A stretch of 64,000 nucleotides of DNA from an uncultured Gemmatimonadales bacterium. Lineage in GTDB: Bacteria; Gemmatimonadota; Gemmatimonadetes; Gemmatimonadales; GWC2-71-9. The position numbers and the translations under genes are program-made. Numbering within the stretch: the first letter of the stretch is position 1; every line of letters starts with the position of its first letter. Shown here in pieces: positions 1 to 64,000 of the stretch. The stretch lies in the NCBI GenBank assembly GCA_963798915.1, contig CAWCVB010000002.1, positions 720,223 through 784,222 of the forward strand, given 5' to 3'. The notes under the pieces are model-generated. The model did no database searches and was not told the DNA's origin. It worked only from the letters and a program-made list of their open reading frames with translations.

Positions 1-44
1 CCGGATCCGAGTATCACCCTTGCGACGCAGGAGGTAGCCGGACG

Positions 45-2159
45 ATGCAGATCGAGGCGGACGGCCCTCAGCGGCGGCAGCGCCGCGCGCCCCATCTGGT
101 CCTTACGCCCGGCCGGATTGCGACCGGGTACCTCGTCGCCGCGATGGCCTGGATCCTCTTCAGCGACCGCGCGGCGATCCTGGCAGCGCACGGCAGTCCC
201 GCACTGCTCTCCCACATTCAATCCATCAAGGGGCTGGTGTTCATCGCCGGCACCGCGGCGCTCCTCTACGCGCTCATGCGGGCGGCGCGTCGCGAGCTGA
301 TGGCGAGCGAGGCACGGCATCGCGAAATGTTCGAGTTGTCGGGCGCCGTCTGCCTTCTCATCGACGTGTCCAGCGGCCGCATCGTGGAAGCTAATCCCGC
401 CGCCTCGACCTTCTACGGCTGGTCCCGCGAGCAGCTGCTGGCGCGCCGCATCCAGGATATCAATACGCTCCCTTCGGAGCGCGTCACCGACCTGCTGAGT
501 GTCGCGAACCGGCCGGGCGGTGAGCACTTCATGTTCCAACATCGCACCGCGCACGGCGAGGTCCGCGATGTCGAAGTCCACACCGGCCCGGTCGTGGTGG
601 ATGGCCGCCCGATGCTCTTCTCCATCATCCACGACATGACCGCCCGCGTGGCGGCGGAGCGTGCCCTCGAGGAGAGCGAGGAGCGCTACCGGACGCTGCT
701 GGCCGAGGCGCCTGATGGATTCTTCGTGGCGCGTCCCGATGGCCGTCTGGTCGACGTCAACCCTGCCGCCTGCGTCATGCTCGGCTACGATCGCGCCGAG
801 CTCCTGGCGCTCCGGGTGCAGGCGCTGGTCGATCCCGCCGATTTCGAACGGCAGGCCGGCCACTGGCCCGACCTCGAGGACGGCCGGCACGTGATCGAGG
901 AGCGGCACCTTCGGCGCAAGGATGGGACGCTCATTCCAGTGGAGGTCTCCGCCCGGCGTCGCGATGATGGCCTGCTTCAGACGCTGGCACGCGACATCAG
1001 CACGCGCCGGACACTGGAGGAGCAGTTGCGGCAGGCGCAGAAGATGGAGGCCGTGGGCCAGCTCACTGGCGGCATCGCCCACGACCTGAACAACGTGCTT
1101 GGTGTGGTGATCGCCAACGCGGACCTGATCCGCCATGCGCTCAAGCCGGGCCAGGATGAGGCGCGCGGGGACCTGGATGAAATCCGGCGTGCAGCGCACC
1201 GGGGCGCGGAGATGATCCGGAAGTTGCTGGGCTTCAGCCGGCAGTCGGCGCTGGAACTCACCCCGGTGGACCTGGGTGGCAGCGTTTCGGAGATCATGAG
1301 CACGCTGCGGCGCCTGCTGCCGAGCGATATCAGGGTGGAGCTGGAGGGAGCGGTGGCAGGCATCGCTGTTCGCGCCGATCGCGGGGCTCTTGAGCAGATC
1401 CTCGTCAACCTGGCCACCAACGCCCGCGACGCGATGCCGGATGGCGGCCAGCTCCAGATCTGCATCTCGCGCGAACTGAAAGGCCCCGATGGCGAGATGG
1501 CGTGCGTCACCGTTGCCGACACGGGGCATGGGATGAATCGGGAAGTACGAAACCGGGTCTTCGAGCCATTTTTCACCACCAAGCCGCCCGATCGGGGATC
1601 GGGGCTTGGCATGGCGATGGTCTATGGCCTGGTGCGACAGATGGCGGGGACGATACAGCTGGACAGTGTGCCGGGCCGTGGCACCACCATCCGGCTCTGC
1701 TTTCCGGCGCTGCCGATGGCCGCCAAGCCGAACGACTTGCGGACCGGGGCGGATGCGCTGCCGCACGGCGATGAATTGATCCTGGTGGTGGAGGACGAGG
1801 TTTCCCTGCGGGCGGCGACGGCCCGCATTCTTCGGCGGCTCGGCTATTCAGTGCTGACCGCGGGCGACGGCGAGGAGGCCCTGGACATCTTCCGACTTCA
1901 GCACGAGCACATACAACTGGTCATTTCCGACATCGTCATGCCACGCAAGAGCGGACTGGCGCTGTATGACGCGCTGCGGTCAGGCGGCTCCAACGTGCCC
2001 TTCCTCCTCTCCAGCGGGTATGCCGGCCAGATGCACCAGCGCGCCGAAGGTCCCGGAGCGCCGCCAATGCTCAGAAAGCCATGGTCGACCGAGGAACTCG
2101 CCCTGAAGGTTCGGGAAATGCTGGACCAGGCACCAAGCGCTCAGACGGTTGAACCATAG
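45..2159 (+). CDS. Hybrid sensor histidine kinase (2 TM, PAS-PAS, HisKA, HATPase, receiver)
   Basis: EEQLRQAQKMEAVGQLTGGIAHDLNN H-box; FEPFFTTK and GSGLGM G-boxes; C-terminal ILVVEDE...SDIVMP...KP receiver; GGAGG RBS upstream. Confidence 0.93.
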   Translation: MQIEADGPQRRQRRAPHLVLTPGRIATGYLVAAMAWILFSDRAAILAAHGSPALLSHIQSIKGLVFIAGTAALLYALMRAARRELMASEARHREMFELSGAVCLLIDVSSGRIVEANPAASTFYGWSREQLLARRIQDINTLPSERVTDLLSVANRPGGEHFMFQHRTAHGEVRDVEVHTGPVVVDGRPMLFSIIHDMTARVAAERALEESEERYRTLLAEAPDGFFVARPDGRLVDVNPAACVMLGYDRAELLALRVQALVDPADFERQAGHWPDLEDGRHVIEERHLRRKDGTLIPVEVSARRRDDGLLQTLARDISTRRTLEEQLRQAQKMEAVGQLTGGIAHDLNNVLGVVIANADLIRHALKPGQDEARGDLDEIRRAAHRGAEMIRKLLGFSRQSALELTPVDLGGSVSEIMSTLRRLLPSDIRVELEGAVAGIAVRADRGALEQILVNLATNARDAMPDGGQLQICISRELKGPDGEMACVTVADTGHGMNREVRNRVFEPFFTTKPPDRGSGLGMAMVYGLVRQMAGTIQLDSVPGRGTTIRLCFPALPMAAKPNDLRTGADALPHGDELILVVEDEVSLRAATARILRRLGYSVLTAGDGEEALDIFRLQHEHIQLVISDIVMPRKSGLALYDALRSGGSNVPFLLSSGYAGQMHQRAEGPGAPPMLRKPWSTEELALKVREMLDQAPSAQTVEP

Positions 2160-3283
2160 GTTCGTCCCTTCCACTCCACCCGGCGTCCGCCACGCCAGAT
2201 GGATCGCATCACAATTCCCAGCGCCACCGCTCCACCCACCGGTGCCAGCAACCCGTACCAGGCGGGAATCCGCATGGTGGCAGAGACGGCCGCCCAGTAG
2301 AGCAGTCCCGCGCCGGCGGCGATCGCGGCTGGCGCCACGAGGGCGGGCCATGCGCCAACCAGCGCGGCCGCCAGAGCCAGCACCGGAACCATCCAGAACC
2401 CGATGGCAAGGAGCAGCGCCGGCGCCACCAGTGCGCGCAGCAGCGGCTCATCCGCAAAGGACTGGCGGCCGCCAAGGTAGATGTTTTTCGACCAGCCCTC
2501 GATCAGGTGTGCGAGATCGTGGTACATCCGGGTTTCCATGAGCGAGCGTGCAAACGCAAACCAGATGCGCCGGCCCGAGGCATGGGCCCGCTGCGCCAGC
2601 TCGAGATCCTCGGCCACCGCGTGCCGAACCGCCTCGTGCGTGCCCACGGCTTCGTAGTCCTCGCGCCGCATGAGGATGAACTGGCCATTCGCGATCAGGT
2701 CGCGCGGGTTGCGGGCCCGATTCACCATGTCAGGATGAAACCGGAAGCCCAGCAATGCCCAGATCTGGGGCATCACGACCCGCTCCCAGAAGGTCACGCA
2801 GCGAAGGTGCGGCGCCACGGTAATCAGCTCGCCCTTGCCCGCCTCGAGCGCTCCCAGCGCGTGCGGAAGCAGCATCGGCTGGTGACGGGTGTCGGCGTCG
2901 GTGAAGAGCAGTATCGCTCCACGGGATTCGCGGTAGCCCTGCAGGCATGCCCATGGCTTGCCGTACCAGCCGGGTGGGAGCGGGGCCCCGTGGACGAGTC
3001 GAGTGGCAACGGTCGACCCGAGTTGCGCCACCACGTCTGCGGTGCCGTCAGTGGACCGGTCATCCACCACAATCACTTCCACATTCCGATACGCGGAGCC
3101 AAGGACCGACGTGACGGCCGTTGCGATCGTGCGGGATTCGTTGCGGGCAGGAATGATGACGCTGACCAGCGGTCCTGTGAGGGCGGGCGCCACATCTTCC
3201 AGGCGGGGGCGGACCCGCAGCAGGCGCACGAGCATGCCGCACGCCGCCAGCCATGGCAGCGCAAGGAGCAGCGTCCAGGTCAC
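2141..3283 (-). CDS. Membrane glycosyltransferase family 2 (carotenoid/hopanoid glycosyltransferase-like)
   Basis: VSVIIPARNE, VDDRSTDGT, PPGWYGKPWAC, LFTDAD, AEDL motifs; C-terminal TM helices and WKGR end. Confidence 0.88.
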   Translation of the reverse strand: MTWTLLLALPWLAACGMLVRLLRVRPRLEDVAPALTGPLVSVIIPARNESRTIATAVTSVLGSAYRNVEVIVVDDRSTDGTADVVAQLGSTVATRLVHGAPLPPGWYGKPWACLQGYRESRGAILLFTDADTRHQPMLLPHALGALEAGKGELITVAPHLRCVTFWERVVMPQIWALLGFRFHPDMVNRARNPRDLIANGQFILMRREDYEAVGTHEAVRHAVAEDLELAQRAHASGRRIWFAFARSLMETRMYHDLAHLIEGWSKNIYLGGRQSFADEPLLRALVAPALLLAIGFWMVPVLALAAALVGAWPALVAPAAIAAGAGLLYWAAVSATMRIPAWYGLLAPVGGAVALGIVMRSIWRGGRRVEWKGRTYGSTV

Positions 3284-3294
3284 CCCAGGGTCCG

Positions 3295-3852
3295 TCAGCG
3301 CGATCCGCTGATGGAGGCGAGCTCGCCCTCGAGAGTCCTCAGCCAGCGCTCGGCGTCGTCCGGCTCGCCGTGGCCGTTCTGCACGGGTACGCCATTGCGT
3401 CCCAGCATGGTGGCGACCAGTGCGTCAGTGTAGCCCACGACCGCCGAGGCGATGCCGTGATCCAGCACCCGGTTGAGCCGGAGCAGGATCGCCATGCCCT
3501 GGCGGGCGCGCATTGCAGCAACCACGGGAGCCAGGCGACGGGTGAGAATATCGCGGAGATGCAGCAGCTCCTCGACTACTTCGCCGGCCGACAGGCCGCG
3601 AATGGATGCGTTGCGACCATATTGTTCACAGGCCCGGCGCCACATCGGTCGCGCTTCGCGACGCAGCGGGCCAATCATCTGAGCAAGAATATCAACCAGC
3701 AGCCGCAACTCCCGTTCGACCGTGGAACGCGGTATCGTGGGGGCGGCAGTGATGCGATCGCCGAGCCGGCCAGCCCATTCAGCGACGAGATCGTCGCGGG
3801 AATCCATGATCAGGCGGCCAGCAGCGAGCAACGCGGGTGGCGAGGCGCGCAC
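3295..3852 (-). CDS. Hypothetical helical protein, RsbRD N-terminal/globin-like sensor domain possible
   Basis: DDLVAEW...YGRNASIRGLSAGEVVEELLHLRDIL pattern typical of RsbRD_N-like domains; directly upstream of and co-oriented with the GT2. Confidence 0.55.
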   Translation of the reverse strand: MRASPPALLAAGRLIMDSRDDLVAEWAGRLGDRITAAPTIPRSTVERELRLLVDILAQMIGPLRREARPMWRRACEQYGRNASIRGLSAGEVVEELLHLRDILTRRLAPVVAAMRARQGMAILLRLNRVLDHGIASAVVGYTDALVATMLGRNGVPVQNGHGEPDDAERWLRTLEGELASISGSR

Positions 3853-3913
3853 AGCCGTACTCCTTCACGCTGATTTGAGCGAAAAAACCTTCGGAAGCTA
3901 TAAGGAATGAGCC

Positions 3914-4882
3914 ATGGGGTCAAAGATCACTGTCCGGCCTCCACGGCTCCGGCCCGGCATCCGAGTGGCGCTCGTGGCGCCCGCCGGCCCTTTGCCTGAA
4001 CTCGATGATCTGACCCGCGCTGCCGAACTCTGCCGGGCCCTCGGCTGGGAGCCCCTGGTCGCGCCACACGCCGGCGCCCAGCATGGGTACCTCGCCGGCA
4101 CGGACGCCGAGCGACTCGGCGATCTCAACGACGCGCTGGCCGACACCACCGTGGGCGCCATCTGGTGCATTCGCGGCGGGTATGGCCTGACCCGCATTCT
4201 TGCCGGCGTGGACTACACCGCCGCCCGCAGTCATCCCAAGGTGGTGCTCGGCTTCAGCGATGTCACTGCGCTGCTGCTGGCCCTGCACCAGCAGGCAGGG
4301 CTCATCACTTTTCATGGACCGCTTGCCTTCCATTCCATGTCGGCGTTCACCCGGGCGCATCTGGAATCAGTGGTGACCGCGCCGGCGCCGGCCGGAGGCC
4401 TGCGGCCACCCGATCCGCCAGCCGGTCTGCTGGTGCCGCAGGCCGAGCGGATCATCTCGCTCGTGGGCGGTATGGCCGAAGGGCCGCTGGTCGGCGGGAA
4501 CCTGTCCCTGCTCCAGTGCCTCATCGGGACGCCGTTTCTCCCCGCGCTTGATGGCGCCATCCTCTTTCTCGAGGATGTCGGCGAGGAACTCTATCGGATT
4601 GACCGGATCCTTTCGCATCTCCGGCTCGCCGGCCTGCTTCAGCGAGTGGCCGGGGTGGCGCTGGGCCGGTTCACCGAGATGAATCGGCGGGGAAGCGAAG
4701 CCGCCACCGGTCTCGATCGCGTGCTCAGCGATTATCTCCTTCCGTTGCGGATCCCGGTCGTCATGGGCCTTCCCATCGGTCACGTCACCGACCAATGGAC
4801 GCTGCCCATCGGCGCGCGTGCGCGGCTGGACGGGAATGCGGGGACGCTCGAGCTGCTCGAGGCGGCGGTGAGTGGGGAGTAG
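3914..4882 (+). CDS. LD-carboxypeptidase, peptidase S66
   Basis: VALVAPAG, YLAGTDAERL, RGGYG, GFSDVT (catalytic Ser), FLEDVGE (Glu), PIGH (His). Confidence 0.92.
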   Translation: MGSKITVRPPRLRPGIRVALVAPAGPLPELDDLTRAAELCRALGWEPLVAPHAGAQHGYLAGTDAERLGDLNDALADTTVGAIWCIRGGYGLTRILAGVDYTAARSHPKVVLGFSDVTALLLALHQQAGLITFHGPLAFHSMSAFTRAHLESVVTAPAPAGGLRPPDPPAGLLVPQAERIISLVGGMAEGPLVGGNLSLLQCLIGTPFLPALDGAILFLEDVGEELYRIDRILSHLRLAGLLQRVAGVALGRFTEMNRRGSEAATGLDRVLSDYLLPLRIPVVMGLPIGHVTDQWTLPIGARARLDGNAGTLELLEAAVSGE

Positions 4883-4975
4883 GGATCAGGGAGCGGGGGT
4901 CAGGGGCCAGGGGAACCCTCCGTTCCCAGTCCTTGACCCCGAGCCGCCAGCCCTGGTCCCTCACCCTTGGTCCAT
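4868..4975. repeat. Degenerate heptamer array with inverted arms between convergent genes
   Basis: G-rich arm (AGGGATC, GGGGGTC, AGGGGCC) followed by C-rich arm (TGACCCC, TGGTCCC); overlaps both stop codons. Confidence 0.7.
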
Positions 4976-7900
4976 CATCGTGACCTCGACCGGTTCCTGG
5001 TCCCGCAGGACCTCCCGCACCGCCAGGTGCGGCTGCCGGGCGAGCTGCCGTCGGCGCCAGAGCAGGTAGATCGCGGGAATGACCGCGAGGGTGAGCACGC
5101 TGGCGGTGAGCATGCCACCCACCATGGGCGAGGCGATCCGTCGCATGACGTCCGCCCCCGTTCCTGAACTCCAGAGGATCGGCGCCAGGCCGGCGATGAT
5201 GGCGGTGACCGTCATGACCACAGGGCGGAGCCGCTCCAGCGCGCCGTCCCGGACCGCCGCCACAACATCGGCTGGGCCCTGCATGCGCCCTTCCAGGCTG
5301 CGGCGGTGGAACGCCTCATCCAGGTAGATGAGCATCACGACGCCGGTCTCCGCCGCGACTCCGGCCAGCGCGATAAAGCCGACCCAGACTGCCACACTGG
5401 TGTTGTAGCCCAGCCCCCAGAGGAACCACACGCCGCCCACCAGCGCGAACGGCAGCGCCAGCATCACGATGAGCGCCTCGGGGACGCTCCTGAAGTTGAA
5501 ATAGAGAAGCAGGAAGATGATCCCGAGGGTGACGGGAACCACGGTGCGCATCTTGTGGGCGACCCGCTGCATGAACTCGTACTGCCCGCTCCAGACCAGC
5601 GTATATCCGCTGGGCAGCGTAAGCTGCGCGGGCCACCGCCTGCTGCGCATCGCGCACATAGCTGCCCACGTCGCGCTCGCCGTTGTCCACGAAGATCGTG
5701 GTCACCGGGAATGCGTTCTCGGTCTTGACCGCCATCGGTCCCTGGACGATGCGGACCGCGGCCACCTGGCCCAGCGGAATCTGCCGGCCGCCCATGGCGG
5801 GCACCACCACTTCCTTGAGCTTCTCGACGTTGTCCCGCAGCTCCCGGGGATAGCGCACGTTGACGGCATACCGCTCGCGCCCCTCAACGGTCATGGCGGC
5901 GGTGAGGCCGCCGACGGTGGCCATGATGGCGTTGTGGATATCACCCACGTTGAGTCCGTAGCGCGCCGCCTCGGTCCGGTCGACGTCGATGTCAACGTAA
6001 TAGCCGGACACGCCGCGTTCGGCAAAGGCGCTTCGGGTGCCGGGTACGCGCTGCATGATGCGCTCGACCCGCTCACCCAGCATCTGGAGCGTATCAAGGT
6101 CGGGACCGAAGATCTTGATGCCGACGGGGGTGCGGATGCCGGTGGCCAGCATGTCGATCCGTCCCTTGATGGGCATGGTCCAGGCGTTGGTCACGCCCGG
6201 CATCCGGGTGGCCCGGTCCATGGCAGCCACGATCCGCTCATAGGTGAGCCCGGGGCGCCATTCCGACTCGGGCTTCAGCGTCACGGTCGTCTCATACATG
6301 TCCAGCGGGGCAGGGTCAGTGGCCGTTGACGCGCGGCCCACCTTGCCCAGTACTCGTGTCGACTTCCGGGAACGATGCTAGCACGCTGTCCTGGTAGCGC
6401 ATGATGTCGCGTGCCTGCGCGATCGACACGCCGGGTACGGTCGTGGGCATGAAGAGGATCGTGCCCTCATGCAGCGGCGGCATGAACTCGCTGCCGAGGC
6501 GGCGCCACGGCAGAATCGTGAGCGCGAGCACGGCCACCGCTGACAGGATGACGGTCCACGGTCGTCGAAGCGCGAAGTCGATCACGGGCCGGTAGAGCCG
6601 CTGCAGGATGCGGTTGACCGGGTTCTCCCGCTCCGGGCGGATGTTTCCCCGGACCAGATATCCCATCAGCACGGGCACCAGCGTGATCGACAGCAACGCC
6701 GCTCCGGCCATCGCAAAGGTCTTGGTAAACGCCAGCGGCTTGAAGAGCCGGCCTTCCTGCTGCTCCAGGCTGAAGACCGGCAGGAAGCTGAAGGTGATGA
6801 TGAGCAGGGAAAAGAAGAGCGGCGGCCCCACCTGCTTGGCGCTCTCCAGCACGATCTCCCATCGCGACGTGCCCGGCTGCGCCCGCTCCAGGTGCTTGTG
6901 CATGTTCTCGATCATGACGATTGCCGCGTCCACCATGGCGCCGATGGCGATGGCGATGCCGCCCAGGCTCATGATGTTGGCATTCACCCCGATGGCGCGC
7001 ATCACCAGGAAGGAGATCAGGATGCCCAATGGCAGGGTGATGATCGCGACCAGCGCCGAGCGGAAATGCAGCAGGAAGAGCATGGCCACCGCGGCGACGA
7101 TCAGCGATTCTTCGATCAGCTTGTTCCGCAGGGTCTCGACCGCCCGGTGAATGAGGTCGCTGCGGTCGTAGGCGGTGACGAGGCGCACACCGGCCGGGAG
7201 GCCGCGTTGAATGTCGGCGAGACGCGCCTTGACTGCCTCGATGGTCTTGAGCGCATCGGAGCCGAAGCGCATGACCACAATGCCCGCCACCACCTCGCCC
7301 TTTCCATTGAGATCCGCCGCTCCCCGCCTCGGCGCTGGACCTACCTGAACATTGGCGACGTCGGCCACCCGGATGGGCGTCCCGTTCATGGTGGCGCCGA
7401 CGGTAACGTCCTCGATGTCGGCCACGCCCTGGAGATAGCCCAGGCCGCGGATCATGTACTCCCGTCCGCCCATTTCCAGCACGCGGGCGCCGATGTCCAC
7501 GTTGTGCGATCCGATTGCCTGTGCCACTCGTGTGACCGGGATGCTGAAGGCCCGCAGCCGCTCCGGGTCCACCTCCACTTGATACTGTTTCTGGAATCCG
7601 CCCAGGCTCGCCACTTCGGACACGCCGGGAACCGCGGTGAGCTGGTAACGGATGTACCAGTCCTGGAGCGTCCTGAGCTGCGCCAGGTCCAGACTGTCGG
7701 ACTCCAGCACGTACTCGAAGACCCAGCCCACGCCCGTGGCATCGGGACCCAGCGTCGGCTCCACCCCAGCGGGAAGGTTCTTCTGCACGCCATTCAGGTA
7801 CTCCAGCACCCGGCTGCGGGCCCAGTAGATGTCGGTGCCGTCCTCGAAGATCACGTACACAAGACTGAGCCCGAAGAACGAATAGCCCCGCACCACCCGC

Positions 7901-8136
7901 GCACCGGGCACCTTGAGCATCTCGGACGTGATGGGATAGGTGACCTGGTCCTCGACAATGCCCGGGGCCTGTTCAGCAAAGTCGGTCTGGATGATGACCT
8001 GGACGTCCGACAGGTCTGGAATGGCGTCGAGCGGGGTGCTGCGCATGGCCCATACACCGCCAGCGACCAGCGCGACGGTTGCCAGCAGGACCAGGAAGCG
8101 GTTCCGCAGCGACCAGGCAATGATGGCGTTAATCAT
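4961..8136 (-). CDS. cusA: CusA/CzcA heavy-metal RND efflux permease, interrupted by two +1 frameshifts (about 6355 and about 5631)
   Basis: LDAIPDLSDVQVIIQT, GPDATGVGWV, ANIMSLGGIAIAIGAMVDAAIV, TDPAPLDMYET, IKGRIDMLATGIRTPVGIK, GVAAETGVVM, GALERLRPVVMT spread over ORFs 6316..8136, 5316..6341 and 4961..5659. Confidence 0.92.
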
Positions 8137-9355
8137 GGGAATGTCCCGCCTCGGCGGATGACGGCGACGGATTCACATGCTGCATGCCCGGCATCGAGGC
8201 ACCGGTGGTACCCAGGCGCGATTCGGCGTCCACCAGGAAGTTGGCGGAGCCGACAATCATCTCTCCGTCCTGCAACCCGCTCAGGACCTGGACGCGCTCA
8301 CCCGCGCGGGCGCCGAGCACGATCTCGCGCGGCGAGAGCATGCCGCCCGAGTCGCGCACGAAGACCAGGTTCCGTTCACCGGTGGCGATCACGGCGGCCG
8401 TGGGCACCGAGAGGTACCGTTCGCTGAGGTCGGAGTCGAAGTAGATGGTGGCGAACATGCCCGGTTTGAGACGGAGGTCGCGGTTGGGCACCGTGACCCG
8501 CACCCGGTTGGTGCGGCTATGCACGTCCACCGTCGGATACACGAAGCTCACGCGTCCCATCACATGCTCGCCCGGGTAGGCCGACACCTCGATGTGCGCC
8601 TGGGTGCCGGTGCGAACGAACTTGAGGTCCTGCTCGAACATCTCGCCTTCCACCCAGACGTCGCGCAGGTCGGCGACGCGATAGAGCTTCTCGCCCGGCA
8701 TCACCCGCTGACCCAGCAGGACGTTCTTCTCCAGCACAATGCCATCGACCGGCGACACCAGCGCCAGCGTCTTGGTGACCTCGCCGGTCCGCTCCAACCG
8801 GGCGATCTGGCCCGGCGAGATATCCCACCATGCCAGCCGCCGCCGGGCGGATTCCAGCGTGGCCTGGGCGCCGATCCACGCCTCGCCGGCCGAGCTGTCC
8901 ACCGCCTGCGCCAGTCGCCGGGCCGTGAGGAACTCCTCCTGCGCGGCAACCAGGTCGGGACTATAGATCGAGAGCAGGGGCTGGCCCCGATGCACCGACT
9001 CGCCGGTGGTGTTGACGTCGAGTCGTTCGACATACCCGGTCACCTTGGGGGTGACATCGGCGACATTCTGCTCCGGCGCCAGAATTTCACCCACCGTGCG
9101 GATGGTTCTGGTGAGCGGTTCCCGCCCGACCCGGGTATAAGTCACGCCCAGCGCCTGCTCCTGCTGCGCTGTCAGATGCACCGGCTGGCGGACGGCGGCA
9201 CCCGTGCTGTCCATGGCACCCTGTGTCCCTCCCGCCTGCATTCGTGCATGCTCGTCGGGGGTCATCCCCGTCATGGTCGATCCTGGTTCGGGAGACTTGC
9301 CGCACCCGGTGATGCCCAGGGCCACGATCAGCGCCGCGCTCAGCATCGTTCTCAT
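8129..9355 (-). CDS. cusB: CusB-type RND periplasmic adaptor (lipoprotein)
   Basis: Lipobox ITGC; Met/His-rich termini; IYSPDLVAAQEEFL, SPVDGIV, LKPGMFA, ANFLVDAES motifs; upstream of cusA. Confidence 0.9.
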   Translation of the reverse strand: MRTMLSAALIVALGITGCGKSPEPGSTMTGMTPDEHARMQAGGTQGAMDSTGAAVRQPVHLTAQQEQALGVTYTRVGREPLTRTIRTVGEILAPEQNVADVTPKVTGYVERLDVNTTGESVHRGQPLLSIYSPDLVAAQEEFLTARRLAQAVDSSAGEAWIGAQATLESARRRLAWWDISPGQIARLERTGEVTKTLALVSPVDGIVLEKNVLLGQRVMPGEKLYRVADLRDVWVEGEMFEQDLKFVRTGTQAHIEVSAYPGEHVMGRVSFVYPTVDVHSRTNRVRVTVPNRDLRLKPGMFATIYFDSDLSERYLSVPTAAVIATGERNLVFVRDSGGMLSPREIVLGARAGERVQVLSGLQDGEMIVGSANFLVDAESRLGTTGASMPGMQHVNPSPSSAEAGHSHD

Positions 9356-10636
9356 CAGTCCAGTTCCTCCGTACCCAGCAAGGCGCCGATGCGTGCCCTG
9401 GCCTGCTGCCAGGATGCTGCGAGGCGCAACACATCGATCTCGTATTGATTCACGGTCATTTCATTCTGGATCAGCGTCTGGAAATCGACCCGGCCGACCC
9501 GGTACGCGGAGAGCGCCGACTCCACCGCGGCGCGCGCCTGGGGCAGGATCGCCGTTCGGTACAGATCGGCCAGCTGCCGTGCCTGTTCGGCCTCGGCGCG
9601 TTGCTCGGTCAATTGAGCCCAGGTCTCGTTGTAGAGATTCTGTGCGTTCGCCTCCGCCCGGGCCTGGGTGGCGGCCATCTCCCGACGCAGGGGGAGCTGG
9701 CGCTTGCCGGCCCAGATGGGAAGACTCACGCCCAGCGCGATACTGACCATGTCATCGAATTGGGGTCGCTGGCCGTAGCCCACGGAGAGCATCAGATCGG
9801 GGTAGAGAGTTCGGCGTGCCGCACGGTAGCCGGCGTGCGCGGCCTGCACTCGTTCGGAGGCGGCCGCCAGTGCGGGCCGGTGGCGCAGGGCGACCGCAAT
9901 GAGGGAGTCCGCTGATGGCAGCAGGTCTCCTGGCGCTGGAAGGACCAATGCACCGACTGGCTCGGTTGCGTTCCGGCCCAGCAGCGCGTTGAACCGGGCC
10001 GCCGTCGCCTCACGCTGCTGCTCGAGCGTGGCGATGTCGCCACTCATCCGGGCGATGGCCACCTGGGCCTGCAGTACGTCCTGCTGCAGGCCCTCGCCGC
10101 TCGCGTATCGACTCTGGGAGACCCGGAAGAAATCGCGCAGCAGATCCCGGGTCCGATTCATCACCGTGAGTGCCCGGTCCATGGAAGCCAGTGCATAGTA
10201 GGAGACGGTGACCTGGGCGGTGAGCTGCAGGTCGGCCTCATCGGCCTCCAGCGCCCCGGCGCGCGAGAGATGCACCGATTGGTCCCGCTCCAGGCCGAGC
10301 TTGCCCGGCCAGGGCAGCATCTGGGTCACGGTCGCCTGATTCATGGTCATCGCCTCGCCGGTGCCAAATCCGGTTATCGGGCGGTTCATGAGTCCCAAGG
10401 TGAGCCGCGGGTCTGGAAGGACCCCCATGCGGGACGCCCGTTCCGCATCGGCCAGCGCCGTGCTGCGCGCGGCCTTGAGCGCCGGGTTCTGCTGGTGGGC
10501 GAGACGCACGGCGTCGTCCAGTCGCAGGGTGTCACCGGCCGAGCATCTGCGCAGCAAGTCGAGCCGGGCTCAGCAGGGCGATCGTGAACACCAGGCCCAG
10601 AGACAGCGGGCCGGTGCATAGTCTTGGCAGGGACAT
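9355..10636 (-). CDS. TolC/CusC-family outer-membrane efflux protein, frameshift about 10545 just after the signal peptide
   Basis: ATG 10636 with GAGGAG RBS gives signal peptide MSLPRLCTGPLSLGLVFTIALLSPARLAAQ; body (LPDPRL, QMLPWPGKL, SLPIW, AYRVGRVDF) is in ORF 9355..10557; stop overlaps cusB start. Confidence 0.85.
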
Positions 10637-10723
10637 ACCTCTCCTCGTCCGCGAGCGATGATTGAGCGTAGGACCCGGCGCGCCGACCTTCGACGCGACG
10701 GGACACACATCAACTGGGAGAGG

Positions 10724-11056
10724 TCAGGCTTGGGGAGGCGGTGGGAGCGGTGCGGCGACGTCGGCCGGGAGGAGTCGGTCGGTATCCTCGACCGAGATAC
10801 GATGCACAGGCATGGCAAACAACACGGTCAGCACTGATGGCAGCCCAGCCGCCGAAGGCAGGTTGCATGGGGTCGGCATGGAGCATTCGGTCGAGGATGG
10901 CGCGCTTGGCATCGTTGGCATGTGACCACGTGCTGTCGCCGCCTGGTGGCAGGCAGCGGCGGGCGCCATGCGGCACAGCGCCGGGGTGGCGACTGAGAAC
11001 AGCTGCGCCACGAACAACAGAGCTGTCAGCATCCGAGCAATCAGCACGAGCCGCAC
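10724..11056 (-). CDS. Small exported Cys/His/Met-rich leader protein with poly-Pro C-terminus (DUF2946/CruR-like candidate)
   Basis: N-terminal hydrophobic segment, CRMAPAAACHQ...HMPTMP...CSMPTPC, ends APLPPPPQA; first gene of the efflux operon. Confidence 0.6.
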   Translation of the reverse strand: MRLVLIARMLTALLFVAQLFSVATPALCRMAPAAACHQAATARGHMPTMPSAPSSTECSMPTPCNLPSAAGLPSVLTVLFAMPVHRISVEDTDRLLPADVAAPLPPPPQA

Positions 11057-11460
11057 TCCTCACTTCAATCCTCACGCGCCCGAACGGCGATCCGGACCAC
11101 CGGCCGGTTGAAGCCAAATCTGGCCCACGTGCCTGTGAATTGCGTGAAAGGTTCGTGAACCGTCGTTCAAGGTATCGGATTGTCACCCGCCATGCCTCGC
11201 CAGCGGCGGCGCACTGAAGCGTGACGGCGGCACTGTCGCCGGCATGCCGCGCGAGGGTTGGCGCCATCGCACGCATGGTCCGACCGACCCGGACGCACAA
11301 CCGGTTGACCAGGAGACAGTTAGGGACACAGGTCGGCTGGGTTGCAGGACGGGTTGCACGTGCTCCGTAACGGGTGGTCGACCGGGCTGTTCGCGTATTG
11401 TCGGGCGCCGCAACCGGTCGCTGCGTCGCGCCCCGCCTGCCCAGCTGCTACCCTTGTCCC

Positions 11461-12309
11461 ATGGCTACTCCTGTTCTCACGCGCCATGTGCTTCCTGGCG
11501 CGCTTGGCGATCTCTTCATTGACGTGCGCGCGGCTGGTCGCGCATCGCCCCGGCCCGCCGTTGTCATGGTCCATGGTTTCAAGGGGTTCAAGGACTGGGG
11601 GTTCTGGCCTCCCTTCGCCGAACGGCTGGCACGCGCCGGCTTCTCGGCCGTGAGCTTCAACATGAGCGGTAGTGGCGTGGATGCCGACGGCAACCCGACG
11701 CTGGGCCAGCGCTTCTCCCACAACACCTTTTCCGCCGACCTCGCTGACCTGGCTGCCGTCGTGGACGCCGTCACTGATGGCGCGCTCGGCATGGCGCCAC
11801 CTTCGGCGCTGGGGCTGGTTGGCCATTCACGCGGCGGCGGTATCAGCATTCTGCACGCCGCGCAGGACCCACGCATCAGAGCGCTGGTGACGTGGGCCGC
11901 AATCGCCAGCACCAATCGGTGGGGTCCCGAGACGCGAAAACGATGGCGCGCTGCAGGGTTCCTGAATGTCACCAACGCCCGCACCGGCCAGGTGCTGCCG
12001 ATGTTCACTGAGCTGCTCGACGACGTCGAGCGCCACGCAGACTCCCTCGATGTCATACGGGCGGCGTCGAGCATCACCATACCGTGGCTCATCGTTCATG
12101 GCCGGCAGGATGAAACAGTCTCGTTTGCTGACGCGGAATCGCTGCGCGCTGCCGCCACCAACGGTGCTACCACACTGCTCGCGATGGACACCGGTCATAC
12201 ATTTGGTGCCGCACACCCGTGGCGTCCGGCACCGGCTGCGGAACAACTCTTTGCCGACAGCGTCAGGTTTCTTGGACATGCGCTGGTTGATGGAGGAGCC
12301 GCACCCTGA
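11461..12309 (+). CDS. Alpha/beta hydrolase
   Basis: HGFKGFKDWG, GHSRGG nucleophile elbow, HGRQDETV, GHTFGA; TGcTACCCT -10 element 6 nt before ATG (leaderless). Confidence 0.88.
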   Translation: MATPVLTRHVLPGALGDLFIDVRAAGRASPRPAVVMVHGFKGFKDWGFWPPFAERLARAGFSAVSFNMSGSGVDADGNPTLGQRFSHNTFSADLADLAAVVDAVTDGALGMAPPSALGLVGHSRGGGISILHAAQDPRIRALVTWAAIASTNRWGPETRKRWRAAGFLNVTNARTGQVLPMFTELLDDVERHADSLDVIRAASSITIPWLIVHGRQDETVSFADAESLRAAATNGATTLLAMDTGHTFGAAHPWRPAPAAEQLFADSVRFLGHALVDGGAAP

Positions 12310-12311
12310 AC

Positions 12312-12875
12312 ATGTCGCGTGTGCGGCTCGCGGCCCGGCTGGCGCAGCGAATGCCACGGGAGCATCACGGCACCGGCCGGTCATGGGCCGCTGTGTCGCT
12401 GATCCTGGCGCCTGCTCCGGAGTCGCTTCTGCTGATCCGGAGGGCTGAGCGCGGGGGCGACCCCTGGTCCGGGCATGTGGCCTTGCCGGGCGGGCGACGC
12501 GAGGCCAGCGATGTGGACCTGGCCGCAACCGCAATCCGCGAGACATCCGAAGAGGTCGGCATCGCGCTCGATCGCTCACAGCTGCTGGGAACGCTGGACG
12601 ACGTGGCGCCGGTGACGCCCGTGCTGCCGGCCATCGCGGTCCGGCCATTTGTCTTTGCGCTCGACGCCCAGCCGGCGCTGGTGCTCAGTCCCGAAGTGGC
12701 CACCGCGCACTGGGAGCCACTCAGCGCACTGTTGCATGCGGATGCAAAGGGGGAGCTGGAGCTCGCGCTCGCAGGCGGGGTGCGTCGGGTTCCGGCCTAC
12801 TCCACCAGCGCCGGCCAACTCTGGGGCATGACCGAGCGGATCCTGGATGGGTTCCTGCCGATGCTGGGCACCTGA
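12312..12875 (+). CDS. NUDIX CoA pyrophosphatase (NudL-like)
   Basis: PWSGHVALPGGRRE...AIRETSEEVG NUDIX box; LWGMTERIL. Confidence 0.9.
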   Translation: MSRVRLAARLAQRMPREHHGTGRSWAAVSLILAPAPESLLLIRRAERGGDPWSGHVALPGGRREASDVDLAATAIRETSEEVGIALDRSQLLGTLDDVAPVTPVLPAIAVRPFVFALDAQPALVLSPEVATAHWEPLSALLHADAKGELELALAGGVRRVPAYSTSAGQLWGMTERILDGFLPMLGT

Positions 12876-12897
12876 GGTCAAGGATGTTGGGCCACCC

Positions 12898-13015
12898 GAT
12901 TACTTCGCACGCCATCGGCGTGCTCGCAATGACGGGCAGGTGAGCTACTCCCTCCAACTCGCCGTCTCGCCGTCTCGCCGTCTCGCCATCGCGCCGTCTC
13001 GCCAACTCGCCGTCT
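12898..13015. repeat. REP-like half element (..TCGCAATGAC) plus CTCGCCGT octamer array
   Basis: GATTACTTCGC...CTCGCAATGAC at 12898-12933; about 7 copies of CTCGCCGT variants at 12955-13015. Confidence 0.8.
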
Positions 13016-13033
13016 TCTTTTGCCCACCACAAC

Positions 13034-13075
13034 TTGACATCTTTTTCGTCTATCATAAGATTTAGTCATGCCTAA
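13034..13075 (+). promoter_or_regulatory. Sigma70 promoter with DtxR/MntR-type operator
   Basis: TTGACA (13034) - 16 nt - TAAGAT (13056); palindrome TTAGTCATGCCTAA at 13062-13075 over the start site. Confidence 0.8.
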
Positions 13076-13090
13076 CTCTCGGGGAGTCCG

Positions 13091-13777
13091 GTGACCGCCT
13101 CCGGTCCGGCTGATGCCTATACCAGGTCGGTCGAGGATTATCTCAAGGCCGTCTACCGGCTGTCATCCGACGAGCGCGCCGCATCCACCACCGAAATTGC
13201 CCAGCGGCTGGCGCTGTCGCCCGCGTCGGTCAGCGCCATGATCAAGCGCCTGGCCGAACAGGGCCTGGTGGAACATGAGCGCTATCGCGGAGTGCGCCTC
13301 ACGTCCGAGGGGCGGCGCGCCGCGCTGCGCATTGTCCGCCGCCACCGGCTGGTTGAGACCTATCTGGTCGAGTTTCTCGGGTATGACTGGGACAACGTCC
13401 ACGCCGAGGCGGAAAAGCTGGAGCATGCCATGTCGGATGCGCTGGTGGAGCGGATGGCTGCGGCGCTCGGGCATCCTTCGTTTGACCCGCATGGCGATCC
13501 GATTCCCGCCGCCGACGGCAGCGTGTCCGATGTCAAGGCCACGCCGCTCACCGGAATGGCGCCCGGCGCCTGCGGGGTGCTTGCCCGGGTGGAGCTGGGT
13601 GACTCCGAGCGGCTTCGCTACCTGGGCTCGCTGGGGATCCGGCCGGGGCTCCGGTTCACCGTGCTGGACCGCGCCCCCTTCGACGGGCCCGTGACGATCG
13701 AGACATCGTCGGGCGCCAAGGTGCTGGGCTACGCGATCGCCACTGGATTGCTGTGCATGCCCGAGGCATCGAGATGA
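13091..13777 (+). CDS. mntR: DtxR/MntR family Mn-dependent repressor with FeoA domain
   Basis: [38 protein letters not shown]; upstream of mntH. Confidence 0.9.
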
Positions 13778-15132
13778 GCGCGGCATCGCATCCGCCGGTG
13801 GAGGCGCACGTCGGCTGGCGGCGACCGCGCAAGATGCCCAGCCTGCCGGAATCGTATCGCACCATCAAGGTTCCGGGCGGCCCCGGGTTCTGGCGCAAGG
13901 CGCTGGCCTTTGCCGGGCCGGGCTATCTGGTGGCCGTGGGGTATATGGACCCTGGGAACTGGGCCAGCGACCTTGCCGGTGGGGCCCAGTTCGGGTACAC
14001 GCTGCTGAGCGTCATCCTGCTCTCCAACCTGATGGCCATGCTGCTGCAGGGACTCGCCGTTCGTCTGGGCATTGGCACGGGGCGGGACCTGGCCCAGGCC
14101 TGCCGGGACCATTATCCGGTTCCGGTCGCCATGGGGCTGTGGGTGCTCTGCGAAATTGCCATCGCGGCGTGCGACCTGGCCGAGGTGATCGGCAGCGCCA
14201 TTGCGCTCAATCTGCTGTTCGGCATTCCCCTGCTGTGGGGCGTGTGCCTCACGGCGCTCGACGTACTGATCATCCTCTTTCTGCACCAGCGCGGCTTCCG
14301 CTGGCTCGAGGCGATCGTGATCGGCTTGATTGCGGTCGTCGGTGCCTGCTTCGCGACCGAGCTGTTTCTGTCCCGGCCCGACGCAGGCGAGGTGGCGCGC
14401 GGACTGCTTCCGACCACGCAGATTCTCTCCAACCCGATGATGCTCTACATCGCCATCGCCATTCTCGGCGCGACGGTGATGCCCCACAACCTGTACCTGC
14501 ATTCGTCCATCGTGCAGACCCGGCAGTTCGGCGACGACCTCGAGTCCCGGCGGGAAGCGATCCGTTTTTCGACCTTCGATTCGACGGTTGCGCTGCTGTT
14601 CGCCTTCTTCATCAACGGCGCCATCCTCATCCTGAGTGCCGCGACCTTCCACTTCTCCGGCTTCAGCGGCGTCGCCGACATCGCGGACGCGCACCGACTG
14701 CTGGCGCCCCTCCTGGGCACCACGGCCGCAAGCGTGCTGTTTGCGGTCGCGCTTCTGGCATCAGGGCAGAACTCCACCATCACCGGCACGCTGGCGGGCC
14801 AGATCGTGATGGAGGGTTTTCTCAACCTCAGGCTGGCGCCCTGGCTGCGCCGGCTGGTCACCCGCGGCATCGCCATCGTGCCGGCCATCATCGTGACGGC
14901 GATCTACGGCGTCAGGGGTACCGTGGCCCTGCTCATCCTCAGCCAGGTCATCCTGTCGTTGCAGCTCTCGTTCGCGGTGATTCCGCTGGTGCAGTTCACC
15001 GGCGACAAGGCCAAGATGGGCCCGCTGGTGATCCGGCCCATCACCAAGGTCGCGGCATGGAGTGTGGCGGGTGTGATTCTGAGTCTCAATGCCTGGCTGC
15101 TGGTGAGCACCTTCCGGGAGTGGCTCTCCTGA
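13774..15132 (+). CDS. mntH: Nramp divalent metal (Mn2+) transporter
   Basis: [10 protein letters not shown] and [13 protein letters not shown]ramp signatures; ATGA overlap with mntR. Confidence 0.96.
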
Positions 15133-15180
15133 GGTTTCGGGCGCATCTTTAGCGGGTCTCCACTCAAGGATCCGCAGACC

Positions 15181-17952
15181 ATGTTCCGCAAGTTCCCCAT
15201 TGCGTCCGGACTCGCCCTGGCGCTCCTCGTCGCGCCCGTTTCGCTCGCGGCGCAGGCCGCGTCGGGTTCGCTGCCCGACCTCTCCGCGGGCGCCTCGGTC
15301 GAGGGCATCCACGAGTACACCCTCCCCAACGGCCTGCGGGTGCTGCTGTTCCCTGACCAGTCCAAGCCTACCGTCACCGTCAACGTCACCTACCTCGTCG
15401 GGTCGCGGCATGAGGGGTATGGCGAGACGGGCATGGCGCATCTGCTGGAGCACATGGTCTTCAAGGGAACGCCATCGCATCCCGACATTCCGGCCGAGCT
15501 GAGCCAGCACGGCTCCAATGCCAACGGGACCACCTGGTACGACCGCACCAACTATTTCGAGACCGTCTCGTCCACCCCTGAGAACCTGGCGTGGGCGCTC
15601 GACATGGAATCGGACCGGATGGTCAACAGCTACATCGCGAAGAAGGACCTCGAGAGCGAATTCACGGTGGTGCGCAATGAATTCGAGTCGGGCGAGAATT
15701 CGCCGTTCAACGTGCTGGAGGAGCGGTTGCTCTCCACCGCGTTCCTCTGGCAGAACTACGGCCACAGCACCATCGGAGCGCGAAGCGACATCGAACAGGT
15801 GCCCATCGAACGGCTGCAGCAGTTCTATCACAAGTACTACCAGCCCGACAACGCGATGCTGGTGGTCGCGGGCAAGTTCGACGAGGCCACGACCACGCAG
15901 CTGATCCGCCAGAAATTCGGCACCATCCCGCGTCCGGACCGCACGGGTGTGCTCAAGATCTGGCCGACCTATACCGAAGAGCCGGCGCAGGACGGCGAGC
16001 GCAGTGTAACGCTCCGCCGAGTGGGCGATGTGCAGGTGGCCATGGCCGCGTATCACGTGCCGGCCGGTTCCGATTCCGCCTTTGCCGCGGTGGAAGTCCT
16101 CCAGCACGTGCTGGGAGATGCCCCGTCCGGTCGTCTCTACACCGCCCTGGTTCGCACCTCGAAAGCCGCGGACGTCGGCGCCAACGCCTTCCAGCTCAAG
16201 CAGCCGGGCGTGCTGCTCCTCTTCGCGCAGGTGCGCAAGGAAGACTCGCTGGCACCGGCGGAAAGGGCGCTGCGGGAGGCCATCGCGGGAGCGGTGACCA
16301 CCCCGCCCACCGCAGAAGAGGTCGAACGGGCCAAGGCGGCGATCCTCAAGCAGTGGGACCTGGTGTACAACAACTCCGAGTGGGCCGCGCGCACCTTGTC
16401 GGAATGGGCTTCCATGGGTGACTGGCGGCTGATGTTCCTGTATCGGGACCGCGTCAAGCAGGTGACGCCGGATGACGTGAAGCGAGTGGCCGCGGCATAC
16501 CTCAAGCCTTCCAACCTGACGTTCGGGCGGTTCATCCCGGAGCAGGCGCCGGCGCGGGCCGAGATTCCGCCCACGCCCGACGTGGCCGCGATGGTCAAGG
16601 ATTACAAGGGCGACACCGCCGTGGTCATGGGCGAGGCCTTCGATCCGTCGCCCGCCAATATTGAACAGCGCACCACGAGGAGCACGCTTCCGGGCGGCGC
16701 CGAACTCGCGCTGCTGCCGAAACAGACCCGAGCGCAGACGGTGAACGTGGCCCTGACCCTCCGCTACGGTACCCTGGGGGCGCTGCGGGGCAAGGCGACG
16801 GTGGCCAGCTTGGCCGGTGGCATGCTGATGCGCGGCACCAGGACCAAGACGCGGCAGCAGATCAAGGATGAATTCGACCGACTCAAGGCGCAGGTGAATG
16901 TGTTCGGCGGCGCGACCAGCGCTGGCGTGCGGATCCAGACCCAGCGGCCCAACCTGCCAGCAGTCCTTCGCCTCGTGGGCGAGGTGTTGCGAGAGCCCGG
17001 ATTCGACGCACAGGAATTCAAGGAACTGAAGCAGGAACGGCTCGCCAGCATCGAAGAGCAGCGCTCGGAGCCGACCACTCAGGGCTTCACTTCCTTTGGG
17101 CGGTTCCTCAACCCATACCCGCCCGATGACCCGCGTGCCACGCTGACGGTCGACGAGCAGGTGGCTGCCATCAACGCCGCCACCCTGGAGCAGGCGCAGG
17201 CCTTCTACAAGGGCTTCTACGGCGCCGACCACGCCCAGGTTGCCGTGGTGGGCGACTTCGACCCGGCGGAAGTCACGTCGCTGCTGGGATCGTTCCTGGG
17301 CAACTGGAAGAGCGCGTCGCCCTTCGAGCGCATTCCGCAGACGTTCCGTCAGAACGATTCCACCACCATTGTGCTCAACACGCCGGACAAGGCCAATGCC
17401 TTCTTCATTGCCGGCCTCAATCTCAAGCTGCGGGATGACCAGCCCGGCTACGCCGCCCTCACCCTGGGCGACTACATGCTCGGCGGGGGTTTTCTCCACT
17501 CCCGCCTTGCCACGCGCATCCGCCAGAAGGATGGCCTGAGCTATGGCATCGGCTCGTTCATGAATGCCTCGGCGCAGGACGAAAGCGGGCAGTGGATCAC
17601 CTACGCCATTTCCGCCCCGGAGAACTCGACCAAGGTCAATACCGCCTTCCGTGAGGAAATGGCGCGCGCGCTCAAGGATGGGTTCAGCCAGGCCGAGTTG
17701 GAGGAGGCACGCACCGGCTGGTTGCAGGAGCGGAGTGTCATGCGGGCCCAGGACGCGGCACTGGCGGCCATCCTGGCGTCGGATCTGTTCCTCGACCGTA
17801 CGATGGCGTTTGACGCCGCCATGGACGACCAGGTCCGGAAGCTGTCGGTGGCCGACGTCAATGCGGCTGTCCGGAAGTTCCTCGACCCCAACCGGTTCGC
17901 CGTTGTCCGCGCCGGAGACTTCAACAAGCAGGCCCCGCCGGCCCAGCCCTGA
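15181..17952 (+). CDS. Secreted M16 zinc peptidase (insulinase/PqqL-like)
   Basis: Signal peptide; GMAHLLEHMVFKGT inverted zinc motif; NGTTWYDRTNY; C-terminal RQKDGLSYG. Confidence 0.93.
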   Translation: MFRKFPIASGLALALLVAPVSLAAQAASGSLPDLSAGASVEGIHEYTLPNGLRVLLFPDQSKPTVTVNVTYLVGSRHEGYGETGMAHLLEHMVFKGTPSHPDIPAELSQHGSNANGTTWYDRTNYFETVSSTPENLAWALDMESDRMVNSYIAKKDLESEFTVVRNEFESGENSPFNVLEERLLSTAFLWQNYGHSTIGARSDIEQVPIERLQQFYHKYYQPDNAMLVVAGKFDEATTTQLIRQKFGTIPRPDRTGVLKIWPTYTEEPAQDGERSVTLRRVGDVQVAMAAYHVPAGSDSAFAAVEVLQHVLGDAPSGRLYTALVRTSKAADVGANAFQLKQPGVLLLFAQVRKEDSLAPAERALREAIAGAVTTPPTAEEVERAKAAILKQWDLVYNNSEWAARTLSEWASMGDWRLMFLYRDRVKQVTPDDVKRVAAAYLKPSNLTFGRFIPEQAPARAEIPPTPDVAAMVKDYKGDTAVVMGEAFDPSPANIEQRTTRSTLPGGAELALLPKQTRAQTVNVALTLRYGTLGALRGKATVASLAGGMLMRGTRTKTRQQIKDEFDRLKAQVNVFGGATSAGVRIQTQRPNLPAVLRLVGEVLREPGFDAQEFKELKQERLASIEEQRSEPTTQGFTSFGRFLNPYPPDDPRATLTVDEQVAAINAATLEQAQAFYKGFYGADHAQVAVVGDFDPAEVTSLLGSFLGNWKSASPFERIPQTFRQNDSTTIVLNTPDKANAFFIAGLNLKLRDDQPGYAALTLGDYMLGGGFLHSRLATRIRQKDGLSYGIGSFMNASAQDESGQWITYAISAPENSTKVNTAFREEMARALKDGFSQAELEEARTGWLQERSVMRAQDAALAAILASDLFLDRTMAFDAAMDDQVRKLSVADVNAAVRKFLDPNRFAVVRAGDFNKQAPPAQP

Positions 17953-18093
17953 ACGCGCGGGGCCCGCGAGACCAGATGCCGGAGGTGGTGCCAGCCGCAC
18001 CGCCCCCGGCGTCCTTATCTTTGGTGTGAACATTGCCCGGCCGGAGGTCACCGCCCGACGGGCTGGACCAAATTGTAGAGAGGATATGCCAGC

Positions 18094-18493
18094 ATGAAGA
18101 GTCTGCGATTGCTTCTCCTGGGCTGCCTGGCGCTGACGCTCGCTTCCTGTGGCGACTCGACCGGCAACGGCGGCGGGGGCTGCGATGGACCAATCACCCT
18201 GACCATCGGCGGGGGCAGCTCCCCCGTCTTTGACTGGTCGCCGAGCTGCACCGTGGCCCAGGTGCTGGTACGCAACGTCGGCGGACGATGCCGCGTTGCA
18301 GTGGGGCAGTTTCGGCCGAGACCAATGTTATCCGGCCGCCGGTCACCTACGGTTCGGCCCCGTCCGGCACCACCAGACTGCAGGCCCCGGCACTGCTGAC
18401 GACTGGCCAGTCCTACCTCCTCTGCCTCGCCGTCCATCGATCAAGTGTAGCGGCGAACTGATAGTGCAGGTGCAGCAGCAGTTCATGCCCTGA
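18094..18493 (+). pseudogene. Small lipoprotein with several frameshifts (pseudogene or assembly indels)
   Basis: Lipobox LASC; protein-like segments PVFDWSPSC / DDAALQWG / NVIRPPVTYGSAPSG...TGQSYLL / GELIVQVQQQFMP lie in different frames. Confidence 0.6.
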
Positions 18494-18535
18494 TCCCATG
18501 GCACACCGGCCCGTCGCTGACGGGCCGGCACGGAT

Positions 18536-20101
18536 TCAAAGCCCCAGGGTGACGCGAAGGCCGGCGCTGCGGTAACGATACGCGCCGGTCACCGTCCGCT
18601 CCAGACTGTTTGACAGCCCGCCAAAGAACTCGACGACATTACCCGTGCCCCACTTCCGGCCCACTGCCGCGTCGGCGTGCCATTCGGCCTGGGTCTCCGC
18701 GCCGCGAAATGCCTGCTGCACACCAAGGCCGCCGGCCAGCCGGGCGGTCCAGCGCACGTCGTCATAGGTCCAGCCGCCGCGCACCTCCCCGGTACGGAAC
18801 CGGTCCGGTGAGAAGTATCCGGCGCCCTTGAAATCGTAACCCATCTGGCGGCCATAGACACCGGCAAAAAAGTGCTGCGGCAACTGCTGCATCACGGCGG
18901 CGAGGAGATGATAGCGCGTGTTGTCGTCGCTGAACCAGGCGCCGCCACCGCCCACGGTCACGGTCGTTGATCGGGCGACGCCTGCTTCGATGGTGGCTTC
19001 CGCCTCATCCACGTCGAGACCGCTCCCGATCAGTTCCGCCGTCTCGTCGAAGGGGTGGTGCGAGTATCCGGCGCCGACCGAGACCCGCCGTGCCGGCCTC
19101 AGCGTCACCGAGCCGCGAAAGGACGGCTCGGTACGAACGGCGCCTGCGTCGGGCGCGAGCCGGCGCGCACCCGCGGCCACCGTGGCGTCCACCTTCCCAA
19201 GCGCGACGTGGACGCCTCCTTCGACCGACTGACGCTGGGCATGCCGAAGCGGATCCCGGCTTTGCTGGAGCCCTCCACCGGCGAACACCGCGAGCCGGTC
19301 GGCAAGCGGGGCCGTGACCATGCCGCGCTGCCACCAGCTCGTGTTGTGGTCGGAGTCGTTGTTCCAGCCAGCCGCCAGCTCAACAAACGACCGGCGGGCC
19401 AGCCGGATGGCATGATCCAGCATTCGGGCATCGTGGTTGGTCGAATCGCGGGCCAGTACTTCGGCAACCTCGCGACTCGCAAGCGCCGAGCGTCCTTGCC
19501 AGAAATGCACCTGTGCAAGACCGACGCGCGCCGACTGGTTGGCGCTGTCGGCGGCAAGCCCCTGGGCAAACAGCTGGGCGGCACGGTCCAGATCGCCGCG
19601 CCACGCTGTGGCCTCAGCCCGCCCGGCAAGCGCCTCCGGGTTGTCCGGATCCCGGGCCAGGATGGCGGCATACGCCTGATCGGCCGCGTCAAAGCGGCCA
19701 TCCCATGCGAGCACCCGGGCGCGCGCCAGCTGCGCGTCGAGCCGTTCCGGGTTGGCCGCAATGATCGAATCATATCGAAGGAGTGCAGTGGGCAGTTTCG
19801 CCTGCCACGCCAACACCTGCGCCTGCAGGAGTCTGACATCGGGGTCTGCGGGCTCAAGCTCTCGCGCATGCCCGGCCAGCGTCAGGGCGGAGTCGAGGTC
19901 ACCACGCCAGGAGGCCAGGACGGCGAGCCGGTAGAGCGAATGCACGCTCGCCGGGTTGGCCGCGAGTTCACGCTCATATGCCACTCTGGCGTCGTCAAAC
20001 CGGCCTGCCGCCCAGAACCGGTCGCCCTCAGCGGACTGCGCTGCAAGGACCGAGGCAGTGCACACCAGCGTGGTTGCCAGCGCCAGCGTCCGTCGGATCA
20101 T
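18536..20101 (-). CDS. TPR-repeat protein with C-terminal outer-membrane beta-barrel (YaiO/PgaA-like architecture)
   Basis: Signal peptide; repeated LAW.G.. TPRs; amphipathic beta strands, GYFSPD motif, terminal GLRVTLGL; ATGA overlap with upstream gene. Confidence 0.7.
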   Translation of the reverse strand: MIRRTLALATTLVCTASVLAAQSAEGDRFWAAGRFDDARVAYERELAANPASVHSLYRLAVLASWRGDLDSALTLAGHARELEPADPDVRLLQAQVLAWQAKLPTALLRYDSIIAANPERLDAQLARARVLAWDGRFDAADQAYAAILARDPDNPEALAGRAEATAWRGDLDRAAQLFAQGLAADSANQSARVGLAQVHFWQGRSALASREVAEVLARDSTNHDARMLDHAIRLARRSFVELAAGWNNDSDHNTSWWQRGMVTAPLADRLAVFAGGGLQQSRDPLRHAQRQSVEGGVHVALGKVDATVAAGARRLAPDAGAVRTEPSFRGSVTLRPARRVSVGAGYSHHPFDETAELIGSGLDVDEAEATIEAGVARSTTVTVGGGGAWFSDDNTRYHLLAAVMQQLPQHFFAGVYGRQMGYDFKGAGYFSPDRFRTGEVRGGWTYDDVRWTARLAGGLGVQQAFRGAETQAEWHADAAVGRKWGTGNVVEFFGGLSNSLERTVTGAYRYRSAGLRVTLGL

Positions 20102-22716
20102 CGAATGGCTCCCCATGTGGCGGTGAGCGAATCATACGCCGGCTTGGGCCGGGCAAACCATGCCGGCTCGCTCCAGCCAGACCAGCGCCATCCGGGCGAC
20201 GGGCCAAGCTGCTCGTGCGTCCCGGTTCGCTGGTCGTAGGCCGTGACGAGGAAATGAAACTCGCCCGCCGTCACGGTGCCGAAGCCGCCGGTGGCGTTGC
20301 GCTCGTAGAGCAGGGTCCGGGATGAGGGGTCACTCACATTGAGCAGGTCCCACGGGATCCGGATCTGCAGCAGGCTGGCCGCGCGATCAAGATACCAGTC
20401 GGCCAGCGTACTCGTCGCTGCGCGGCCGAACTTCAGGCGGCCGCGGTTGACCCCCTGCGCCGGATAGAAGGTGCCGTCCCGGCCGAAGCGGGCTCGATTG
20501 GTGACAACGAACATGCTGTCGAACCGGCCATCCTCCCGATTGACCACACTGATGGGGCGATGATAGAAGCGTCCGAGATCATCGCCCGACCGCGGGTCCG
20601 CGATGGATGAATACCGGTTGTATTCCGGCAGCACCCTGATCTCGCCGCTGTCGGGTGAGGGAAGACTCACCAGGAATTCGTATCCCAGCGCCGATCGAAC
20701 CTGGCTATGCGGCAGGCGATGCTGGCCCACGCTGTCGCGCCAGGTGTCGATGGCGATCTGGAAGGCGGTCGACGGTCTACGGTCGACGGTCGGCCGTTGA
20801 CTGTAGACTGTTGACCGTTGGCCGTTGACCTCCACTGCCAGATACACATAGGCCCCATCCGCCCCCACGTGCAGCGCCGTGAGCTGGCCGCCGCCCCGGG
20901 CGACCACCGGCAGTCGGCGCCAGCGCGCGGGATCACCGCCCGGTTCGGGCCGGTTCGCCGAATCGCCGGCGTACATGCCGATCAGGCCGTAGTTCTGCTC
21001 CGCATCCATCACGTTGTGCCAGCGACGGTTGTTCTCGGCGGGCAGCTCAAAATCAGTCACGACCCAGTTCTTCTTGAACCACTCGTCGATCCAGGCAAAC
21101 ACCAGTCCGCCGGCCGCGCCGGCGGCGTGCAGGTCACGGGTGAGGCGGGCATCAATGCGTGCCATCGCCTGCTCATCATGGCCACCATGGTCCCAGCCCT
21201 GCGGCTGGAGGTGGGCATCTCCCCGGCTGGACGGCACCCCGTATTCCGCAATCAGGACCGGGATGTTCGCGTGATGTCGTATCAGCGCCGCCAGGTAGCC
21301 GAAATAATTGGAGCGTCCCTCGGGGGAGCGTGCCTCATTGTACTCCCGATCATACAGCATGAAATCGGGATAGTAGGGATAGGCATGGTAGCTCGCGAAC
21401 CAGCCGGCTGGATTGGCAGCGGTGGCATGCACCAGTGCCGCATCAAGTCCGATGGCGTCATTGTCGTACTCGAGCCGATTGCCCTCCGCCTGCCGACCCG
21501 CACGCCGACGCCAGTCACGCTCTTCCTCGCCGCTCGATTCGGTCGGATGGCTCAGCGGGTCGAGGGTTGGCCAATTGGTGTAGGCGATGGGTCTCAGGGC
21601 GTGCCAGCGGTCGAACTCATACGCCAGCATCGAGTCACATTGCCGCGCCATCCACCGATCCATGGCCGGTGCCGAGGCGGCCGCGAGAAAGCGGCCCCGA
21701 TAGGGCGCCAGTCCCGGATGCCGCGTATCGAATGCCAGCACCGCATAGGGCTCCCATTCCCGGCCGATGATGTACGCCAGTGTCCACGGCGCCACGTCGG
21801 CATCATACCGCCCATGGGCGTGGCCGGGTCGCACCGCCAACTGGGCATGTCCATGAATCAGGTCCACCACCCGATGCATCTCGGACCGGAACTCGTTTTC
21901 GAATCGCGGAGCATCGAATGCGTCGTCCGGTGGCAGTTCAGTCCACACCCCGTGCACCAGCCACAGGAGGCTGTCAGGGTGCTGCAGATTCCAGCCCCGG
22001 AGTGCGCGGTAGAACTCAGGCGGGAGGATGGTGTAGAGTCGCACCGTATTGGCGTTGGCACGCGCCAGCATGGCGAACCAACCGGCGTACAGCCCCGAAT
22101 CGGCAGGGAACTCGGAGGGATACTTGCCGGGCAGGGCAACGCCCATGTTGACTCCCTTGACCCAGATCGGCATCCAGTGTCCCTGACGAAGCACCTCGAA
22201 CCTGGTGCCAAGAACCCGCGCCGTTTGTCGCAGCACTGATGGCCGGCGGGATTCCCGGAGTGCCGGCCGGCGCCAGCCGGGAGTCAGCCGCTCCAGCACT
22301 GCGCCGGCGGTCGGCTCGTCCGGCATGAGCTGCAGGGCCCTGTGTGCTGCCGTCACGGCCGCGGTGGAGTCGCCCCGGCGCTCGCCGGTCAGGGCAAGGC
22401 CAATCCAGGCGTCTCCGTTGGCGGGGTCGGCGGTGACCACAGCGGAAAAAAGCGATTCAGCATGCTCCAGCTGGCCGCCCCTGAGGGCGATGTAGCCGCT
22501 GCCGGTCAATGCGTCCAGGTTGGTGCTGCAGAGAGAAAGTGCATGGCGGAACTGCTGTTTGGCAGCATCCAGCGAGTCAGCGCGGAGCCGGGCCCAGCCG
22601 GCGGTGGATGCCAGGCCGGACGACGCCGGGCAGGGACGTTGTGCCAGGGCCGGCCGGCTGGCAACGAGCAGGAGGCCCAAGGCTCTCCATGCCAATCGCC
22701 GGCCGTGTATGTTCAT
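20098..22716 (-). CDS. Secreted TPR + glycoside-hydrolase-like TIM barrel protein (start uncertain, 22695-22722)
   Basis: KGVNMG..PGKYPSEFP, ANTVRLYTI, IIGREWEP (acid/base Glu), SYHAYPYYP, VLIAEYG (nucleophile Glu), FAWIDEWFK: clan GH-A-like pattern. Confidence 0.75.
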   Translation of the reverse strand: MNIHGRRLAWRALGLLLVASRPALAQRPCPASSGLASTAGWARLRADSLDAAKQQFRHALSLCSTNLDALTGSGYIALRGGQLEHAESLFSAVVTADPANGDAWIGLALTGERRGDSTAAVTAAHRALQLMPDEPTAGAVLERLTPGWRRPALRESRRPSVLRQTARVLGTRFEVLRQGHWMPIWVKGVNMGVALPGKYPSEFPADSGLYAGWFAMLARANANTVRLYTILPPEFYRALRGWNLQHPDSLLWLVHGVWTELPPDDAFDAPRFENEFRSEMHRVVDLIHGHAQLAVRPGHAHGRYDADVAPWTLAYIIGREWEPYAVLAFDTRHPGLAPYRGRFLAAASAPAMDRWMARQCDSMLAYEFDRWHALRPIAYTNWPTLDPLSHPTESSGEEERDWRRRAGRQAEGNRLEYDNDAIGLDAALVHATAANPAGWFASYHAYPYYPDFMLYDREYNEARSPEGRSNYFGYLAALIRHHANIPVLIAEYGVPSSRGDAHLQPQGWDHGGHDEQAMARIDARLTRDLHAAGAAGGLVFAWIDEWFKKNWVVTDFELPAENNRRWHNVMDAEQNYGLIGMYAGDSANRPEPGGDPARWRRLPVVARGGGQLTALHVGADGAYVYLAVEVNGQRSTVYSQRPTVDRRPSTAFQIAIDTWRDSVGQHRLPHSQVRSALGYEFLVSLPSPDSGEIRVLPEYNRYSSIADPRSGDDLGRFYHRPISVVNREDGRFDSMFVVTNRARFGRDGTFYPAQGVNRGRLKFGRAATSTLADWYLDRAASLLQIRIPWDLLNVSDPSSRTLLYERNATGGFGTVTAGEFHFLVTAYDQRTGTHEQLGPSPGWRWSGWSEPAWFARPKPAYDSLTATWGAIR
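20767..20830. repeat. In-frame palindromic heptamer array inside the GH gene
   Basis: GGTCGAC/GGTCTAC arm then GTTGACT/GTTGACC arm; encodes VNGQRSTVYSQRPTVDRRPST. Confidence 0.85.
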
Positions 22717-22720
22717 GCGC

Positions 22721-23119
22721 ATGGACGAGCCAATGTCTGAAGTGCGTACGCCCGACACCCGGGCGCTGGGGCGGACGCTGGTGGACACGTTCGGCAAGGG
22801 GTGGGCCAAAGGTAATGTGGAGCTCCTGCTCAGTGTCTTTACGGCTGATGCCGTCTTTGCCGACACGCCCCACGCGGAGCCGCTGCGCGGCATCGACGCG
22901 ATTCGCGAATACTGGGTCGAGACTCCCTACCATCAGTCCGAAATCACCTTCACCTCGGGCGAGATCTTCTCGGTCGGCCCGTGGTTCTCGGCCGAGTACA
23001 AGTGCGTCTTTCGCCGCCGGCGCACCGGTCAGTGGATGGACATTCGAGGAGCCATGTTCTGCGAAACGGCGGACCAGCGCATCAGTGAAATGCGACTGTA
23101 CTGGCACCGGGTACCGTGA
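22721..23119 (+). CDS. SnoaL-like/NTF2 family protein
   Basis: LLSVFTADAVFADTP...LRGIDAIREYW; ends ISEMRLYW; TATGTT -10 element 7 nt before ATG 22721. Confidence 0.8.
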   Translation: MDEPMSEVRTPDTRALGRTLVDTFGKGWAKGNVELLLSVFTADAVFADTPHAEPLRGIDAIREYWVETPYHQSEITFTSGEIFSVGPWFSAEYKCVFRRRRTGQWMDIRGAMFCETADQRISEMRLYWHRVP

Positions 23120-23120
23120 A

Positions 23121-23185
23121 GACGGTCGCTACGGCGCTACGGTCGACGGTCAACAGTCGACTGTAGACCCGTAGACTGTCGACCG
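23121..23185. repeat. Palindromic heptamer array after stop codon
   Basis: GGTCGACGGTCAACAGTCGACTGTAGAC...CTGTCGACC. Confidence 0.8.
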
Positions 23186-23227
23186 AGCGTCCCCGCTGGC
23201 GGACGTCCCGGAACCAAATCTGAGCGT

Positions 23228-23274
23228 CAAGTGTTTATGCCATAACGACTTGGTCCTATGGCACGAGGCTCGCA
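23228..23274 (+). promoter_or_regulatory. Putative sigma54 -24/-12 promoter with upstream AT-rich palindrome (IHF-like site)
   Basis: TGGCACGAGGCTCGCA at 23259-23274 (GG-N10-GC); CAAGTGTTTATG-C-CATAACGACTTG at 23228-23252. Confidence 0.6.
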
Positions 23275-23325
23275 GTTCCAGTTTGAGCGCCTGTTTTCCT
23301 GGTTGTCCAGCTTTCCGGAGGCGAT

Positions 23326-24840
23326 ATGTTCGCCACAATCCTCCTCTCTCTTCTGGTTCCTGCACCGCTACCCGCCCTGGCGGTCGCATCGCAGGATCCG
23401 GCCATCCGGATCGAACTCAACAACGATCGCCAGTTCGTGCGCGGTGAGCACGGCAAGGTCAAGATCCGCACCGACGATGACGGCTTCCTGGTGGTGCTCC
23501 ACGCCGACCCGGACGGCCGTGTCCGCGTGCTCTTTCCGCTGGACCCGGGTGACGACAATTACGTCCGCGGGCATCACACCTATGAGCTGCGCGACCGGGG
23601 TGACCGTGAGACCTTCACGGTCGAGGCTGGCTCGGGGCAGGGAGCCATCTACGCCGCCGTCTCCCGTGATCCATTCCGTTTCGATGGCTTTACCCTCAAC
23701 CGGCACTGGGATTATGACGCGCTGAACACCGAAGACCCGGGCAGCGACCCGGAGCCGGTGCTTGGGGACCTGGTGCAGCGGATGGCCAGCGGCCGGTACG
23801 ACTACGACTACGTCACCTACGACGTCTATGAGAGCGCCTATTCGAGCGTGAGCTACGGATCGCCTGCCGTGGTGTACACGCCGTCGTCGTACTACTACAG
23901 CTCCTACTACTGCGATCCATTCTACAATTACTATTGCGATCCCTATTACTACTCGCCGTCGCGCTTCAATGTGGCGATCAGTGTCGGTTCGCCGTACTAC
24001 TATCGGCCGTATTACTATGACCCGTTCTACTACGGGTATTATTCGCCGTACTACTATCGTCCGGCGCGTTACTACGGCTATCCCTCGTATCCCTACTACA
24101 ACAGCCCGGGCGGCGTCGGCTATCGTCCGCGTTATTCCACGCCGTCGGAGTTCAAGCAGACCGACCGTCTCTGGAATGGCGCGCCCTATCGCGATCGGTT
24201 GAGCGCCTCACCGGTCCGGTCGGTGAATACGGTCTACGATCCTGCGCCAGTGCGCCGCGGAACGACCCAGGGCGACATGGGCCGGTCGCCGGTGCAGAGC
24301 TCGCCGCCCGCCGCCTCGGCATCGCCACGCCGTCGTGTGGAGGCGTCGCCGTCCAGGAGCGGATCGGCCGCACCAGCGGAGCGGCAGGCCCCCGAGCGGC
24401 GGCAGGCGGCACCCGCCAGGACCGAGCCGCGCAGCGAACCGCGTCAAAGTTCGCCGCCATCGCGGGAAGCCACTCCAAGCCGTCGCCGTCGCGAGGGCAC
24501 GCCCCAGGGTGCGCCGGAGCTGCAGCGCCGGACCGAGCCTTCGAGCTCGCCACGCGCCCAGCGGGCCGAACCGGAGCGTCGCGGGACCCGGGTGAGCCGT
24601 CCGGAAGCGAGCACCAGCCGCCCGAGCACCAGCCGCCCGACCCCAATCCGGTCAGAGCCAGTCCGCCGGTCGGTTGAGCGGCCCGCCCCGCAGGTGCGGC
24701 AGGCTCCGAGATCAGAGCCGGCAGCCCGATCGGCTCCGCCACCCCGGAGCGCGGGGCCATCACGGGCGAGCGCGCCGGCCCCCTCTCGAGGGTCGAGCGG
24801 TGGCGGTGGTGGGGGCGGGGGGCGACGGGGACCGCGGTAA
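23326..24840 (+). CDS. Secreted DUF4384-domain protein with Tyr-rich and Pro/Arg/Ser-rich disordered tail
   Basis: GGAGG RBS; signal peptide; GFLVVLHADPDGRVRVLFP; YYCDPFYNYYCDPYYY region; RSAPPPRS...GGGGRR tail. Confidence 0.75.
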   Translation: MFATILLSLLVPAPLPALAVASQDPAIRIELNNDRQFVRGEHGKVKIRTDDDGFLVVLHADPDGRVRVLFPLDPGDDNYVRGHHTYELRDRGDRETFTVEAGSGQGAIYAAVSRDPFRFDGFTLNRHWDYDALNTEDPGSDPEPVLGDLVQRMASGRYDYDYVTYDVYESAYSSVSYGSPAVVYTPSSYYYSSYYCDPFYNYYCDPYYYSPSRFNVAISVGSPYYYRPYYYDPFYYGYYSPYYYRPARYYGYPSYPYYNSPGGVGYRPRYSTPSEFKQTDRLWNGAPYRDRLSASPVRSVNTVYDPAPVRRGTTQGDMGRSPVQSSPPAASASPRRRVEASPSRSGSAAPAERQAPERRQAAPARTEPRSEPRQSSPPSREATPSRRRREGTPQGAPELQRRTEPSSSPRAQRAEPERRGTRVSRPEASTSRPSTSRPTPIRSEPVRRSVERPAPQVRQAPRSEPAARSAPPPRSAGPSRASAPAPSRGSSGGGGGGGGRRGPR

Positions 24841-24865
24841 CACGACGGGCATCTGGGCGCGGCAT

Positions 24866-24895
24866 GCGTAAGGGCGGGTCGCCCTTACGCTTTTT
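24866..24895 (+). terminator. Intrinsic terminator
   Basis: GCGTAAGGGCG-GGT-CGCCCTTACGC 11-bp stem followed by TTTTT. Confidence 0.85.
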
Positions 24896-24907
24896 CGCGC
24901 TTTCGTG

Positions 24908-26923
24908 CTACCAGATGCGCGCCCGCGTCTCCGCCGGTGCCACCATCGGATCTCCTGCCTGACATTTGAATGCCGCCTGGAACTCCGGCATGTTGGCGAG
25001 CGGGCCATTGACGCGCCAGCGGGGCGGAGCATGGGGATCGACATTGACCAGGAGCTTGGCTGACTCCGGCCGGCGCATGGCGCGCCATATCTGGGCCCAT
25101 GCCAGGAAGAAGCGCTGGTTCGTGGTCAGCCCGTCGATGGGTGCCGGTTCGGGTTTGCCTTCGAGTGACTTGCGCAACGCGTGATAGGCAATCGTGAGCC
25201 CGGCAAAATCAGCGATATTCTCTCCCAACGTGAGCTTGCCATTGACGTGGAAGGTGTCCACCGCCAGCAAGCCATTGAATTGCTGGACGACGGCGTCGGC
25301 CCGCTTTTCGAAGGCGGCAGCATCGGCATCCGACCACCAGCCCGAGAGATTGCCCTTGGCGTCGTATTTCCTCCCCTGATCGTCAAAGCCGTGCGAGATC
25401 TCGTGGCCAATCACCGCACCCATGCCGCCATAGTTGACCGCGTCATCCGCCTTGGGGTCGAAGAACGGCGGCTGCATGATTCCGGCCGGGAAGACGACTT
25501 CGTTCATGCCAGAGTTGTAATAGGCATTGACCGTTGGCGGCGTCATGCCCCACTCGGTGCGGTCCACCGGCTTGCCGATCTTGTTGATATTCCTCCGTAC
25601 CTCGAACGCCTGTGAGTGCATGACGTTGACTGCGTAGGGCTGCGCCACGATGTCGAGCCCATCATACGAGCGCCATTTGTCGGGGTAGCCGATCTTGTTG
25701 ACGATGGCGTCCAGCTTGGCATACGCCCGACGCCGGGTGGCGTCGGTCATCCAGTCGAGCTGGCCGATCCGCTCGCGCAGCGAGGCCCGGATGTTATGCA
25801 CCATGGTCAGGGCGCGGGCCTTGGCTTCCGGCGGGAAATGCTCGCGCACAAATGCCTTGCCCAGGATGTCGCCCAGTGCGCGATCGGTAGCCGCGATGCA
25901 TCGCTTCCAGCGTGGCTGCATCTCGGTGACGCCCTGCATCACGGTACTGTTGAACCGGAAGCTCTCGCGCTCGAGGTCGCTGTCCAGCGCCGGCCCCAGC
26001 CTGCGAACCGTGTGCCAGGCGAGGTACTCACGCCACTGCGGTACCGGCACCGCATCGAGCAGCGAGTCCAGCGCGTGATAGAACCGGGGCGCTTCCACGT
26101 TGACGTCCTTCACCGATCCGGCAGCGCGTGCCGCGAGGAACCTGGGCCACGCCATGCCCGGCGCCACGCTGGTCAGGCGGCTGACCGGCATCAGGTGATA
26201 GGTGGTGTCCGGATTGCGACGCTCAACGCGAGTCAGCGACGCCCGGGCCAGTGCCGTTTCCAGCGCAAGCACGTGGTCAGCGGCATCCGCAGCCTGTGCG
26301 GTTCCCACGCCGACGAGTGCCAGCATGTGCGCCACGTGATCCCGGTACGCGTCGCGCAGCGCCACCGAGGCCGAGTCAGTCTTGAGGTAGTAGTCGCGAT
26401 CGGGGAGGCCGAGGCCGCCCTGGGACAGCACGCCGATCATGCGGTCGCTGTGCTTGTCGTCCTGGCCGGCGCGAAACCCGAAACCCGCGTTCACTCCCAA
26501 ATTCTGGAGCCGGGCGATCTCGTGCTCCACACCGGCCCGATCCTGCAGCACACTGATTTCGTCGAGCATCGGCTGGATGGGAACCGTGCCGGTGCGGTCG
26601 ATGGCCGTGGTATCCATGCAGCTGGCGTAGAACATTCCAAGTCGGCGCGCATCGGCACCGGGGCCCGGGCTGGCGGCGGCCGTCTCGAGCGTCTCCTTGA
26701 GCGCGGCATAATTTGCTTCCTGCAGCTCATTGAAGCTGCCCCACGATGCCCGGTCAGCGGGGATGGTGCTTCGCTTGAGCCAGCCTCCGTTGGCATAGGC
26801 AAAGAAGTCCTCGCAGGCGCTGCAGGTCGTATCCATGTTGGCCGGGTCGAGCGGCTTGGCCTGCTGCGCCGCCAGCGGCGCGACTCCTGCGAGCAGGAGC
26901 AGGGCGACAAGCGGTCGGGTCAT
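24908..26923 (-). CDS. M13 family metallopeptidase (PepO/neprilysin-like)
   Basis: CEDFFAYANGGW, GGLGLPDRDYY, VNAYY, VIGHEISHGFD, GENIAD motifs; signal peptide. Confidence 0.95.
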   Translation of the reverse strand: MTRPLVALLLLAGVAPLAAQQAKPLDPANMDTTCSACEDFFAYANGGWLKRSTIPADRASWGSFNELQEANYAALKETLETAAASPGPGADARRLGMFYASCMDTTAIDRTGTVPIQPMLDEISVLQDRAGVEHEIARLQNLGVNAGFGFRAGQDDKHSDRMIGVLSQGGLGLPDRDYYLKTDSASVALRDAYRDHVAHMLALVGVGTAQAADAADHVLALETALARASLTRVERRNPDTTYHLMPVSRLTSVAPGMAWPRFLAARAAGSVKDVNVEAPRFYHALDSLLDAVPVPQWREYLAWHTVRRLGPALDSDLERESFRFNSTVMQGVTEMQPRWKRCIAATDRALGDILGKAFVREHFPPEAKARALTMVHNIRASLRERIGQLDWMTDATRRRAYAKLDAIVNKIGYPDKWRSYDGLDIVAQPYAVNVMHSQAFEVRRNINKIGKPVDRTEWGMTPPTVNAYYNSGMNEVVFPAGIMQPPFFDPKADDAVNYGGMGAVIGHEISHGFDDQGRKYDAKGNLSGWWSDADAAAFEKRADAVVQQFNGLLAVDTFHVNGKLTLGENIADFAGLTIAYHALRKSLEGKPEPAPIDGLTTNQRFFLAWAQIWRAMRRPESAKLLVNVDPHAPPRWRVNGPLANMPEFQAAFKCQAGDPMVAPAETRARIW

Positions 26924-26939
26924 GACGGGTCTCCGTTGC

Positions 26940-27413
26940 TCAGGATGTTGTGGCGTGGCGGTGGGCGTAGTCTAGGCCCCATTCCAGGTATTCCGGGCTG
27001 CGCAGTCCGATGCGCATCGCGCGCTCGACCGCCTCGTCCTCTGGAAGGTCCCGATCCAGGATGAAGTATGCGAGCATGGCGCCACCCACCCGGTTGGCGC
27101 TGCCGCAATGGAAGAACACCGGCTTGTCCCGATGCGCACGCAGGACCGAGAGGATCTGCTCCATTCTGTCGTCGCCGGTGGCTCCGGGGGAGACGGGGAC
27201 ATTCACGTACTCGAGGCCAGCCTGTCGGGCCCGGGCCGGTTCGTCAAAGGGGCGCGGCTCCATGGGATCTCGGATGTCGAGCACCAGCGCACCGCCGGCG
27301 GCCTTGAAGCGCTCCAGCTGTTCAGCGGTGGGCTGGCCGCCGGTGATGATATTGGGCAGGGGCTCGCAGACATTGCGCACGTCCGAAAGCGCAGTCAGGG
27401 CGCTGCTTGGCAT
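26940..27413 (-). CDS. DUF442/phosphatase-like sulfurtransferase domain protein
   Basis: TGGQPTAEQL, GLEYVNVPV, PVFFHCGSANRVG. Confidence 0.75.
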   Translation of the reverse strand: MPSSALTALSDVRNVCEPLPNIITGGQPTAEQLERFKAAGGALVLDIRDPMEPRPFDEPARARQAGLEYVNVPVSPGATGDDRMEQILSVLRAHRDKPVFFHCGSANRVGGAMLAYFILDRDLPEDEAVERAMRIGLRSPEYLEWGLDYAHRHATTS

Positions 27414-27433
27414 AGGGTGAACTCCGCGGTTGG

Positions 27434-27540
27434 GGCTTAGGCGCTGGGCGCTGGGAGCGTTGTTGTCGCATAGCGCATCGCGCATCGCGCATCGCGCATG
27501 GCGCATGGCGCAGCTCCAGCTCTCAGCTCTCAGCTCTATA
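27434..27540. repeat. Heptamer arrays (CGCATCG/CGCATGG and CAGCTCT)
   Basis: CGCATAG CGCATCG x3 CGCATGG x2, then CAGCTCT units overlapping the DUF190 stop. Confidence 0.85.
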
Positions 27541-27861
27541 CATGATCACGTGGGCCCGCTCCAATGTGATCAGCCCGCCGCCGATCATCCGGTCGAGGTC
27601 GGGCAGCACCGAACGAATGGTCTCCTCCGTATCGATGCACTCGATCACCAGCGGCAGGTCCATGGAGAGCCGGAGGGTCTTCTCGGTATGAACTCGCGCG
27701 GTGGCGCCGAACCCGAGGATGCCGCGGAACACTGTGGCGCCAGCACACTGGCGTTCCCGCAGCAGGTGGACGATCGCCTCGTAGAGCGGCCGCCCTTCGT
27801 GCTTGTCCCGTTCGCCGATATGGATGCGCATGAGCATCCGTTCGCCTTCGAATCCGTGCAT
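27523..27861 (-). CDS. DUF190 family protein (PII-like, crcB-associated)
   Basis: MRIHIGERDKHEGRPLYEAIV, GATVFRGILGFG, LSMDLPLVIECID; AGGAG RBS. Confidence 0.92.
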   Translation of the reverse strand: MHGFEGERMLMRIHIGERDKHEGRPLYEAIVHLLRERQCAGATVFRGILGFGATARVHTEKTLRLSMDLPLVIECIDTEETIRSVLPDLDRMIGGGLITLERAHVIMYRAES

Positions 27862-27882
27862 GGGAGCGCTCCTGTAGGACAT

Positions 27883-28035
27883 GGTCGCGGGTCGTCGAGG
27901 GTCGAGGGTCGAGGGTCGAGGGTCGACCAAGCCCACGCTCACGTCCTTCCCGCGTTCGCGGGAGCGACGATGCTGCCAGCTTCGGCCTGCCCATCCTGCC
28001 CATCCTGCCCATCCTGCCTATCCCGTCTACCCTCC
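27883..28035. repeat. Composite repeat: GAGGGTC heptamers, REP-like hairpin and CTGCCCATC nonamers
   Basis: GAGGGTC x4; GTCCTTCCCGCGTTCGCGGGAGCGAC; CTGCCCATC x3-4 abutting the crcB stop. Confidence 0.8.
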
Positions 28036-28392
28036 TGCTGCCCATCCGGTGAACACGGCGCCGATCGAAATCACCAGACTGAGCCCGACATAGACGGCGA
28101 CCCGGCTCCACTCGCCATCCTGCATGAGCTTCATCGAATCATACGTGAAGGTCGAGAATGTGGTGAAGCCGCCGCAGAGCCCGACGGCGAGCGCGGCGCG
28201 CCATTCGGGGCTCACCGTGGGGCTCAGCAGGGACCAGCGCATCACCCAGCCCAGGGCAAATGAGCCAGCAATGTTGATGAGCAGGGTGCCCAGGGGAAAA
28301 TGGGGAGAGACGCGGGCGACGGCGCCGCCCAGCGCATAGCGCAGCACCCCGCCGAGGGCGCTGCCGGCCGCCACGTACCAGATGATGCCCAT
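28027..28392 (-). CDS. crcB: Fluoride efflux channel Fluc/CrcB
   Basis: GSALGGVLRY, FPLGTLLINIAGSF, GLCGGFTTFSTF. Confidence 0.95.
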   Translation of the reverse strand: MGIIWYVAAGSALGGVLRYALGGAVARVSPHFPLGTLLINIAGSFALGWVMRWSLLSPTVSPEWRAALAVGLCGGFTTFSTFTYDSMKLMQDGEWSRVAVYVGLSLVISIGAVFTGWAAGG

Positions 28393-28412
28393 GTGCTCTA
28401 CATTATCCTGCA

Positions 28413-30182
28413 ATGCTCCGCATTGCCATTGCCCAGTTTCGGCCCGCCAAGGGCGCCTACCGACAGAATCTTGAGCGGCTGGGCACGCTCTTCCGGGAGC
28501 TGGCCGCCGGAGAGGAACCACCGGACCTGGTACTGACGGCTGAGGCGGCGCTGACCGGGTACTTTCTGGAGGGTGGTGTCCGGGAACTCGCCCGCAGCGC
28601 GGAAAGCCTGTTCCAGGATCTCGAGGAGACGCACGCCGCCAGCGGGGCGCCGCCGTTCGACATCTGCATCGGCTTCTACGAAGTGCATGACAACACCCTG
28701 CACAATTCAGCGATGTACGCGTCCCTGGGCGGCAGCGACGCGGGCATTCGGCATGTGCACCGCAAGGTCTTCCTGCCGACCTACGGCGTGTTCGATGAGG
28801 AGCGGTTCGTGGAGCCGGGGCGATCGGTCGAAGCCTTTGACACCCGGTGGGGGCGTGCCGCCGCGCTGATCTGCGAAGATGCCTGGCACAGCGTGATGCC
28901 GATGCTGGCCGCCCTCGACGGCGCCCAGATCCTGCTGGTGCCGAGCGCCAGCCCCGCACGCGGGATTACACCGGATGGCGACGACCAGCGGCCGGCGAGC
29001 CTGTCGCGCTGGGAACGTATCGCGCAGGACATGGCCGGCGAGCACGGCATCTACGTGGCCATTGCGCAACTGGTGGGTTTCGAGGGCGGGAAGGCGTTTC
29101 CCGGCGGCTCCCTGATCGCGGGCCCGCGTGGCGACCTGCTGGTGCGAGGCCCGGTCTTCGAAGACGCGCTGCTCCGGGCCGATCTCCCTCTGGAGGAAAT
29201 CACCCGGGCCCGGGCCGACATGCCGCTGCTCTCCGATCTGGAAATGCGGCTGCCACACTTGCTGGAGGGTCGAGGGTTGAGGGTCAAGCGTCAAGGGTCA
29301 AGGGTCGCGAGTCGCGGCTCGCGGGTCACCGGCTCGACATTCGAAGTTCGGCACCCGACGCTCGACGACCCGCTCGCCATCGAGGCCGGGCTGACGCGGA
29401 AGTGGCTGGTGGAGTTCATCCGGGACGAGCTTGGCCGCCGCCGCGGATTCAGCAAGGCGGTGCTCGGGCTTTCCGGCGGGGTGGACAGCTCGGTGGTGGC
29501 ATGGCTCGCGGCCGAGGCCCTTGGCCCTGCCAACGTGATTGGCGTGCGGATGCCATATCGCAGCTCGAGCGCTGAAAGTCTGGAGCATGCCGAACAGGTG
29601 GCACAGGCCACCGGCATCGAGTTGCGGACGGTGGACATCAGCGATGCCGTGGATGCGCTCACCCGCGCGATTGGCGGTGCGACGACGCCGACGCGACAGG
29701 GTAACATCATGGCCCGCACGCGCATGATCACGCTGTTCGACCTGTCCGCCGCCTGTTCGGCCCTGCCGCTCGGGACCGGCAACAAGTCGGAGCGCCTGCT
29801 GGGCTACTTCACCTGGCATGCCGACGACTCCCCACCGATCAATCCACTGGGTGACCTGTTCAAGACCCAGGTCTGGGCGCTCGCGCGCGAGCTCGGCATT
29901 CCCGAGGAGATCATCGCCAAGCCGGCCAGCGCGGACCTGATCACGGGACAGACCGACGAGGGTGACTTCGGCATCTCCTACGCCCGTGCCGACCTCATCC
30001 TGCACTGGATCCTGCTGGGCTATCGGACGGAGGAGATCGTGGCGCGCGGCTTTACTGCCGAGGAAGTGGCGCTGGTGCGTGGCCGGCTGGATTCCACCCA
30101 CTGGAAACGGAAGCTTCCCACCGTGGCGATGGTCAGCCAGACGGCGATCGGCGAGTACTACCTGCGACCGGTGGACTATTGA
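28413..30182 (+). CDS. nadE: Glutamine-dependent NAD+ synthetase
   Basis: Nitrilase domain (HRKVFLPTYGVFDEERF, LICEDAW) plus synthetase domain (LGLSGGVDS, GNIMARTRM, GTGNKSE, KPASADL). Confidence 0.95.
   Translation: MLRIAIAQFRPAKGAYRQNLERLGTLFRELAAGEEPPDLVLTAEAALTGYFLEGGVRELARSAESLFQDLEETHAASGAPPFDICIGFYEVHDNTLHNSAMYASLGGSDAGIRHVHRKVFLPTYGVFDEERFVEPGRSVEAFDTRWGRAAALICEDAWHSVMPMLAALDGAQILLVPSASPARGITPDGDDQRPASLSRWERIAQDMAGEHGIYVAIAQLVGFEGGKAFPGGSLIAGPRGDLLVRGPVFEDALLRADLPLEEITRARADMPLLSDLEMRLPHLLEGRGLRVKRQGSRVASRGSRVTGSTFEVRHPTLDDPLAIEAGLTRKWLVEFIRDELGRRRGFSKAVLGLSGGVDSSVVAWLAAEALGPANVIGVRMPYRSSSAESLEHAEQVAQATGIELRTVDISDAVDALTRAIGGATTPTRQGNIMARTRMITLFDLSAACSALPLGTGNKSERLLGYFTWHADDSPPINPLGDLFKTQVWALARELGIPEEIIAKPASADLITGQTDEGDFGISYARADLILHWILLGYRTEEIVARGFTAEEVALVRGRLDSTHWKRKLPTVAMVSQTAIGEYYLRPVDY
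29265..29371. repeat. In-frame heptamer array forming the NadE interdomain linker
   Basis: GAGGGTC GAGGGTT GAGGGTC AAGCGTC AAGGGTC AAGGGTC GCGAGTC...; encodes EGRGLRVKRQGSRVASRGSRV. Confidence 0.85.
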
Positions 30183-30280
30183 GGGTCGACAGTCGACAGT
30201 CGACAGTCGACAGTCGACCGTTGACCGTCGACCGTCGACCGTTGACCGTTGACTGAGGACCCATGACCCACGACTTCCAT
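30181..30280. repeat. Heptamer array from the nadE stop into the thioesterase start
   Basis: GAGGGTC GACAGTC x4 GACCGTT GACCGTC x2 GACCGTT x2 GACTGAG GACCCAT GACCCAC. Confidence 0.9.
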
Positions 30281-30727
30281 CCCATGTCCCACTCGCGCGG
30301 CGAGATCAGCACGTTCGTGATGCCGCACATGCAGAACGTGCTGGGCGATCTCTTCGGCGGAAACCTGATGGCGCTGGTGGATCAGGCTGCGGCGGTGGCC
30401 GCCATGCGCCATGCCGGCGGCCCGGCGGTGACGGCCGCGATCGATCGCGTGGACTTCAAGGAGCGAATCCGGCTGGGTGAGCTGGTGACCTGCCTTGCCA
30501 TGGTGGATTTCGTGGGTAACTCCTCGATGGACATCACCGTCACGGTTCACGCCGAGACGATCACCACCGGCCAGCGACGGCTCACGCATGTGGCGCATTG
30601 CGTGTTCGTGGCCATCGACGAGCAGGGCCGGCCGAAGCGGGTACCCCGGCTCGTGGCGGAAACCGAGGAGGAGCGGGCCCGGTTCGAAGCGGCGCGGCAG
30701 CACCGGGAACGGAGCAAGCGGGCATGA
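30263..30727 (+). CDS. Acyl-CoA thioesterase (YciA-like hotdog fold)
   Basis: VMPHMQNVLGDLFGGNLMALVD, VTAAIDRVDF, VGNSSM, VFVAIDEQGRP. Confidence 0.9.
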   Translation: MTHDFHPMSHSRGEISTFVMPHMQNVLGDLFGGNLMALVDQAAAVAAMRHAGGPAVTAAIDRVDFKERIRLGELVTCLAMVDFVGNSSMDITVTVHAETITTGQRRLTHVAHCVFVAIDEQGRPKRVPRLVAETEEERARFEAARQHRERSKRA

Positions 30728-31551
30728 CACGCGTGGTGGCGGCGCTCTCGGGGGGCGGCGCCAAGGCGGCAGCCCACGTGGGTGCCATTCGCGCGCTGGA
30801 CGAAGCGGACCTGCATGTCAGCCGGTATACCGGCACGTCGATGGGGGCGGTCATCGCGGCCGGTTTCTGTGCCGGGCTCGGCGCCGAGGAGGTGCTGTCC
30901 CAACTGGTTCAGGCGGGGAGCAGGGGTGTGGTGCGCCGGCTGCTCGCGCCGCTGGGCGGAATTTATGTGCAGGGCCTGATGCGGCCGGAGCCGCTCCGCA
31001 GGGCCATCGAGGCATTCCTGCCGGTAGGGCGATTTGCCGAACTCCGGCTGCCGCTGACGGTGACAGCGGTGGACCTCGACAGCGGGGAGCTGGTGTTGTT
31101 CGGCGATGGTGGCGAGGATGTGCCACTTGTGGACGCGCTGATGGCATCGTGCGCGCTGCCGGTCTTCTTTCCGGCGGTTCGCCTTGGTGGACGGCGGCTG
31201 GCCGACGGCGGGCTGCGTGGTGTGGTGCCACTGGAGCCGGCGCGCGCCGGCAATCCCGACCTGGTCGTTGCGGTGGATATTGGGCCCGGATTCGACGAGC
31301 TTGCATCAACGCCTTCACCCTATCCTTCACTGGTGCGGGCGCACAACGACGCGACCGGCATCCTGATGGCGGCCAACAGCGCGCTCGAGCTGGAACTCTG
31401 GCGCTCGGATCCGTCCCGGCCCCGGCTGGTGTACGTCCGGCCCAACGTCGAAAAGAACGTGACCTTTCGCATGGACCTGGCGCGCCGCTACTCCGATGAA
31501 GGGTATCGAGCGACGCGCGCCGCATTGAAGGAAGCAGGATTCTGCCAATGA
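30724..31551 (+). CDS. Patatin-like phospholipase
   Basis: LSGGGAK, GTSMG, DGG motifs; ATGA overlap. Confidence 0.92.
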   Translation: MTRVVAALSGGGAKAAAHVGAIRALDEADLHVSRYTGTSMGAVIAAGFCAGLGAEEVLSQLVQAGSRGVVRRLLAPLGGIYVQGLMRPEPLRRAIEAFLPVGRFAELRLPLTVTAVDLDSGELVLFGDGGEDVPLVDALMASCALPVFFPAVRLGGRRLADGGLRGVVPLEPARAGNPDLVVAVDIGPGFDELASTPSPYPSLVRAHNDATGILMAANSALELELWRSDPSRPRLVYVRPNVEKNVTFRMDLARRYSDEGYRATRAALKEAGFCQ

Positions 31552-31976
31552 CCCAGGCAACGCGGTTATTTACACTCGAGGAAGCGGAGCGCACGCTGCC
31601 GCTGGTGAGCCGCATTGTGGCGGACCTGGTGGCCGAGCATCCGGGCTGGCGAGCGGGGGTCTCGGAATACGAGGCCCTCTCGCTCGCTGCCACGCCGGAC
31701 AGCGGTGAGACCGACGCAATGGTCGCCGTCCGGACCGATGTGGCCCGGCGGGCCGAACGAATCGATGGCTTCCTCCACGAGCTGGAGGAGATCGGCTGCC
31801 TGTTCAAGGGCTTCGAGTCGGGGTTGGTGGACTTTCCTTCGCTCCGCAACGATGAGCCGGTCTATCTCTGCTGGCACCTGGGCGAGGAGCACATCATCGC
31901 CTGGCACGAAATGGAGATCGGCTTTGCCGGACGGCAGCCCATCGATGACGGCATTCTCTCGGAGGCCGATGCATGA
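31548..31976 (+). CDS. DUF2203 family protein
   Basis: FTLEEAERTLP, GLVDFP...VYLCWHLGE...WHE...GFAGRQP. Confidence 0.88.
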   Translation: MTQATRLFTLEEAERTLPLVSRIVADLVAEHPGWRAGVSEYEALSLAATPDSGETDAMVAVRTDVARRAERIDGFLHELEEIGCLFKGFESGLVDFPSLRNDEPVYLCWHLGEEHIIAWHEMEIGFAGRQPIDDGILSEADA

Positions 31977-32422
31977 GCTCCTTCTGGCTGCTGCTCCACT
32001 TCCTCGGTTTCGCGGCCTGGGTTGGCGGCGGGTTCGGTTCGATGGTGGCCGGAGTGGCCGGGAGGAAGGAGAGCCGCGCCGGGCTTGGCGCCATCGCCCG
32101 GGCCCAGGCGACCATTCTGAAAGTCATCATCGCGCCAGGCGCGGCACTGGTCGTGCTGTCCGGGCTGATCCTCACCCTCAGGATGATGAATGCGATGACG
32201 TCAGCGCTCAATTCCTGGCTGATGGTCATGCAGGGCGCCGGCATTCTGGGCGCGCTGGTGGTGCTGCTGGGTGGCCTGCCGATCGCATCGCGACTGGCGC
32301 GACTGGATCCCGAAGGTCCCCATGCTGACCGGTTCGACGAATTGCGGAACCGCCAGCGGCTCGTGGCATCGGTCGCGGGTGTACTGGCGCTGCTGGCGCT
32401 GGTGGCCGGGGTGCTTTCGTAG
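31973..32422 (+). CDS. Four-TM hypothetical membrane protein
   Basis: Hydrophobic helices, LLLHFLG..WVGG start; ATGA-coupled to DUF2203. Confidence 0.75.
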   Translation: MSSFWLLLHFLGFAAWVGGGFGSMVAGVAGRKESRAGLGAIARAQATILKVIIAPGAALVVLSGLILTLRMMNAMTSALNSWLMVMQGAGILGALVVLLGGLPIASRLARLDPEGPHADRFDELRNRQRLVASVAGVLALLALVAGVLS

Positions 32423-32476
32423 GACGGGCAGGATGGACCTCACCCGCGCGGGATTGCAGTCCGACACTCCCACAGT

Positions 32477-33667
32477 CTACTCCAGCACCACCGGCGTGGT
32501 GCTGCTCTGGCCTCCGTTGAGCAGCTGCCCCTCGTTGCCGCGACCCCAGCAGGCAACCGTTCCGGAGGCAGTCGAGCCGCAATAGTTCGTAAACCCCCCG
32601 GTCAGGGTGCTGAAGCGCAGGTCTCCCGACACAGGCGTCGGCTCGTCCGAACGGGTTGCGCTGCCAGCGGGATCCAGGCCCAACGCGCCATCCGTGTTTG
32701 CCCCCCAGCACCAGGCCTTGCTGTCAGCGTCGATTCCGCATGAGGTGTAGCGCGCCGAAGCGAGGCTGGAGAAGGCATGATGGCCGCTCACGGCGACCGG
32801 GTGATCGCTCTCAAGCGTGCCGGCACCCGCACCGAGCGCATCGATTCCCCAGCACCACGCTGCGCCGAGCCTGGTGAGCGCGCAGGCGTGAAGACCACCG
32901 GCGGCAATCTGCGTGAAGCCTTCGCCGATGCCCATGCGGATGGGCGTGCTCGAATGCTGATGCGTGATCACGTCGATGCCCCAGCACCACGCCACTCCGG
33001 CGACGTCGATCGCACAAGCGCCATTCTTGAAGGCGCTGACGGCAGCAAACTGCTTGCCTCCCGCCGCGACAATCGGCGTGCGACTGCACGGCAGTCCGCA
33101 GTCGTCACCAGCAGCATCGGTGCCCAGCTGGTCGGCCTCGTTGAGGCCCCAGCAGTAGACTTTTCCCGAGCGGCTGAGTCCGCAGGTGAAGAAATCGCCG
33201 GCCGTGAGTGAAGCGAAGTGCTCAGTGGTTGCCACCTTGGCGGGCCGGGCCTGGCAGGGAAAGCCATTGCAATCGTCGTCAGGTGTCGTGCCGATGCCAA
33301 GCTCCGCCTCACCGTTGTTGCCCCAGCACCAGGCCACGCCATCGGCGTCAAGAGCGCAGGTGTGCGCCGGTCCAGCAGTGATGGAAACAAACCGCTGGGC
33401 CACCGCCACTTCGACCTTGATCGTGTTTGCACTCGCCAGGCCATCACCGAGCTGGCCATACTGGCCCGCTCCCCAGCAGGTGGTGCCGCCACTGGCGATC
33501 TGGCAGAGGTGCCCTTGCCCGACGGCAAGTGCTGCCGCCGCTGAATTGCCGGATGGCGCCACCGCGTCGGAGCAGGCGGCACCCAACACGGCAAACAAGC
33601 TCATTGCCCAGCGCATCCAGGCGCTCACCCTCCTGACTTCGTCCGGTGTCAGATGCATGGAGTGCAT
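32477..33667 (-). CDS. RCC1/BLIP-II repeat lipoprotein, paralog 3
   Basis: Lipobox GAAC; seven H/TC..(G.A)WCWG repeats; start overlaps upstream stop (TGATG). Confidence 0.85.
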   Translation of the reverse strand: MHSMHLTPDEVRRVSAWMRWAMSLFAVLGAACSDAVAPSGNSAAAALAVGQGHLCQIASGGTTCWGAGQYGQLGDGLASANTIKVEVAVAQRFVSITAGPAHTCALDADGVAWCWGNNGEAELGIGTTPDDDCNGFPCQARPAKVATTEHFASLTAGDFFTCGLSRSGKVYCWGLNEADQLGTDAAGDDCGLPCSRTPIVAAGGKQFAAVSAFKNGACAIDVAGVAWCWGIDVITHQHSSTPIRMGIGEGFTQIAAGGLHACALTRLGAAWCWGIDALGAGAGTLESDHPVAVSGHHAFSSLASARYTSCGIDADSKAWCWGANTDGALGLDPAGSATRSDEPTPVSGDLRFSTLTGGFTNYCGSTASGTVACWGRGNEGQLLNGGQSSTTPVVLE

Positions 33668-34857
33668 CACGGCATGACGACGACCGGTGTTCCGCTGTTC
33701 TGTCCACCGTTGACCAGTTGGCCCTCTTCGCCCCGTCCCCAGCATACCAGCGATCCCTCGGCGGTCAGGCCACAATAGTTGGCCATCTCGCCCGCCAGGG
33801 CGGTGAAGGAGAAATTGCCCGACACCGGCGTTGGTTCGTAGTACTGCGTCACCGTGCCATCGCGCTCGACTCCGACCTCGCCATTGCCATTGGCGCCCCA
33901 GCAGAACGCGTGACCCTGCTGGTCCAATCCACAGGACGTGACACGGCCGGACTGAATCTGGCGGAACGAGTGCCCACCGATCACGGGGACGGGAACGACG
34001 GTGAGCAGCACGCTCTCCCCCGCGCCCAGGGCATCCAGCCCCCAGCACCAGGCAGCGCCCCCGGCATCCAATGCGCAGGCATGAAAACCGCCAGACGCGA
34101 TTTCAGTGAAGACCAGGCTGTCGCTGACCAGGGCGGGGGCAAGGGTGGGCGATTCGCCGCGGTGACGTTCGACGTCACCCGAGGCGTCGTAGCCCCAGCA
34201 CCAGGCCTTGCCGTCCGGCGCAAGCGCACAGACATGCGCCTTGCCGGCCGAGATCCGGTTGAAGTGCGCGCCATTGGCGGCCAGCAGGGGAGTGCGGCTG
34301 CAGCGAAGCGACTCGCAGGTGTCGCCACTCGCGGTGGTGCCCAGCTGCCCCTCGTCGTTCAGCCCCCAGCAAAGCACTGAGCCCGCGACGGTGAGTCCAC
34401 AGGTGAAGCCGTACCCGGCGGCCAGCGCGCTGAAGCGATCCGAGGTGGCGACCTTCACCGGCACAGTCTGGCATGCGATCCCGCCGCAATGCTGGTCAGG
34501 CAGTGATCCCGTCCCCAGCTCGCCACCGAAATTGGAGCCCCAGCACCAGGCCGCCCCCGCGTCGTCAATGGCGCAGGTATGGGTGTAGCCGGCGGCGATC
34601 GAGCGGAAATGGGGCGGATCGGACAGGGGGACAGGAATGGTTTCAGCGGGTTGTGTGCCAATGCCGAGCTGGCCCAGAGTGCCGCGTCCCCAGCAGCGTG
34701 TGCTGGTGTCAGTGACGCGGCAAAGATGGGTTTCACCGATGGCGACCAGGGCCGGGGCTGGCGCCGTTTCCGGTCCGGGCCCGGGCCCGGTCGAATCGGA
34801 ACAGGCGAGTGCCAGCATCGCCGTGAGCGACAGTCCTGCCAGCCGGCCGGGCGTCAC
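33667..34857 (-). CDS. RCC1/BLIP-II repeat lipoprotein, paralog 2
   Basis: GTG start, lipobox ALAC; AGYTHTCA...AWCWGSN..GELG repeats. Confidence 0.85.
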   Translation of the reverse strand: MTPGRLAGLSLTAMLALACSDSTGPGPGPETAPAPALVAIGETHLCRVTDTSTRCWGRGTLGQLGIGTQPAETIPVPLSDPPHFRSIAAGYTHTCAIDDAGAAWCWGSNFGGELGTGSLPDQHCGGIACQTVPVKVATSDRFSALAAGYGFTCGLTVAGSVLCWGLNDEGQLGTTASGDTCESLRCSRTPLLAANGAHFNRISAGKAHVCALAPDGKAWCWGYDASGDVERHRGESPTLAPALVSDSLVFTEIASGGFHACALDAGGAAWCWGLDALGAGESVLLTVVPVPVIGGHSFRQIQSGRVTSCGLDQQGHAFCWGANGNGEVGVERDGTVTQYYEPTPVSGNFSFTALAGEMANYCGLTAEGSLVCWGRGEEGQLVNGGQNSGTPVVVMP

Positions 34858-34858
34858 C

Positions 34859-36043
34859 TCACGTTCCCAGTGCCAAGGTGACCGGTGTGGCACTGTCCGC
34901 GTCGCCGTTGAGGAGGAGGCCGTCATCTCCCCGTCCCCAGCAGGCCACGGTTCCCGTGGTGGTGGTTCCGCAGAATGTTCCGCCTCCCCCATCCAGGCGG
35001 GTAAAGCGCAGGTTGCCCGAGATGGCCTGGGGCGAATCGAACAACACGGTGGAGCCCAGCGGCTCGACACCCACGGAGCCGTCCAGGTTGGCACCCCAGC
35101 AGAAGACTCGTCCGTCCTTCTCCAGCGCGCAGGTGCTGGCGCGGCCGGCGCGGATGGCGGTAAAGCGATGCTCCCCGGCCACGGGAACCGGATGGTCCGC
35201 CTCGAGGATCGCGGGTCCAGCTCCGATGGCATCCAGCCCCCAGCACCAGGCCTGACCATCGGAACGAAGGGCGCAGGTGTGGTATCCGCCTGATGCGATG
35301 GATGTGAACTCGAGGGTATCGCTGTTGAGCGCCGGCTCGGGCGAGAACATGTGCACGTGCGCGCCATCCACGGTGTGGCCGTCGTAGCCCCAGCACCAGG
35401 CCTCCCCAGCCGCGTTCAGCGCGCACAGATGCGACTGGCCCGCGGTGATCCGGCGATACACCTGTGCCGGATCGCCCGAGGCGATCGGCTGGCGGCTGCA
35501 GCGAAGTCCGTCGCAGGTCTCCGTCGTGGCAGTGGTACCAAGCTGGCCTTTGTCGTTGCGCCCCCAGCAGAAGATCGCTCCGCCGGAGGTGAGCCCACAG
35601 GTGAAGGAGTCTCCGGCCGCGAGTTGCGTGAATCGCTGGCTGGTTGCGACGGCGACCGGGCGGGTCTGGCATGGCAGCCCGGCGCAATTCTGGTCAGGTG
35701 AAGACCCGGTCCCGAGCTCGCCACCAAAGTTCGATCCCCAGCACCAGGCGGCGCCGCTGGCATCAAGGCCGCAGGTATGGGTATATCCCGCCGTGACGAA
35801 CTGGAATGTGGCTGCATCGCTGACCGGAGTGGGGACGCGGGCCGGCTCGGTCGTGCCATTGCCGAGCTCGCCAAGCGCACCCTGTCCCCAGCAGGTGGTC
35901 CCGCCCGGCGTCACGGAACAGATGTGGCGACTGCTGATGGCAAGCGTCTGCGGAGCGGGTGGCTCCGACGGGCCGGTGGCATCGGAGCACGCGAGTGCCA
36001 CGAGGGCGACGAGGGCGACGAGGCCAAGGGTAGCGGATCGCAT
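34859..36043 (-). CDS. RCC1/BLIP-II repeat lipoprotein, paralog 1
   Basis: Lipobox ALAC; same repeat pattern as the two neighbours. Confidence 0.85.
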   Translation of the reverse strand: MRSATLGLVALVALVALACSDATGPSEPPAPQTLAISSRHICSVTPGGTTCWGQGALGELGNGTTEPARVPTPVSDAATFQFVTAGYTHTCGLDASGAAWCWGSNFGGELGTGSSPDQNCAGLPCQTRPVAVATSQRFTQLAAGDSFTCGLTSGGAIFCWGRNDKGQLGTTATTETCDGLRCSRQPIASGDPAQVYRRITAGQSHLCALNAAGEAWCWGYDGHTVDGAHVHMFSPEPALNSDTLEFTSIASGGYHTCALRSDGQAWCWGLDAIGAGPAILEADHPVPVAGEHRFTAIRAGRASTCALEKDGRVFCWGANLDGSVGVEPLGSTVLFDSPQAISGNLRFTRLDGGGGTFCGTTTTGTVACWGRGDDGLLLNGDADSATPVTLALGT

Positions 36044-36079
36044 GACCGGATGACGCAAGTGGGATGAGTGGATGCACAT

Positions 36080-36679
36080 TTACCGGCTCACCAGCGAATC
36101 GAGCGCAATCCAGTTCACTTCCCAGGTCTTGCCTCCATCATCGGAAAACGCCTGCTCGAACCTGCATGATCGTTCGGTGATGTCGGACCACACGTTGCGC
36201 ACCAGTATCGCCCTGCCGTTGAATATCTCCTGATCATGGAATTCGCCCCGGCCACTTTTGAATTCACCGATGGTGGGCACGCTGATCGTGCCAACGCGGC
36301 TACTGGCGGAGTTGAGACTCCACTGGCGCGACTGGGGATTGTAAAGGCGCAATGACAGGGCTTCGAGATGTCCCGCCGGGCCATCGGCGATCAATTCCAC
36401 CAGGTTGGCCTTGCCGTTCCAGATGGTCCGCACCACCGATGTGCCCTCGTAGGTCACCCACGAGGTGGAGCCGCTCAGCGGATGCTCCAGCCGGGAAAGG
36501 TGCGTTTTCCAGGTGCCGATCTCAAAGTCGAAGTCATGCTGACCGTCACGCGCCGGGGGCCGGGCGGGATTGCGCGCCGCCGGCCGGCCGCCGACCTGCT
36601 GCTCGTTGCCGTCGGGTGGCTGCCAGAAGAGAGTGGCACATACCAGAAAAAACATCCCATGCTGCCTGATCGGGCCCAT
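36080..36679 (-). CDS. Conserved hypothetical beta-barrel protein (DUF1579-like)
   Basis: DGQHDFDFEIGTW, LRLYNP..QW, FEQAFSDDGGKTWEVNW; GGAGG RBS. Confidence 0.75.
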   Translation of the reverse strand: MGPIRQHGMFFLVCATLFWQPPDGNEQQVGGRPAARNPARPPARDGQHDFDFEIGTWKTHLSRLEHPLSGSTSWVTYEGTSVVRTIWNGKANLVELIADGPAGHLEALSLRLYNPQSRQWSLNSASSRVGTISVPTIGEFKSGRGEFHDQEIFNGRAILVRNVWSDITERSCRFEQAFSDDGGKTWEVNWIALDSLVSR

Positions 36680-36799
36680 GCCTGCCTCCATGTGTCGCAG
36701 CCAGTCGCGTCGCGCGTACGCGCGCCGAGCGGTGCCACGGCTGTCGGCACCGGCACGGTTGGCTGCGTGCGCCAATTTAGGAAAGACGGCGGCGCTGAT

Positions 36800-37648
36800 C
36801 TAGGACGGAAGGTGCGGCCCGGTACCGGTGTTGCATTGCTGGCTGGCGGAACGGAATTGTGCGGGACTCATGCCGGTCTGCTGCCGGAACACCCGCGAAA
36901 AATGACTCTGGTCGAAGAAGCCGGCGTGCAGGCTGATTTCGGCAAGCGATGCGCTGGTGTCGCTGAGCTCGCTCAGGGCGTGCTGGATGCGCAGGCGGCG
37001 AATGTACTCCCCAATGGAAAGATGCTGGTGCTGCCTGAAGGTGCGCGCGAGGTGGGCGGGATGCACGCCCACTTCGCGCGCAACGAGCGAGAGCGTGAGC
37101 GGCCCGGCGTAGCCGTCGTGAATCAGGTCAAGGGCCCGTCGCAGCCAGGCAGGCGGCCGGGCGGAAGGCGGCTTGTCAGCTGCCCGTGACGCTTCGCCCA
37201 GCAATTCGAGGATCAGGCCCTCGAGAACCACGGCCGAAAAGGCATCGCCGCCGGAGAATTCCCGGAAGATGCGATGACCGAGCGCGGCCAGCGTCCCGTT
37301 GCGCAGCAGACCCGGACGCGTGGTGACCGGCGCCCTATCGTGCATGGCCGCCAGCCGGCCAGGGGTGATCTCCAGCAGCAGGCAATTGCCGCCCAGGCGG
37401 CCGAACTTGTTGACGTGCCGCTCGAAGGCCGGCTTGAAGACCAGCGAGTGAGGTGGGCATTCCTGCTCCCGAACGCCAATCCGTTCGGTGTACGAGCCGG
37501 AGAGCACGAAGCAGATGCTGGCATCGTCATGTTCGTGCCAGGGAAGATGCTGATGCGGTGGCTGGGAGAATTGCGTGAGCGCAAAGCCGCCGATGGACTT
37601 CGATCTGGTCATGCCCCACACGGAGGGGTCTGTGGAACAGGTTGTCAT
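36800..37648 (-). CDS. AraC family transcriptional regulator
   Basis: Cupin LPWHEH; GVHPAHLARTF; AGFFDQSHFSRVFRQQTGMSPAQFR. Confidence 0.93.
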   Translation of the reverse strand: MTTCSTDPSVWGMTRSKSIGGFALTQFSQPPHQHLPWHEHDDASICFVLSGSYTERIGVREQECPPHSLVFKPAFERHVNKFGRLGGNCLLLEITPGRLAAMHDRAPVTTRPGLLRNGTLAALGHRIFREFSGGDAFSAVVLEGLILELLGEASRAADKPPSARPPAWLRRALDLIHDGYAGPLTLSLVAREVGVHPAHLARTFRQHQHLSIGEYIRRLRIQHALSELSDTSASLAEISLHAGFFDQSHFSRVFRQQTGMSPAQFRSASQQCNTGTGPHLPS

Positions 37649-37688
37649 GCCCGGATGGACGCGGCAGGCGGGCAGGGGTGCACATGGC

Positions 37689-37870
37689 GGGTCGCGGGTC
37701 GCGGGTCGCGGGTCATGGGTCATGGGTCATGGGTCATGGGTCATGGGTCATGGGTCGAGGGTCATGGGTCGAGGGTCGCGGGTCATGGGTCATGGGTCAT
37801 GGGTCATGGGTCATGGGTCATGGGTCATGGGTCATGGGGCGTGGGGCATGGGTCGAGGGTCGCGCGTCGC
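37689..37870. repeat. 26-unit heptamer tandem array (GGGTCAT consensus)
   Basis: 182 bp in unbroken 7-bp phase: GGGTCGC x3, GGGTCAT (majority), GGGTCGA variants. Confidence 0.97.
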
Positions 37871-37897
37871 GGGCCGGGCTCACCGAGCCTTGCCGTT

Positions 37898-37994
37898 CGT
37901 CATTCCGACGGAGGTCGGAATCCATGAGGGCTCACCCGGGGTGACTCATCATGTCCGCGTCCCTCATGGACCCCGGTTTGCACCGGGGTGACGC
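37898..37994. repeat. REP-like inverted pair (GTCATTCCG...GGAATCCATGAG / CTCATGGACCCCG...GGGGTGAC)
   Basis: Two hairpins in inverted orientation; overlaps the mutY 3' end. Confidence 0.7.
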
Positions 37995-38670
37995 GGAGGC
38001 GAGCTGCGGCTTCCCGTCTTCCCGTCCTGCACTCCGTCCGCACCGGGCACTCCCCACACCGGGCCACGCGCGCGGTGCACACCAGTGCCCCCAGTTCCAT
38101 GATGGCCTGGTTGAAGGTCCAGGCGTCCTTGCCACGGCGAGGCAGGAGCAGTTCGGCGGTCTGCCAGAGCCGTTCCTGTCGCCATGTTCGCGGGTGGAAG
38201 GCGCGCCGGATTACCCGCGCGACGTTGGTATCGACGGCCGCGGTGCGCCGCTCGAACGCAAAGCTGGCGACGGCGCCGGCCGTGTAACGGCCGACGCCAG
38301 GCAGTTGCTGCAAGTGCTGCGGATCGGAAGGCATGACGCCGTCGCACTGGCTGACGACCTGCTGCGCCAGTCGGTGCAGATTGGCGGCCCGGCGATAGTA
38401 GCCCAGGCCGTTCCAGCTCTCCCGCACGGCGCTCGAGGGCGCCTTGGCGAGGTCCGCGAGGGTGGGGTACCGCGCCAGGAAGCGCGGGTAGAATGCTTCG
38501 ACCCGGGAGACCTGGGTCTGCTGCAGCATCACTTCCGAGACCAGGACGTGATAGGGATCGCGGGTGCGCCGCCACGGGAGGTCCCGGCCCTTCCGGTGGA
38601 ACCAGCGCAGCAGGCGGCGGCGGAATCCGGGCAGGTCTACGGGCGCGCGGAGACTGGACTTACGTGCCAT
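37900..38670 (-). CDS. mutY: A/G-specific adenine glycosylase, short form lacking the C-terminal NUDIX-like domain
   Basis: RDLPWR, VSEVMLQQTQV, GLGYYRRA, LPGVGRYTA, VDTNVAR, MELGALVC..RCGECPVRTEC Fe-S motif. Confidence 0.92.
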   Translation of the reverse strand: MARKSSLRAPVDLPGFRRRLLRWFHRKGRDLPWRRTRDPYHVLVSEVMLQQTQVSRVEAFYPRFLARYPTLADLAKAPSSAVRESWNGLGYYRRAANLHRLAQQVVSQCDGVMPSDPQHLQQLPGVGRYTAGAVASFAFERRTAAVDTNVARVIRRAFHPRTWRQERLWQTAELLLPRRGKDAWTFNQAIMELGALVCTARVARCGECPVRTECRTGRREAAARLRVTPVQTGVHEGRGHDESPRVSPHGFRPPSE

Positions 38671-38691
38671 GGTGCGGCAAGATACTACCCC

Positions 38692-39486
38692 ATGCCCGCC
38701 TCCACCCAGACTTTCGACATCCGCCAGCGCATCGGGCGAGGCACCCTTGGTGCTGCGGCCCAGGTGGGCCGACTTACGTTCTTCATGGGAGAGGCGGTCC
38801 GCGGGCTCCGCGAGGTCCGGATCTGGTGGCCGAGGATGATGACGGAGGCGTGGAACATCGGGGCGGGGAGCCTGTTCATCGTCCTGCTGATTTCCGCCTT
38901 TGCCGGCGCGGTGACGGCCCTCCAGACGGGGTACCAGTTCACCGGCAGCATTCCGTACTACGTGGTTGGTACGCTGGTGGTCTCGTCCATCATCCTGGAG
39001 TTGGGGCCCGTGCTGACCGCGCTGATTCTGGCCGGCCGCATCGGCGCGCGGTACGCGGCCGAGCTGGGGACCATGCGGGTCACCGAACAGATTGATGCAC
39101 TGGAGTCGCTGGGGCGTTCGCCGGCCTCTCACCTGGTGTTGCCGAGGGTGATTGCCGGGTTCATTATGATTCCAGCGCTGACGGTTTTTGCCAACCTGTC
39201 GGGCATCATCGCCGGCTGGCTGTCGGTGAAGGCGGTGCTCCCGGTAACGGATGCCGATTTCATCTACGGCGCGCAATACTATTATCGGCCCTTCGACGCC
39301 TACTACTCGATTACCAAGGCCTTCTTCTTTGCCGGCGCCATTACCATCATCTCCTGCTACATGGGCTTCAACACCAAGCAGGGCGCGGAGGGGGTGGGCA
39401 AGGCCACCACGACTGCGGTGGTGGCGAGCAGCGTGCTGATCCTGGTGCTGGACACGGTCCTCACCCGACTGCTGCTCAATCAATGA
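38692..39486 (+). CDS. mlaE: MlaE/YrbE ABC permease
   Basis: ELGPVLTALILAGRIGA..AAELGTMRVTEQIDALE; GAEGVGKATT. Confidence 0.93.
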   Translation: MPASTQTFDIRQRIGRGTLGAAAQVGRLTFFMGEAVRGLREVRIWWPRMMTEAWNIGAGSLFIVLLISAFAGAVTALQTGYQFTGSIPYYVVGTLVVSSIILELGPVLTALILAGRIGARYAAELGTMRVTEQIDALESLGRSPASHLVLPRVIAGFIMIPALTVFANLSGIIAGWLSVKAVLPVTDADFIYGAQYYYRPFDAYYSITKAFFFAGAITIISCYMGFNTKQGAEGVGKATTTAVVASSVLILVLDTVLTRLLLNQ

Positions 39487-40238
39487 TCGAGTTGCGCGGG
39501 GTCGTGAAGCGCTTCGGCGCTCAGGTGGTACTCGACGGCGTGGACTTCGAGGTGCAGGACGGTGAGACCGTGGCGCTGCTGGGGCCGTCCGGCACCGGCA
39601 AGAGCGTGTTGCTCAAGCACATCATCGGCCTGATAAAACCCGATGCCGGCCAGGTGATCGTGGACGGCAAGGACGTGAGCCGCCTCAGCCGCCGACAGCT
39701 TTCGGAGTTTCGCCAGCAGATCGGTTACGTCTTCCAGAATGGCGCGCTGTTTGACTCCATGGACGTGTTCGAGAACGTACGCCTCGGCATTGTCGATGAC
39801 CAGAAATTCCGGGACTATGACTACGCGCACGAACGGGTGACGCAGGTCATCAAGCTGGTCAACCTGGATCCTGACCTGGTCATGACCAAGTATCCAGCGG
39901 AGTTGTCGGGCGGCATGCGCAAGCGGGTGGGCATCGCGCGGGCCATCGCGGGCAGTCCCAAGTACCTCCTGTACGACGAACCGACGTCGGGACTGGATCC
40001 GGTCAACGCCGACATCATTGACGGGCTGGTGACGCAGCTGGACGAAGAGCTTGGCGTGACCAGCGTCATGGTGACGCATGATGTGCGTGGTGCGTTTCGC
40101 GTGGCCAACCGGCTTGCGCTCCTGAGCGATGGCAAAGTCGTCATGCAGGGCACGCCGAAGGAGTTTCTGGAGTCCGATCATCCCAAGGTGAAGGAATTCC
40201 TGGAGCGCGACTTTGACAATCCCTCATTCGCCGCCTGA
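39483..40238 (+). CDS. mlaF: MlaF/Mkl ABC ATP-binding protein
   Basis: GPSGTGKS, FQNGALFDSM, LSGGMRKRV, YDEPTSGLDP. Confidence 0.93.
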   Translation: MIELRGVVKRFGAQVVLDGVDFEVQDGETVALLGPSGTGKSVLLKHIIGLIKPDAGQVIVDGKDVSRLSRRQLSEFRQQIGYVFQNGALFDSMDVFENVRLGIVDDQKFRDYDYAHERVTQVIKLVNLDPDLVMTKYPAELSGGMRKRVGIARAIAGSPKYLLYDEPTSGLDPVNADIIDGLVTQLDEELGVTSVMVTHDVRGAFRVANRLALLSDGKVVMQGTPKEFLESDHPKVKEFLERDFDNPSFAA

Positions 40239-40247
40239 GTGAATCGC

Positions 40248-41153
40248 ATGGAACTTCGATACAGTCGGGAAGTCATCGTCGGCAGCCTGGTGATCGTTGC
40301 CGTGCTGGTGTTCATCTTCGGCACCATGTGGCTGAGCGGCCGCTCTCCCTCATCGGCCGACCTGCTGCACATCCGCTTTGCGGACGTAAGCGGGCTCAAG
40401 CGCGCATCGCCGGTGCGGGTGTCGGGTGTGACGGTCGGCAAGGTGGAGCAGATCCAGTTCGAGAGCCCGGGAAACGTGATGGTGCTGGCCAGTCTCAAGG
40501 AGAACATCGTTCCGAAGACCGATGCGACGGCCACGATCGTGAGCATCAGCCTGGTGGGTGACTATGCCGTGGACCTCGATCCCGGCAAGGCCGGGACGCC
40601 ACTGCCCAGGGAGCAAGTGATCGTCGGGCACCGCGAAGTCGGGTTCTCCGACCAGGCAGCAGGCCTCACCCAGCGGGCCGATTCGGTGATGCAGGGCCTG
40701 CAACAGATGGTGGGTCCGGAAATGGTGAAGCGGCTGAGCACCACGATGGATGCCCTGCAGAAGACCCTGGCCGCCACGCAGCAGACCATGGCGCTCTACG
40801 GGAATCCCGACAAGGGACCCTCCGCCGAACTGGCGCGGACCATGACGCAGTTTCGCCAGCTCGGCGCCCGGCTCGATTCGACCCTGGCCAACCCGGGCCT
40901 GCAGCGCGCCCTCGCCGGGAGCGACAGCCTGGTGGCCAATCTCTCCGCCATGTCGAAGAACCTGAGCGCCACCGGCGACCGGTTGAATGCCATCCTTGCC
41001 GACGTCCAGGCGGGGAAGGGGACCCTCGGTCAACTGGCCTCCGACAGCGCACTCTACCGCAACCTGGTCAAGGCAACAGCCCAGATGGACTCGCTGATGG
41101 CCTCCATCAAGCAGAATCCGGGGAAGATTCCGATTACGGTGAAGATCTTTTGA
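40248..41153 (+). CDS. mlaD: MlaD/Mce family protein
   Basis: N-terminal TM; FADVSGL...PVRVSGV.VGKV; helical tail GKGTLGQL. Confidence 0.9.
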   Translation: MELRYSREVIVGSLVIVAVLVFIFGTMWLSGRSPSSADLLHIRFADVSGLKRASPVRVSGVTVGKVEQIQFESPGNVMVLASLKENIVPKTDATATIVSISLVGDYAVDLDPGKAGTPLPREQVIVGHREVGFSDQAAGLTQRADSVMQGLQQMVGPEMVKRLSTTMDALQKTLAATQQTMALYGNPDKGPSAELARTMTQFRQLGARLDSTLANPGLQRALAGSDSLVANLSAMSKNLSATGDRLNAILADVQAGKGTLGQLASDSALYRNLVKATAQMDSLMASIKQNPGKIPITVKIF

Positions 41154-41172
41154 GGACGGCAGGAGGGGGAAG

Positions 41173-41264
41173 AGTCGACGGTCGACGGTCGACGGTCAAC
41201 GTCATTGCTTCGCCTCTTCGGGCCTCGCAATGACGTGTCAGCCGTTGACCGTTGGCTGTCGACT
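41173..41264. repeat. Nested palindrome: heptamer arms flanking a REP-like core
   Basis: AGTCGAC GGTCGAC x2 GGTCAAC | ACGTCATTGC...GCAATGACGT | GTTGACC GTTGGCT GTCGACT. Confidence 0.88.
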
Positions 41265-41272
41265 GATCGGTC

Positions 41273-42235
41273 ATGTCCCTTAGTCTGATCTTCCTCGGCA
41301 CCGGCGCCGCAACCCCATCGGTCGAGCGCAACGTCTCCGCCCTCGCGCTGCAGCGGGAAGGTGAGACCCTGCTGTTTGACTGCGGCGAAGGCACCCAGCG
41401 TCAGATGATGCGCTATGGCGCCAGCTTCGCCTTCCGCGAAATCTTCTTCACCCATTACCACGCCGACCATGTGCTTGGCGTCACCGGGCTGCTCCGCACC
41501 ATGGGGCTCATGGATCGGACCGAGCCGGTCACGCTCTACGGACCGAAGGGCGCCAGCCGTATCCTGGGCTCGGCGATCTCGATGGGGATTGAACGGAACA
41601 AGTTTCCGGTCGAGATCGTCGAGGTGCGCCCAGGGGACACGCTGTCGCGGAAGGACTATGACCTCGTCACGTTCGAGACCGTTCATCGCGCCGACACGAT
41701 CGGCTGGGCGCTGGTGGAGCATGAGCGACTGGGTCGCTTTGACCCGGACAAGGCCCGCAGCATGGGCATTCCCGAGGGACCGCTCTGGGGGAGAATTCAC
41801 AAGGGCCAGTCGGTGACTCTCGAGGACGGGCGCGTGGTCCAGCCCGCGGAACTGGTGGGACCCACCCGTCCGGGCCGGACAGTGGTATACAGCGGCGATA
41901 CCCGCCCGTGCGAGGGAGTGCGGGCGGTTTCGCACGCCGCCGATCTGTTGATTCACGAGGCGACTTTTTCGGATGAGGAAGCGGCCCGGGCGGTCGAGAC
42001 GGGTCACTCAACCGCACGCGAGGCTGCCGAAGTGGCCCAAGTCGCAGGCGTACGACAGCTGATTCTCACCCATATCAGCCCGCGCTACTCGCGCGACGCC
42101 TCCGAACTGCTGGCCGAGGCGAGTGCGGTGTTCCCGGCGGTGACGGTGGCGCGCGACGGCATGCGGGTGGAGGTGGGCTTTCGGGACGGACAGGGCGGGC
42201 GGGATGGGCAGGAGGGGCAGGCGATGAGCGACTGA
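41273..42235 (+). CDS. rnz: Ribonuclease Z
   Basis: FLGTGA, DCGEGTQRQ, THYHADH, exosite GIPEGPLWG, SGDTRP, HEATF, GHST, LTHISPRY. Confidence 0.95.
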   Translation: MSLSLIFLGTGAATPSVERNVSALALQREGETLLFDCGEGTQRQMMRYGASFAFREIFFTHYHADHVLGVTGLLRTMGLMDRTEPVTLYGPKGASRILGSAISMGIERNKFPVEIVEVRPGDTLSRKDYDLVTFETVHRADTIGWALVEHERLGRFDPDKARSMGIPEGPLWGRIHKGQSVTLEDGRVVQPAELVGPTRPGRTVVYSGDTRPCEGVRAVSHAADLLIHEATFSDEEAARAVETGHSTAREAAEVAQVAGVRQLILTHISPRYSRDASELLAEASAVFPAVTVARDGMRVEVGFRDGQGGRDGQEGQAMSD

Positions 42236-42305
42236 TCTCGGATGCCCATCCTGCCCATCCTGCCCATCCCGCCCATCCCGTCTTCCCGTCGTCCCGTCTT
42301 CCCGT
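42183..42305. repeat. Inverted nonamer arms plus octamers between rnz and the tRNA
   Basis: GGGATGGGCAGGAGGGGCAGG arm (in rnz) versus CCCATCCTG x2 and CCCATCCCG x2; then TCTTCCCG-type octamers x3. Confidence 0.85.
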
Positions 42306-42324
42306 TAGCTTACCGTCCCGATTC

Positions 42325-42397
42325 GGGGCTGTAGCTCAGCTGGGAGAGCGCTGCAATCGCACTGCAGAGGTCAGGGGTTCGATCCCCCTCAGCTCCA
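42325..42397 (+). tRNA. tRNA-Ala (CGC), CCA not encoded
   Basis: GGGGCTG/CAGCTCC acceptor stem with G3:U70; anticodon arm CTGCA-ATCGCAC-TGCAG; GGTTCGATCC T-loop. Confidence 0.97.
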
Positions 42398-42449
42398 TGA
42401 AACCCCGCCCGGGCGGCCACCAGCCGCCCTTTGTCATTTCCGGTGCACG

Positions 42450-42476
42450 GATCCATGCGGCGCCGACCGACGTATC
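42450..42476 (+). promoter_or_regulatory. Putative ECF sigma promoter (copy 1)
   Basis: GATCCA-N15-CGTATC directly upstream of the ECF gene; same spacing as copy 2. Confidence 0.6.
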
Positions 42477-42486
42477 TTGATTGGAC

Positions 42487-43107
42487 GTGACTCCCCCACC
42501 GCTTTCCCGTCGCCCCGGCAGCGCCGGCCCGCGTCTCGTCTCCGAGGCGCGGGAGGACGACTTGCGCGCCCGGCTGGCCGCGCGGGACGAAGGCGCGCTC
42601 GCCGAACTGGTCGACATTCTCTCGCCCTGGCTGCTGGGACTGACGCAGGGGATGCTGCGTGACGCGGACGAGGCCGAGGAGGTCGTGATGGAGACCTTCC
42701 GCATTGCCTGGGAAAAGGTTCCGCCGCCGGACGTCGGTCCCCGAGGGATGATACCCTGGCTGCTGCAGGTGGCACGCAACCGGGCGATTGACCGGTTGCG
42801 CTCGCGCACCCGCCGCCGGCGGCTGGCCGAGCGGGTTGGCGCGGTGAATGACGAGACGGTCGCGGCGGCGGAGCCGGATGAGTCGGCACTGCCGGGCTGG
42901 CATGTGCACTCGGCGGTGCATCGGGCGCTGGCGGAGTTGCCTGCCGAGCAGCGCGAGGCGGTGCGGCTGGCATATTTCGAGGGCGGCACCCATTCGGAGA
43001 TCGCAGCCCAACTTGGTATTCCGGTGGGGACGGTGAAGACCCGGCTGCGACTTGCCTATGGGCGGCTGCGTGAGTCGCTGGCTTCGCTCAAGGATTGGGT
43101 GGTATGA
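42487..43107 (+). CDS. ECF RNA polymerase sigma factor (SigK-like)
   Basis: AEEVVMETF..AW, WLLQVARNRAIDRLR, LAYFEGGTHSEIA..LGIPVGTVKTRLR. Confidence 0.93.
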   Translation: MTPPPLSRRPGSAGPRLVSEAREDDLRARLAARDEGALAELVDILSPWLLGLTQGMLRDADEAEEVVMETFRIAWEKVPPPDVGPRGMIPWLLQVARNRAIDRLRSRTRRRRLAERVGAVNDETVAAAEPDESALPGWHVHSAVHRALAELPAEQREAVRLAYFEGGTHSEIAAQLGIPVGTVKTRLRLAYGRLRESLASLKDWVV

Positions 43108-43850
43108 AGGCGCACGACTGGTTCATGGAACACCTGAGTGACTACGTCACCCGCGGCCTGGATGCGGATGACGAGGCACTGTTCCGCGACCATCTGGCCC
43201 GGTGCGCCGAGTGTCGCCAGGCGGTGGCAACGTTGGAGCGCGAGCTCGCCTATCTGCCGATGGGCGTGACGCCGGTGGCGCCGAGGCCGGGATTCACCCA
43301 GCGAGTGGTGGCGGAGGCGACCGGGGCGCGCCGGCGGCGGGTTGGCTGGTTCATCCCCACTGTTGCGGCGGCGAGCATTCTCCTGGCGCTGGCGACGTGG
43401 TGGACCGGCCGTACGCGGGTGGCGCAAGTGGAGCAGCGACTGGCTGCGATGCAGGATACCCTGGGTGCTGCGCGCGATACCCTGGCGGCGGCGCAAGACA
43501 CGCTGGGCGTACTGCGCGAGGCCAACCGCATTGTCCAGGCCAGCATCGAGATGCACGGCCAGAAGGGCGGCATTGTCATCTTTGCCGACGAGAAGACCCA
43601 TCGGTGGAGGGTGGTGGTGCATGGTTTGCCCGCCGCGCCCGAGGGGGAGCGCTATGCGTTCTGGTTCGTCACCGGCGACGGGATGGTGCGGGGGCCCGAC
43701 ATTGCGGTGAGCCTGGACCAGCCCGCCAGCATGATGCTCGACATGCCGCCCGGCGCTCGGCTCATCAAGGGGGGCGCGCTCACCATGGAACCGATGCACG
43801 GCGACAATACCAGGCCCCGCGGTCCGGAGCTGGCACACCTCGAGTTGTAG
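43104..43850 (+). CDS. Anti-sigma factor (zinc-binding HxxxCxxC, TM, RskA-like domain)
   Basis: HLARCAEC; TM segment; GLPAAPEGERYAFW...LTMEP...P.GP; ATGA overlap. Confidence 0.88.
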   Translation: MKAHDWFMEHLSDYVTRGLDADDEALFRDHLARCAECRQAVATLERELAYLPMGVTPVAPRPGFTQRVVAEATGARRRRVGWFIPTVAAASILLALATWWTGRTRVAQVEQRLAAMQDTLGAARDTLAAAQDTLGVLREANRIVQASIEMHGQKGGIVIFADEKTHRWRVVVHGLPAAPEGERYAFWFVTGDGMVRGPDIAVSLDQPASMMLDMPPGARLIKGGALTMEPMHGDNTRPRGPELAHLEL

Positions 43851-43857
43851 CCGGAGA

Positions 43858-43884
43858 GATCCACTCACGCGTTCAGGTCGTTTC
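43858..43884 (+). promoter_or_regulatory. Putative ECF sigma promoter (copy 2)
   Basis: GATCCA-N15-CGTTTC upstream of the beta-propeller gene. Confidence 0.6.
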
Positions 43885-43914
43885 CCGGTTGAACCTCAAA
43901 CCGGAGACGACGTC

Positions 43915-45054
43915 ATGAAATTCCTGCAGGCCTTCATTCCGATTTCCCTTCTGGCCGTGGCGGCGTGCGCCGACGGCAGCTCACCCGTGGCTCCCAACGC
44001 AGCGGTGGTGGCATCCAGCGCGGCGGCCAATGGTAGCGGTGCGGGCGCGATCTACGTTCAGACCAACGACGCCAGTGGCAACGCGGTCGTCCGCTTTGCG
44101 CGACGCGCCGATGGCTCGCTCGACGATGGCACGTCATTCACCACGGGAGGCGAGGGCACGGGCGCGAGCCTCGGCAACCAGGGTGCGGTCGCGCTGGGTC
44201 GAGGCGGACAACTGCTCTATGTCGTCAACGCGGGCAGTGATGACGTGAGTGGATTCCGGGTGGGTGCCAAGGGACTGGAACTGATCGGCACGTGGCCCTC
44301 GGGCGGCGACCTGCCGATTTCGCTTGCGTTCACCGGCGACCGGCTCTACGTGCTGCATGATGGCGCGGGTAGCACCATCACGGGATTCGATGTTTCGCCG
44401 CTTGGCGAGCTGAGTGCCATCGCGGGAGCATCGCGCACGCTGCCGGATGCTGCGCCGGACGCCGCCGAGATCGCGGCGTCGCCGGACGGGAGCAAGCTGG
44501 TGGTGACGGAGAAGGCATTCAGTCGCATCGTCACCTATCCGGTGCAGGCGGATGGATCGCTTGGTGATCCGGTTTCCACTGCATCGAATGGCTCGACGCC
44601 GTTCGGGTTCGCATTCGGCAAGGATGGCAGCCTGATCGTGAGTGAGGCGGCGGGCGGGCCGGCGGGCAGCAGCGCCGTCTCCGGCTACGCGGCCGACGGC
44701 CTGGCATGGGACGTCGTGAGCCCGAGCGTCACCAGTGGGCAGAACGCGGCCTGCTGGGTGGCGGTGAGTCCCAATGGACACTTTGCCTATGCCACCAACG
44801 CCGCCTCGGCGACGCTGTCGGGATTCGCGGTGGGGCGGAGCGGGGCGCTCGCGGGGCTGACCGGCAGCGGCGGCACCACAGCCACCGCGGCGACGCCGCT
44901 GGACCTGGCTTTCAGCCGGAACGGGCAGTTTGTCTACGTCCTGAATGCGGGGGCCCAAGTGGTGACTTCGTACCGGGTTGGGAGCGATGGCGCACTGGCT
45001 CCGCTGGGTGAAACACCGGTGCCGGCGGGGGCCAACGGCCTGGCGGCGGAGTAG
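43915..45054 (+). CDS. Lactonase-family seven-bladed beta-propeller lipoprotein
   Basis: Lipobox VAAC; IYVQTND...GNAV, LYVVNAGS, PFGFAF, AACWVAVSPNG. Confidence 0.82.
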   Translation: MKFLQAFIPISLLAVAACADGSSPVAPNAAVVASSAAANGSGAGAIYVQTNDASGNAVVRFARRADGSLDDGTSFTTGGEGTGASLGNQGAVALGRGGQLLYVVNAGSDDVSGFRVGAKGLELIGTWPSGGDLPISLAFTGDRLYVLHDGAGSTITGFDVSPLGELSAIAGASRTLPDAAPDAAEIAASPDGSKLVVTEKAFSRIVTYPVQADGSLGDPVSTASNGSTPFGFAFGKDGSLIVSEAAGGPAGSSAVSGYAADGLAWDVVSPSVTSGQNAACWVAVSPNGHFAYATNAASATLSGFAVGRSGALAGLTGSGGTTATAATPLDLAFSRNGQFVYVLNAGAQVVTSYRVGSDGALAPLGETPVPAGANGLAAE

Positions 45055-45064
45055 CTGGGAAAGG

Positions 45065-45094
45065 TTGCCAGTGGGGGTGTCGCGTGGCTACATT
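45065..45094 (+). promoter_or_regulatory. Sigma70-type promoter for tRNA-Gln
   Basis: TTGCCA-N18-TACATT 13 nt upstream of the tRNA. Confidence 0.55.
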
Positions 45095-45107
45095 TTGCCG
45101 CTCTCGC

Positions 45108-45180
45108 TGCCCCTTGGTGTAACTGGCAACACGCCTGACTCTGGATCAGGAGAGTCCTGGTTCGAGCCCAGGAGGGGCAA
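45108..45180 (+). tRNA. tRNA-Gln (CTG), CCA not encoded
   Basis: TGCCCCT/AGGGGCA acceptor stem; CCTGA-CTCTGGA-TCAGG anticodon arm; GGTTCGAGCC T-loop. Confidence 0.97.
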
Positions 45181-45210
45181 CTGGCCGGCGCGCTCTGCGC
45201 CGGCCGTCGT

Positions 45211-45423
45211 TCAGTCAGGCTCGTCCTTCGGCCGCTGCGCGGCCTGCGGATCGAGCTCAGGAGGGGCAATGCCCGGCGCAACAGCGTCGGGCATTTGTTT
45301 TTGGGCAGTGAGAAAGTGGTGGCCTTTGACTGCACGTCCCGTGTCAGCGGAGACCTCGGTGCCGCGCTCAAAGAGTGCCGATTGCTCCACGAGCTGGTCT
45401 TCCGTGAGCCGATGCGGTCTCAC
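45211..45423 (-). pseudogene. 5' stub resembling type I restriction subunit HsdR N-terminus
   Basis: GTGA overlap with fic stop; reads MRPHRLTEDQLVEQSALF, like the common HsdR start (xTEDQLVEQPAIxLF), then loses similarity. Confidence 0.5.
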
Positions 45424-46586
45424 ACTCCCGTCCCGCGATTCAAGATTTCCAGTTGCCTGACATAGGTGTACAGTCGGTCGCGGCGGCGGCCGGTGCTCTC
45501 GGTCACAATCCCGAGCACTCGCAGCCGTTCCAGGGCCGCCTTGGCCGTGGGCCAGGTGACGCCAGTTTCCCTCGCCACCCCTGGAATCGAGACTACGATG
45601 CGGCGGCGGAGTACGTCGTACACCAGTAGCGCGCTGCCTGCGGCGCGGCCGAGTCCCTGCACCAAGGTCCGGTCGTGATCGAAGAGGGCGACCAGGGCCG
45701 TCACGGTGTCGGCTGCCTGATTGGCCACCACCTCCACGCCGATCAGGAAGAAGCGGAGCCAGCCCTCCCAATCGCCGTGGGTGCGGAGTCGCTGCAAGGC
45801 ATCGTAGTAGTCGCCCCGATGCTCCCGGAAGTACAGACTCAGGTAGAGGAACGGCTGGGACAGCACGCCATCGAGGACCAGCATGAGGCTCACAAGGAGG
45901 CGCCCGACCCTTCCGTTTCCGTCCAGGAACGGGTGGATGGTTTCGAACTGAGCGTGCGCCATGCCGGCCTTGATGATGGGTGGGGTGACGCCGTATTCGT
46001 CGTGGAGGAAGCGCTCGAGGTTGTCGAGTGCGCCGAGCATCTCGTGCGGCGGCGGCGGCACATAGCGCGCATTCCCCGGCCGAGTGCCACCCACCCAGTT
46101 CTGGGTGCGGCGGAACTCCCCGGGCGCCTGAGCGCCGCCCCGCCCGCTCTTCATCAGCACCTTGTGCATTTCGCGGACGAGCCGGAGCGAAAGAGGCAGC
46201 CTCCCGGAACGAATGCGCCCGACGCCGTGCCGGAGCGCATCGACGTAGCGGGACACCTCCCGCACTTCGTTCACCGGAGTGCCGGGCGCCGCGTCAGCCT
46301 CGAAGCGGAGCAGGTCGGAGAGAGTGGACCGAGTTCCCTCGATGGCGCTGGAGAGCACCGCCTCCTTCCGCACGTACATATAGAGCAGTCGGTCCGGTTC
46401 CAGCGAGGCCGACACCCCGTCCAGCCGTCCCAGCGCCCGCCCTGCCGCTTCACTCAGCCGCTGGAGCTCCGGGCTGAACTTGAGCGGAGGAGCCGGTGGC
46501 AGCGGGGCGGGGATGAAGGCGGAGAAGCCCTGAGGCCCGGCCTGCTGGCGAACCCAGCGTCCTGCACGGGTGGATCTGGACGGCAT
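45420..46586 (-). CDS. Fic family protein (DUF4172-Fic-HTH)
   Basis: AFIPAPLPP, EAVLSSAIEGT, PGEFRRTQNWVG, HAQFETIHPFLDGNGRVGR. Confidence 0.95.
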   Translation of the reverse strand: MPSRSTRAGRWVRQQAGPQGFSAFIPAPLPPAPPLKFSPELQRLSEAAGRALGRLDGVSASLEPDRLLYMYVRKEAVLSSAIEGTRSTLSDLLRFEADAAPGTPVNEVREVSRYVDALRHGVGRIRSGRLPLSLRLVREMHKVLMKSGRGGAQAPGEFRRTQNWVGGTRPGNARYVPPPPHEMLGALDNLERFLHDEYGVTPPIIKAGMAHAQFETIHPFLDGNGRVGRLLVSLMLVLDGVLSQPFLYLSLYFREHRGDYYDALQRLRTHGDWEGWLRFFLIGVEVVANQAADTVTALVALFDHDRTLVQGLGRAAGSALLVYDVLRRRIVVSIPGVARETGVTWPTAKAALERLRVLGIVTESTGRRRDRLYTYVRQLEILNRGTGV

Positions 46587-46598
46587 GCCGGTGTCCAC

Positions 46599-46650
46599 CT
46601 TTTGATAGAGGGTGTCACTATCAAAAGTTAAATCATTTCGCTTTGATAAC
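46599..46650. promoter_or_regulatory. AT-rich operator-like inverted repeat upstream of fic
   Basis: Perfect CTTTTGATAG-N9-CTATCAAAAG (46599-46627) plus half-site CTTTGATAAC (46641-46650). Confidence 0.6.
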
Positions 46651-46962
46651 AAGAGTCGCGGTCAAAGGCACGGTGCGACACTTCGTCGTTTCCCAGAGGA
46701 TGAACTGCCGGACATTGGCGGGCCTTCAGATCAAACCGGGCCTCTCCCGAGCGGAGCGATGGAAGCGGCGATCGCTGCAACAACGCCCCCGCCACCGACC
46801 TCTTTAGGGCCTCGTGCGGGTTGCCTTCCCGGGCGTCACGATCCATGTTCTACCAGCGAGGGGTGGGCCCCCATCCCTCACTTCCCTGTTCACGAGAGTT
46901 CGCCGCGCGACCCGACACGGCACTCTGCCCAGGTGGAGGATCACTCCCACGCCTCCGAGTTC

Positions 46963-47523
46963 ATGCGTCCCCCCACGCACGACCTGATTCCATCCAGCGA
47001 GCTCCTGACCGGGCGGCGGGACAGTCTGGACCGTCTCATGCCCGCGGTCTATGACGAGCTCCGGGCCATCGCTCGGCGGCAGCTCGCCAGGCGCGGCGAG
47101 GATGGGATGCTGTCCACGACCGGCCTGGTGCACGAGGCCTACCTCAAGCTGGTCGACCAATCACGCGTTGCCTGGCGGGATCGCTCCCATTTCTTCGCGC
47201 TGGCCTCGGTGGCGATGCGGCATGTCCTGGTGGATCGCGCCCGTGCCCGGCTGGCCCAGAAACGGGAGGGAGGGCTGCACCGCATCACCCTCGACAGCGA
47301 ACTCATCGCGGCGCCGGACCAGCCGGACGCGTTACTGCAGTTGAGCGACGCGATCGAAGGGCTCGCTCATGTCGAACCCCGGCTGGCCCGGGTGGTGGAC
47401 TGCCGGTTCTTCGGGGGAATGAGTGACACCGAGATCGCCGAGGCGCTCGAGGTCACCCCGCGCACGGTGCAACGGGATTGGGTCAAGGCGCGCATGCTGC
47501 TTCGCCGGGCGCTGGCGTCGTGA
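46963..47523 (+). CDS. ECF-type sigma factor (TIGR02999/ECF43-like, kinase-associated)
   Basis: LMPAVYDELRAIAR, TTGLVHEAYLKL, HFFALASVAMRHVLVD, RFFGGM, TVQRDWVKAR. Confidence 0.92.
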   Translation: MRPPTHDLIPSSELLTGRRDSLDRLMPAVYDELRAIARRQLARRGEDGMLSTTGLVHEAYLKLVDQSRVAWRDRSHFFALASVAMRHVLVDRARARLAQKREGGLHRITLDSELIAAPDQPDALLQLSDAIEGLAHVEPRLARVVDCRFFGGMSDTEIAEALEVTPRTVQRDWVKARMLLRRALAS

Positions 47524-50111
47524 CGACGCCCGGCTCGGACCCATCCGGCGGGAGCGATCCGATGCTCCCACCCGACTGGGCGGAGCTGGCGCCGCTGCTC
47601 GACGCCGTGCTGGATGCGGCGCCGGAGGAGCGGGCGGCGCTCATCACCCAGCTCTCCCAGGGGGACCGGGCCCGCGAGGAAATGCTCGCTCGCCTCGTGG
47701 CCGACTGTGAGCGCGACACGCCGCTGCTTGATGGAGTGGCCGCGGAGCGATTCGATACCCTCGCCTCGGAAGCCGCGACGCCACTGCTACCTGAGATGAT
47801 CGGCGACCGGTACCGTACCGGGCGGGAGCTGGGGTCCGGCGGCATGGCGCGGGTCTATCTCGCGCGAGACCTGAAGCACGGACGCGACGTCGCGATCAAG
47901 GTGATTCGGTCCGAGCTTTCCGCTTCGATGGGCCATGATCGCTTTCTCCGGGAAATCGAGATCGCGGCCCGGCTCCGTCACCCGAACATCGTGCCGCTCT
48001 ACGATTCGGGCGAGATCGACGGCTCGCTCTACTTCGTCATGCCCTATGAAGAAGGTCCGTCCCTCCGCCAGCGGCTGGAGGCGGAGCCCCTGTCGGTACC
48101 TGATGCGCTGAACGTGCTGCGGGACGTGGCCCGCGCCCTGGCCTATGCCCACGAGCACGGGGTGGTGCACCGCGACGTCAAGCCGGATAACGTGATGCTG
48201 TCCGGCGGAGCCGCCGTGGTGACCGACTTCGGGATCGCCAAGGCGCTGAGCGCCGCGCTGACGGATCCCGTGGACACCACGCTCACGCAGGCTGGATCGG
48301 GCATCGGCACACCCGCCTACATGGCGCCGGAGCAGGCCACCGGCGATCCGTCGACCGACCACCGTGCCGACCTGTACTCGTTCGGTTGCCTCGCCTATGC
48401 GGTCTTCACCGGCCGTCCTCCATTCGAGGATCGGTCGTTGCACCTGGTCATCGCCGCGCATCTCTCGAGGGCGCCGAGGCGGGTGAACGAGTTCCGGGCC
48501 GACGTCCCTCCCGCCGTGGCCGAGCTGATTGCGCACTGCCTGCAAAAGGCCCCCGACGACCGGCCGCAGAGTGCCCGCGAAGTGCTGTCTGCGCTCGAGT
48601 CCGCGGCGACAACGGGGCTTCCCGGGGCGGCACCGACTGACGCGCCGGCAGCGCGCCGGAGCCGACCGCTCGTGTGGGCGGGCCTGGCGCTCATCCTGCT
48701 TCTTGGTGCGCTCGCGTATGTCACGTCTCACAAGTCCCACACTCCAGCGCCCATATCCCTCGCCGTCCTCCCCTTCGGGAACATGAGCGCGGACAGTGCG
48801 ATGACGTATGTGGCCGAGGGTCTGGCCGACGAACTGGCCGCAGCGCTGGCACGGGTGCCGGGTATCCAGGTGAAGAGCCGGAGCGGAGCCCGGGCCTATC
48901 GGGGTCAGCTGGGTCCGGACGTGACGGAGGCAGGCGCCCGGCTCGATGCCGACTACCTCATCACCGGTGCGGTGCGCGAGGACAGGGGGCACTGGATTCT
49001 GTCGGCGGAGCTGACCCGTGCCGTCGACAAGGCCAGCCTGTGGGGGGATAAGTTCAACTTGGGTGCGGAGCAGCAGGCGGCGGCCGCCGATTCCATCGCG
49101 AACCGGGTGGTCGCAGGAATGCAGGGCCTCTTTCCCCGGGCCATCGGGCGTGCGCCGGCACTGGCCTCGAACCAGCGGACGTCGAACTCGGAAGCGTACC
49201 GGCTCTACCTGCGCGGGCAGGAGAAGCTCGATCGTCGGGGCCGAAGCGTGAAGGAAAGCGCCGAGCTGTTCCGGCAGGCCATTCATCAGGACACGACGTT
49301 TGCCCGCGCGTACTCCGGCTTGAGCATGTCCCTCGCCCTGTTTCCATACTTTCAGGCGGTTCCGCCCCGGGACGTGAACGACGAGGTGATTACCGCGGCC
49401 CGGCGGGCCCTGGCGCTCGACTCCACGCTGGCCCAGCCATACGTGGCCTTGGCGCTGGTGGACCAGTACAACTATCAGTGGGACCGTGCGCTGGCCGATC
49501 TCCAGACAGCGGTCCGCCTGGATGGCCGGAACGTCGAGGCCCGGGTACAACTGGCACGGTGCCTGCTTTCACTCGGGCGGAACACTGATGCGGCAAGCCA
49601 GCTTCGCGCCGCGCGTGCCGTGGATCCCGCCTCGGCGCTGGTGCTGAGCTGGATGGCCTATACCTATTTCCTGCTGGGCAAGGTGGACAGCGCGCTACTC
49701 GAGAGCAGTCGTGCGCTGGAGAACGATTCCACCAATCTCAGCGCCAGCGGACTTCGGGTGCGTGTGCTCATTGGCGCGAACCGTTTTGCGGAGGCGCGCA
49801 AGTATCTGGATCGGGTGCCTCGCTGGGACAAGCTCCATCTGCTCGCGCGACTCGGGAACCCGGACGAGGCACGCCAGGGTCTTCAGGAGCTCGAGGCCCA
49901 GTCGCCGGAGCCGTGGCTCGCCAATTCCATTCGGGCGCTCGGATATCTTGGCCTGCGGGACACCGCCCAGGCGCTCACCGCGCTGGAACGCGCAACGGAC
50001 GAGGGTGAACTGTGGCCCAGCCTCTGGGGGCTGACCGACCCGTTCTACGACCCCATCCGCGGGAGCGCCCGATTCCGGGCGCTCGAGCGCAAAGTCGGGC
50101 TGGGTCCCTAG
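47520..50111 (+). CDS. Ser/Thr protein kinase with TM, TolB-N-like and TPR domains
   Basis: LGSGGMARVY, VAIKV, HRDVKPDN, DFG, GTPAYMAPE; SLAVLPF.N; EAYRLYLRG; TPRs; GTGA overlap with the ECF gene. Confidence 0.95.
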   Translation: MTTPGSDPSGGSDPMLPPDWAELAPLLDAVLDAAPEERAALITQLSQGDRAREEMLARLVADCERDTPLLDGVAAERFDTLASEAATPLLPEMIGDRYRTGRELGSGGMARVYLARDLKHGRDVAIKVIRSELSASMGHDRFLREIEIAARLRHPNIVPLYDSGEIDGSLYFVMPYEEGPSLRQRLEAEPLSVPDALNVLRDVARALAYAHEHGVVHRDVKPDNVMLSGGAAVVTDFGIAKALSAALTDPVDTTLTQAGSGIGTPAYMAPEQATGDPSTDHRADLYSFGCLAYAVFTGRPPFEDRSLHLVIAAHLSRAPRRVNEFRADVPPAVAELIAHCLQKAPDDRPQSAREVLSALESAATTGLPGAAPTDAPAARRSRPLVWAGLALILLLGALAYVTSHKSHTPAPISLAVLPFGNMSADSAMTYVAEGLADELAAALARVPGIQVKSRSGARAYRGQLGPDVTEAGARLDADYLITGAVREDRGHWILSAELTRAVDKASLWGDKFNLGAEQQAAAADSIANRVVAGMQGLFPRAIGRAPALASNQRTSNSEAYRLYLRGQEKLDRRGRSVKESAELFRQAIHQDTTFARAYSGLSMSLALFPYFQAVPPRDVNDEVITAARRALALDSTLAQPYVALALVDQYNYQWDRALADLQTAVRLDGRNVEARVQLARCLLSLGRNTDAASQLRAARAVDPASALVLSWMAYTYFLLGKVDSALLESSRALENDSTNLSASGLRVRVLIGANRFAEARKYLDRVPRWDKLHLLARLGNPDEARQGLQELEAQSPEPWLANSIRALGYLGLRDTAQALTALERATDEGELWPSLWGLTDPFYDPIRGSARFRALERKVGLGP

Positions 50112-50120
50112 GTTGTCCCG

Positions 50121-50637
50121 CTACTTCGTCGGCACAATCGCCGCAAGTCCGCTGGCCAGGTCAGCTGCCGAGATCTGGCCCGTATGAACGTTCCGGATGA
50201 TCCCCGCGCTGTCGATGAATACCGTGGTCGGAAGTCCCATCAGCCGATAGCTTCGCCGTGAGCGGCCCCGCGAGTCCAGCGCCACCGTGAAGTCCACGGA
50301 ATACTTCTGGACGAACTCCTTCACGTCGCCGATGTTGAGTTCCTGGTCGCGCTGGTTCACGGCGACGATTTCCAGCCCTTCCGCATGATGTTTCCGGTAT
50401 GCCGCGACCAGCTCGGGAAATTCCTCCCGGCAGGGCGGGCACCAGGTTCCCCAGAAGGACAGGACCACGGGGTGTCCACGGAGCAGCGAGAGCCTGACCT
50501 GCCCGCCTTGGAGCGTCGGGAGGTCGATTTCGGGGGCCGGGCGGCCTGGGGCGATCTGCTGGGCGGCAACCGGCGGCGTAGCGAGCGCGGGGGCCAGCAG
50601 CGCCAGCAGTCCACGAGGCCACGGATCTGGTCGCCAT
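50121..50637 (-). CDS. TlpA-family thiol-disulfide oxidoreductase, frameshift within the signal peptide (about 50615)
   Basis: PAPEIDLPTL.G...VVLSFWGTWCPPC; GLPTTVFIDSAG; ATG 50637 (TGATG overlap) is out of frame with the body. Confidence 0.85.
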
Positions 50638-51701
50638 CAGATGCCGTGGACCCAGCTGGCGTAGATCACGAAGTCGCTGACGCCGCCGGCGCCGGGACGC
50701 ACCGTCCCGTCGCTCAAGGTCATGCTCAGATAGTTATGGTGGACCCGCACCGGCACGTTCAGGTTGAACTGGTCTCGTCCCACCTGATACGACAGCCCCG
50801 GGTCGAGATACATGGTGTAGCCCGCATGACGGTAGTAGTCCGTTTTCCCGCCGATCAGGTCCTGCCTGGCGGTCCCGTCGATCCGCCCGCCCAGGCTGAT
50901 CGAGAACGCGGGATCGCGCTTCACCTGGTAGCTGAGGCCGAGCCGCCCGGTATAGACGTCGGGCACCGCCCACTCGATGTTCGCTGGTGGCCAGACCACG
51001 TCGGTATGCTTGGTCAGGCTGACCGAGTAGAAACCCGAGAGGTACACCGAGGCGCGACTGGCGACCTGCCGGAACGCCTGGGCCTGGAGCAGCACCGCCC
51101 AGCCGCCGTCGCCCAGCTGCACCGTCTGCGGTACCGGTTGCTGGATGACGGCTCCCGGGACGCCGAAATCTCCCATGACGTGATTGCTGCCGGTCGGCGC
51201 CTTGAGGCCCAATCCGACGATGGCATTGCCCCGGGGATGGAGTCCGGGAGTGCCGAGCCAGTAGTTGCCCATCAGGTTGATGTCGCCCACACCCTTGCTG
51301 TCGACCTTGTAGCGGTTGGCGTCCGGATTGATGCTGCTGGCGGTACTGTACGAGAGCGGCACCACAAGGGTGAAGCTCATCCGATCGCTGGTGGCATAAC
51401 CGAGACTCAGGTCCAGCGAGTTGAGGCGCAGGTAGAGCGGCTGGCCCCCCGGGGCCTGGGTTTCGTCTTCCTGGCTGCCCACGAAGAAGCGATGGGTCGC
51501 CACGCGCCGGGCCGCCACGCCGAATTGCCAGGCGTGCGCCTCGAGGTAGGGCACATGTTCGCCACCCAGACTGGGGGAGGTGAATCGCAGGGGCATGCAG
51601 CCCTGGCCCGCGGCCACCCCGGGCGCCGCCACAAGCCCAAGGAACAGGCCAAGACCTGCCGACAGTCGCCGCATTCTCGCTGTCAAGTAGCTCCGCCGCA
51701 T
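50637..51701 (-). CDS. Outer-membrane beta-barrel protein (SphA/MetA-pathway 'transporter'-like)
   Basis: AAGGAG RBS; signal peptide ending AQGC; GVGDI, GLGLKAPTG, QLGDGG motifs; amphipathic strands. Confidence 0.7.
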   Translation of the reverse strand: MRRSYLTARMRRLSAGLGLFLGLVAAPGVAAGQGCMPLRFTSPSLGGEHVPYLEAHAWQFGVAARRVATHRFFVGSQEDETQAPGGQPLYLRLNSLDLSLGYATSDRMSFTLVVPLSYSTASSINPDANRYKVDSKGVGDINLMGNYWLGTPGLHPRGNAIVGLGLKAPTGSNHVMGDFGVPGAVIQQPVPQTVQLGDGGWAVLLQAQAFRQVASRASVYLSGFYSVSLTKHTDVVWPPANIEWAVPDVYTGRLGLSYQVKRDPAFSISLGGRIDGTARQDLIGGKTDYYRHAGYTMYLDPGLSYQVGRDQFNLNVPVRVHHNYLSMTLSDGTVRPGAGGVSDFVIYASWVHGI

Positions 51702-51868
51702 CACTGGCTCCTTTGGGATGGTGGATTGGGAGCCCGGCAATCGCAGCGACGCTCGGCCTCCCGCACAATACCACGAGATTCGGGCGGGAATTGCGACATG
51801 TGGTGCAGCGTGGCCGGCCGTGCGATAGTTCTGCAGCATGACAGGCATGTCTCCCGCACGGAGGTACC

Positions 51869-52135
51869 ATGCGACTACAGGTAAGGGCGCTTGCCATTGC
51901 GCTTGCGGTGGCCTGGGGCGGATTGGTGTTCCTGGCCGGCCTGGCTCACCTTGTCTGGCCAGGGTACGGTGCCGCATTCTGGCAACTGGTGGTCTCGATC
52001 TATCCCGGCCTCGGCGCCGCCGGCCTCACTGCCGTCCTGGTCGAAACGGTGTACGCCGTTCTTGATGGCGCATTCTGCGGGGCGCTGATCGCGTGGATCT
52101 ACAACGCCTCGAGCAGGCAGCCGCCGGCTTCGTAA
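51869..52135 (+). CDS. Small membrane protein (DUF5676-like)
   Basis: GGAGG RBS; hydrophobic; SIYPG...DGAFCGALIAWIYN. Confidence 0.7.
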   Translation: MRLQVRALAIALAVAWGGLVFLAGLAHLVWPGYGAAFWQLVVSIYPGLGAAGLTAVLVETVYAVLDGAFCGALIAWIYNASSRQPPAS

Positions 52136-52276
52136 GCTCCCGCTCCTGCCCTGGTGAGCAGGGGCCAATCACCAGCGTCCTGCGCGGCCGAACTGGCGCG
52201 ATCGGTCCCCGGTGATAGCTTCGTAATCGGCTAGCCCCGCTTCATTGGCCGTCCAGGACTCTCCCCGGGAGGCAGC

Positions 52277-52816
52277 ATGCACCGTGCACTGCTCCTGCTC
52301 GTGGTGCTCGCCGCGACTGCGCCTCAGCTGGCGGCGCAGGGGAGCATCGCAGACCTCCAGCTCGCCTCTCGGGTCCGTGTCTTCGAAGCCGGCTCGAAGT
52401 TACCCACCGTGGGCATGCTGACACACCTGGATGACGGCTCGATTGGCGTGAGCAATGCGAACGGCGAGCAGGTGATCGCTCGTTCAACCCTTGCCCGGCT
52501 GGAGGTGAGCCGAGGCGTGCATTCCAATGCCGGCAGGGGGGCGGTATGGGGCGGCATCATTGGTGGTGGCGCCTTCCTGGCTCTCGGCATCGCCGCGTAT
52601 GCCGATAGCAGGAACTCCTGGTTCGAGTTCGGCGCGGAGTGGATTCCAGTGGCGGCTGCCGCCGGGGCGGTCCTGGGCGCAGGAGTGGGCGGGAGTATTG
52701 GTGCGCTCTCGCACTCCGAGCGATGGCAACGGGTGGATATGGACCCGCGTCCTCTTTCGCTCTTCCTGGCCCCCAGCCGGCATCGAGTGATCGCGGGACT
52801 GGCGGCGCGCTTCTGA
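52277..52816 (+). CDS. Secreted hypothetical protein with glycine-zipper segments
   Basis: GGAGG RBS; signal peptide AAQ; RLEVSRG...GAVWGGIIGGG...GAGVGGSIGA...ERWQRV. Confidence 0.75.
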   Translation: MHRALLLLVVLAATAPQLAAQGSIADLQLASRVRVFEAGSKLPTVGMLTHLDDGSIGVSNANGEQVIARSTLARLEVSRGVHSNAGRGAVWGGIIGGGAFLALGIAAYADSRNSWFEFGAEWIPVAAAAGAVLGAGVGGSIGALSHSERWQRVDMDPRPLSLFLAPSRHRVIAGLAARF

Positions 52817-52985
52817 GCGGAAGAGTTCAGCATCCAGGGTTGAGAGGTCAGCGTCGTCGGTCCGCGCTGTGGCAGCCCCGGCATGCTGGCTCTTCGCCCT
52901 CGACGCCACGGCCGAGTTACGATCTTTCGTTGAATCTTTCGATCCCAGTCGTACGGCGCCATCATCCCCTGCCGGGGAGGCCCCC

Positions 52986-53102
52986 GTGTACCGGACTGCG
53001 GTTCTCGGCCTCGCCTGTTTGCAGGTTGCCAGTGCACTCAGCGCCCAGGACAGTCTCCCCGTCCCGCGCCTTCTCCTTGACGTCCCCATGCCCGGGCCGT
53101 AG
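52986..53102 (+). pseudogene. Truncated 5' end of a secreted protein (YncE/YVTN-like N-terminus)
   Basis: GGGGAGG RBS, GTG, signal peptide MYRTAVLGLACLQVASALSAQ, then LLLDVPMPGP-stop. Confidence 0.4.
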
Positions 53103-53176
53103 GTTGGCCCGGTCTCTCCCATACAACAGAAGTTGTGGTGACGTCTCCCCGGGCCACTGGTCATCGGAGGTAGGCA

Positions 53177-54319
53177 ATGCGGTTGTCGTACTGGATCTCG
53201 GTTGCGCTTACGCTGGCCCCCGCCGCGACGTCCGCCCAGGCGGCCGCTGCAGGTCAGGTGCGGACCTATTACATCGCCGCCGACGAGGTGGCCTGGAACT
53301 ACGCGCCGCAAGGCACGAACGTGATCGCCGGGCGGCCGTTTGCCGGCATCGAGAATCTCTGGACTCAGCGTGGCCCGACCCAGATCGGCAGCACCTACAA
53401 GAAGGCGCTCTACCGCGAGTACACTGACAGCACTTTCCGCACGCTCAAGCCCCGGCCGGCCGACCAGCAATACCTTGGCCTGCTGGGTCCCGTCATTCGC
53501 GCCGAAGTCGGCGACACCATCAAGGTGGTCTTCCGCAACAACGCCACCCATCCCTACAGCGTCCATCCGCACGGCGTCATCTACGCCAAGAGCTCGGAGG
53601 GGTCGCCCTACAGCGATGGCACGGGCGGGACTGACAAGGCCGATGATGGCGTGATGCCCGGCGCCACTTATACCTATGTCTGGCCAGTGACGGAACGTGC
53701 CGGCCCCGTTCCAGGCGAGGGCAGCTCCGCCCTCTGGATGTACCACTCGCATGTGGACGAGGGGAAGGACGTGAACGGCGGGTTGATCGGGCCGCTCATC
53801 GTCACCGCACGGGGCATGGCGCGACTCGATGGCTCACCCAAGGATGTTGATCAGGAGATCGTCACGACCTTCGCCGAGCTGGACGAAAATCTCAGCTGGT
53901 ACATCGACGACAACATCCAGCAGTACGCCATGGAGCCTGCCAAGGTGCAGAAGCCCCAAGGCCCGACCTTCATCGATCCCTTTGGCATCACCAACCTCAA
54001 GGAGTCGATCAACGGGTTCATCTACGGCAACGGCCCCATGCCGGCCATGCACGTTGGCGACCGGGTGCGCTGGTACGTCATGTCCACCACCAATTTCGAG
54101 CTGCATGCACCGCACTGGCACGGCAACGTGGTGACGGCCCAGCACATGAAGACTGACGTCCTGAACCTGGGCACGATGGGCATGATCATCGCCGACATGG
54201 TGCCTGATAATCCGGGCATCTGGCTCTTCCACTGCCACATCGAGCCGCACAACACCGGCGGTATGCTGATGCGGTTCGAGGTGACGCCCGCCCTGGCCGT
54301 GGGACGCGCAGGGAGCTGA
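53177..54319 (+). CDS. Secreted two-domain multicopper oxidase, ceruloplasmin/hephaestin-like
   Basis: RTYYIAADEVAWNYAP, GLLGPVIRAEVGD, SVHPHG, WMYHSH, HAPHWHG, WLFHCHIEPHNTGGM. Confidence 0.92.
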   Translation: MRLSYWISVALTLAPAATSAQAAAAGQVRTYYIAADEVAWNYAPQGTNVIAGRPFAGIENLWTQRGPTQIGSTYKKALYREYTDSTFRTLKPRPADQQYLGLLGPVIRAEVGDTIKVVFRNNATHPYSVHPHGVIYAKSSEGSPYSDGTGGTDKADDGVMPGATYTYVWPVTERAGPVPGEGSSALWMYHSHVDEGKDVNGGLIGPLIVTARGMARLDGSPKDVDQEIVTTFAELDENLSWYIDDNIQQYAMEPAKVQKPQGPTFIDPFGITNLKESINGFIYGNGPMPAMHVGDRVRWYVMSTTNFELHAPHWHGNVVTAQHMKTDVLNLGTMGMIIADMVPDNPGIWLFHCHIEPHNTGGMLMRFEVTPALAVGRAGS

Positions 54320-54478
54320 ACGGGTCAACGGTCAACGGTCGACGGTCGACGGTCAACAGTCGACGGTCAACGGTCAACGGTCGACGGTCAACAGTCGACG
54401 GTCGACGGTCAACGGTCAACGGTCGAGCATCTTCCATTCGTCATTCCCGCGAACTTCCCGCTTTCGCGGGGGTGACGA
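54320..54478. repeat. 15-unit heptamer array plus REP-like hairpin
   Basis: (A/G)ACGGTC units 54320-54424 starting at the stop codon; TCGTCATTCCCGCGAA...TTCGCGGGGGTGACGA at 54438-54478. Confidence 0.93.
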
Positions 54479-54506
54479 TTGTGCGAGCTTCGGCCCGCCC
54501 ATCCTT

Positions 54507-55781
54507 CTAGAACCGCTCCCCGAACCGCTCCCGCGCCGCCCGTTCAAGAGCCGCCCGGTGGTCAGGATGGGCAATGCCGATCAGGGCCCGCGCCCGTTCA
54601 CGGAGGGTCTGGCCGTACAGATTGGCGACGCCATGCTCGGTCACCACGTAGTGCACGTGGGCCCGGGTGGTGACAACCCCGGCACCCGGTTTAATCATCG
54701 GCACCAGGCGTGACTGGCCCGTTCGCGTAGTGCTGGGCAGCGCGATGACAGGCTTGCCGCCCGGCGAGAGGGCGGCGCCGCGGATGAAATCCATCTGGCC
54801 ACCGACGCCGGAGTAGAGCCGGGTGCCGATCGAGTCGGCCACCACCTGGCCGGTCAGGTCAATCTCGATGGCGCTGTTGATGGCGGTAACCTTGGGATTC
54901 CGCCGGATTACCGCGGTGTCATTGACGTAGTCTGCAGCCAGCATCGCGACCAGCGGGTTATCATCCACGAAGTCATAGAGGCGGCGGGTGCCGAGCAGGA
55001 AGCTGGCGACCAGCTTGCCGGGATGCACCCGCTTCCGCTCACCGTTGACCACGCCCCGTTCCACCAGGTCCAGCACGCCATCGGAGAACATCTCGGTGTG
55101 AATGCCGAGATCGGCATGTGTCGTCAAGGCCGCCAGCACGGCGTCCGGTATCGAACCGATGCCCATCTGCAGCGTGGCACCATTCTCCACCAGCCCGGCC
55201 ACGTTGCGTCCGATCGCGCGTTCGATCGCGCCCAGTATGGGCCGGGCGTGTTCGGCGATGGGATAATCCACCTGCACCGCGAGGTCGATGTCGTTGACGT
55301 GGACCAGGCTGTCACCATGCGTGCGCGGCATCCGGGGATTGATCTCCGCCACGACCGACCGAGCCACATGTACCGCGGCTCGGGTCACATCCACCGACGT
55401 GCCCAGCGTGCAGAAGCCATGCCGATCGGGCGGCGACACCTGGATCAGGGCGACATCGAGCGGGAGGATCCCCCGGCGGAACAGCGCCGGCACCTCGCTC
55501 AGGAAGATCGGCAGATAGTCGGCCTCGCCCGAGGCGATGGCGTCGCGCACGTTGGCACCGACAAAGAGCGAGCGCGTGTGGAAGCTCTCCCGCAGCTCCG
55601 GTGCCGCGTAGGGCGCCGGCCCTTCGGTGTGCAGGTGGACCAGCTCCACGCGACGAAGCTCCGGTGCGCGCGCCGTCAGCGCGGCGATGAGTCGCTGCGG
55701 TGCGGCGGCCACCGAATGGATGAACACCCGGTGGTCGGAGTGAATGACGGCGACGGCTTCTTCGGCGGTGACGAGCTTCAT
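54507..55781 (-). CDS. Acetyl-CoA hydrolase/4-hydroxybutyrate CoA-transferase
   Basis: VSPPDRHGFCTLG, TLQMGIGSIP, GIHTEMFSDG, SGVGGQMDF, VVTEHGVA. Confidence 0.95.
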   Translation of the reverse strand: MKLVTAEEAVAVIHSDHRVFIHSVAAAPQRLIAALTARAPELRRVELVHLHTEGPAPYAAPELRESFHTRSLFVGANVRDAIASGEADYLPIFLSEVPALFRRGILPLDVALIQVSPPDRHGFCTLGTSVDVTRAAVHVARSVVAEINPRMPRTHGDSLVHVNDIDLAVQVDYPIAEHARPILGAIERAIGRNVAGLVENGATLQMGIGSIPDAVLAALTTHADLGIHTEMFSDGVLDLVERGVVNGERKRVHPGKLVASFLLGTRRLYDFVDDNPLVAMLAADYVNDTAVIRRNPKVTAINSAIEIDLTGQVVADSIGTRLYSGVGGQMDFIRGAALSPGGKPVIALPSTTRTGQSRLVPMIKPGAGVVTTRAHVHYVVTEHGVANLYGQTLRERARALIGIAHPDHRAALERAARERFGERF

Positions 55782-55913
55782 GGCGGATCCTGTTGGAGTG
55801 AACCCAAGTTACCACCGGCGGATCGAAATTCCCTTGTATTGTTCCTGCGTTGGCGCTCGCACACTTTCAGCTTCTGGCCCACATCGCGACTTCGGCGGAA
55901 AGGAGAGACCAGA

Positions 55914-57770
55914 GTGGACGCTATCGGCGATTACGCCGTCATCGGCGACTGCCGCTCGGCCGCGCTGATCTCCCGGGACGGCGCCGTCGAGTGGCTGTGC
56001 TGGCCGCGGTTCGACAGCCCTTCCATTTTCGGGGCGCTGCTCGACCGCGCCCGCGGCGGACGGTTCACGACCTGCCCCACCGCCCCGTTCACGGCCCGGC
56101 GGCGCTACCTCGGCCACAGCAATGTGCTGGAGACGACCTTCCGCACCGAGACCGGCGTGCTCAAGCTGGTGGACCTCATGCCGGTCGCTTCCGAACAGGA
56201 GAAGCGACGCCGGTTGCGGCCAGCGCATCAGCTCCTGCGCGCTCTCGAGTGCCTGGAGGGAGAGGTCGCGGTCGAGGTGCGCTGCGAACCTCGCCCGGAC
56301 TACGGACGGATCGTGCCGACGCTGCGGCACCGGGGCCGGCTCGGGATCTACTGTGAGAACGGGGCGCAGGCCCTGGTGCTCCGAAGTGAGGTTCCCCTCA
56401 CCCTGTCGCCTGATGCCACCTCCGCCCAGGGGCTGGTGCACTTGCGACGTGGCGAACGGTGCCACCTCTCCCTGAGCCAGAGCGATGGCGAGCCCGCCAT
56501 CCTTCCTTCGCTGGGGGACGAGTCGGAGAAGCAGATCCGGACCTCGCTCGACTGGTGGGAGGCCTGGGCATCTCGCTGCAGCTACCGCGGACCATATCAG
56601 GAGGCGGTGCTGCGGAGCGTCCTCGTGCTCAAGCTCATGGCCTACGCACCGTCCGGAGCTATCATCGCGGCCCCCACTACGTCGTTGCCGGAGCAATTGG
56701 GCGGGGTCCGGAACTGGGACTATCGCTACTGCTGGCTCCGGGATGCGTCGCTCACGTTGCAGTCGCTGTTCGACCTGGGGTACGGCGAAGAGGCCGAGGC
56801 CTTTCTCGCCTGGTTGTTGCATGCCACCAGGCTGACTCGTCCGGAACTTCAGATCGTCTACGACGTGTACGGCGAGACCGCGTTGGCTGAGCGGGAGCTG
56901 CCTCATCTCGAGGGATTCGCCGGTTCCCGGCCGGTTCGGATTGGCAACGATGCCCGCACGCAACTGCAGCTCGACATTTACGGCGAGGTGGTTGACGCAG
57001 TCTATCAGTTCGTCTGTCGCGGCGGCCGGATCAGCCGCGCCACCGCCCGGATGCTGACCGGCTTTGGAGAGACCGTGTGCCGCCGATGGCAGGAACCAGA
57101 CGAGGGAATCTGGGAGGTCCGCAGCGGACGCCGCCACCATACGTACTCCAAGGCGATGTGCTGGGTGGCGCTCGACCGGCTCCTCAAGCTGCGCGACGCC
57201 GGGCACCTGAACGGGAAGGTGCCGGTTGCGCGTTTCACCCGGGAGCGAGATGCAATCCGTCGGGAAATCGAGCGGCGCGGCTACAGCGAACACCGGGGCA
57301 ACTATGTCAGCGTGTTCGACGGCGACGAGGTGGACGCGAGCCTGCTGCTGCTCGGCCGGATCGGCTACGCGGACCCCGCATCTCCGCGCATGGCCAATAC
57401 CAGTGCCAGAATCCACGAGCGGCTGGCCGTGGAGGGATTGCTCTATCGGTACCGGAGCGAGGACGACGGCCTCCCGCCAGGGGAAGGCGCATTCGGCATC
57501 TGCAGCTTCTGGGCGGTGGCGAGTCAGGCCCGCCAGGGAGACGTCGACGGGGCGGCCCGCGCGTTCGAGCGCATCCTCTCCTGTGCCAATGACGTCGGGC
57601 TGTTCGCCGAAGAAATCGACCCGCCTACTGGCGGTGCGCTCGGCAACTTTCCGCAAGCGTTCACCCACGTCGGGCTGATCGATGCGGCGCTGACACTGGA
57701 GGAGTGTGCGGGGCGTCAGTCCCGGCCGACGCCGAAACAGCCCATTCCGCAACGCGAGGCACAGGTATGA
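55914..57770 (+). CDS. Glycoside hydrolase family 15 (glucoamylase/trehalase-like)
   Basis: AAAGGAG RBS + GTG; IGDYAVIGDCRSAAL, AAPTTSLPE, RNWDYRYCWLRD, GNFPQAFTH. Confidence 0.95.
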   Translation: MDAIGDYAVIGDCRSAALISRDGAVEWLCWPRFDSPSIFGALLDRARGGRFTTCPTAPFTARRRYLGHSNVLETTFRTETGVLKLVDLMPVASEQEKRRRLRPAHQLLRALECLEGEVAVEVRCEPRPDYGRIVPTLRHRGRLGIYCENGAQALVLRSEVPLTLSPDATSAQGLVHLRRGERCHLSLSQSDGEPAILPSLGDESEKQIRTSLDWWEAWASRCSYRGPYQEAVLRSVLVLKLMAYAPSGAIIAAPTTSLPEQLGGVRNWDYRYCWLRDASLTLQSLFDLGYGEEAEAFLAWLLHATRLTRPELQIVYDVYGETALAERELPHLEGFAGSRPVRIGNDARTQLQLDIYGEVVDAVYQFVCRGGRISRATARMLTGFGETVCRRWQEPDEGIWEVRSGRRHHTYSKAMCWVALDRLLKLRDAGHLNGKVPVARFTRERDAIRREIERRGYSEHRGNYVSVFDGDEVDASLLLLGRIGYADPASPRMANTSARIHERLAVEGLLYRYRSEDDGLPPGEGAFGICSFWAVASQARQGDVDGAARAFERILSCANDVGLFAEEIDPPTGGALGNFPQAFTHVGLIDAALTLEECAGRQSRPTPKQPIPQREAQV

Positions 57771-58246
57771 ACCTGCCCAGCGTGTTACTGTGGGGCTTCG
57801 TAGCGACCCTGCTGCTCACCACCATCATGTCGGCAAGCCAGGGGCTCGGGTTGTCCCGGATGAGCATTCCGTTCGTGCTGGGAGCGATGTTCACGCCGGA
57901 TCGGGGGCGGACGCAGGCGCTGGGTTTCCTGGTGCACCTGCTGAACGGGTGGCTGTTCGCGCTGCTGTATGCGCTGTTGTTCGAGACCTGGGGCCTGGCG
58001 ACCTGGTGGCTCGGCGCGGGAGTCGGCCTGCTCCACGGACTCATCGTGCTGGTGGCCCTCATGCCCCTGATGCCCGGATTCCATCCTCGGATGGCGAGCG
58101 AGCAGCAAGGGCCCGAGCCCACCCGGGAGCTGGAGCCACCGGGATTCATGGCGCTCAACTACGGCCGGCGAACGCCCATCGTCGCCCTCTTCGCACACAT
58201 GGTGTACGGAGCTATCCTGGGCGCGTTCTACCAGCTGACTTCCTGA
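57767..58246 (+). CDS. Conserved membrane protein coupled to GH15
   Basis: Four hydrophobic helices; HPRMASE...LEPPGF...AHMVYG; ATGA overlap. Confidence 0.8.
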   Translation: MNLPSVLLWGFVATLLLTTIMSASQGLGLSRMSIPFVLGAMFTPDRGRTQALGFLVHLLNGWLFALLYALLFETWGLATWWLGAGVGLLHGLIVLVALMPLMPGFHPRMASEQQGPEPTRELEPPGFMALNYGRRTPIVALFAHMVYGAILGAFYQLTS

Positions 58247-58261
58247 CGTGCGGTAGCGACT

Positions 58262-58791
58262 CAGTCATCGGTCGTGCCGGTCGTCGGTCGTCGGTCGTCG
58301 GTCGTCAGTCGTCGGTTGTCGGTCTTCGGTCGTCAGTCGTCGGTCGTCAGTCGAGGGTCACGGAAGCCGCCGAGCCGCCGAGCCGCCGAGCCGCCGAGCC
58401 GCCGAGCCGCCGAGCCGCCGAGCCGCCGAGCCGTCCAGCCGCCGAGCCGCCGAGCCGCCGAGCCGCCGAGCCGTCTAGCCTGCCTAGCGCCATCGTCCCC
58501 TCCGAGCACAACTACCTGATCAATCCGGCGCACCCCGATTTTGACGCCGTTTCGGCTGGCCGGTTAGTGGGCTAGACGGCCAGATGGCGAGACGGCTGGA
58601 GAGTTGGCAGAAGCGTCATCCTGAGCGAAGCGAAGCATCAACTCGCCGAGCACCGGGACGTCAGAGAGCACATTTGTCGCTGCGCTCGGAATGACACATC
58701 GTTCGGGCGACTCTCGACTCTCGACTCTCGACTCTCGACTCTCGACTCTCGACTCTCGACCCACGTCCCTCGACCCACGCCCTCCCTCTCA
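58262..58791. repeat. Nested composite repeat element (7-mer > 8-mer > insert < 8-mer, REP pair, < 7-mer)
   Basis: CGGTCGT array 58262-58361; 14 GCCGCCGA-type units 58366-58477; inverted octamers 58570-58600; GTCATCCTGAGCGAAGCGAAG...CGCTGCGCTCGGAATGAC 58615-58695; GACTCTC x7 from 58709. Confidence 0.92.
58480..58575 (+). pseudogene. C-terminal fragment of a RES-domain toxin
   Basis: LPSAIVPSEHNYLINPAHPDF matches the VPSA..P.E.N.L.NP.HP.F end motif of RES proteins; no start or N-terminal part. Confidence 0.7.
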
Positions 58792-61356
58792 CTACGGGTT
58801 CGCCGTCAGCGTGAGGCCGAAAGTGACCGATGCCGGAATGCCGGGGACGTTGTTCGTCGTCAGGGAATTGCACTGCCAGGAGGCGGCGAGGTAATAGCGG
58901 CCGGGCGCCAGTGACAGCGCTGCAACACCTCCCGAATCGAGGTCGGCGATCACATCTTGTTCTGGCCCGCCTGTCAGGTCGACATGGGCGTTGGGGTTGA
59001 GCCCGTTCGGATCAAATCCACTGCCGGTTGCCGAGACAGTGATCAACGTCGTGTCGGCGAGGTCGAACACAAATTCCAGGTGTTGAAAGAGGCGCGCTGT
59101 CGCAGTGGCCGAGGGCAAGTTGGTCGGCACCTGGGCGGTGGATGTGCCGGAGCCGCTCGCCGTAATGCCGTGAGTCGTGGATCCTGAGGACGTAATCGTG
59201 TAGGTAAGATTGCCCGACGTCGAGGCGGATGAGGCGCCCTCCGGAAAGGTGTGGGTGCTTGAGCACCGTGCCGTGAGAGTCCGGGTTGGGAGCACATTGC
59301 TGCCGACGTCCTGGAAGGAATCGGTGCTGTCGCAGCTCGTGACCGGGAAGATCTCTGTTGATGCCGAGACGCCGCCGCTGGCCTCGACCAGGGTCATGCC
59401 TCCGCCGTTGCTGCCCTCCACCGTGACACTCGCCTTGGCGTCGAGGGCAATCTCCAGCGGTACCGGCAGCGGCACGCCGAAGATCCGGGTCTTGGCGAAG
59501 GCGTAGAAGGTTTGCTTGCCCGCATGCTCCTCGAGAAAATCGGTCTGGCAGCTGAAGCTCACCTGGCCCTGCGCTGCTTCGAGATCGGTGCAGCCGGGCC
59601 GGCCGGGCTCGAGCGTGGTGGTGGTGCCGTCGGTCTTGAGCCAGCGAATCTCGATGCCTTCAACGGCGTAGGCGCCGAGATACGTGACGTCCGAAAGGTC
59701 AACGGTGAACGTGGCCATGTCCCCCAGCGCGGTGCCGTCGCCGGGGGCTACGTTCGCAGGAGTAATCGTGAAGGTGCCATGCGGGGACTGGGCCAGGACC
59801 GGAAGCATCGGCGAGTAGGTGAGCGTCGCGAGATTGATGCTCAGCAGGTTGCCGATTGCCACCAGATTGGCTGCCGCCTTGGCCTCCAGCACGGGTTTGA
59901 GCGAGACGCTCGAGGCGTAGGCGGCGTCGGTCGCCTGCGCCTGTCGGGTCGCGAGTTCGAGCTTCTGCTCCAGTCCCGCCTTGAGTTCCACCAGCTTGAA
60001 TTGCAGGGCCTCCAGAAAGCTGTTGCCGATGGCGAGCTCGGCCCAGCCGAAACCGCTCAGGCCCAGCTCGAGGCGAGCATCGGTATCGAGGTTGGGCAGA
60101 ACCGGCTTGAAGTAGCTGCCGGCCCCGTTGCTGCTGAGCGTGGTGACGACCTGGCAGCCCGAGGCGCAATCGATGCCGAACTCGGCCGTGAGGTCAGTCT
60201 GAAGCAGGGCGTCGAAGCCAAGCTGTCCCAGCGTGGCCTTGGCGCCGATCTCGAAGCCGACGCCCAGCGGCACCTGCCCGCCGATGACGAGCGAGAGGGG
60301 TCCGCCGATCGGCAGGTGCAGCGTGGCGAGCTGGATCTTGCACTCGGTCTTGGCCTCGAGCGCGGCGGTGAGGCGCGGGCTGGCCGTCAGGCGGGGCGCA
60401 ATGCTGCCGGTGACGACCGCGCGCTCCAATACACCATCACTAAAGGCAACATCGAGGAAAAGTTCGGGGTCGAGGTCAAAGCTGAAGACATCGAGCGTGA
60501 TCGGGAAGACAAAACCAGGCGGCACCTCGGCCTTGCACTCGAAGGGACCGAGGTCAAACTCCTGCGTGACCTGCGCACCGCTGAACGACGGCCGCGCAGC
60601 AGAGGCCTGATACTGGAGCTTCTTTCGCGCCTCGAGCCGAAGCCCGCCCGTCGGGGTCTGGCCGCGACGGAAGCCGGTGCGCAGCGACGCAGGCACCACG
60701 AGGCTGGCGTTCGCGAGCGGCAGGTGCTCGCTGAAGGTGAGCTGGCTGAACATCTCCGAGATCGGGATCAGCTCGAGCACCACATCGAAGTCGCTGCCGG
60801 CGCTGGCGAGACTCACTACGCGGCCCCCAACCGGAGCACCACCACTGGCCAGCAGCACCTGACCCGAGGTGGGCGTGACGCCGCGCAGCCGCACCCGGTA
60901 GTGCCATCCTGGCTGGTAGGCCGCGGACGGGTCCACCGGCTCGATGGTGCCCACGACCTGCGAATCGGCGACGAGCAGGGCGCCGGCTGCCGGCGTGGCC
61001 CGGAGCGCCAGCAGCGGCGCCGAGGTGAGCCCGCCGCTGGTTGCCACGATCTGGGCCGAGCCGATACTGCTGCCGCCGGTGGCGAGGCCGGTGGCGGTGA
61101 CGGCCACCACCGCGGCGTTGGACGTGGAGAAGCTGGCCGGCACCGCGGTCCGGGTGCCATGGGCATCCACGGCGTAGGCGGTGAGCTGCTGCTGCGCCCC
61201 GGTCGCCGGCAAGAGCAGCGCGCTTGGGGCGATCTCGAGCGACACGGCACCACCGGTCGGCGCCGGAGCGGTGGGCCCGTCACCGCCGCAGGCGGCGAGG
61301 ATGAACACCATCACGATCGGCGGCACCGCTGAGTAACGCATTGGTGGATACCGCAT
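58792..61356 (-). CDS. Large surface lipoprotein with Ig-like N-terminal domain (paralog A)
   Basis: Lipobox LAAC; Big_2-like QQQLTAYAVDA...FSTSNAAVVAVTATGLAT...GSAQIVATSGG; beta-rich body. Confidence 0.8.
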   Translation of the reverse strand: MRYPPMRYSAVPPIVMVFILAACGGDGPTAPAPTGGAVSLEIAPSALLLPATGAQQQLTAYAVDAHGTRTAVPASFSTSNAAVVAVTATGLATGGSSIGSAQIVATSGGLTSAPLLALRATPAAGALLVADSQVVGTIEPVDPSAAYQPGWHYRVRLRGVTPTSGQVLLASGGAPVGGRVVSLASAGSDFDVVLELIPISEMFSQLTFSEHLPLANASLVVPASLRTGFRRGQTPTGGLRLEARKKLQYQASAARPSFSGAQVTQEFDLGPFECKAEVPPGFVFPITLDVFSFDLDPELFLDVAFSDGVLERAVVTGSIAPRLTASPRLTAALEAKTECKIQLATLHLPIGGPLSLVIGGQVPLGVGFEIGAKATLGQLGFDALLQTDLTAEFGIDCASGCQVVTTLSSNGAGSYFKPVLPNLDTDARLELGLSGFGWAELAIGNSFLEALQFKLVELKAGLEQKLELATRQAQATDAAYASSVSLKPVLEAKAAANLVAIGNLLSINLATLTYSPMLPVLAQSPHGTFTITPANVAPGDGTALGDMATFTVDLSDVTYLGAYAVEGIEIRWLKTDGTTTTLEPGRPGCTDLEAAQGQVSFSCQTDFLEEHAGKQTFYAFAKTRIFGVPLPVPLEIALDAKASVTVEGSNGGGMTLVEASGGVSASTEIFPVTSCDSTDSFQDVGSNVLPTRTLTARCSSTHTFPEGASSASTSGNLTYTITSSGSTTHGITASGSGTSTAQVPTNLPSATATARLFQHLEFVFDLADTTLITVSATGSGFDPNGLNPNAHVDLTGGPEQDVIADLDSGGVAALSLAPGRYYLAASWQCNSLTTNNVPGIPASVTFGLTLTANP

Positions 61357-61417
61357 GGTCAGCTCCATTGGGCAAAGAAGGCTTGGGCTCTCCGGATTCC
61401 GGTTCGCCGCACGGCAA

Positions 61418-64000
61418 TCATGGAGTGGTGAACGTCAGTGCGAGGGTGATATGCGCATTCCCACTCTTACTCGAGCTTGAGGTACCGTTATCGTTCGCGG
61501 ACGCGAGCAGTTCCGCGTCGAACGAGTACCTTCCGGGCTGCAAAACGATCGTCTGATTCAAGGACGCAGATGATGGCTGCAGCGGATCGTCGTCGCTGAG
61601 CCGACCGGCGAGTGCGGAGAAGAGTGTGTCAACGAGACCGCTGACAAGGGCGAACTTGGCATAGCGATGGGAATCCCGGGAGTCGTCGGACATCGTCGCC
61701 AGGAGCGTGCCCGTCAAGTTCAGGCGCATCGGGCCGTTCTCTACTACAAAGCTCCCATCCAGGTGGCCTTCCCCTCCGGCGAACAATCCGGTGCCATGAC
61801 CGTTGATGCTGAGTTCGCCGCCGAAATCCGCGTTCAGCGAGGGAAGGTCACTCAACCCGGCCGTGAGTTGAAAGCTGCTGCTGCCGCGTGCCTGGAAGCC
61901 AGTCAGGTTCCCCTCATCGGTGACGCAGGACGCGGAGGGGAAATTGATCCCGGCCGGTGTCAGCTGATCCAGCCCGAAGGCGTCGGACTTTTCACAGTGA
62001 GGACCACTGCCTCCCCACTCCGACCAGTGTGCGCGCTTGCCGCCGAGGCTCTCGAGGCGCACGCGCGCGTTACCGATGCCTCCCACCGTGACGGTCGCCT
62101 TGGCGTCCAGAGCAATCTCCAGCGGCACCGGCAGCGGCACGCCGAAGATCTTGGTCTTGGCGAAGGCGTAGAAGGTTTGGGGGCCCTCACTCTCCTGGAG
62201 GAAATCGGTCTGGCAGCTGAAGGAGACCTGGCCCTGCGCCGCCTCGAGATCGGTGCAACCAGGCCGGCCGGACTCGAGGGTAGTGGTTGTCCCGTTGCTC
62301 TTGAGCCAGCGAATCTCGATACCTTCGACGGCGTAGGTGCCGAGGTAATTCACCGTGTCCATCGCCACCGTGAACGTGGCCATGTCCCCGAGCGCGGTGC
62401 CGTCGCCGGGAGCTACGTGCGCAGGGGTAATCGTGAAGGTGCCGTGGGGTGACCGGGCCACCGGTCCGAGGGAAAATTCCTGCTTGAGCGCCGGAATCGT
62501 GACCCGCAGCAATTGCGCGAGCGCGTCGATGTCGTGAGCGCTGGCGGCTTCGGCGAACCCCGCCAGCGAGACCGCCGAGGCATAGCCGGGATCGGCGGCC
62601 TGGGCGCTCGGGCTGGCCAGCTTGGCCTCCTGCTTGAGCCCGGCCTTGGCCTCGAGCAACTTGACTTCCAGCCGCCGATACCCGAATCCACCCCCACCCA
62701 GAAAGCGCAGGTGCGCGCCGAGGACGAGATTGGCATAGAGAAACCCGGAGGCGCTGAGCTCGATCCGGCCGGCCTCATCCAGGGCCGGAAGGACCGGTTT
62801 GAGCGAGCCCGGCACCTGGCCCGTGATATCCAGGACCGGACTGCAGCTGCCGGCGCAGCGGAGACCGAGCTGCACCTGGACTGACGGCTGGGAGGTAAAA
62901 TCCACGCCGACGCCGCCCTCGGAGAGCTTGCCGTCGAGCTCGAAGCCCAGCCCCAGCGGGAAGATGAAGCCGAAGTAGCGCGCGAGCACGCCGCCGATCG
63001 GCACCGGCACGGCGACGAATTCATAGAGGCACTCGGTCTTGGCCTCGACCGCCAGGGTGAGGCGCGGCTTCCCGGCCAGGTCCGCACTCAGCGTCCCGGT
63101 GGCGACTGCGGTGAAGGCGCCGGTCAGGACATCGTACTCGAGCTCCATCGCGAGGTCGGCGTGGGGATCCACGGTATAGTCGGAAAGCGTGAATGGTACC
63201 GTGACCAGATCGGAGGGCACTTCCGCCTTGCACTCGAAGGGTCCGGCGGTGAACTCGCGCTCGACCAGCGCCGCGCTACTGAAGGCCACTGCATTGGGAG
63301 CCGCCACCCGGGCGACGCCTGCCAGTGGCACGATGGGCCTGGGTGCGGCCGTGCTCCAACTGCTGCCCTGGCGCTTCACGGATGCCCGGCCCAACGATGC
63401 AGCAGGCACCGCCGTCAGTGGAAACCGCTCCTGAAGCCGAAGTTCCTGGAAGAGGTCCGGCAGCGCGATGGTCTCGTAGGTGACCAGGGACGTGCCATTC
63501 GCCCCAGGCTCGACCGTCACGATACGGCCTCCAATTGGTGCGCCACCGAGGCCGATGATCACCTGGCCGGGTGAGGCGCTCACCCCGCGCACGGCGACCC
63601 GCTCCTGCCAGCCGAGCCCGTAGGCCACGAGGGTGTCCACTGGCTCGATCGCACCCACGACCTGCGAATCGGCGACGAGCAGGGCGCCGGCTGCCGGCGT
63701 GGCCCGGAGCGCCAGCAGCGGCGCCGAGGTAAGCCCGCCGCTGGTCGCCACGATCTGGGCCGAGCCGATACTGCTGCCGCCGGTGGCGACGCCGGTGCCG
63801 GTAACGGCCACCACCGCGGCGTTGGACGTGGAGAAGCTGGCCGGCACCGCGGTCCGGGTGCCATGGGCATCCACGGCGTAGGCGGTGAGCTGCTGCTGCG
63901 CCCCGGTCGCCGGCAAGAGCAGCGCGCTTGGGGCGATCTCCAGCGAGACGGCACCACCGGTCGGCGCCGGAGCGGTGGGCCCGTCACCGCCGCAGGCGGC
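61418..64000 (-). CDS. Large surface lipoprotein (paralog B), 5' end beyond the window
   Basis: Frame open to the window edge (AACGGDGPTAP...); near-identical N-terminus to paralog A. Confidence 0.8.
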   Translation of the reverse strand, partial: AACGGDGPTAPAPTGGAVSLEIAPSALLLPATGAQQQLTAYAVDAHGTRTAVPASFSTSNAAVVAVTGTGVATGGSSIGSAQIVATSGGLTSAPLLALRATPAAGALLVADSQVVGAIEPVDTLVAYGLGWQERVAVRGVSASPGQVIIGLGGAPIGGRIVTVEPGANGTSLVTYETIALPDLFQELRLQERFPLTAVPAASLGRASVKRQGSSWSTAAPRPIVPLAGVARVAAPNAVAFSSAALVEREFTAGPFECKAEVPSDLVTVPFTLSDYTVDPHADLAMELEYDVLTGAFTAVATGTLSADLAGKPRLTLAVEAKTECLYEFVAVPVPIGGVLARYFGFIFPLGLGFELDGKLSEGGVGVDFTSQPSVQVQLGLRCAGSCSPVLDITGQVPGSLKPVLPALDEAGRIELSASGFLYANLVLGAHLRFLGGGGFGYRRLEVKLLEAKAGLKQEAKLASPSAQAADPGYASAVSLAGFAEAASAHDIDALAQLLRVTIPALKQEFSLGPVARSPHGTFTITPAHVAPGDGTALGDMATFTVAMDTVNYLGTYAVEGIEIRWLKSNGTTTTLESGRPGCTDLEAAQGQVSFSCQTDFLQESEGPQTFYAFAKTKIFGVPLPVPLEIALDAKATVTVGGIGNARVRLESLGGKRAHWSEWGGSGPHCEKSDAFGLDQLTPAGINFPSASCVTDEGNLTGFQARGSSSFQLTAGLSDLPSLNADFGGELSINGHGTGLFAGGEGHLDGSFVVENGPMRLNLTGTLLATMSDDSRDSHRYAKFALVSGLVDTLFSALAGRLSDDDPLQPSSASLNQTIVLQPGRYSFDAELLASANDNGTSSSSKSGNAHITLALTFTTP

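Follow-up and report, generated by a model that had tools for sequence, protein, structure and literature searches.

The window, a 64,000-nucleotide stretch from an uncultured Gemmatimonadales bacterium, carries on its minus strand a tolC-cusB-cusA operon that is headed by a small upstream open reading frame (uORF), and the spacer between this uORF and tolC is predicted to fold over the tolC Shine-Dalgarno (SD) region. The coordinates of the uORF, its composition and its APLPPPPQA C-terminus, as first reported in a sequence-only reading of this DNA, were all found in place. The features are as follows, in the order of transcription.

11056..10724, minus strand: leader ORF (uORF), 110 codons from the first GTG, encoding a CutF-like small Cys/His/Met-rich peptide
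10980..11047, minus strand: N-terminal basic and hydrophobic segment (MLIARMLTALLFVAQLFSVATP...), identified by eye, presumed Sec signal peptide
10865..10885, minus strand: C58-x5-C64 motif (CSMPTPC), presumed metal-binding site
10733..10744, minus strand: run of four prolines (P105-P108), with Gln, Ala and the stop after it; its PPP is a presumed EF-P-dependent pause site
10726-10724, minus strand: TGA stop codon of the uORF
10717..10726, minus strand: TGA with the anti-SD CCUCUCC immediately after it, a motif kept after TAG, TGA or TAA in relatives
10666..10706, minus strand: central G+C-rich hairpin atop the anti-SD:SD helix, from the minimum-free-energy (MFE) fold
10637..10644, minus strand: tolC SD region GGAGAGGU, paired with the anti-SD according to complementarity, fold and covariation
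10532..10636, minus strand: tolC start and signal-peptide frame, ending in-frame at TGA 10534-10532
9355..10557, minus strand: mature TolC-family outer-membrane factor (OEP), 76% identical to the related locus L001
8129..9355, minus strand: CusB-type periplasmic adaptor (HlyD_D23), intact, 86% identical to L001
4961..8136, minus strand: CusA-type HME-RND pump (ACR_tran) in three frames (8136-6316, 6341-5316 and 5659-4961) separated by two frameshifts

The leader peptide contains four Cys, three His and six Met residues. The sequence-only reading had started it at 11056, but GTG 11047, which yields 107 residues, is the likelier start because it has a GGAG 8 nt to its 5' side and because the closest relative starts at the aligned position; the GAGGA upstream of GTG 11056 directly adjoins that codon. 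Most of the related leader ORFs lack a separate SD, and their mRNA may thus be leaderless or have only a short leader. The N-terminus is basic and then hydrophobic in all aligned members, as judged by eye, and a crude hydrophobicity rule picks this segment in 44 of 52 peptides. Exact CxxC and RAPP motifs are absent from the window peptide, as first noted; some relatives carry an extra CxxC (e.g., CAEC or CAHC) just ahead of the conserved Cys pair, and RAPP was seen by eye in none of the 50 aligned members. Out-of-frame stop codons occur in excess just past the leader.

The OEP, the CusB-like adaptor and the CusA-like pump lie in one operon, which is the layout of CusCBA-type HME-RND systems, and this operon has no cusF gene. 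The best solved relative of the pump is E. coli CusA, with 706 bits versus 347 bits for ZneA, and its TM4 stretch reads AIGAMVDAAIVMIEN, which we take to fit the Cu/Ag-type signature (Nies 2003). Judged from its sequence, the pump is of the CusA type, hence the copper/silver context. At the proposed tolC start, ATG 10636 opens a signal-peptide-like sequence, but this frame stops early at its TGA because of a frameshift, and the mature TolC follows in another frame; at the other loci, signal peptide and mature TolC share a single frame.

We compared 80 related Gemmatimonadota loci, 75 of which had upstream sequence and could be evaluated. Besides the window, 51 of the 80 (51 of the 75 evaluable loci, the other 24 having no uORF) carry the same small ORF ahead of tolC at a distance below 450 nt, and its peptides are 103-136 aa in length with a median of 113 aa. 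In the alignment of 50 leader peptides (A2), the mean column identity is just 24%, despite which C58 is invariant (50/50) and so are P107 and P108, while C64 and P106 are each found in at least 90% of the peptides. The C-x5-C spacing is kept in 44 of 49 relatives, and 46 of 49 end with PPP, two residues and the stop, following the pattern PPP-[RKQEN]-[AVSIPT]. The terminal prolines are thus nearly invariant, while each of their codons shows all four bases at its third position. In all 47 sequences (47/47), the PPP begins 40-43 residues after the second Cys, and the spacer keeps its length while its sequence drifts. The same loci hold 7002 frames with 60 codons or more, of which 57 end in PPPxx-stop, 46 of them at the uORF site and 11 elsewhere; in the window, the sole other such frame sits inside another gene, and no second CutF-like leader was found there, including before the multicopper oxidase at 53177-54316. 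The leader appears to be under selection at the protein level.

The bases right after the uORF stop read ACCUCUCC, and the anti-SD ACCTCTCC (10724-10717) is reverse-complementary to GGAGAGGT (10644-10637) at every base; this perfect complementarity, and the abutment of the SD on ATG 10636, stand as described in the sequence-only reading. A perfect complement of at least 8 nt between the first 16 and the last 25 nt of the intergenic region arose in 8 of 2000 dinucleotide shuffles. According to prediction and covariation, the pairing of CCUCUCC with GGAGAGG closes the ~87-nt spacer into a single long stem-loop, in which the MFE fold of the window pairs the SD to the stop-codon region. The 111-nt stretch folds with -44.5 kcal/mol (z = -2.24), which 6 of 200 shuffles equaled or surpassed. 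The spacer to the tolC ATG measures 87 nt in the window, has a median of 89 nt and falls within 78-100 nt in 43 of 51 loci; hairpins can be seen by eye at the equivalent place in relatives, and at least five anti-SD:SD pairs are held in 43 of 51 whole-spacer MFE folds.

RNAalifold returned no consensus structure from either the MAFFT alignment or the model-fitted alignment, probably owing to the gappy middle of the alignment, and we therefore ran the covariation test on one helix of our own choosing. In this helix, 78.0% of the cells are paired versus 71.2 ± 1.0 in shuffled data, with none of 500 shuffles reaching 78.0%, and registers slid along the helix pair at 40-55%. Both sides have changed in 9 of the 11 helix pairs. 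Cognate duplexes of stop region and SD region average -17.8 kcal/mol versus -15.1 ± 0.41 for permuted partners, a value reached in 0 of 10000 permutations. When a covariance model was run over 886,892 bases, window included, 45 matches had an E of no more than 1 and 41 of these an E <0.1, all of them at the leader-tolC junction and none away from it. The leader and its anti-SD:SD module are beyond chance; homologous operons carry both the uORF and compensatory pairing, the two features whose loss would have spoken against the leader. Rfam gave one sub-threshold sRNA match (15 bits versus a gathering score of 153), and the promoter and terminator scan found no site, including intrinsic-terminator-like sites.

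The leader family is nearly invisible to sequence searches and surfaced only via the tolC neighborhood. With the window peptide as the query, a word-indexed single-sequence search found no relative, exhaustive phmmer found only six at E up to 0.001, and Pfam gave no family at E up to 10, DUF2946 (PF11162) included; the DUF2946 match that had been suggested as a check thus did not appear. The peptide matches neither the CopL nor the CzcI model. The profile search with A2 yielded 10 matches, all lacking Pfam domains or informative names. Among the 50 relatives, DUF2946 matches two weakly (best E 0.0093) and NCBIfam CopL_fam likewise two (best E 0.0015), so that homology to CutF is unproven. The nearest named ESM Atlas clusters, DUF2946, DUF6660 and CzcI, with scores of 0.94-0.95, serve as leads.

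The sequence-only reading had seen no CusRS or CueR gene nearby, and indeed the window has no histidine kinase apart from a PAS hybrid kinase at 45-2156, and none of the 103 ORFs scanned in the window matches the MerR family. Just 3 of 51 uORF loci have two-component genes upstream, versus 14 of 24 where the uORF is missing (Fisher p = 1.4e-6), which suggests that the leader largely stands in for other regulators and is near-exclusive with a two-component system. The idea that a divergent regulator is conserved ahead of the uORF was rejected, as the divergent neighbors vary between loci by eye. CusRS and CopRS control the same kind of Cu/Ag RND pump (cusCFBA) in response to periplasmic metal, but their control is transcriptional and in trans, whereas that of the window leader is proposed to be translational.

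The uORF is best seen as a CutF-like branch in Gemmatimonadota, a relative of a known copper-sensing translation switch, because its architecture is that published for Rhodobacter CutF. The "distinct variant family" of the sequence-only reading is apt as to the missing DUF2946 match, CxxC and RAPP, but the family is better placed as this branch; likewise, CruR and SecM were useful models only in part, the closest known system being CutF-CutO, which that reading did not name. Rhodobacter capsulatus CutF has 118 aa with C69xxxC73 and P114PPRL118, and a stem-loop covers the SD of the gene that follows (PMC8456105, PMC9973294); CutO production on copper needs the Cys motif, the signal peptide, the PPP and the stem-loop, with EF-P involved (PMC9973294; bioRxiv 10.1101/2025.02.05.636593). 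OEP genes are described there as the most frequent downstream neighbors of CutF-like genes (PMC9973294). The rules for CutF-like proteins (PMC8456105 / PMC9973294) ask for fewer than 150 aa and a PP motif in the last 15 residues; the window peptide has 110 or 107 aa and ends in PLPPPPQA, and by sequence and prediction it also has the Cys motif, the downstream spacing and the SD-shielding stem-loop of that rule set. CutF and the window leader share a signal-type N-terminal segment (presumed here), a similar size (118 versus 110 aa, family median 113), a short spacer with an SD-shielding stem-loop (predicted here) and a copper context; C73 and P114 of CutF are 41 residues apart by our own arithmetic, versus 40-43 in the Gemmatimonadota family, and CutF ends in PPPRL where the Gemmatimonadota leaders have PPP, two residues and the stop. 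They differ in the Cys motif (CxxxC versus C-x5-C), in the target (multicopper oxidase versus tolC-cusBA), in phylum, in the absence of a Pfam DUF2946 match from the window leader and in its anti-SD, which begins directly at the stop codon. The string "Gemmatimonad" does not occur in the main text or three small supplementary files of PMC9973294, File S1 being outside this search; judged by titles and abstract openings, the literature on Gemmatimonadota with CutF held nothing on the subject, and no work was found on Gemmatimonadetes with copper and ribosome stalling.

We consider it fairly probable that the uORF is the leader of the tolC-cusB-cusA copper/silver efflux operon and works like Rhodobacter CutF; the conservation of the uORF, the Cys residues, the PPP and the anti-SD:SD pairing supports the earlier interpretation, in which the sensing of metal and the stalling are inferred. 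The leader peptide would be exported during its synthesis, and when the ribosome is at the Pro codons, the Cys motif, ~42 residues behind the peptidyl-transferase center, would have reached the outer end of the SecY channel. Its binding of Cu(I) or Ag(I) in this place would prolong the pause at the PPP or termination, and the paused ribosome, with its front edge at the base of the helix, would hold the anti-SD unpaired. Initiation could then occur on tolC and, via the overlapping genes, on cusB and cusA; in the absence of metal, the leader would be completed fast, the helix would re-form and the pump would stay low. For the Gemmatimonadota leader, each of these steps is a proposal, from its export and its binding of metal to the stall and the sign of the response. 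The footprint of a ribosome extends about 15-16 nt past the first base of its P site. When this site holds the second-last Pro codon, the front edge therefore reaches just the first base of CCUCUCC, and the whole anti-SD is masked only once the ribosome has moved to the last Pro codon or the stop codon. The sequence-only proposal that a ribosome paused on PPPP masks the anti-SD thus holds for the edge and first bases, but full cover needs the last Pro or the stop codon.

This geometry also means that plain termination could open the helix without a regulated stall, and in that case the uORF product could be a functional periplasmic metal-binding protein, such as a CusF/CzcI-like chaperone or pump accessory. 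The helix, which every ribosome that terminates would open, would then only couple tolC translation to that of the first gene, and the PPP would serve the mature protein without a regulated pause. Such an arrangement would be in keeping with an operon without cusF and with an ESM Atlas cluster (score 0.94, a lead only) in which 20% of the members are Pfam CzcI and 12% DUF2946; CzcI-type proteins, moreover, are described as lacking a Pro motif and yet located before czcCBA (PMC9973294). Both CopL of Xanthomonas/Stenotrophomonas and CzcI of Cupriavidus are small, rich in Cys and His, and encoded immediately before genes for copper or czc resistance; the same source places them among CutF-like clusters (PMC9973294). 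However, a Cys-PPP spacer of constant length and drifting sequence fits a ruler better than a folded domain, the PPP stands at a fixed two residues before the stop, and the scarcity of adjacent two-component systems at uORF loci would be expected if the leader were the regulator. CutF itself, with the same layout, is reported in that source to be degraded after export and to act in cis only (PMC9973294). We therefore regard simple coupling with a working periplasmic protein as unlikely, and the CutF-type leader remains our preferred reading.

In the window genome, the operon could also be a pseudogene whose leader is kept only through recent descent, since three frameshifts fall within 5.7 kb of tolC-cusA, while the other long genes of the window have full-length Pfam coverage. 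The local operon may thus be dead or locally misassembled. However, the CusA pieces are 90-94% identical to the L001 protein and, with the conservation of CusB, make any decay very recent; when aligned with L001, the window shows a single additional base at each of the two cusA breaks, which could be local assembly errors, and broken frames occur as well in two close relatives from long-contig MAGs (L017 in tolC and L018 in the uORF). A relic is improbable and would bear on the window only, not on the leader family; the leader switch in the window looks intact, with tolC and cusA frameshifted.

Other nascent-chain regulators resemble the preferred CutF-type leader to a lesser degree. SecM-SecA, MifM-YidC2 and VemP-SecDF2 have the layout proposed here, an exported leader in which an arrest near the C-terminus opens an SD-hiding stem-loop, but what they sense is export activity and not metal, they use other arrest motifs, and the genes that follow them encode protein-export machinery, whereas those of the window encode OEP, HlyD_D23 and ACR_tran and no Sec/YidC component. 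CruR (Bp2923) of Bordetella pertussis (PMC9426467) is a DUF2946 uORF peptide, the first gene of a copper-related operon, whose nascent-chain Cys motif senses copper and which ends in a Pro-containing arrest motif; there, copper relieves the arrest and leads to Rho-dependent termination, and thus represses, the signal peptide is dispensable, EF-P is uninvolved and the target is a TonB-dependent importer instead of efflux genes. It is very doubtful that the window leader follows this logic, with a stall in the absence of metal that metal relieves and with Rho or the re-formed helix shutting the operon, because, for all the likeness in broad class, the genes downstream export metal and induction by metal would be the sensible direction, the motifs are C-x5-C and PPP-x-x-stop as in CutF rather than CXXC and RAPP, the 87-nt spacer folds into an SD-shielding helix whereas that of cruR is given as 162 nt (PMC9973294), and the scan found no terminator-like site.

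Taken more widely, the switch would consist of the leader peptide and the anti-SD helix, and we suggest, only tentatively, that such a self-contained translational copper switch replaces CusRS-type control across Gemmatimonadota, with a ruler rule and a stop-codon guard. The match of the ruler to that of CutF, without Pfam-level homology, would point to a general geometry of nascent-chain metal sensors, in which the rule would be the distance from the peptidyl-transferase center to the outer SecY vestibule; the leader family would then be a very old branch or an independent invention, and the out-of-frame stops would guard against ribosomes slipping on the Pro codons. Compared with the portions of the published surveys used here, the base-pair covariation of the SD-shielding helix and the strict Cys-PPP spacing are new. 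Pfam and NCBIfam models miss the family, so that genome annotation overlooks the gene and, with it, how the pump is regulated. That leader and two-component system are nearly exclusive of each other provides a testable statement on the control of copper efflux in Gemmatimonadota, and CutF-type control, in which a nascent exported peptide responds to periplasmic copper, would now include an RND efflux pump among its targets and reach into a soil phylum that has been little studied.

The sequence-only reading had placed a small Cys/His/Met-rich ORF at the head of the tolC-cusB-cusA operon, with a sequence complementary to the tolC Shine-Dalgarno (SD) directly behind its stop codon. Both are real and were found in that place:

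11056 to 10724, minus strand: leader ORF of 110 aa, from GTG 11056 to TGA 10726-10724
10724-10717, minus strand: anti-SD ACCTCTCC, made up of the final base of the stop codon and the seven that follow it
10644-10637, minus strand: SD region GGAGAGGT, the exact reverse complement of ACCTCTCC
10636, minus strand: ATG abutted by the SD region, opening the signal-peptide-like sequence of tolC

The leader peptide contains four Cys, three His, and six Met, begins with a basic and hydrophobic segment, and ends in APLPPPPQA. GTG 11047 appears the more likely start than GTG 11056, because GGAG lies 8 nt upstream and it lines up with the start in the closest relative, locus L001. Within the 60 nt upstream of the uORF start, checked in 50 relatives and the window, an SD-like motif occurs in only 5 of 51 sources (four relatives, L001 and L017 among them, and the window). 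Many relatives carry a -10-like TAnnnT box 9-16 nt before the uORF ATG (e.g., L010:5455-5470 and L033:5456-5471), which suggests leaderless or very short-leader transcripts there. Folding of a 111-nt stretch gives -44.5 kcal/mol (z = -2.24, matched by 6 of 200 shuffles), with the SD paired to the stop-codon region and a G+C-rich hairpin above. A perfect complement of at least 8 nt between the ends of the window spacer arises in 8 of 2000 dinucleotide shuffles; judged on the window alone, the pairing is correct and mildly unusual.

The peptide itself matched no Pfam or NCBIfam model, a word-indexed search with it found no relative, and an exhaustive phmmer search recovered only six. Relatives were gathered by searching with tolC instead, which gave 80 loci, all titled Gemmatimonadota MAGs, with 53-76% identity. 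In 51 of these loci and in the window, a frame that closes with a Pro run is situated fewer than 450 nt ahead of tolC. This count excludes five frames, removed beforehand, that either read the same DNA in another way or were missing the remaining features (the second frame of L033 and of L046, the first of L074, and the frames of L062 and L065). The 29 loci without the uORF comprise five cut by the contig end and 24 with the upstream sequence present. Of the 7002 frames with 60 or more codons across the 80 loci, 57 end in PPPxx-stop, 46 at the leader site and 11 elsewhere.

We aligned 50 peptides, from the window and 49 loci, leaving out L008 (truncated by the contig end) and L018 (frameshifted). 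The mean column identity is only 24%; C58, P107, and P108 are invariant, and C64 and P106 occur in at least 90%. A C-x5-C motif is formed by the two Cys in 44 of 49. In 46 of 49 leaders, exactly two residues separate the PPP from the stop; the first is R, K, Q, E, or N, the second mostly A. The peptides measure 103-136 aa (median 113), and the second Cys precedes the first Pro of the PPP by 40-43 residues (median 42) in all 47 leaders with that Cys, although the sequence in between is unconserved. The third position of all three Pro codons takes all four bases while the first two are fixed, so selection acts on the amino acids rather than the RNA. Two loci vary the arrangement. In L003 (5246-5932), a leader ending in PPTPPPNS precedes a 100-aa hydrophobic ORF instead of tolC directly, and the SD paired to the leader stop region is that of this ORF. 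In L013 (3815-3990), whose leader ends in PPPESHR with four residues after the PPP, the paired SD comes before an 11-codon mini-ORF with a stop that overlaps the tolC ATG (ATGA).

In most loci CCUCUCC or a variant follows the leader stop, and the tolC SD is GGAGAGG or the matching variant. The two co-vary across loci:

after stop CCUCUCAA, SD UUGAGAGG
after stop CCUCGC, SD GCGAGG
after stop UCUCUCGG, SD CCGAGAGG
after stop CUUCCUAC, SD GUAGGAAG
after stop GCCGCUUAGUCG, SD CGACUAAGAGGC

In a MAFFT alignment of 40 of the 51 sequences, picked by spacer length, an 11-pair helix that we named ourselves has 78.0% of its cells paired vs 71.2 +/- 1.0 in shuffles (reached by 0 of 500), and 9 of the 11 pairs show both-sided changes (36 cells); slid registers pair at 40-55%. 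Duplexes of the stop and SD regions average -17.8 kcal/mol for cognate and -15.1 +/- 0.41 for permuted partners (0 of 10,000 reach the cognate value), and 43 of 51 whole-spacer folds contain at least five anti-SD:SD pairs in the MFE structure. RNAalifold predicted no structure on either alignment, and Rfam holds no family for the element. A covariance model from the alignment returned 45 hits with E of 1 or less in 886,892 bases of window and loci; 40 are sequences that it was trained on, the four weakest have E of 0.14 to 0.98, and none lies outside the leader-tolC junction. With the uORF in 51 of 80 loci, its Cys and PPP conserved, and its helix co-varying, the proposal of a stalling leader stands up to comparison.

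The stop codons of the 51 distinct sequences are TAG in 30, TGA in 17, and TAA in 4, whereas only 206 of the 726 frames with 300 or more codons in these loci end in TAG; in many leaders, the G of TAG is paired to the base that follows the SD (column pair 18-130). Out-of-frame stops are enriched in the first 30 nt after the leader stop (e.g., L004:5788-5820; window 10695-10726), with a +2-frame stop in 28 of 51 vs 9.4 +/- 2.6 in shuffles and a +1-frame stop in 18 of 51 vs 9.2 +/- 2.7. Many fall within a conserved GUAGUG(U/C)GCCC box; they may protect against ribosomes slipping on the Pro codons, or they may be a side effect of the box.

CutF of Rhodobacter capsulatus is described as a 118-aa protein with a Sec signal peptide, a C69xxxC73 motif, and the C-terminus P109EPEGPPPRL118 (PMC8456105), and a cutF-cutO stem-loop is reported to shield the cutO SD (PMC9973294). 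Cu-induced CutO synthesis is reported to need the CutF Cys motif, signal peptide, Pro motif, and stem-loop (bioRxiv 10.1101/2025.02.05.636593; PMC9973294), and the PPP motif to act via EF-P (bioRxiv 10.1101/2025.02.05.636593). As far as these accounts go, the leader with its anti-SD:SD pair has the layout of CutF, both end in PPP plus two residues, and the 41 residues that we count from C73 to P114 of CutF fall inside the 40-43 of the leader family.

The sequences establish the helix, the conserved elements, and how these are spaced; the following steps are drawn by analogy with CutF. The leader would be exported during its synthesis, and while the Pro codons are read the Cys motif, ~42 residues back, would lie at the outer end of the SecY channel. 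A Cu(I) or Ag(I) ion bound there would lengthen the pause, and the paused ribosome would hold the anti-SD unpaired, allowing tolC-cusBA to be translated. A ribosome covers about 15-16 nt downstream of the first P-site base. By this geometry, a ribosome with P107 in the P site has its front edge at 10723, where CCUCUCC begins; one with P108 there covers CCUC, and one at the stop codon the entire anti-SD. Hence, the decisive pause may fall on the last Pro codon or coincide with termination, and the fixed spacing of PPP, two codons, stop, and anti-SD fits a ribosome ruler. The main rival is plain translational coupling, the peptide being a working periplasmic metal protein; a spacer fixed in length but unconserved in sequence and the fixed place of the PPP argue against it.

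The three genes downstream of the leader encode a TolC-family outer-membrane factor, a CusB-type adaptor, and a CusA/CzcA-family RND pump. The best solved relative of the pump is E. coli CusA (706 bits; CzcA-like ZneA, 347 bits), and by these matches the pump is CusA-like; its TM4 stretch, AIGAMVDAAIVMIEN, fits the Cu/Ag-type signature reported by Nies in 2003. The tolC signal-peptide frame ends at 10534-10532 with the mature TolC in a different frame, and cusA lies in three pieces. The 5.7-kb tolC-cusBA operon thus has three frameshift sites:

10532-10572: tolC
about 6340: cusA
about 5640: cusA

Aligned to L001, each cusA break is one extra base in the window, and the pieces are still 90-94% identical to the L001 protein. 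The other long genes of the window have full-length Pfam coverage, so errors are unevenly spread; the damage may be either recent pseudogenization or a local assembly fault. A dead operon would bear on this window alone. Broken frames also occur in two related loci from long-contig MAGs, L017 (tolC) and L018 (uORF).

No CusRS- or MerR-type gene lies near the operon in the window, as the sequence-only reading had observed for CusRS and CueR. Two-component genes stand upstream of tolC in 3 of 51 uORF loci vs 14 of 24 loci without the uORF (Fisher p = 1.4e-6, somewhat weakened by unequal flank lengths). The divergent genes beside the uORF vary by locus, and therefore no conserved trans regulator accompanies the module. 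In loci without the uORF (e.g., L011, L012, L016, L027, L034, L047, and L049), tolC paralogues follow other copper genes, encoding HMA-domain and YHS-domain proteins, cupredoxin, a P-type ATPase, or CopB, often with two-component systems. Elsewhere in the window, a two-domain multicopper-oxidase-like gene (53177-54316, plus strand) has no CutF-like leader ahead, and at 13091-15129 (plus strand) a DtxR-family repressor gene with a FeoA domain adjoins an Nramp transporter gene.

CruR of Bordetella, the other studied member, is described with CXXC and RAPP motifs and an arrest that Cu relieves, triggering Rho termination (PMC9426467); such repression is unlikely here, the downstream system being an exporter. 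Pfam DUF2946 did not match the window peptide, DUF2946 and NCBIfam CopL_fam each matched 2 of 50 relatives weakly, and the nearest named ESM Atlas clusters (DUF2946, DUF6660, and CzcI/DUF2946, at 0.94-0.95) are a lead only. A survey by the CutF group reports 5,334 CutF-like proteins, with an outer-membrane efflux protein of RND systems as the commonest downstream neighbor and phyla beyond three as minor (PMC9973294). The leader is not a new kind of system; by its likeness to CutF, it is a putative member of the already described nascent-chain copper sensors, found in a phylum and a sequence family not recognized by current models.
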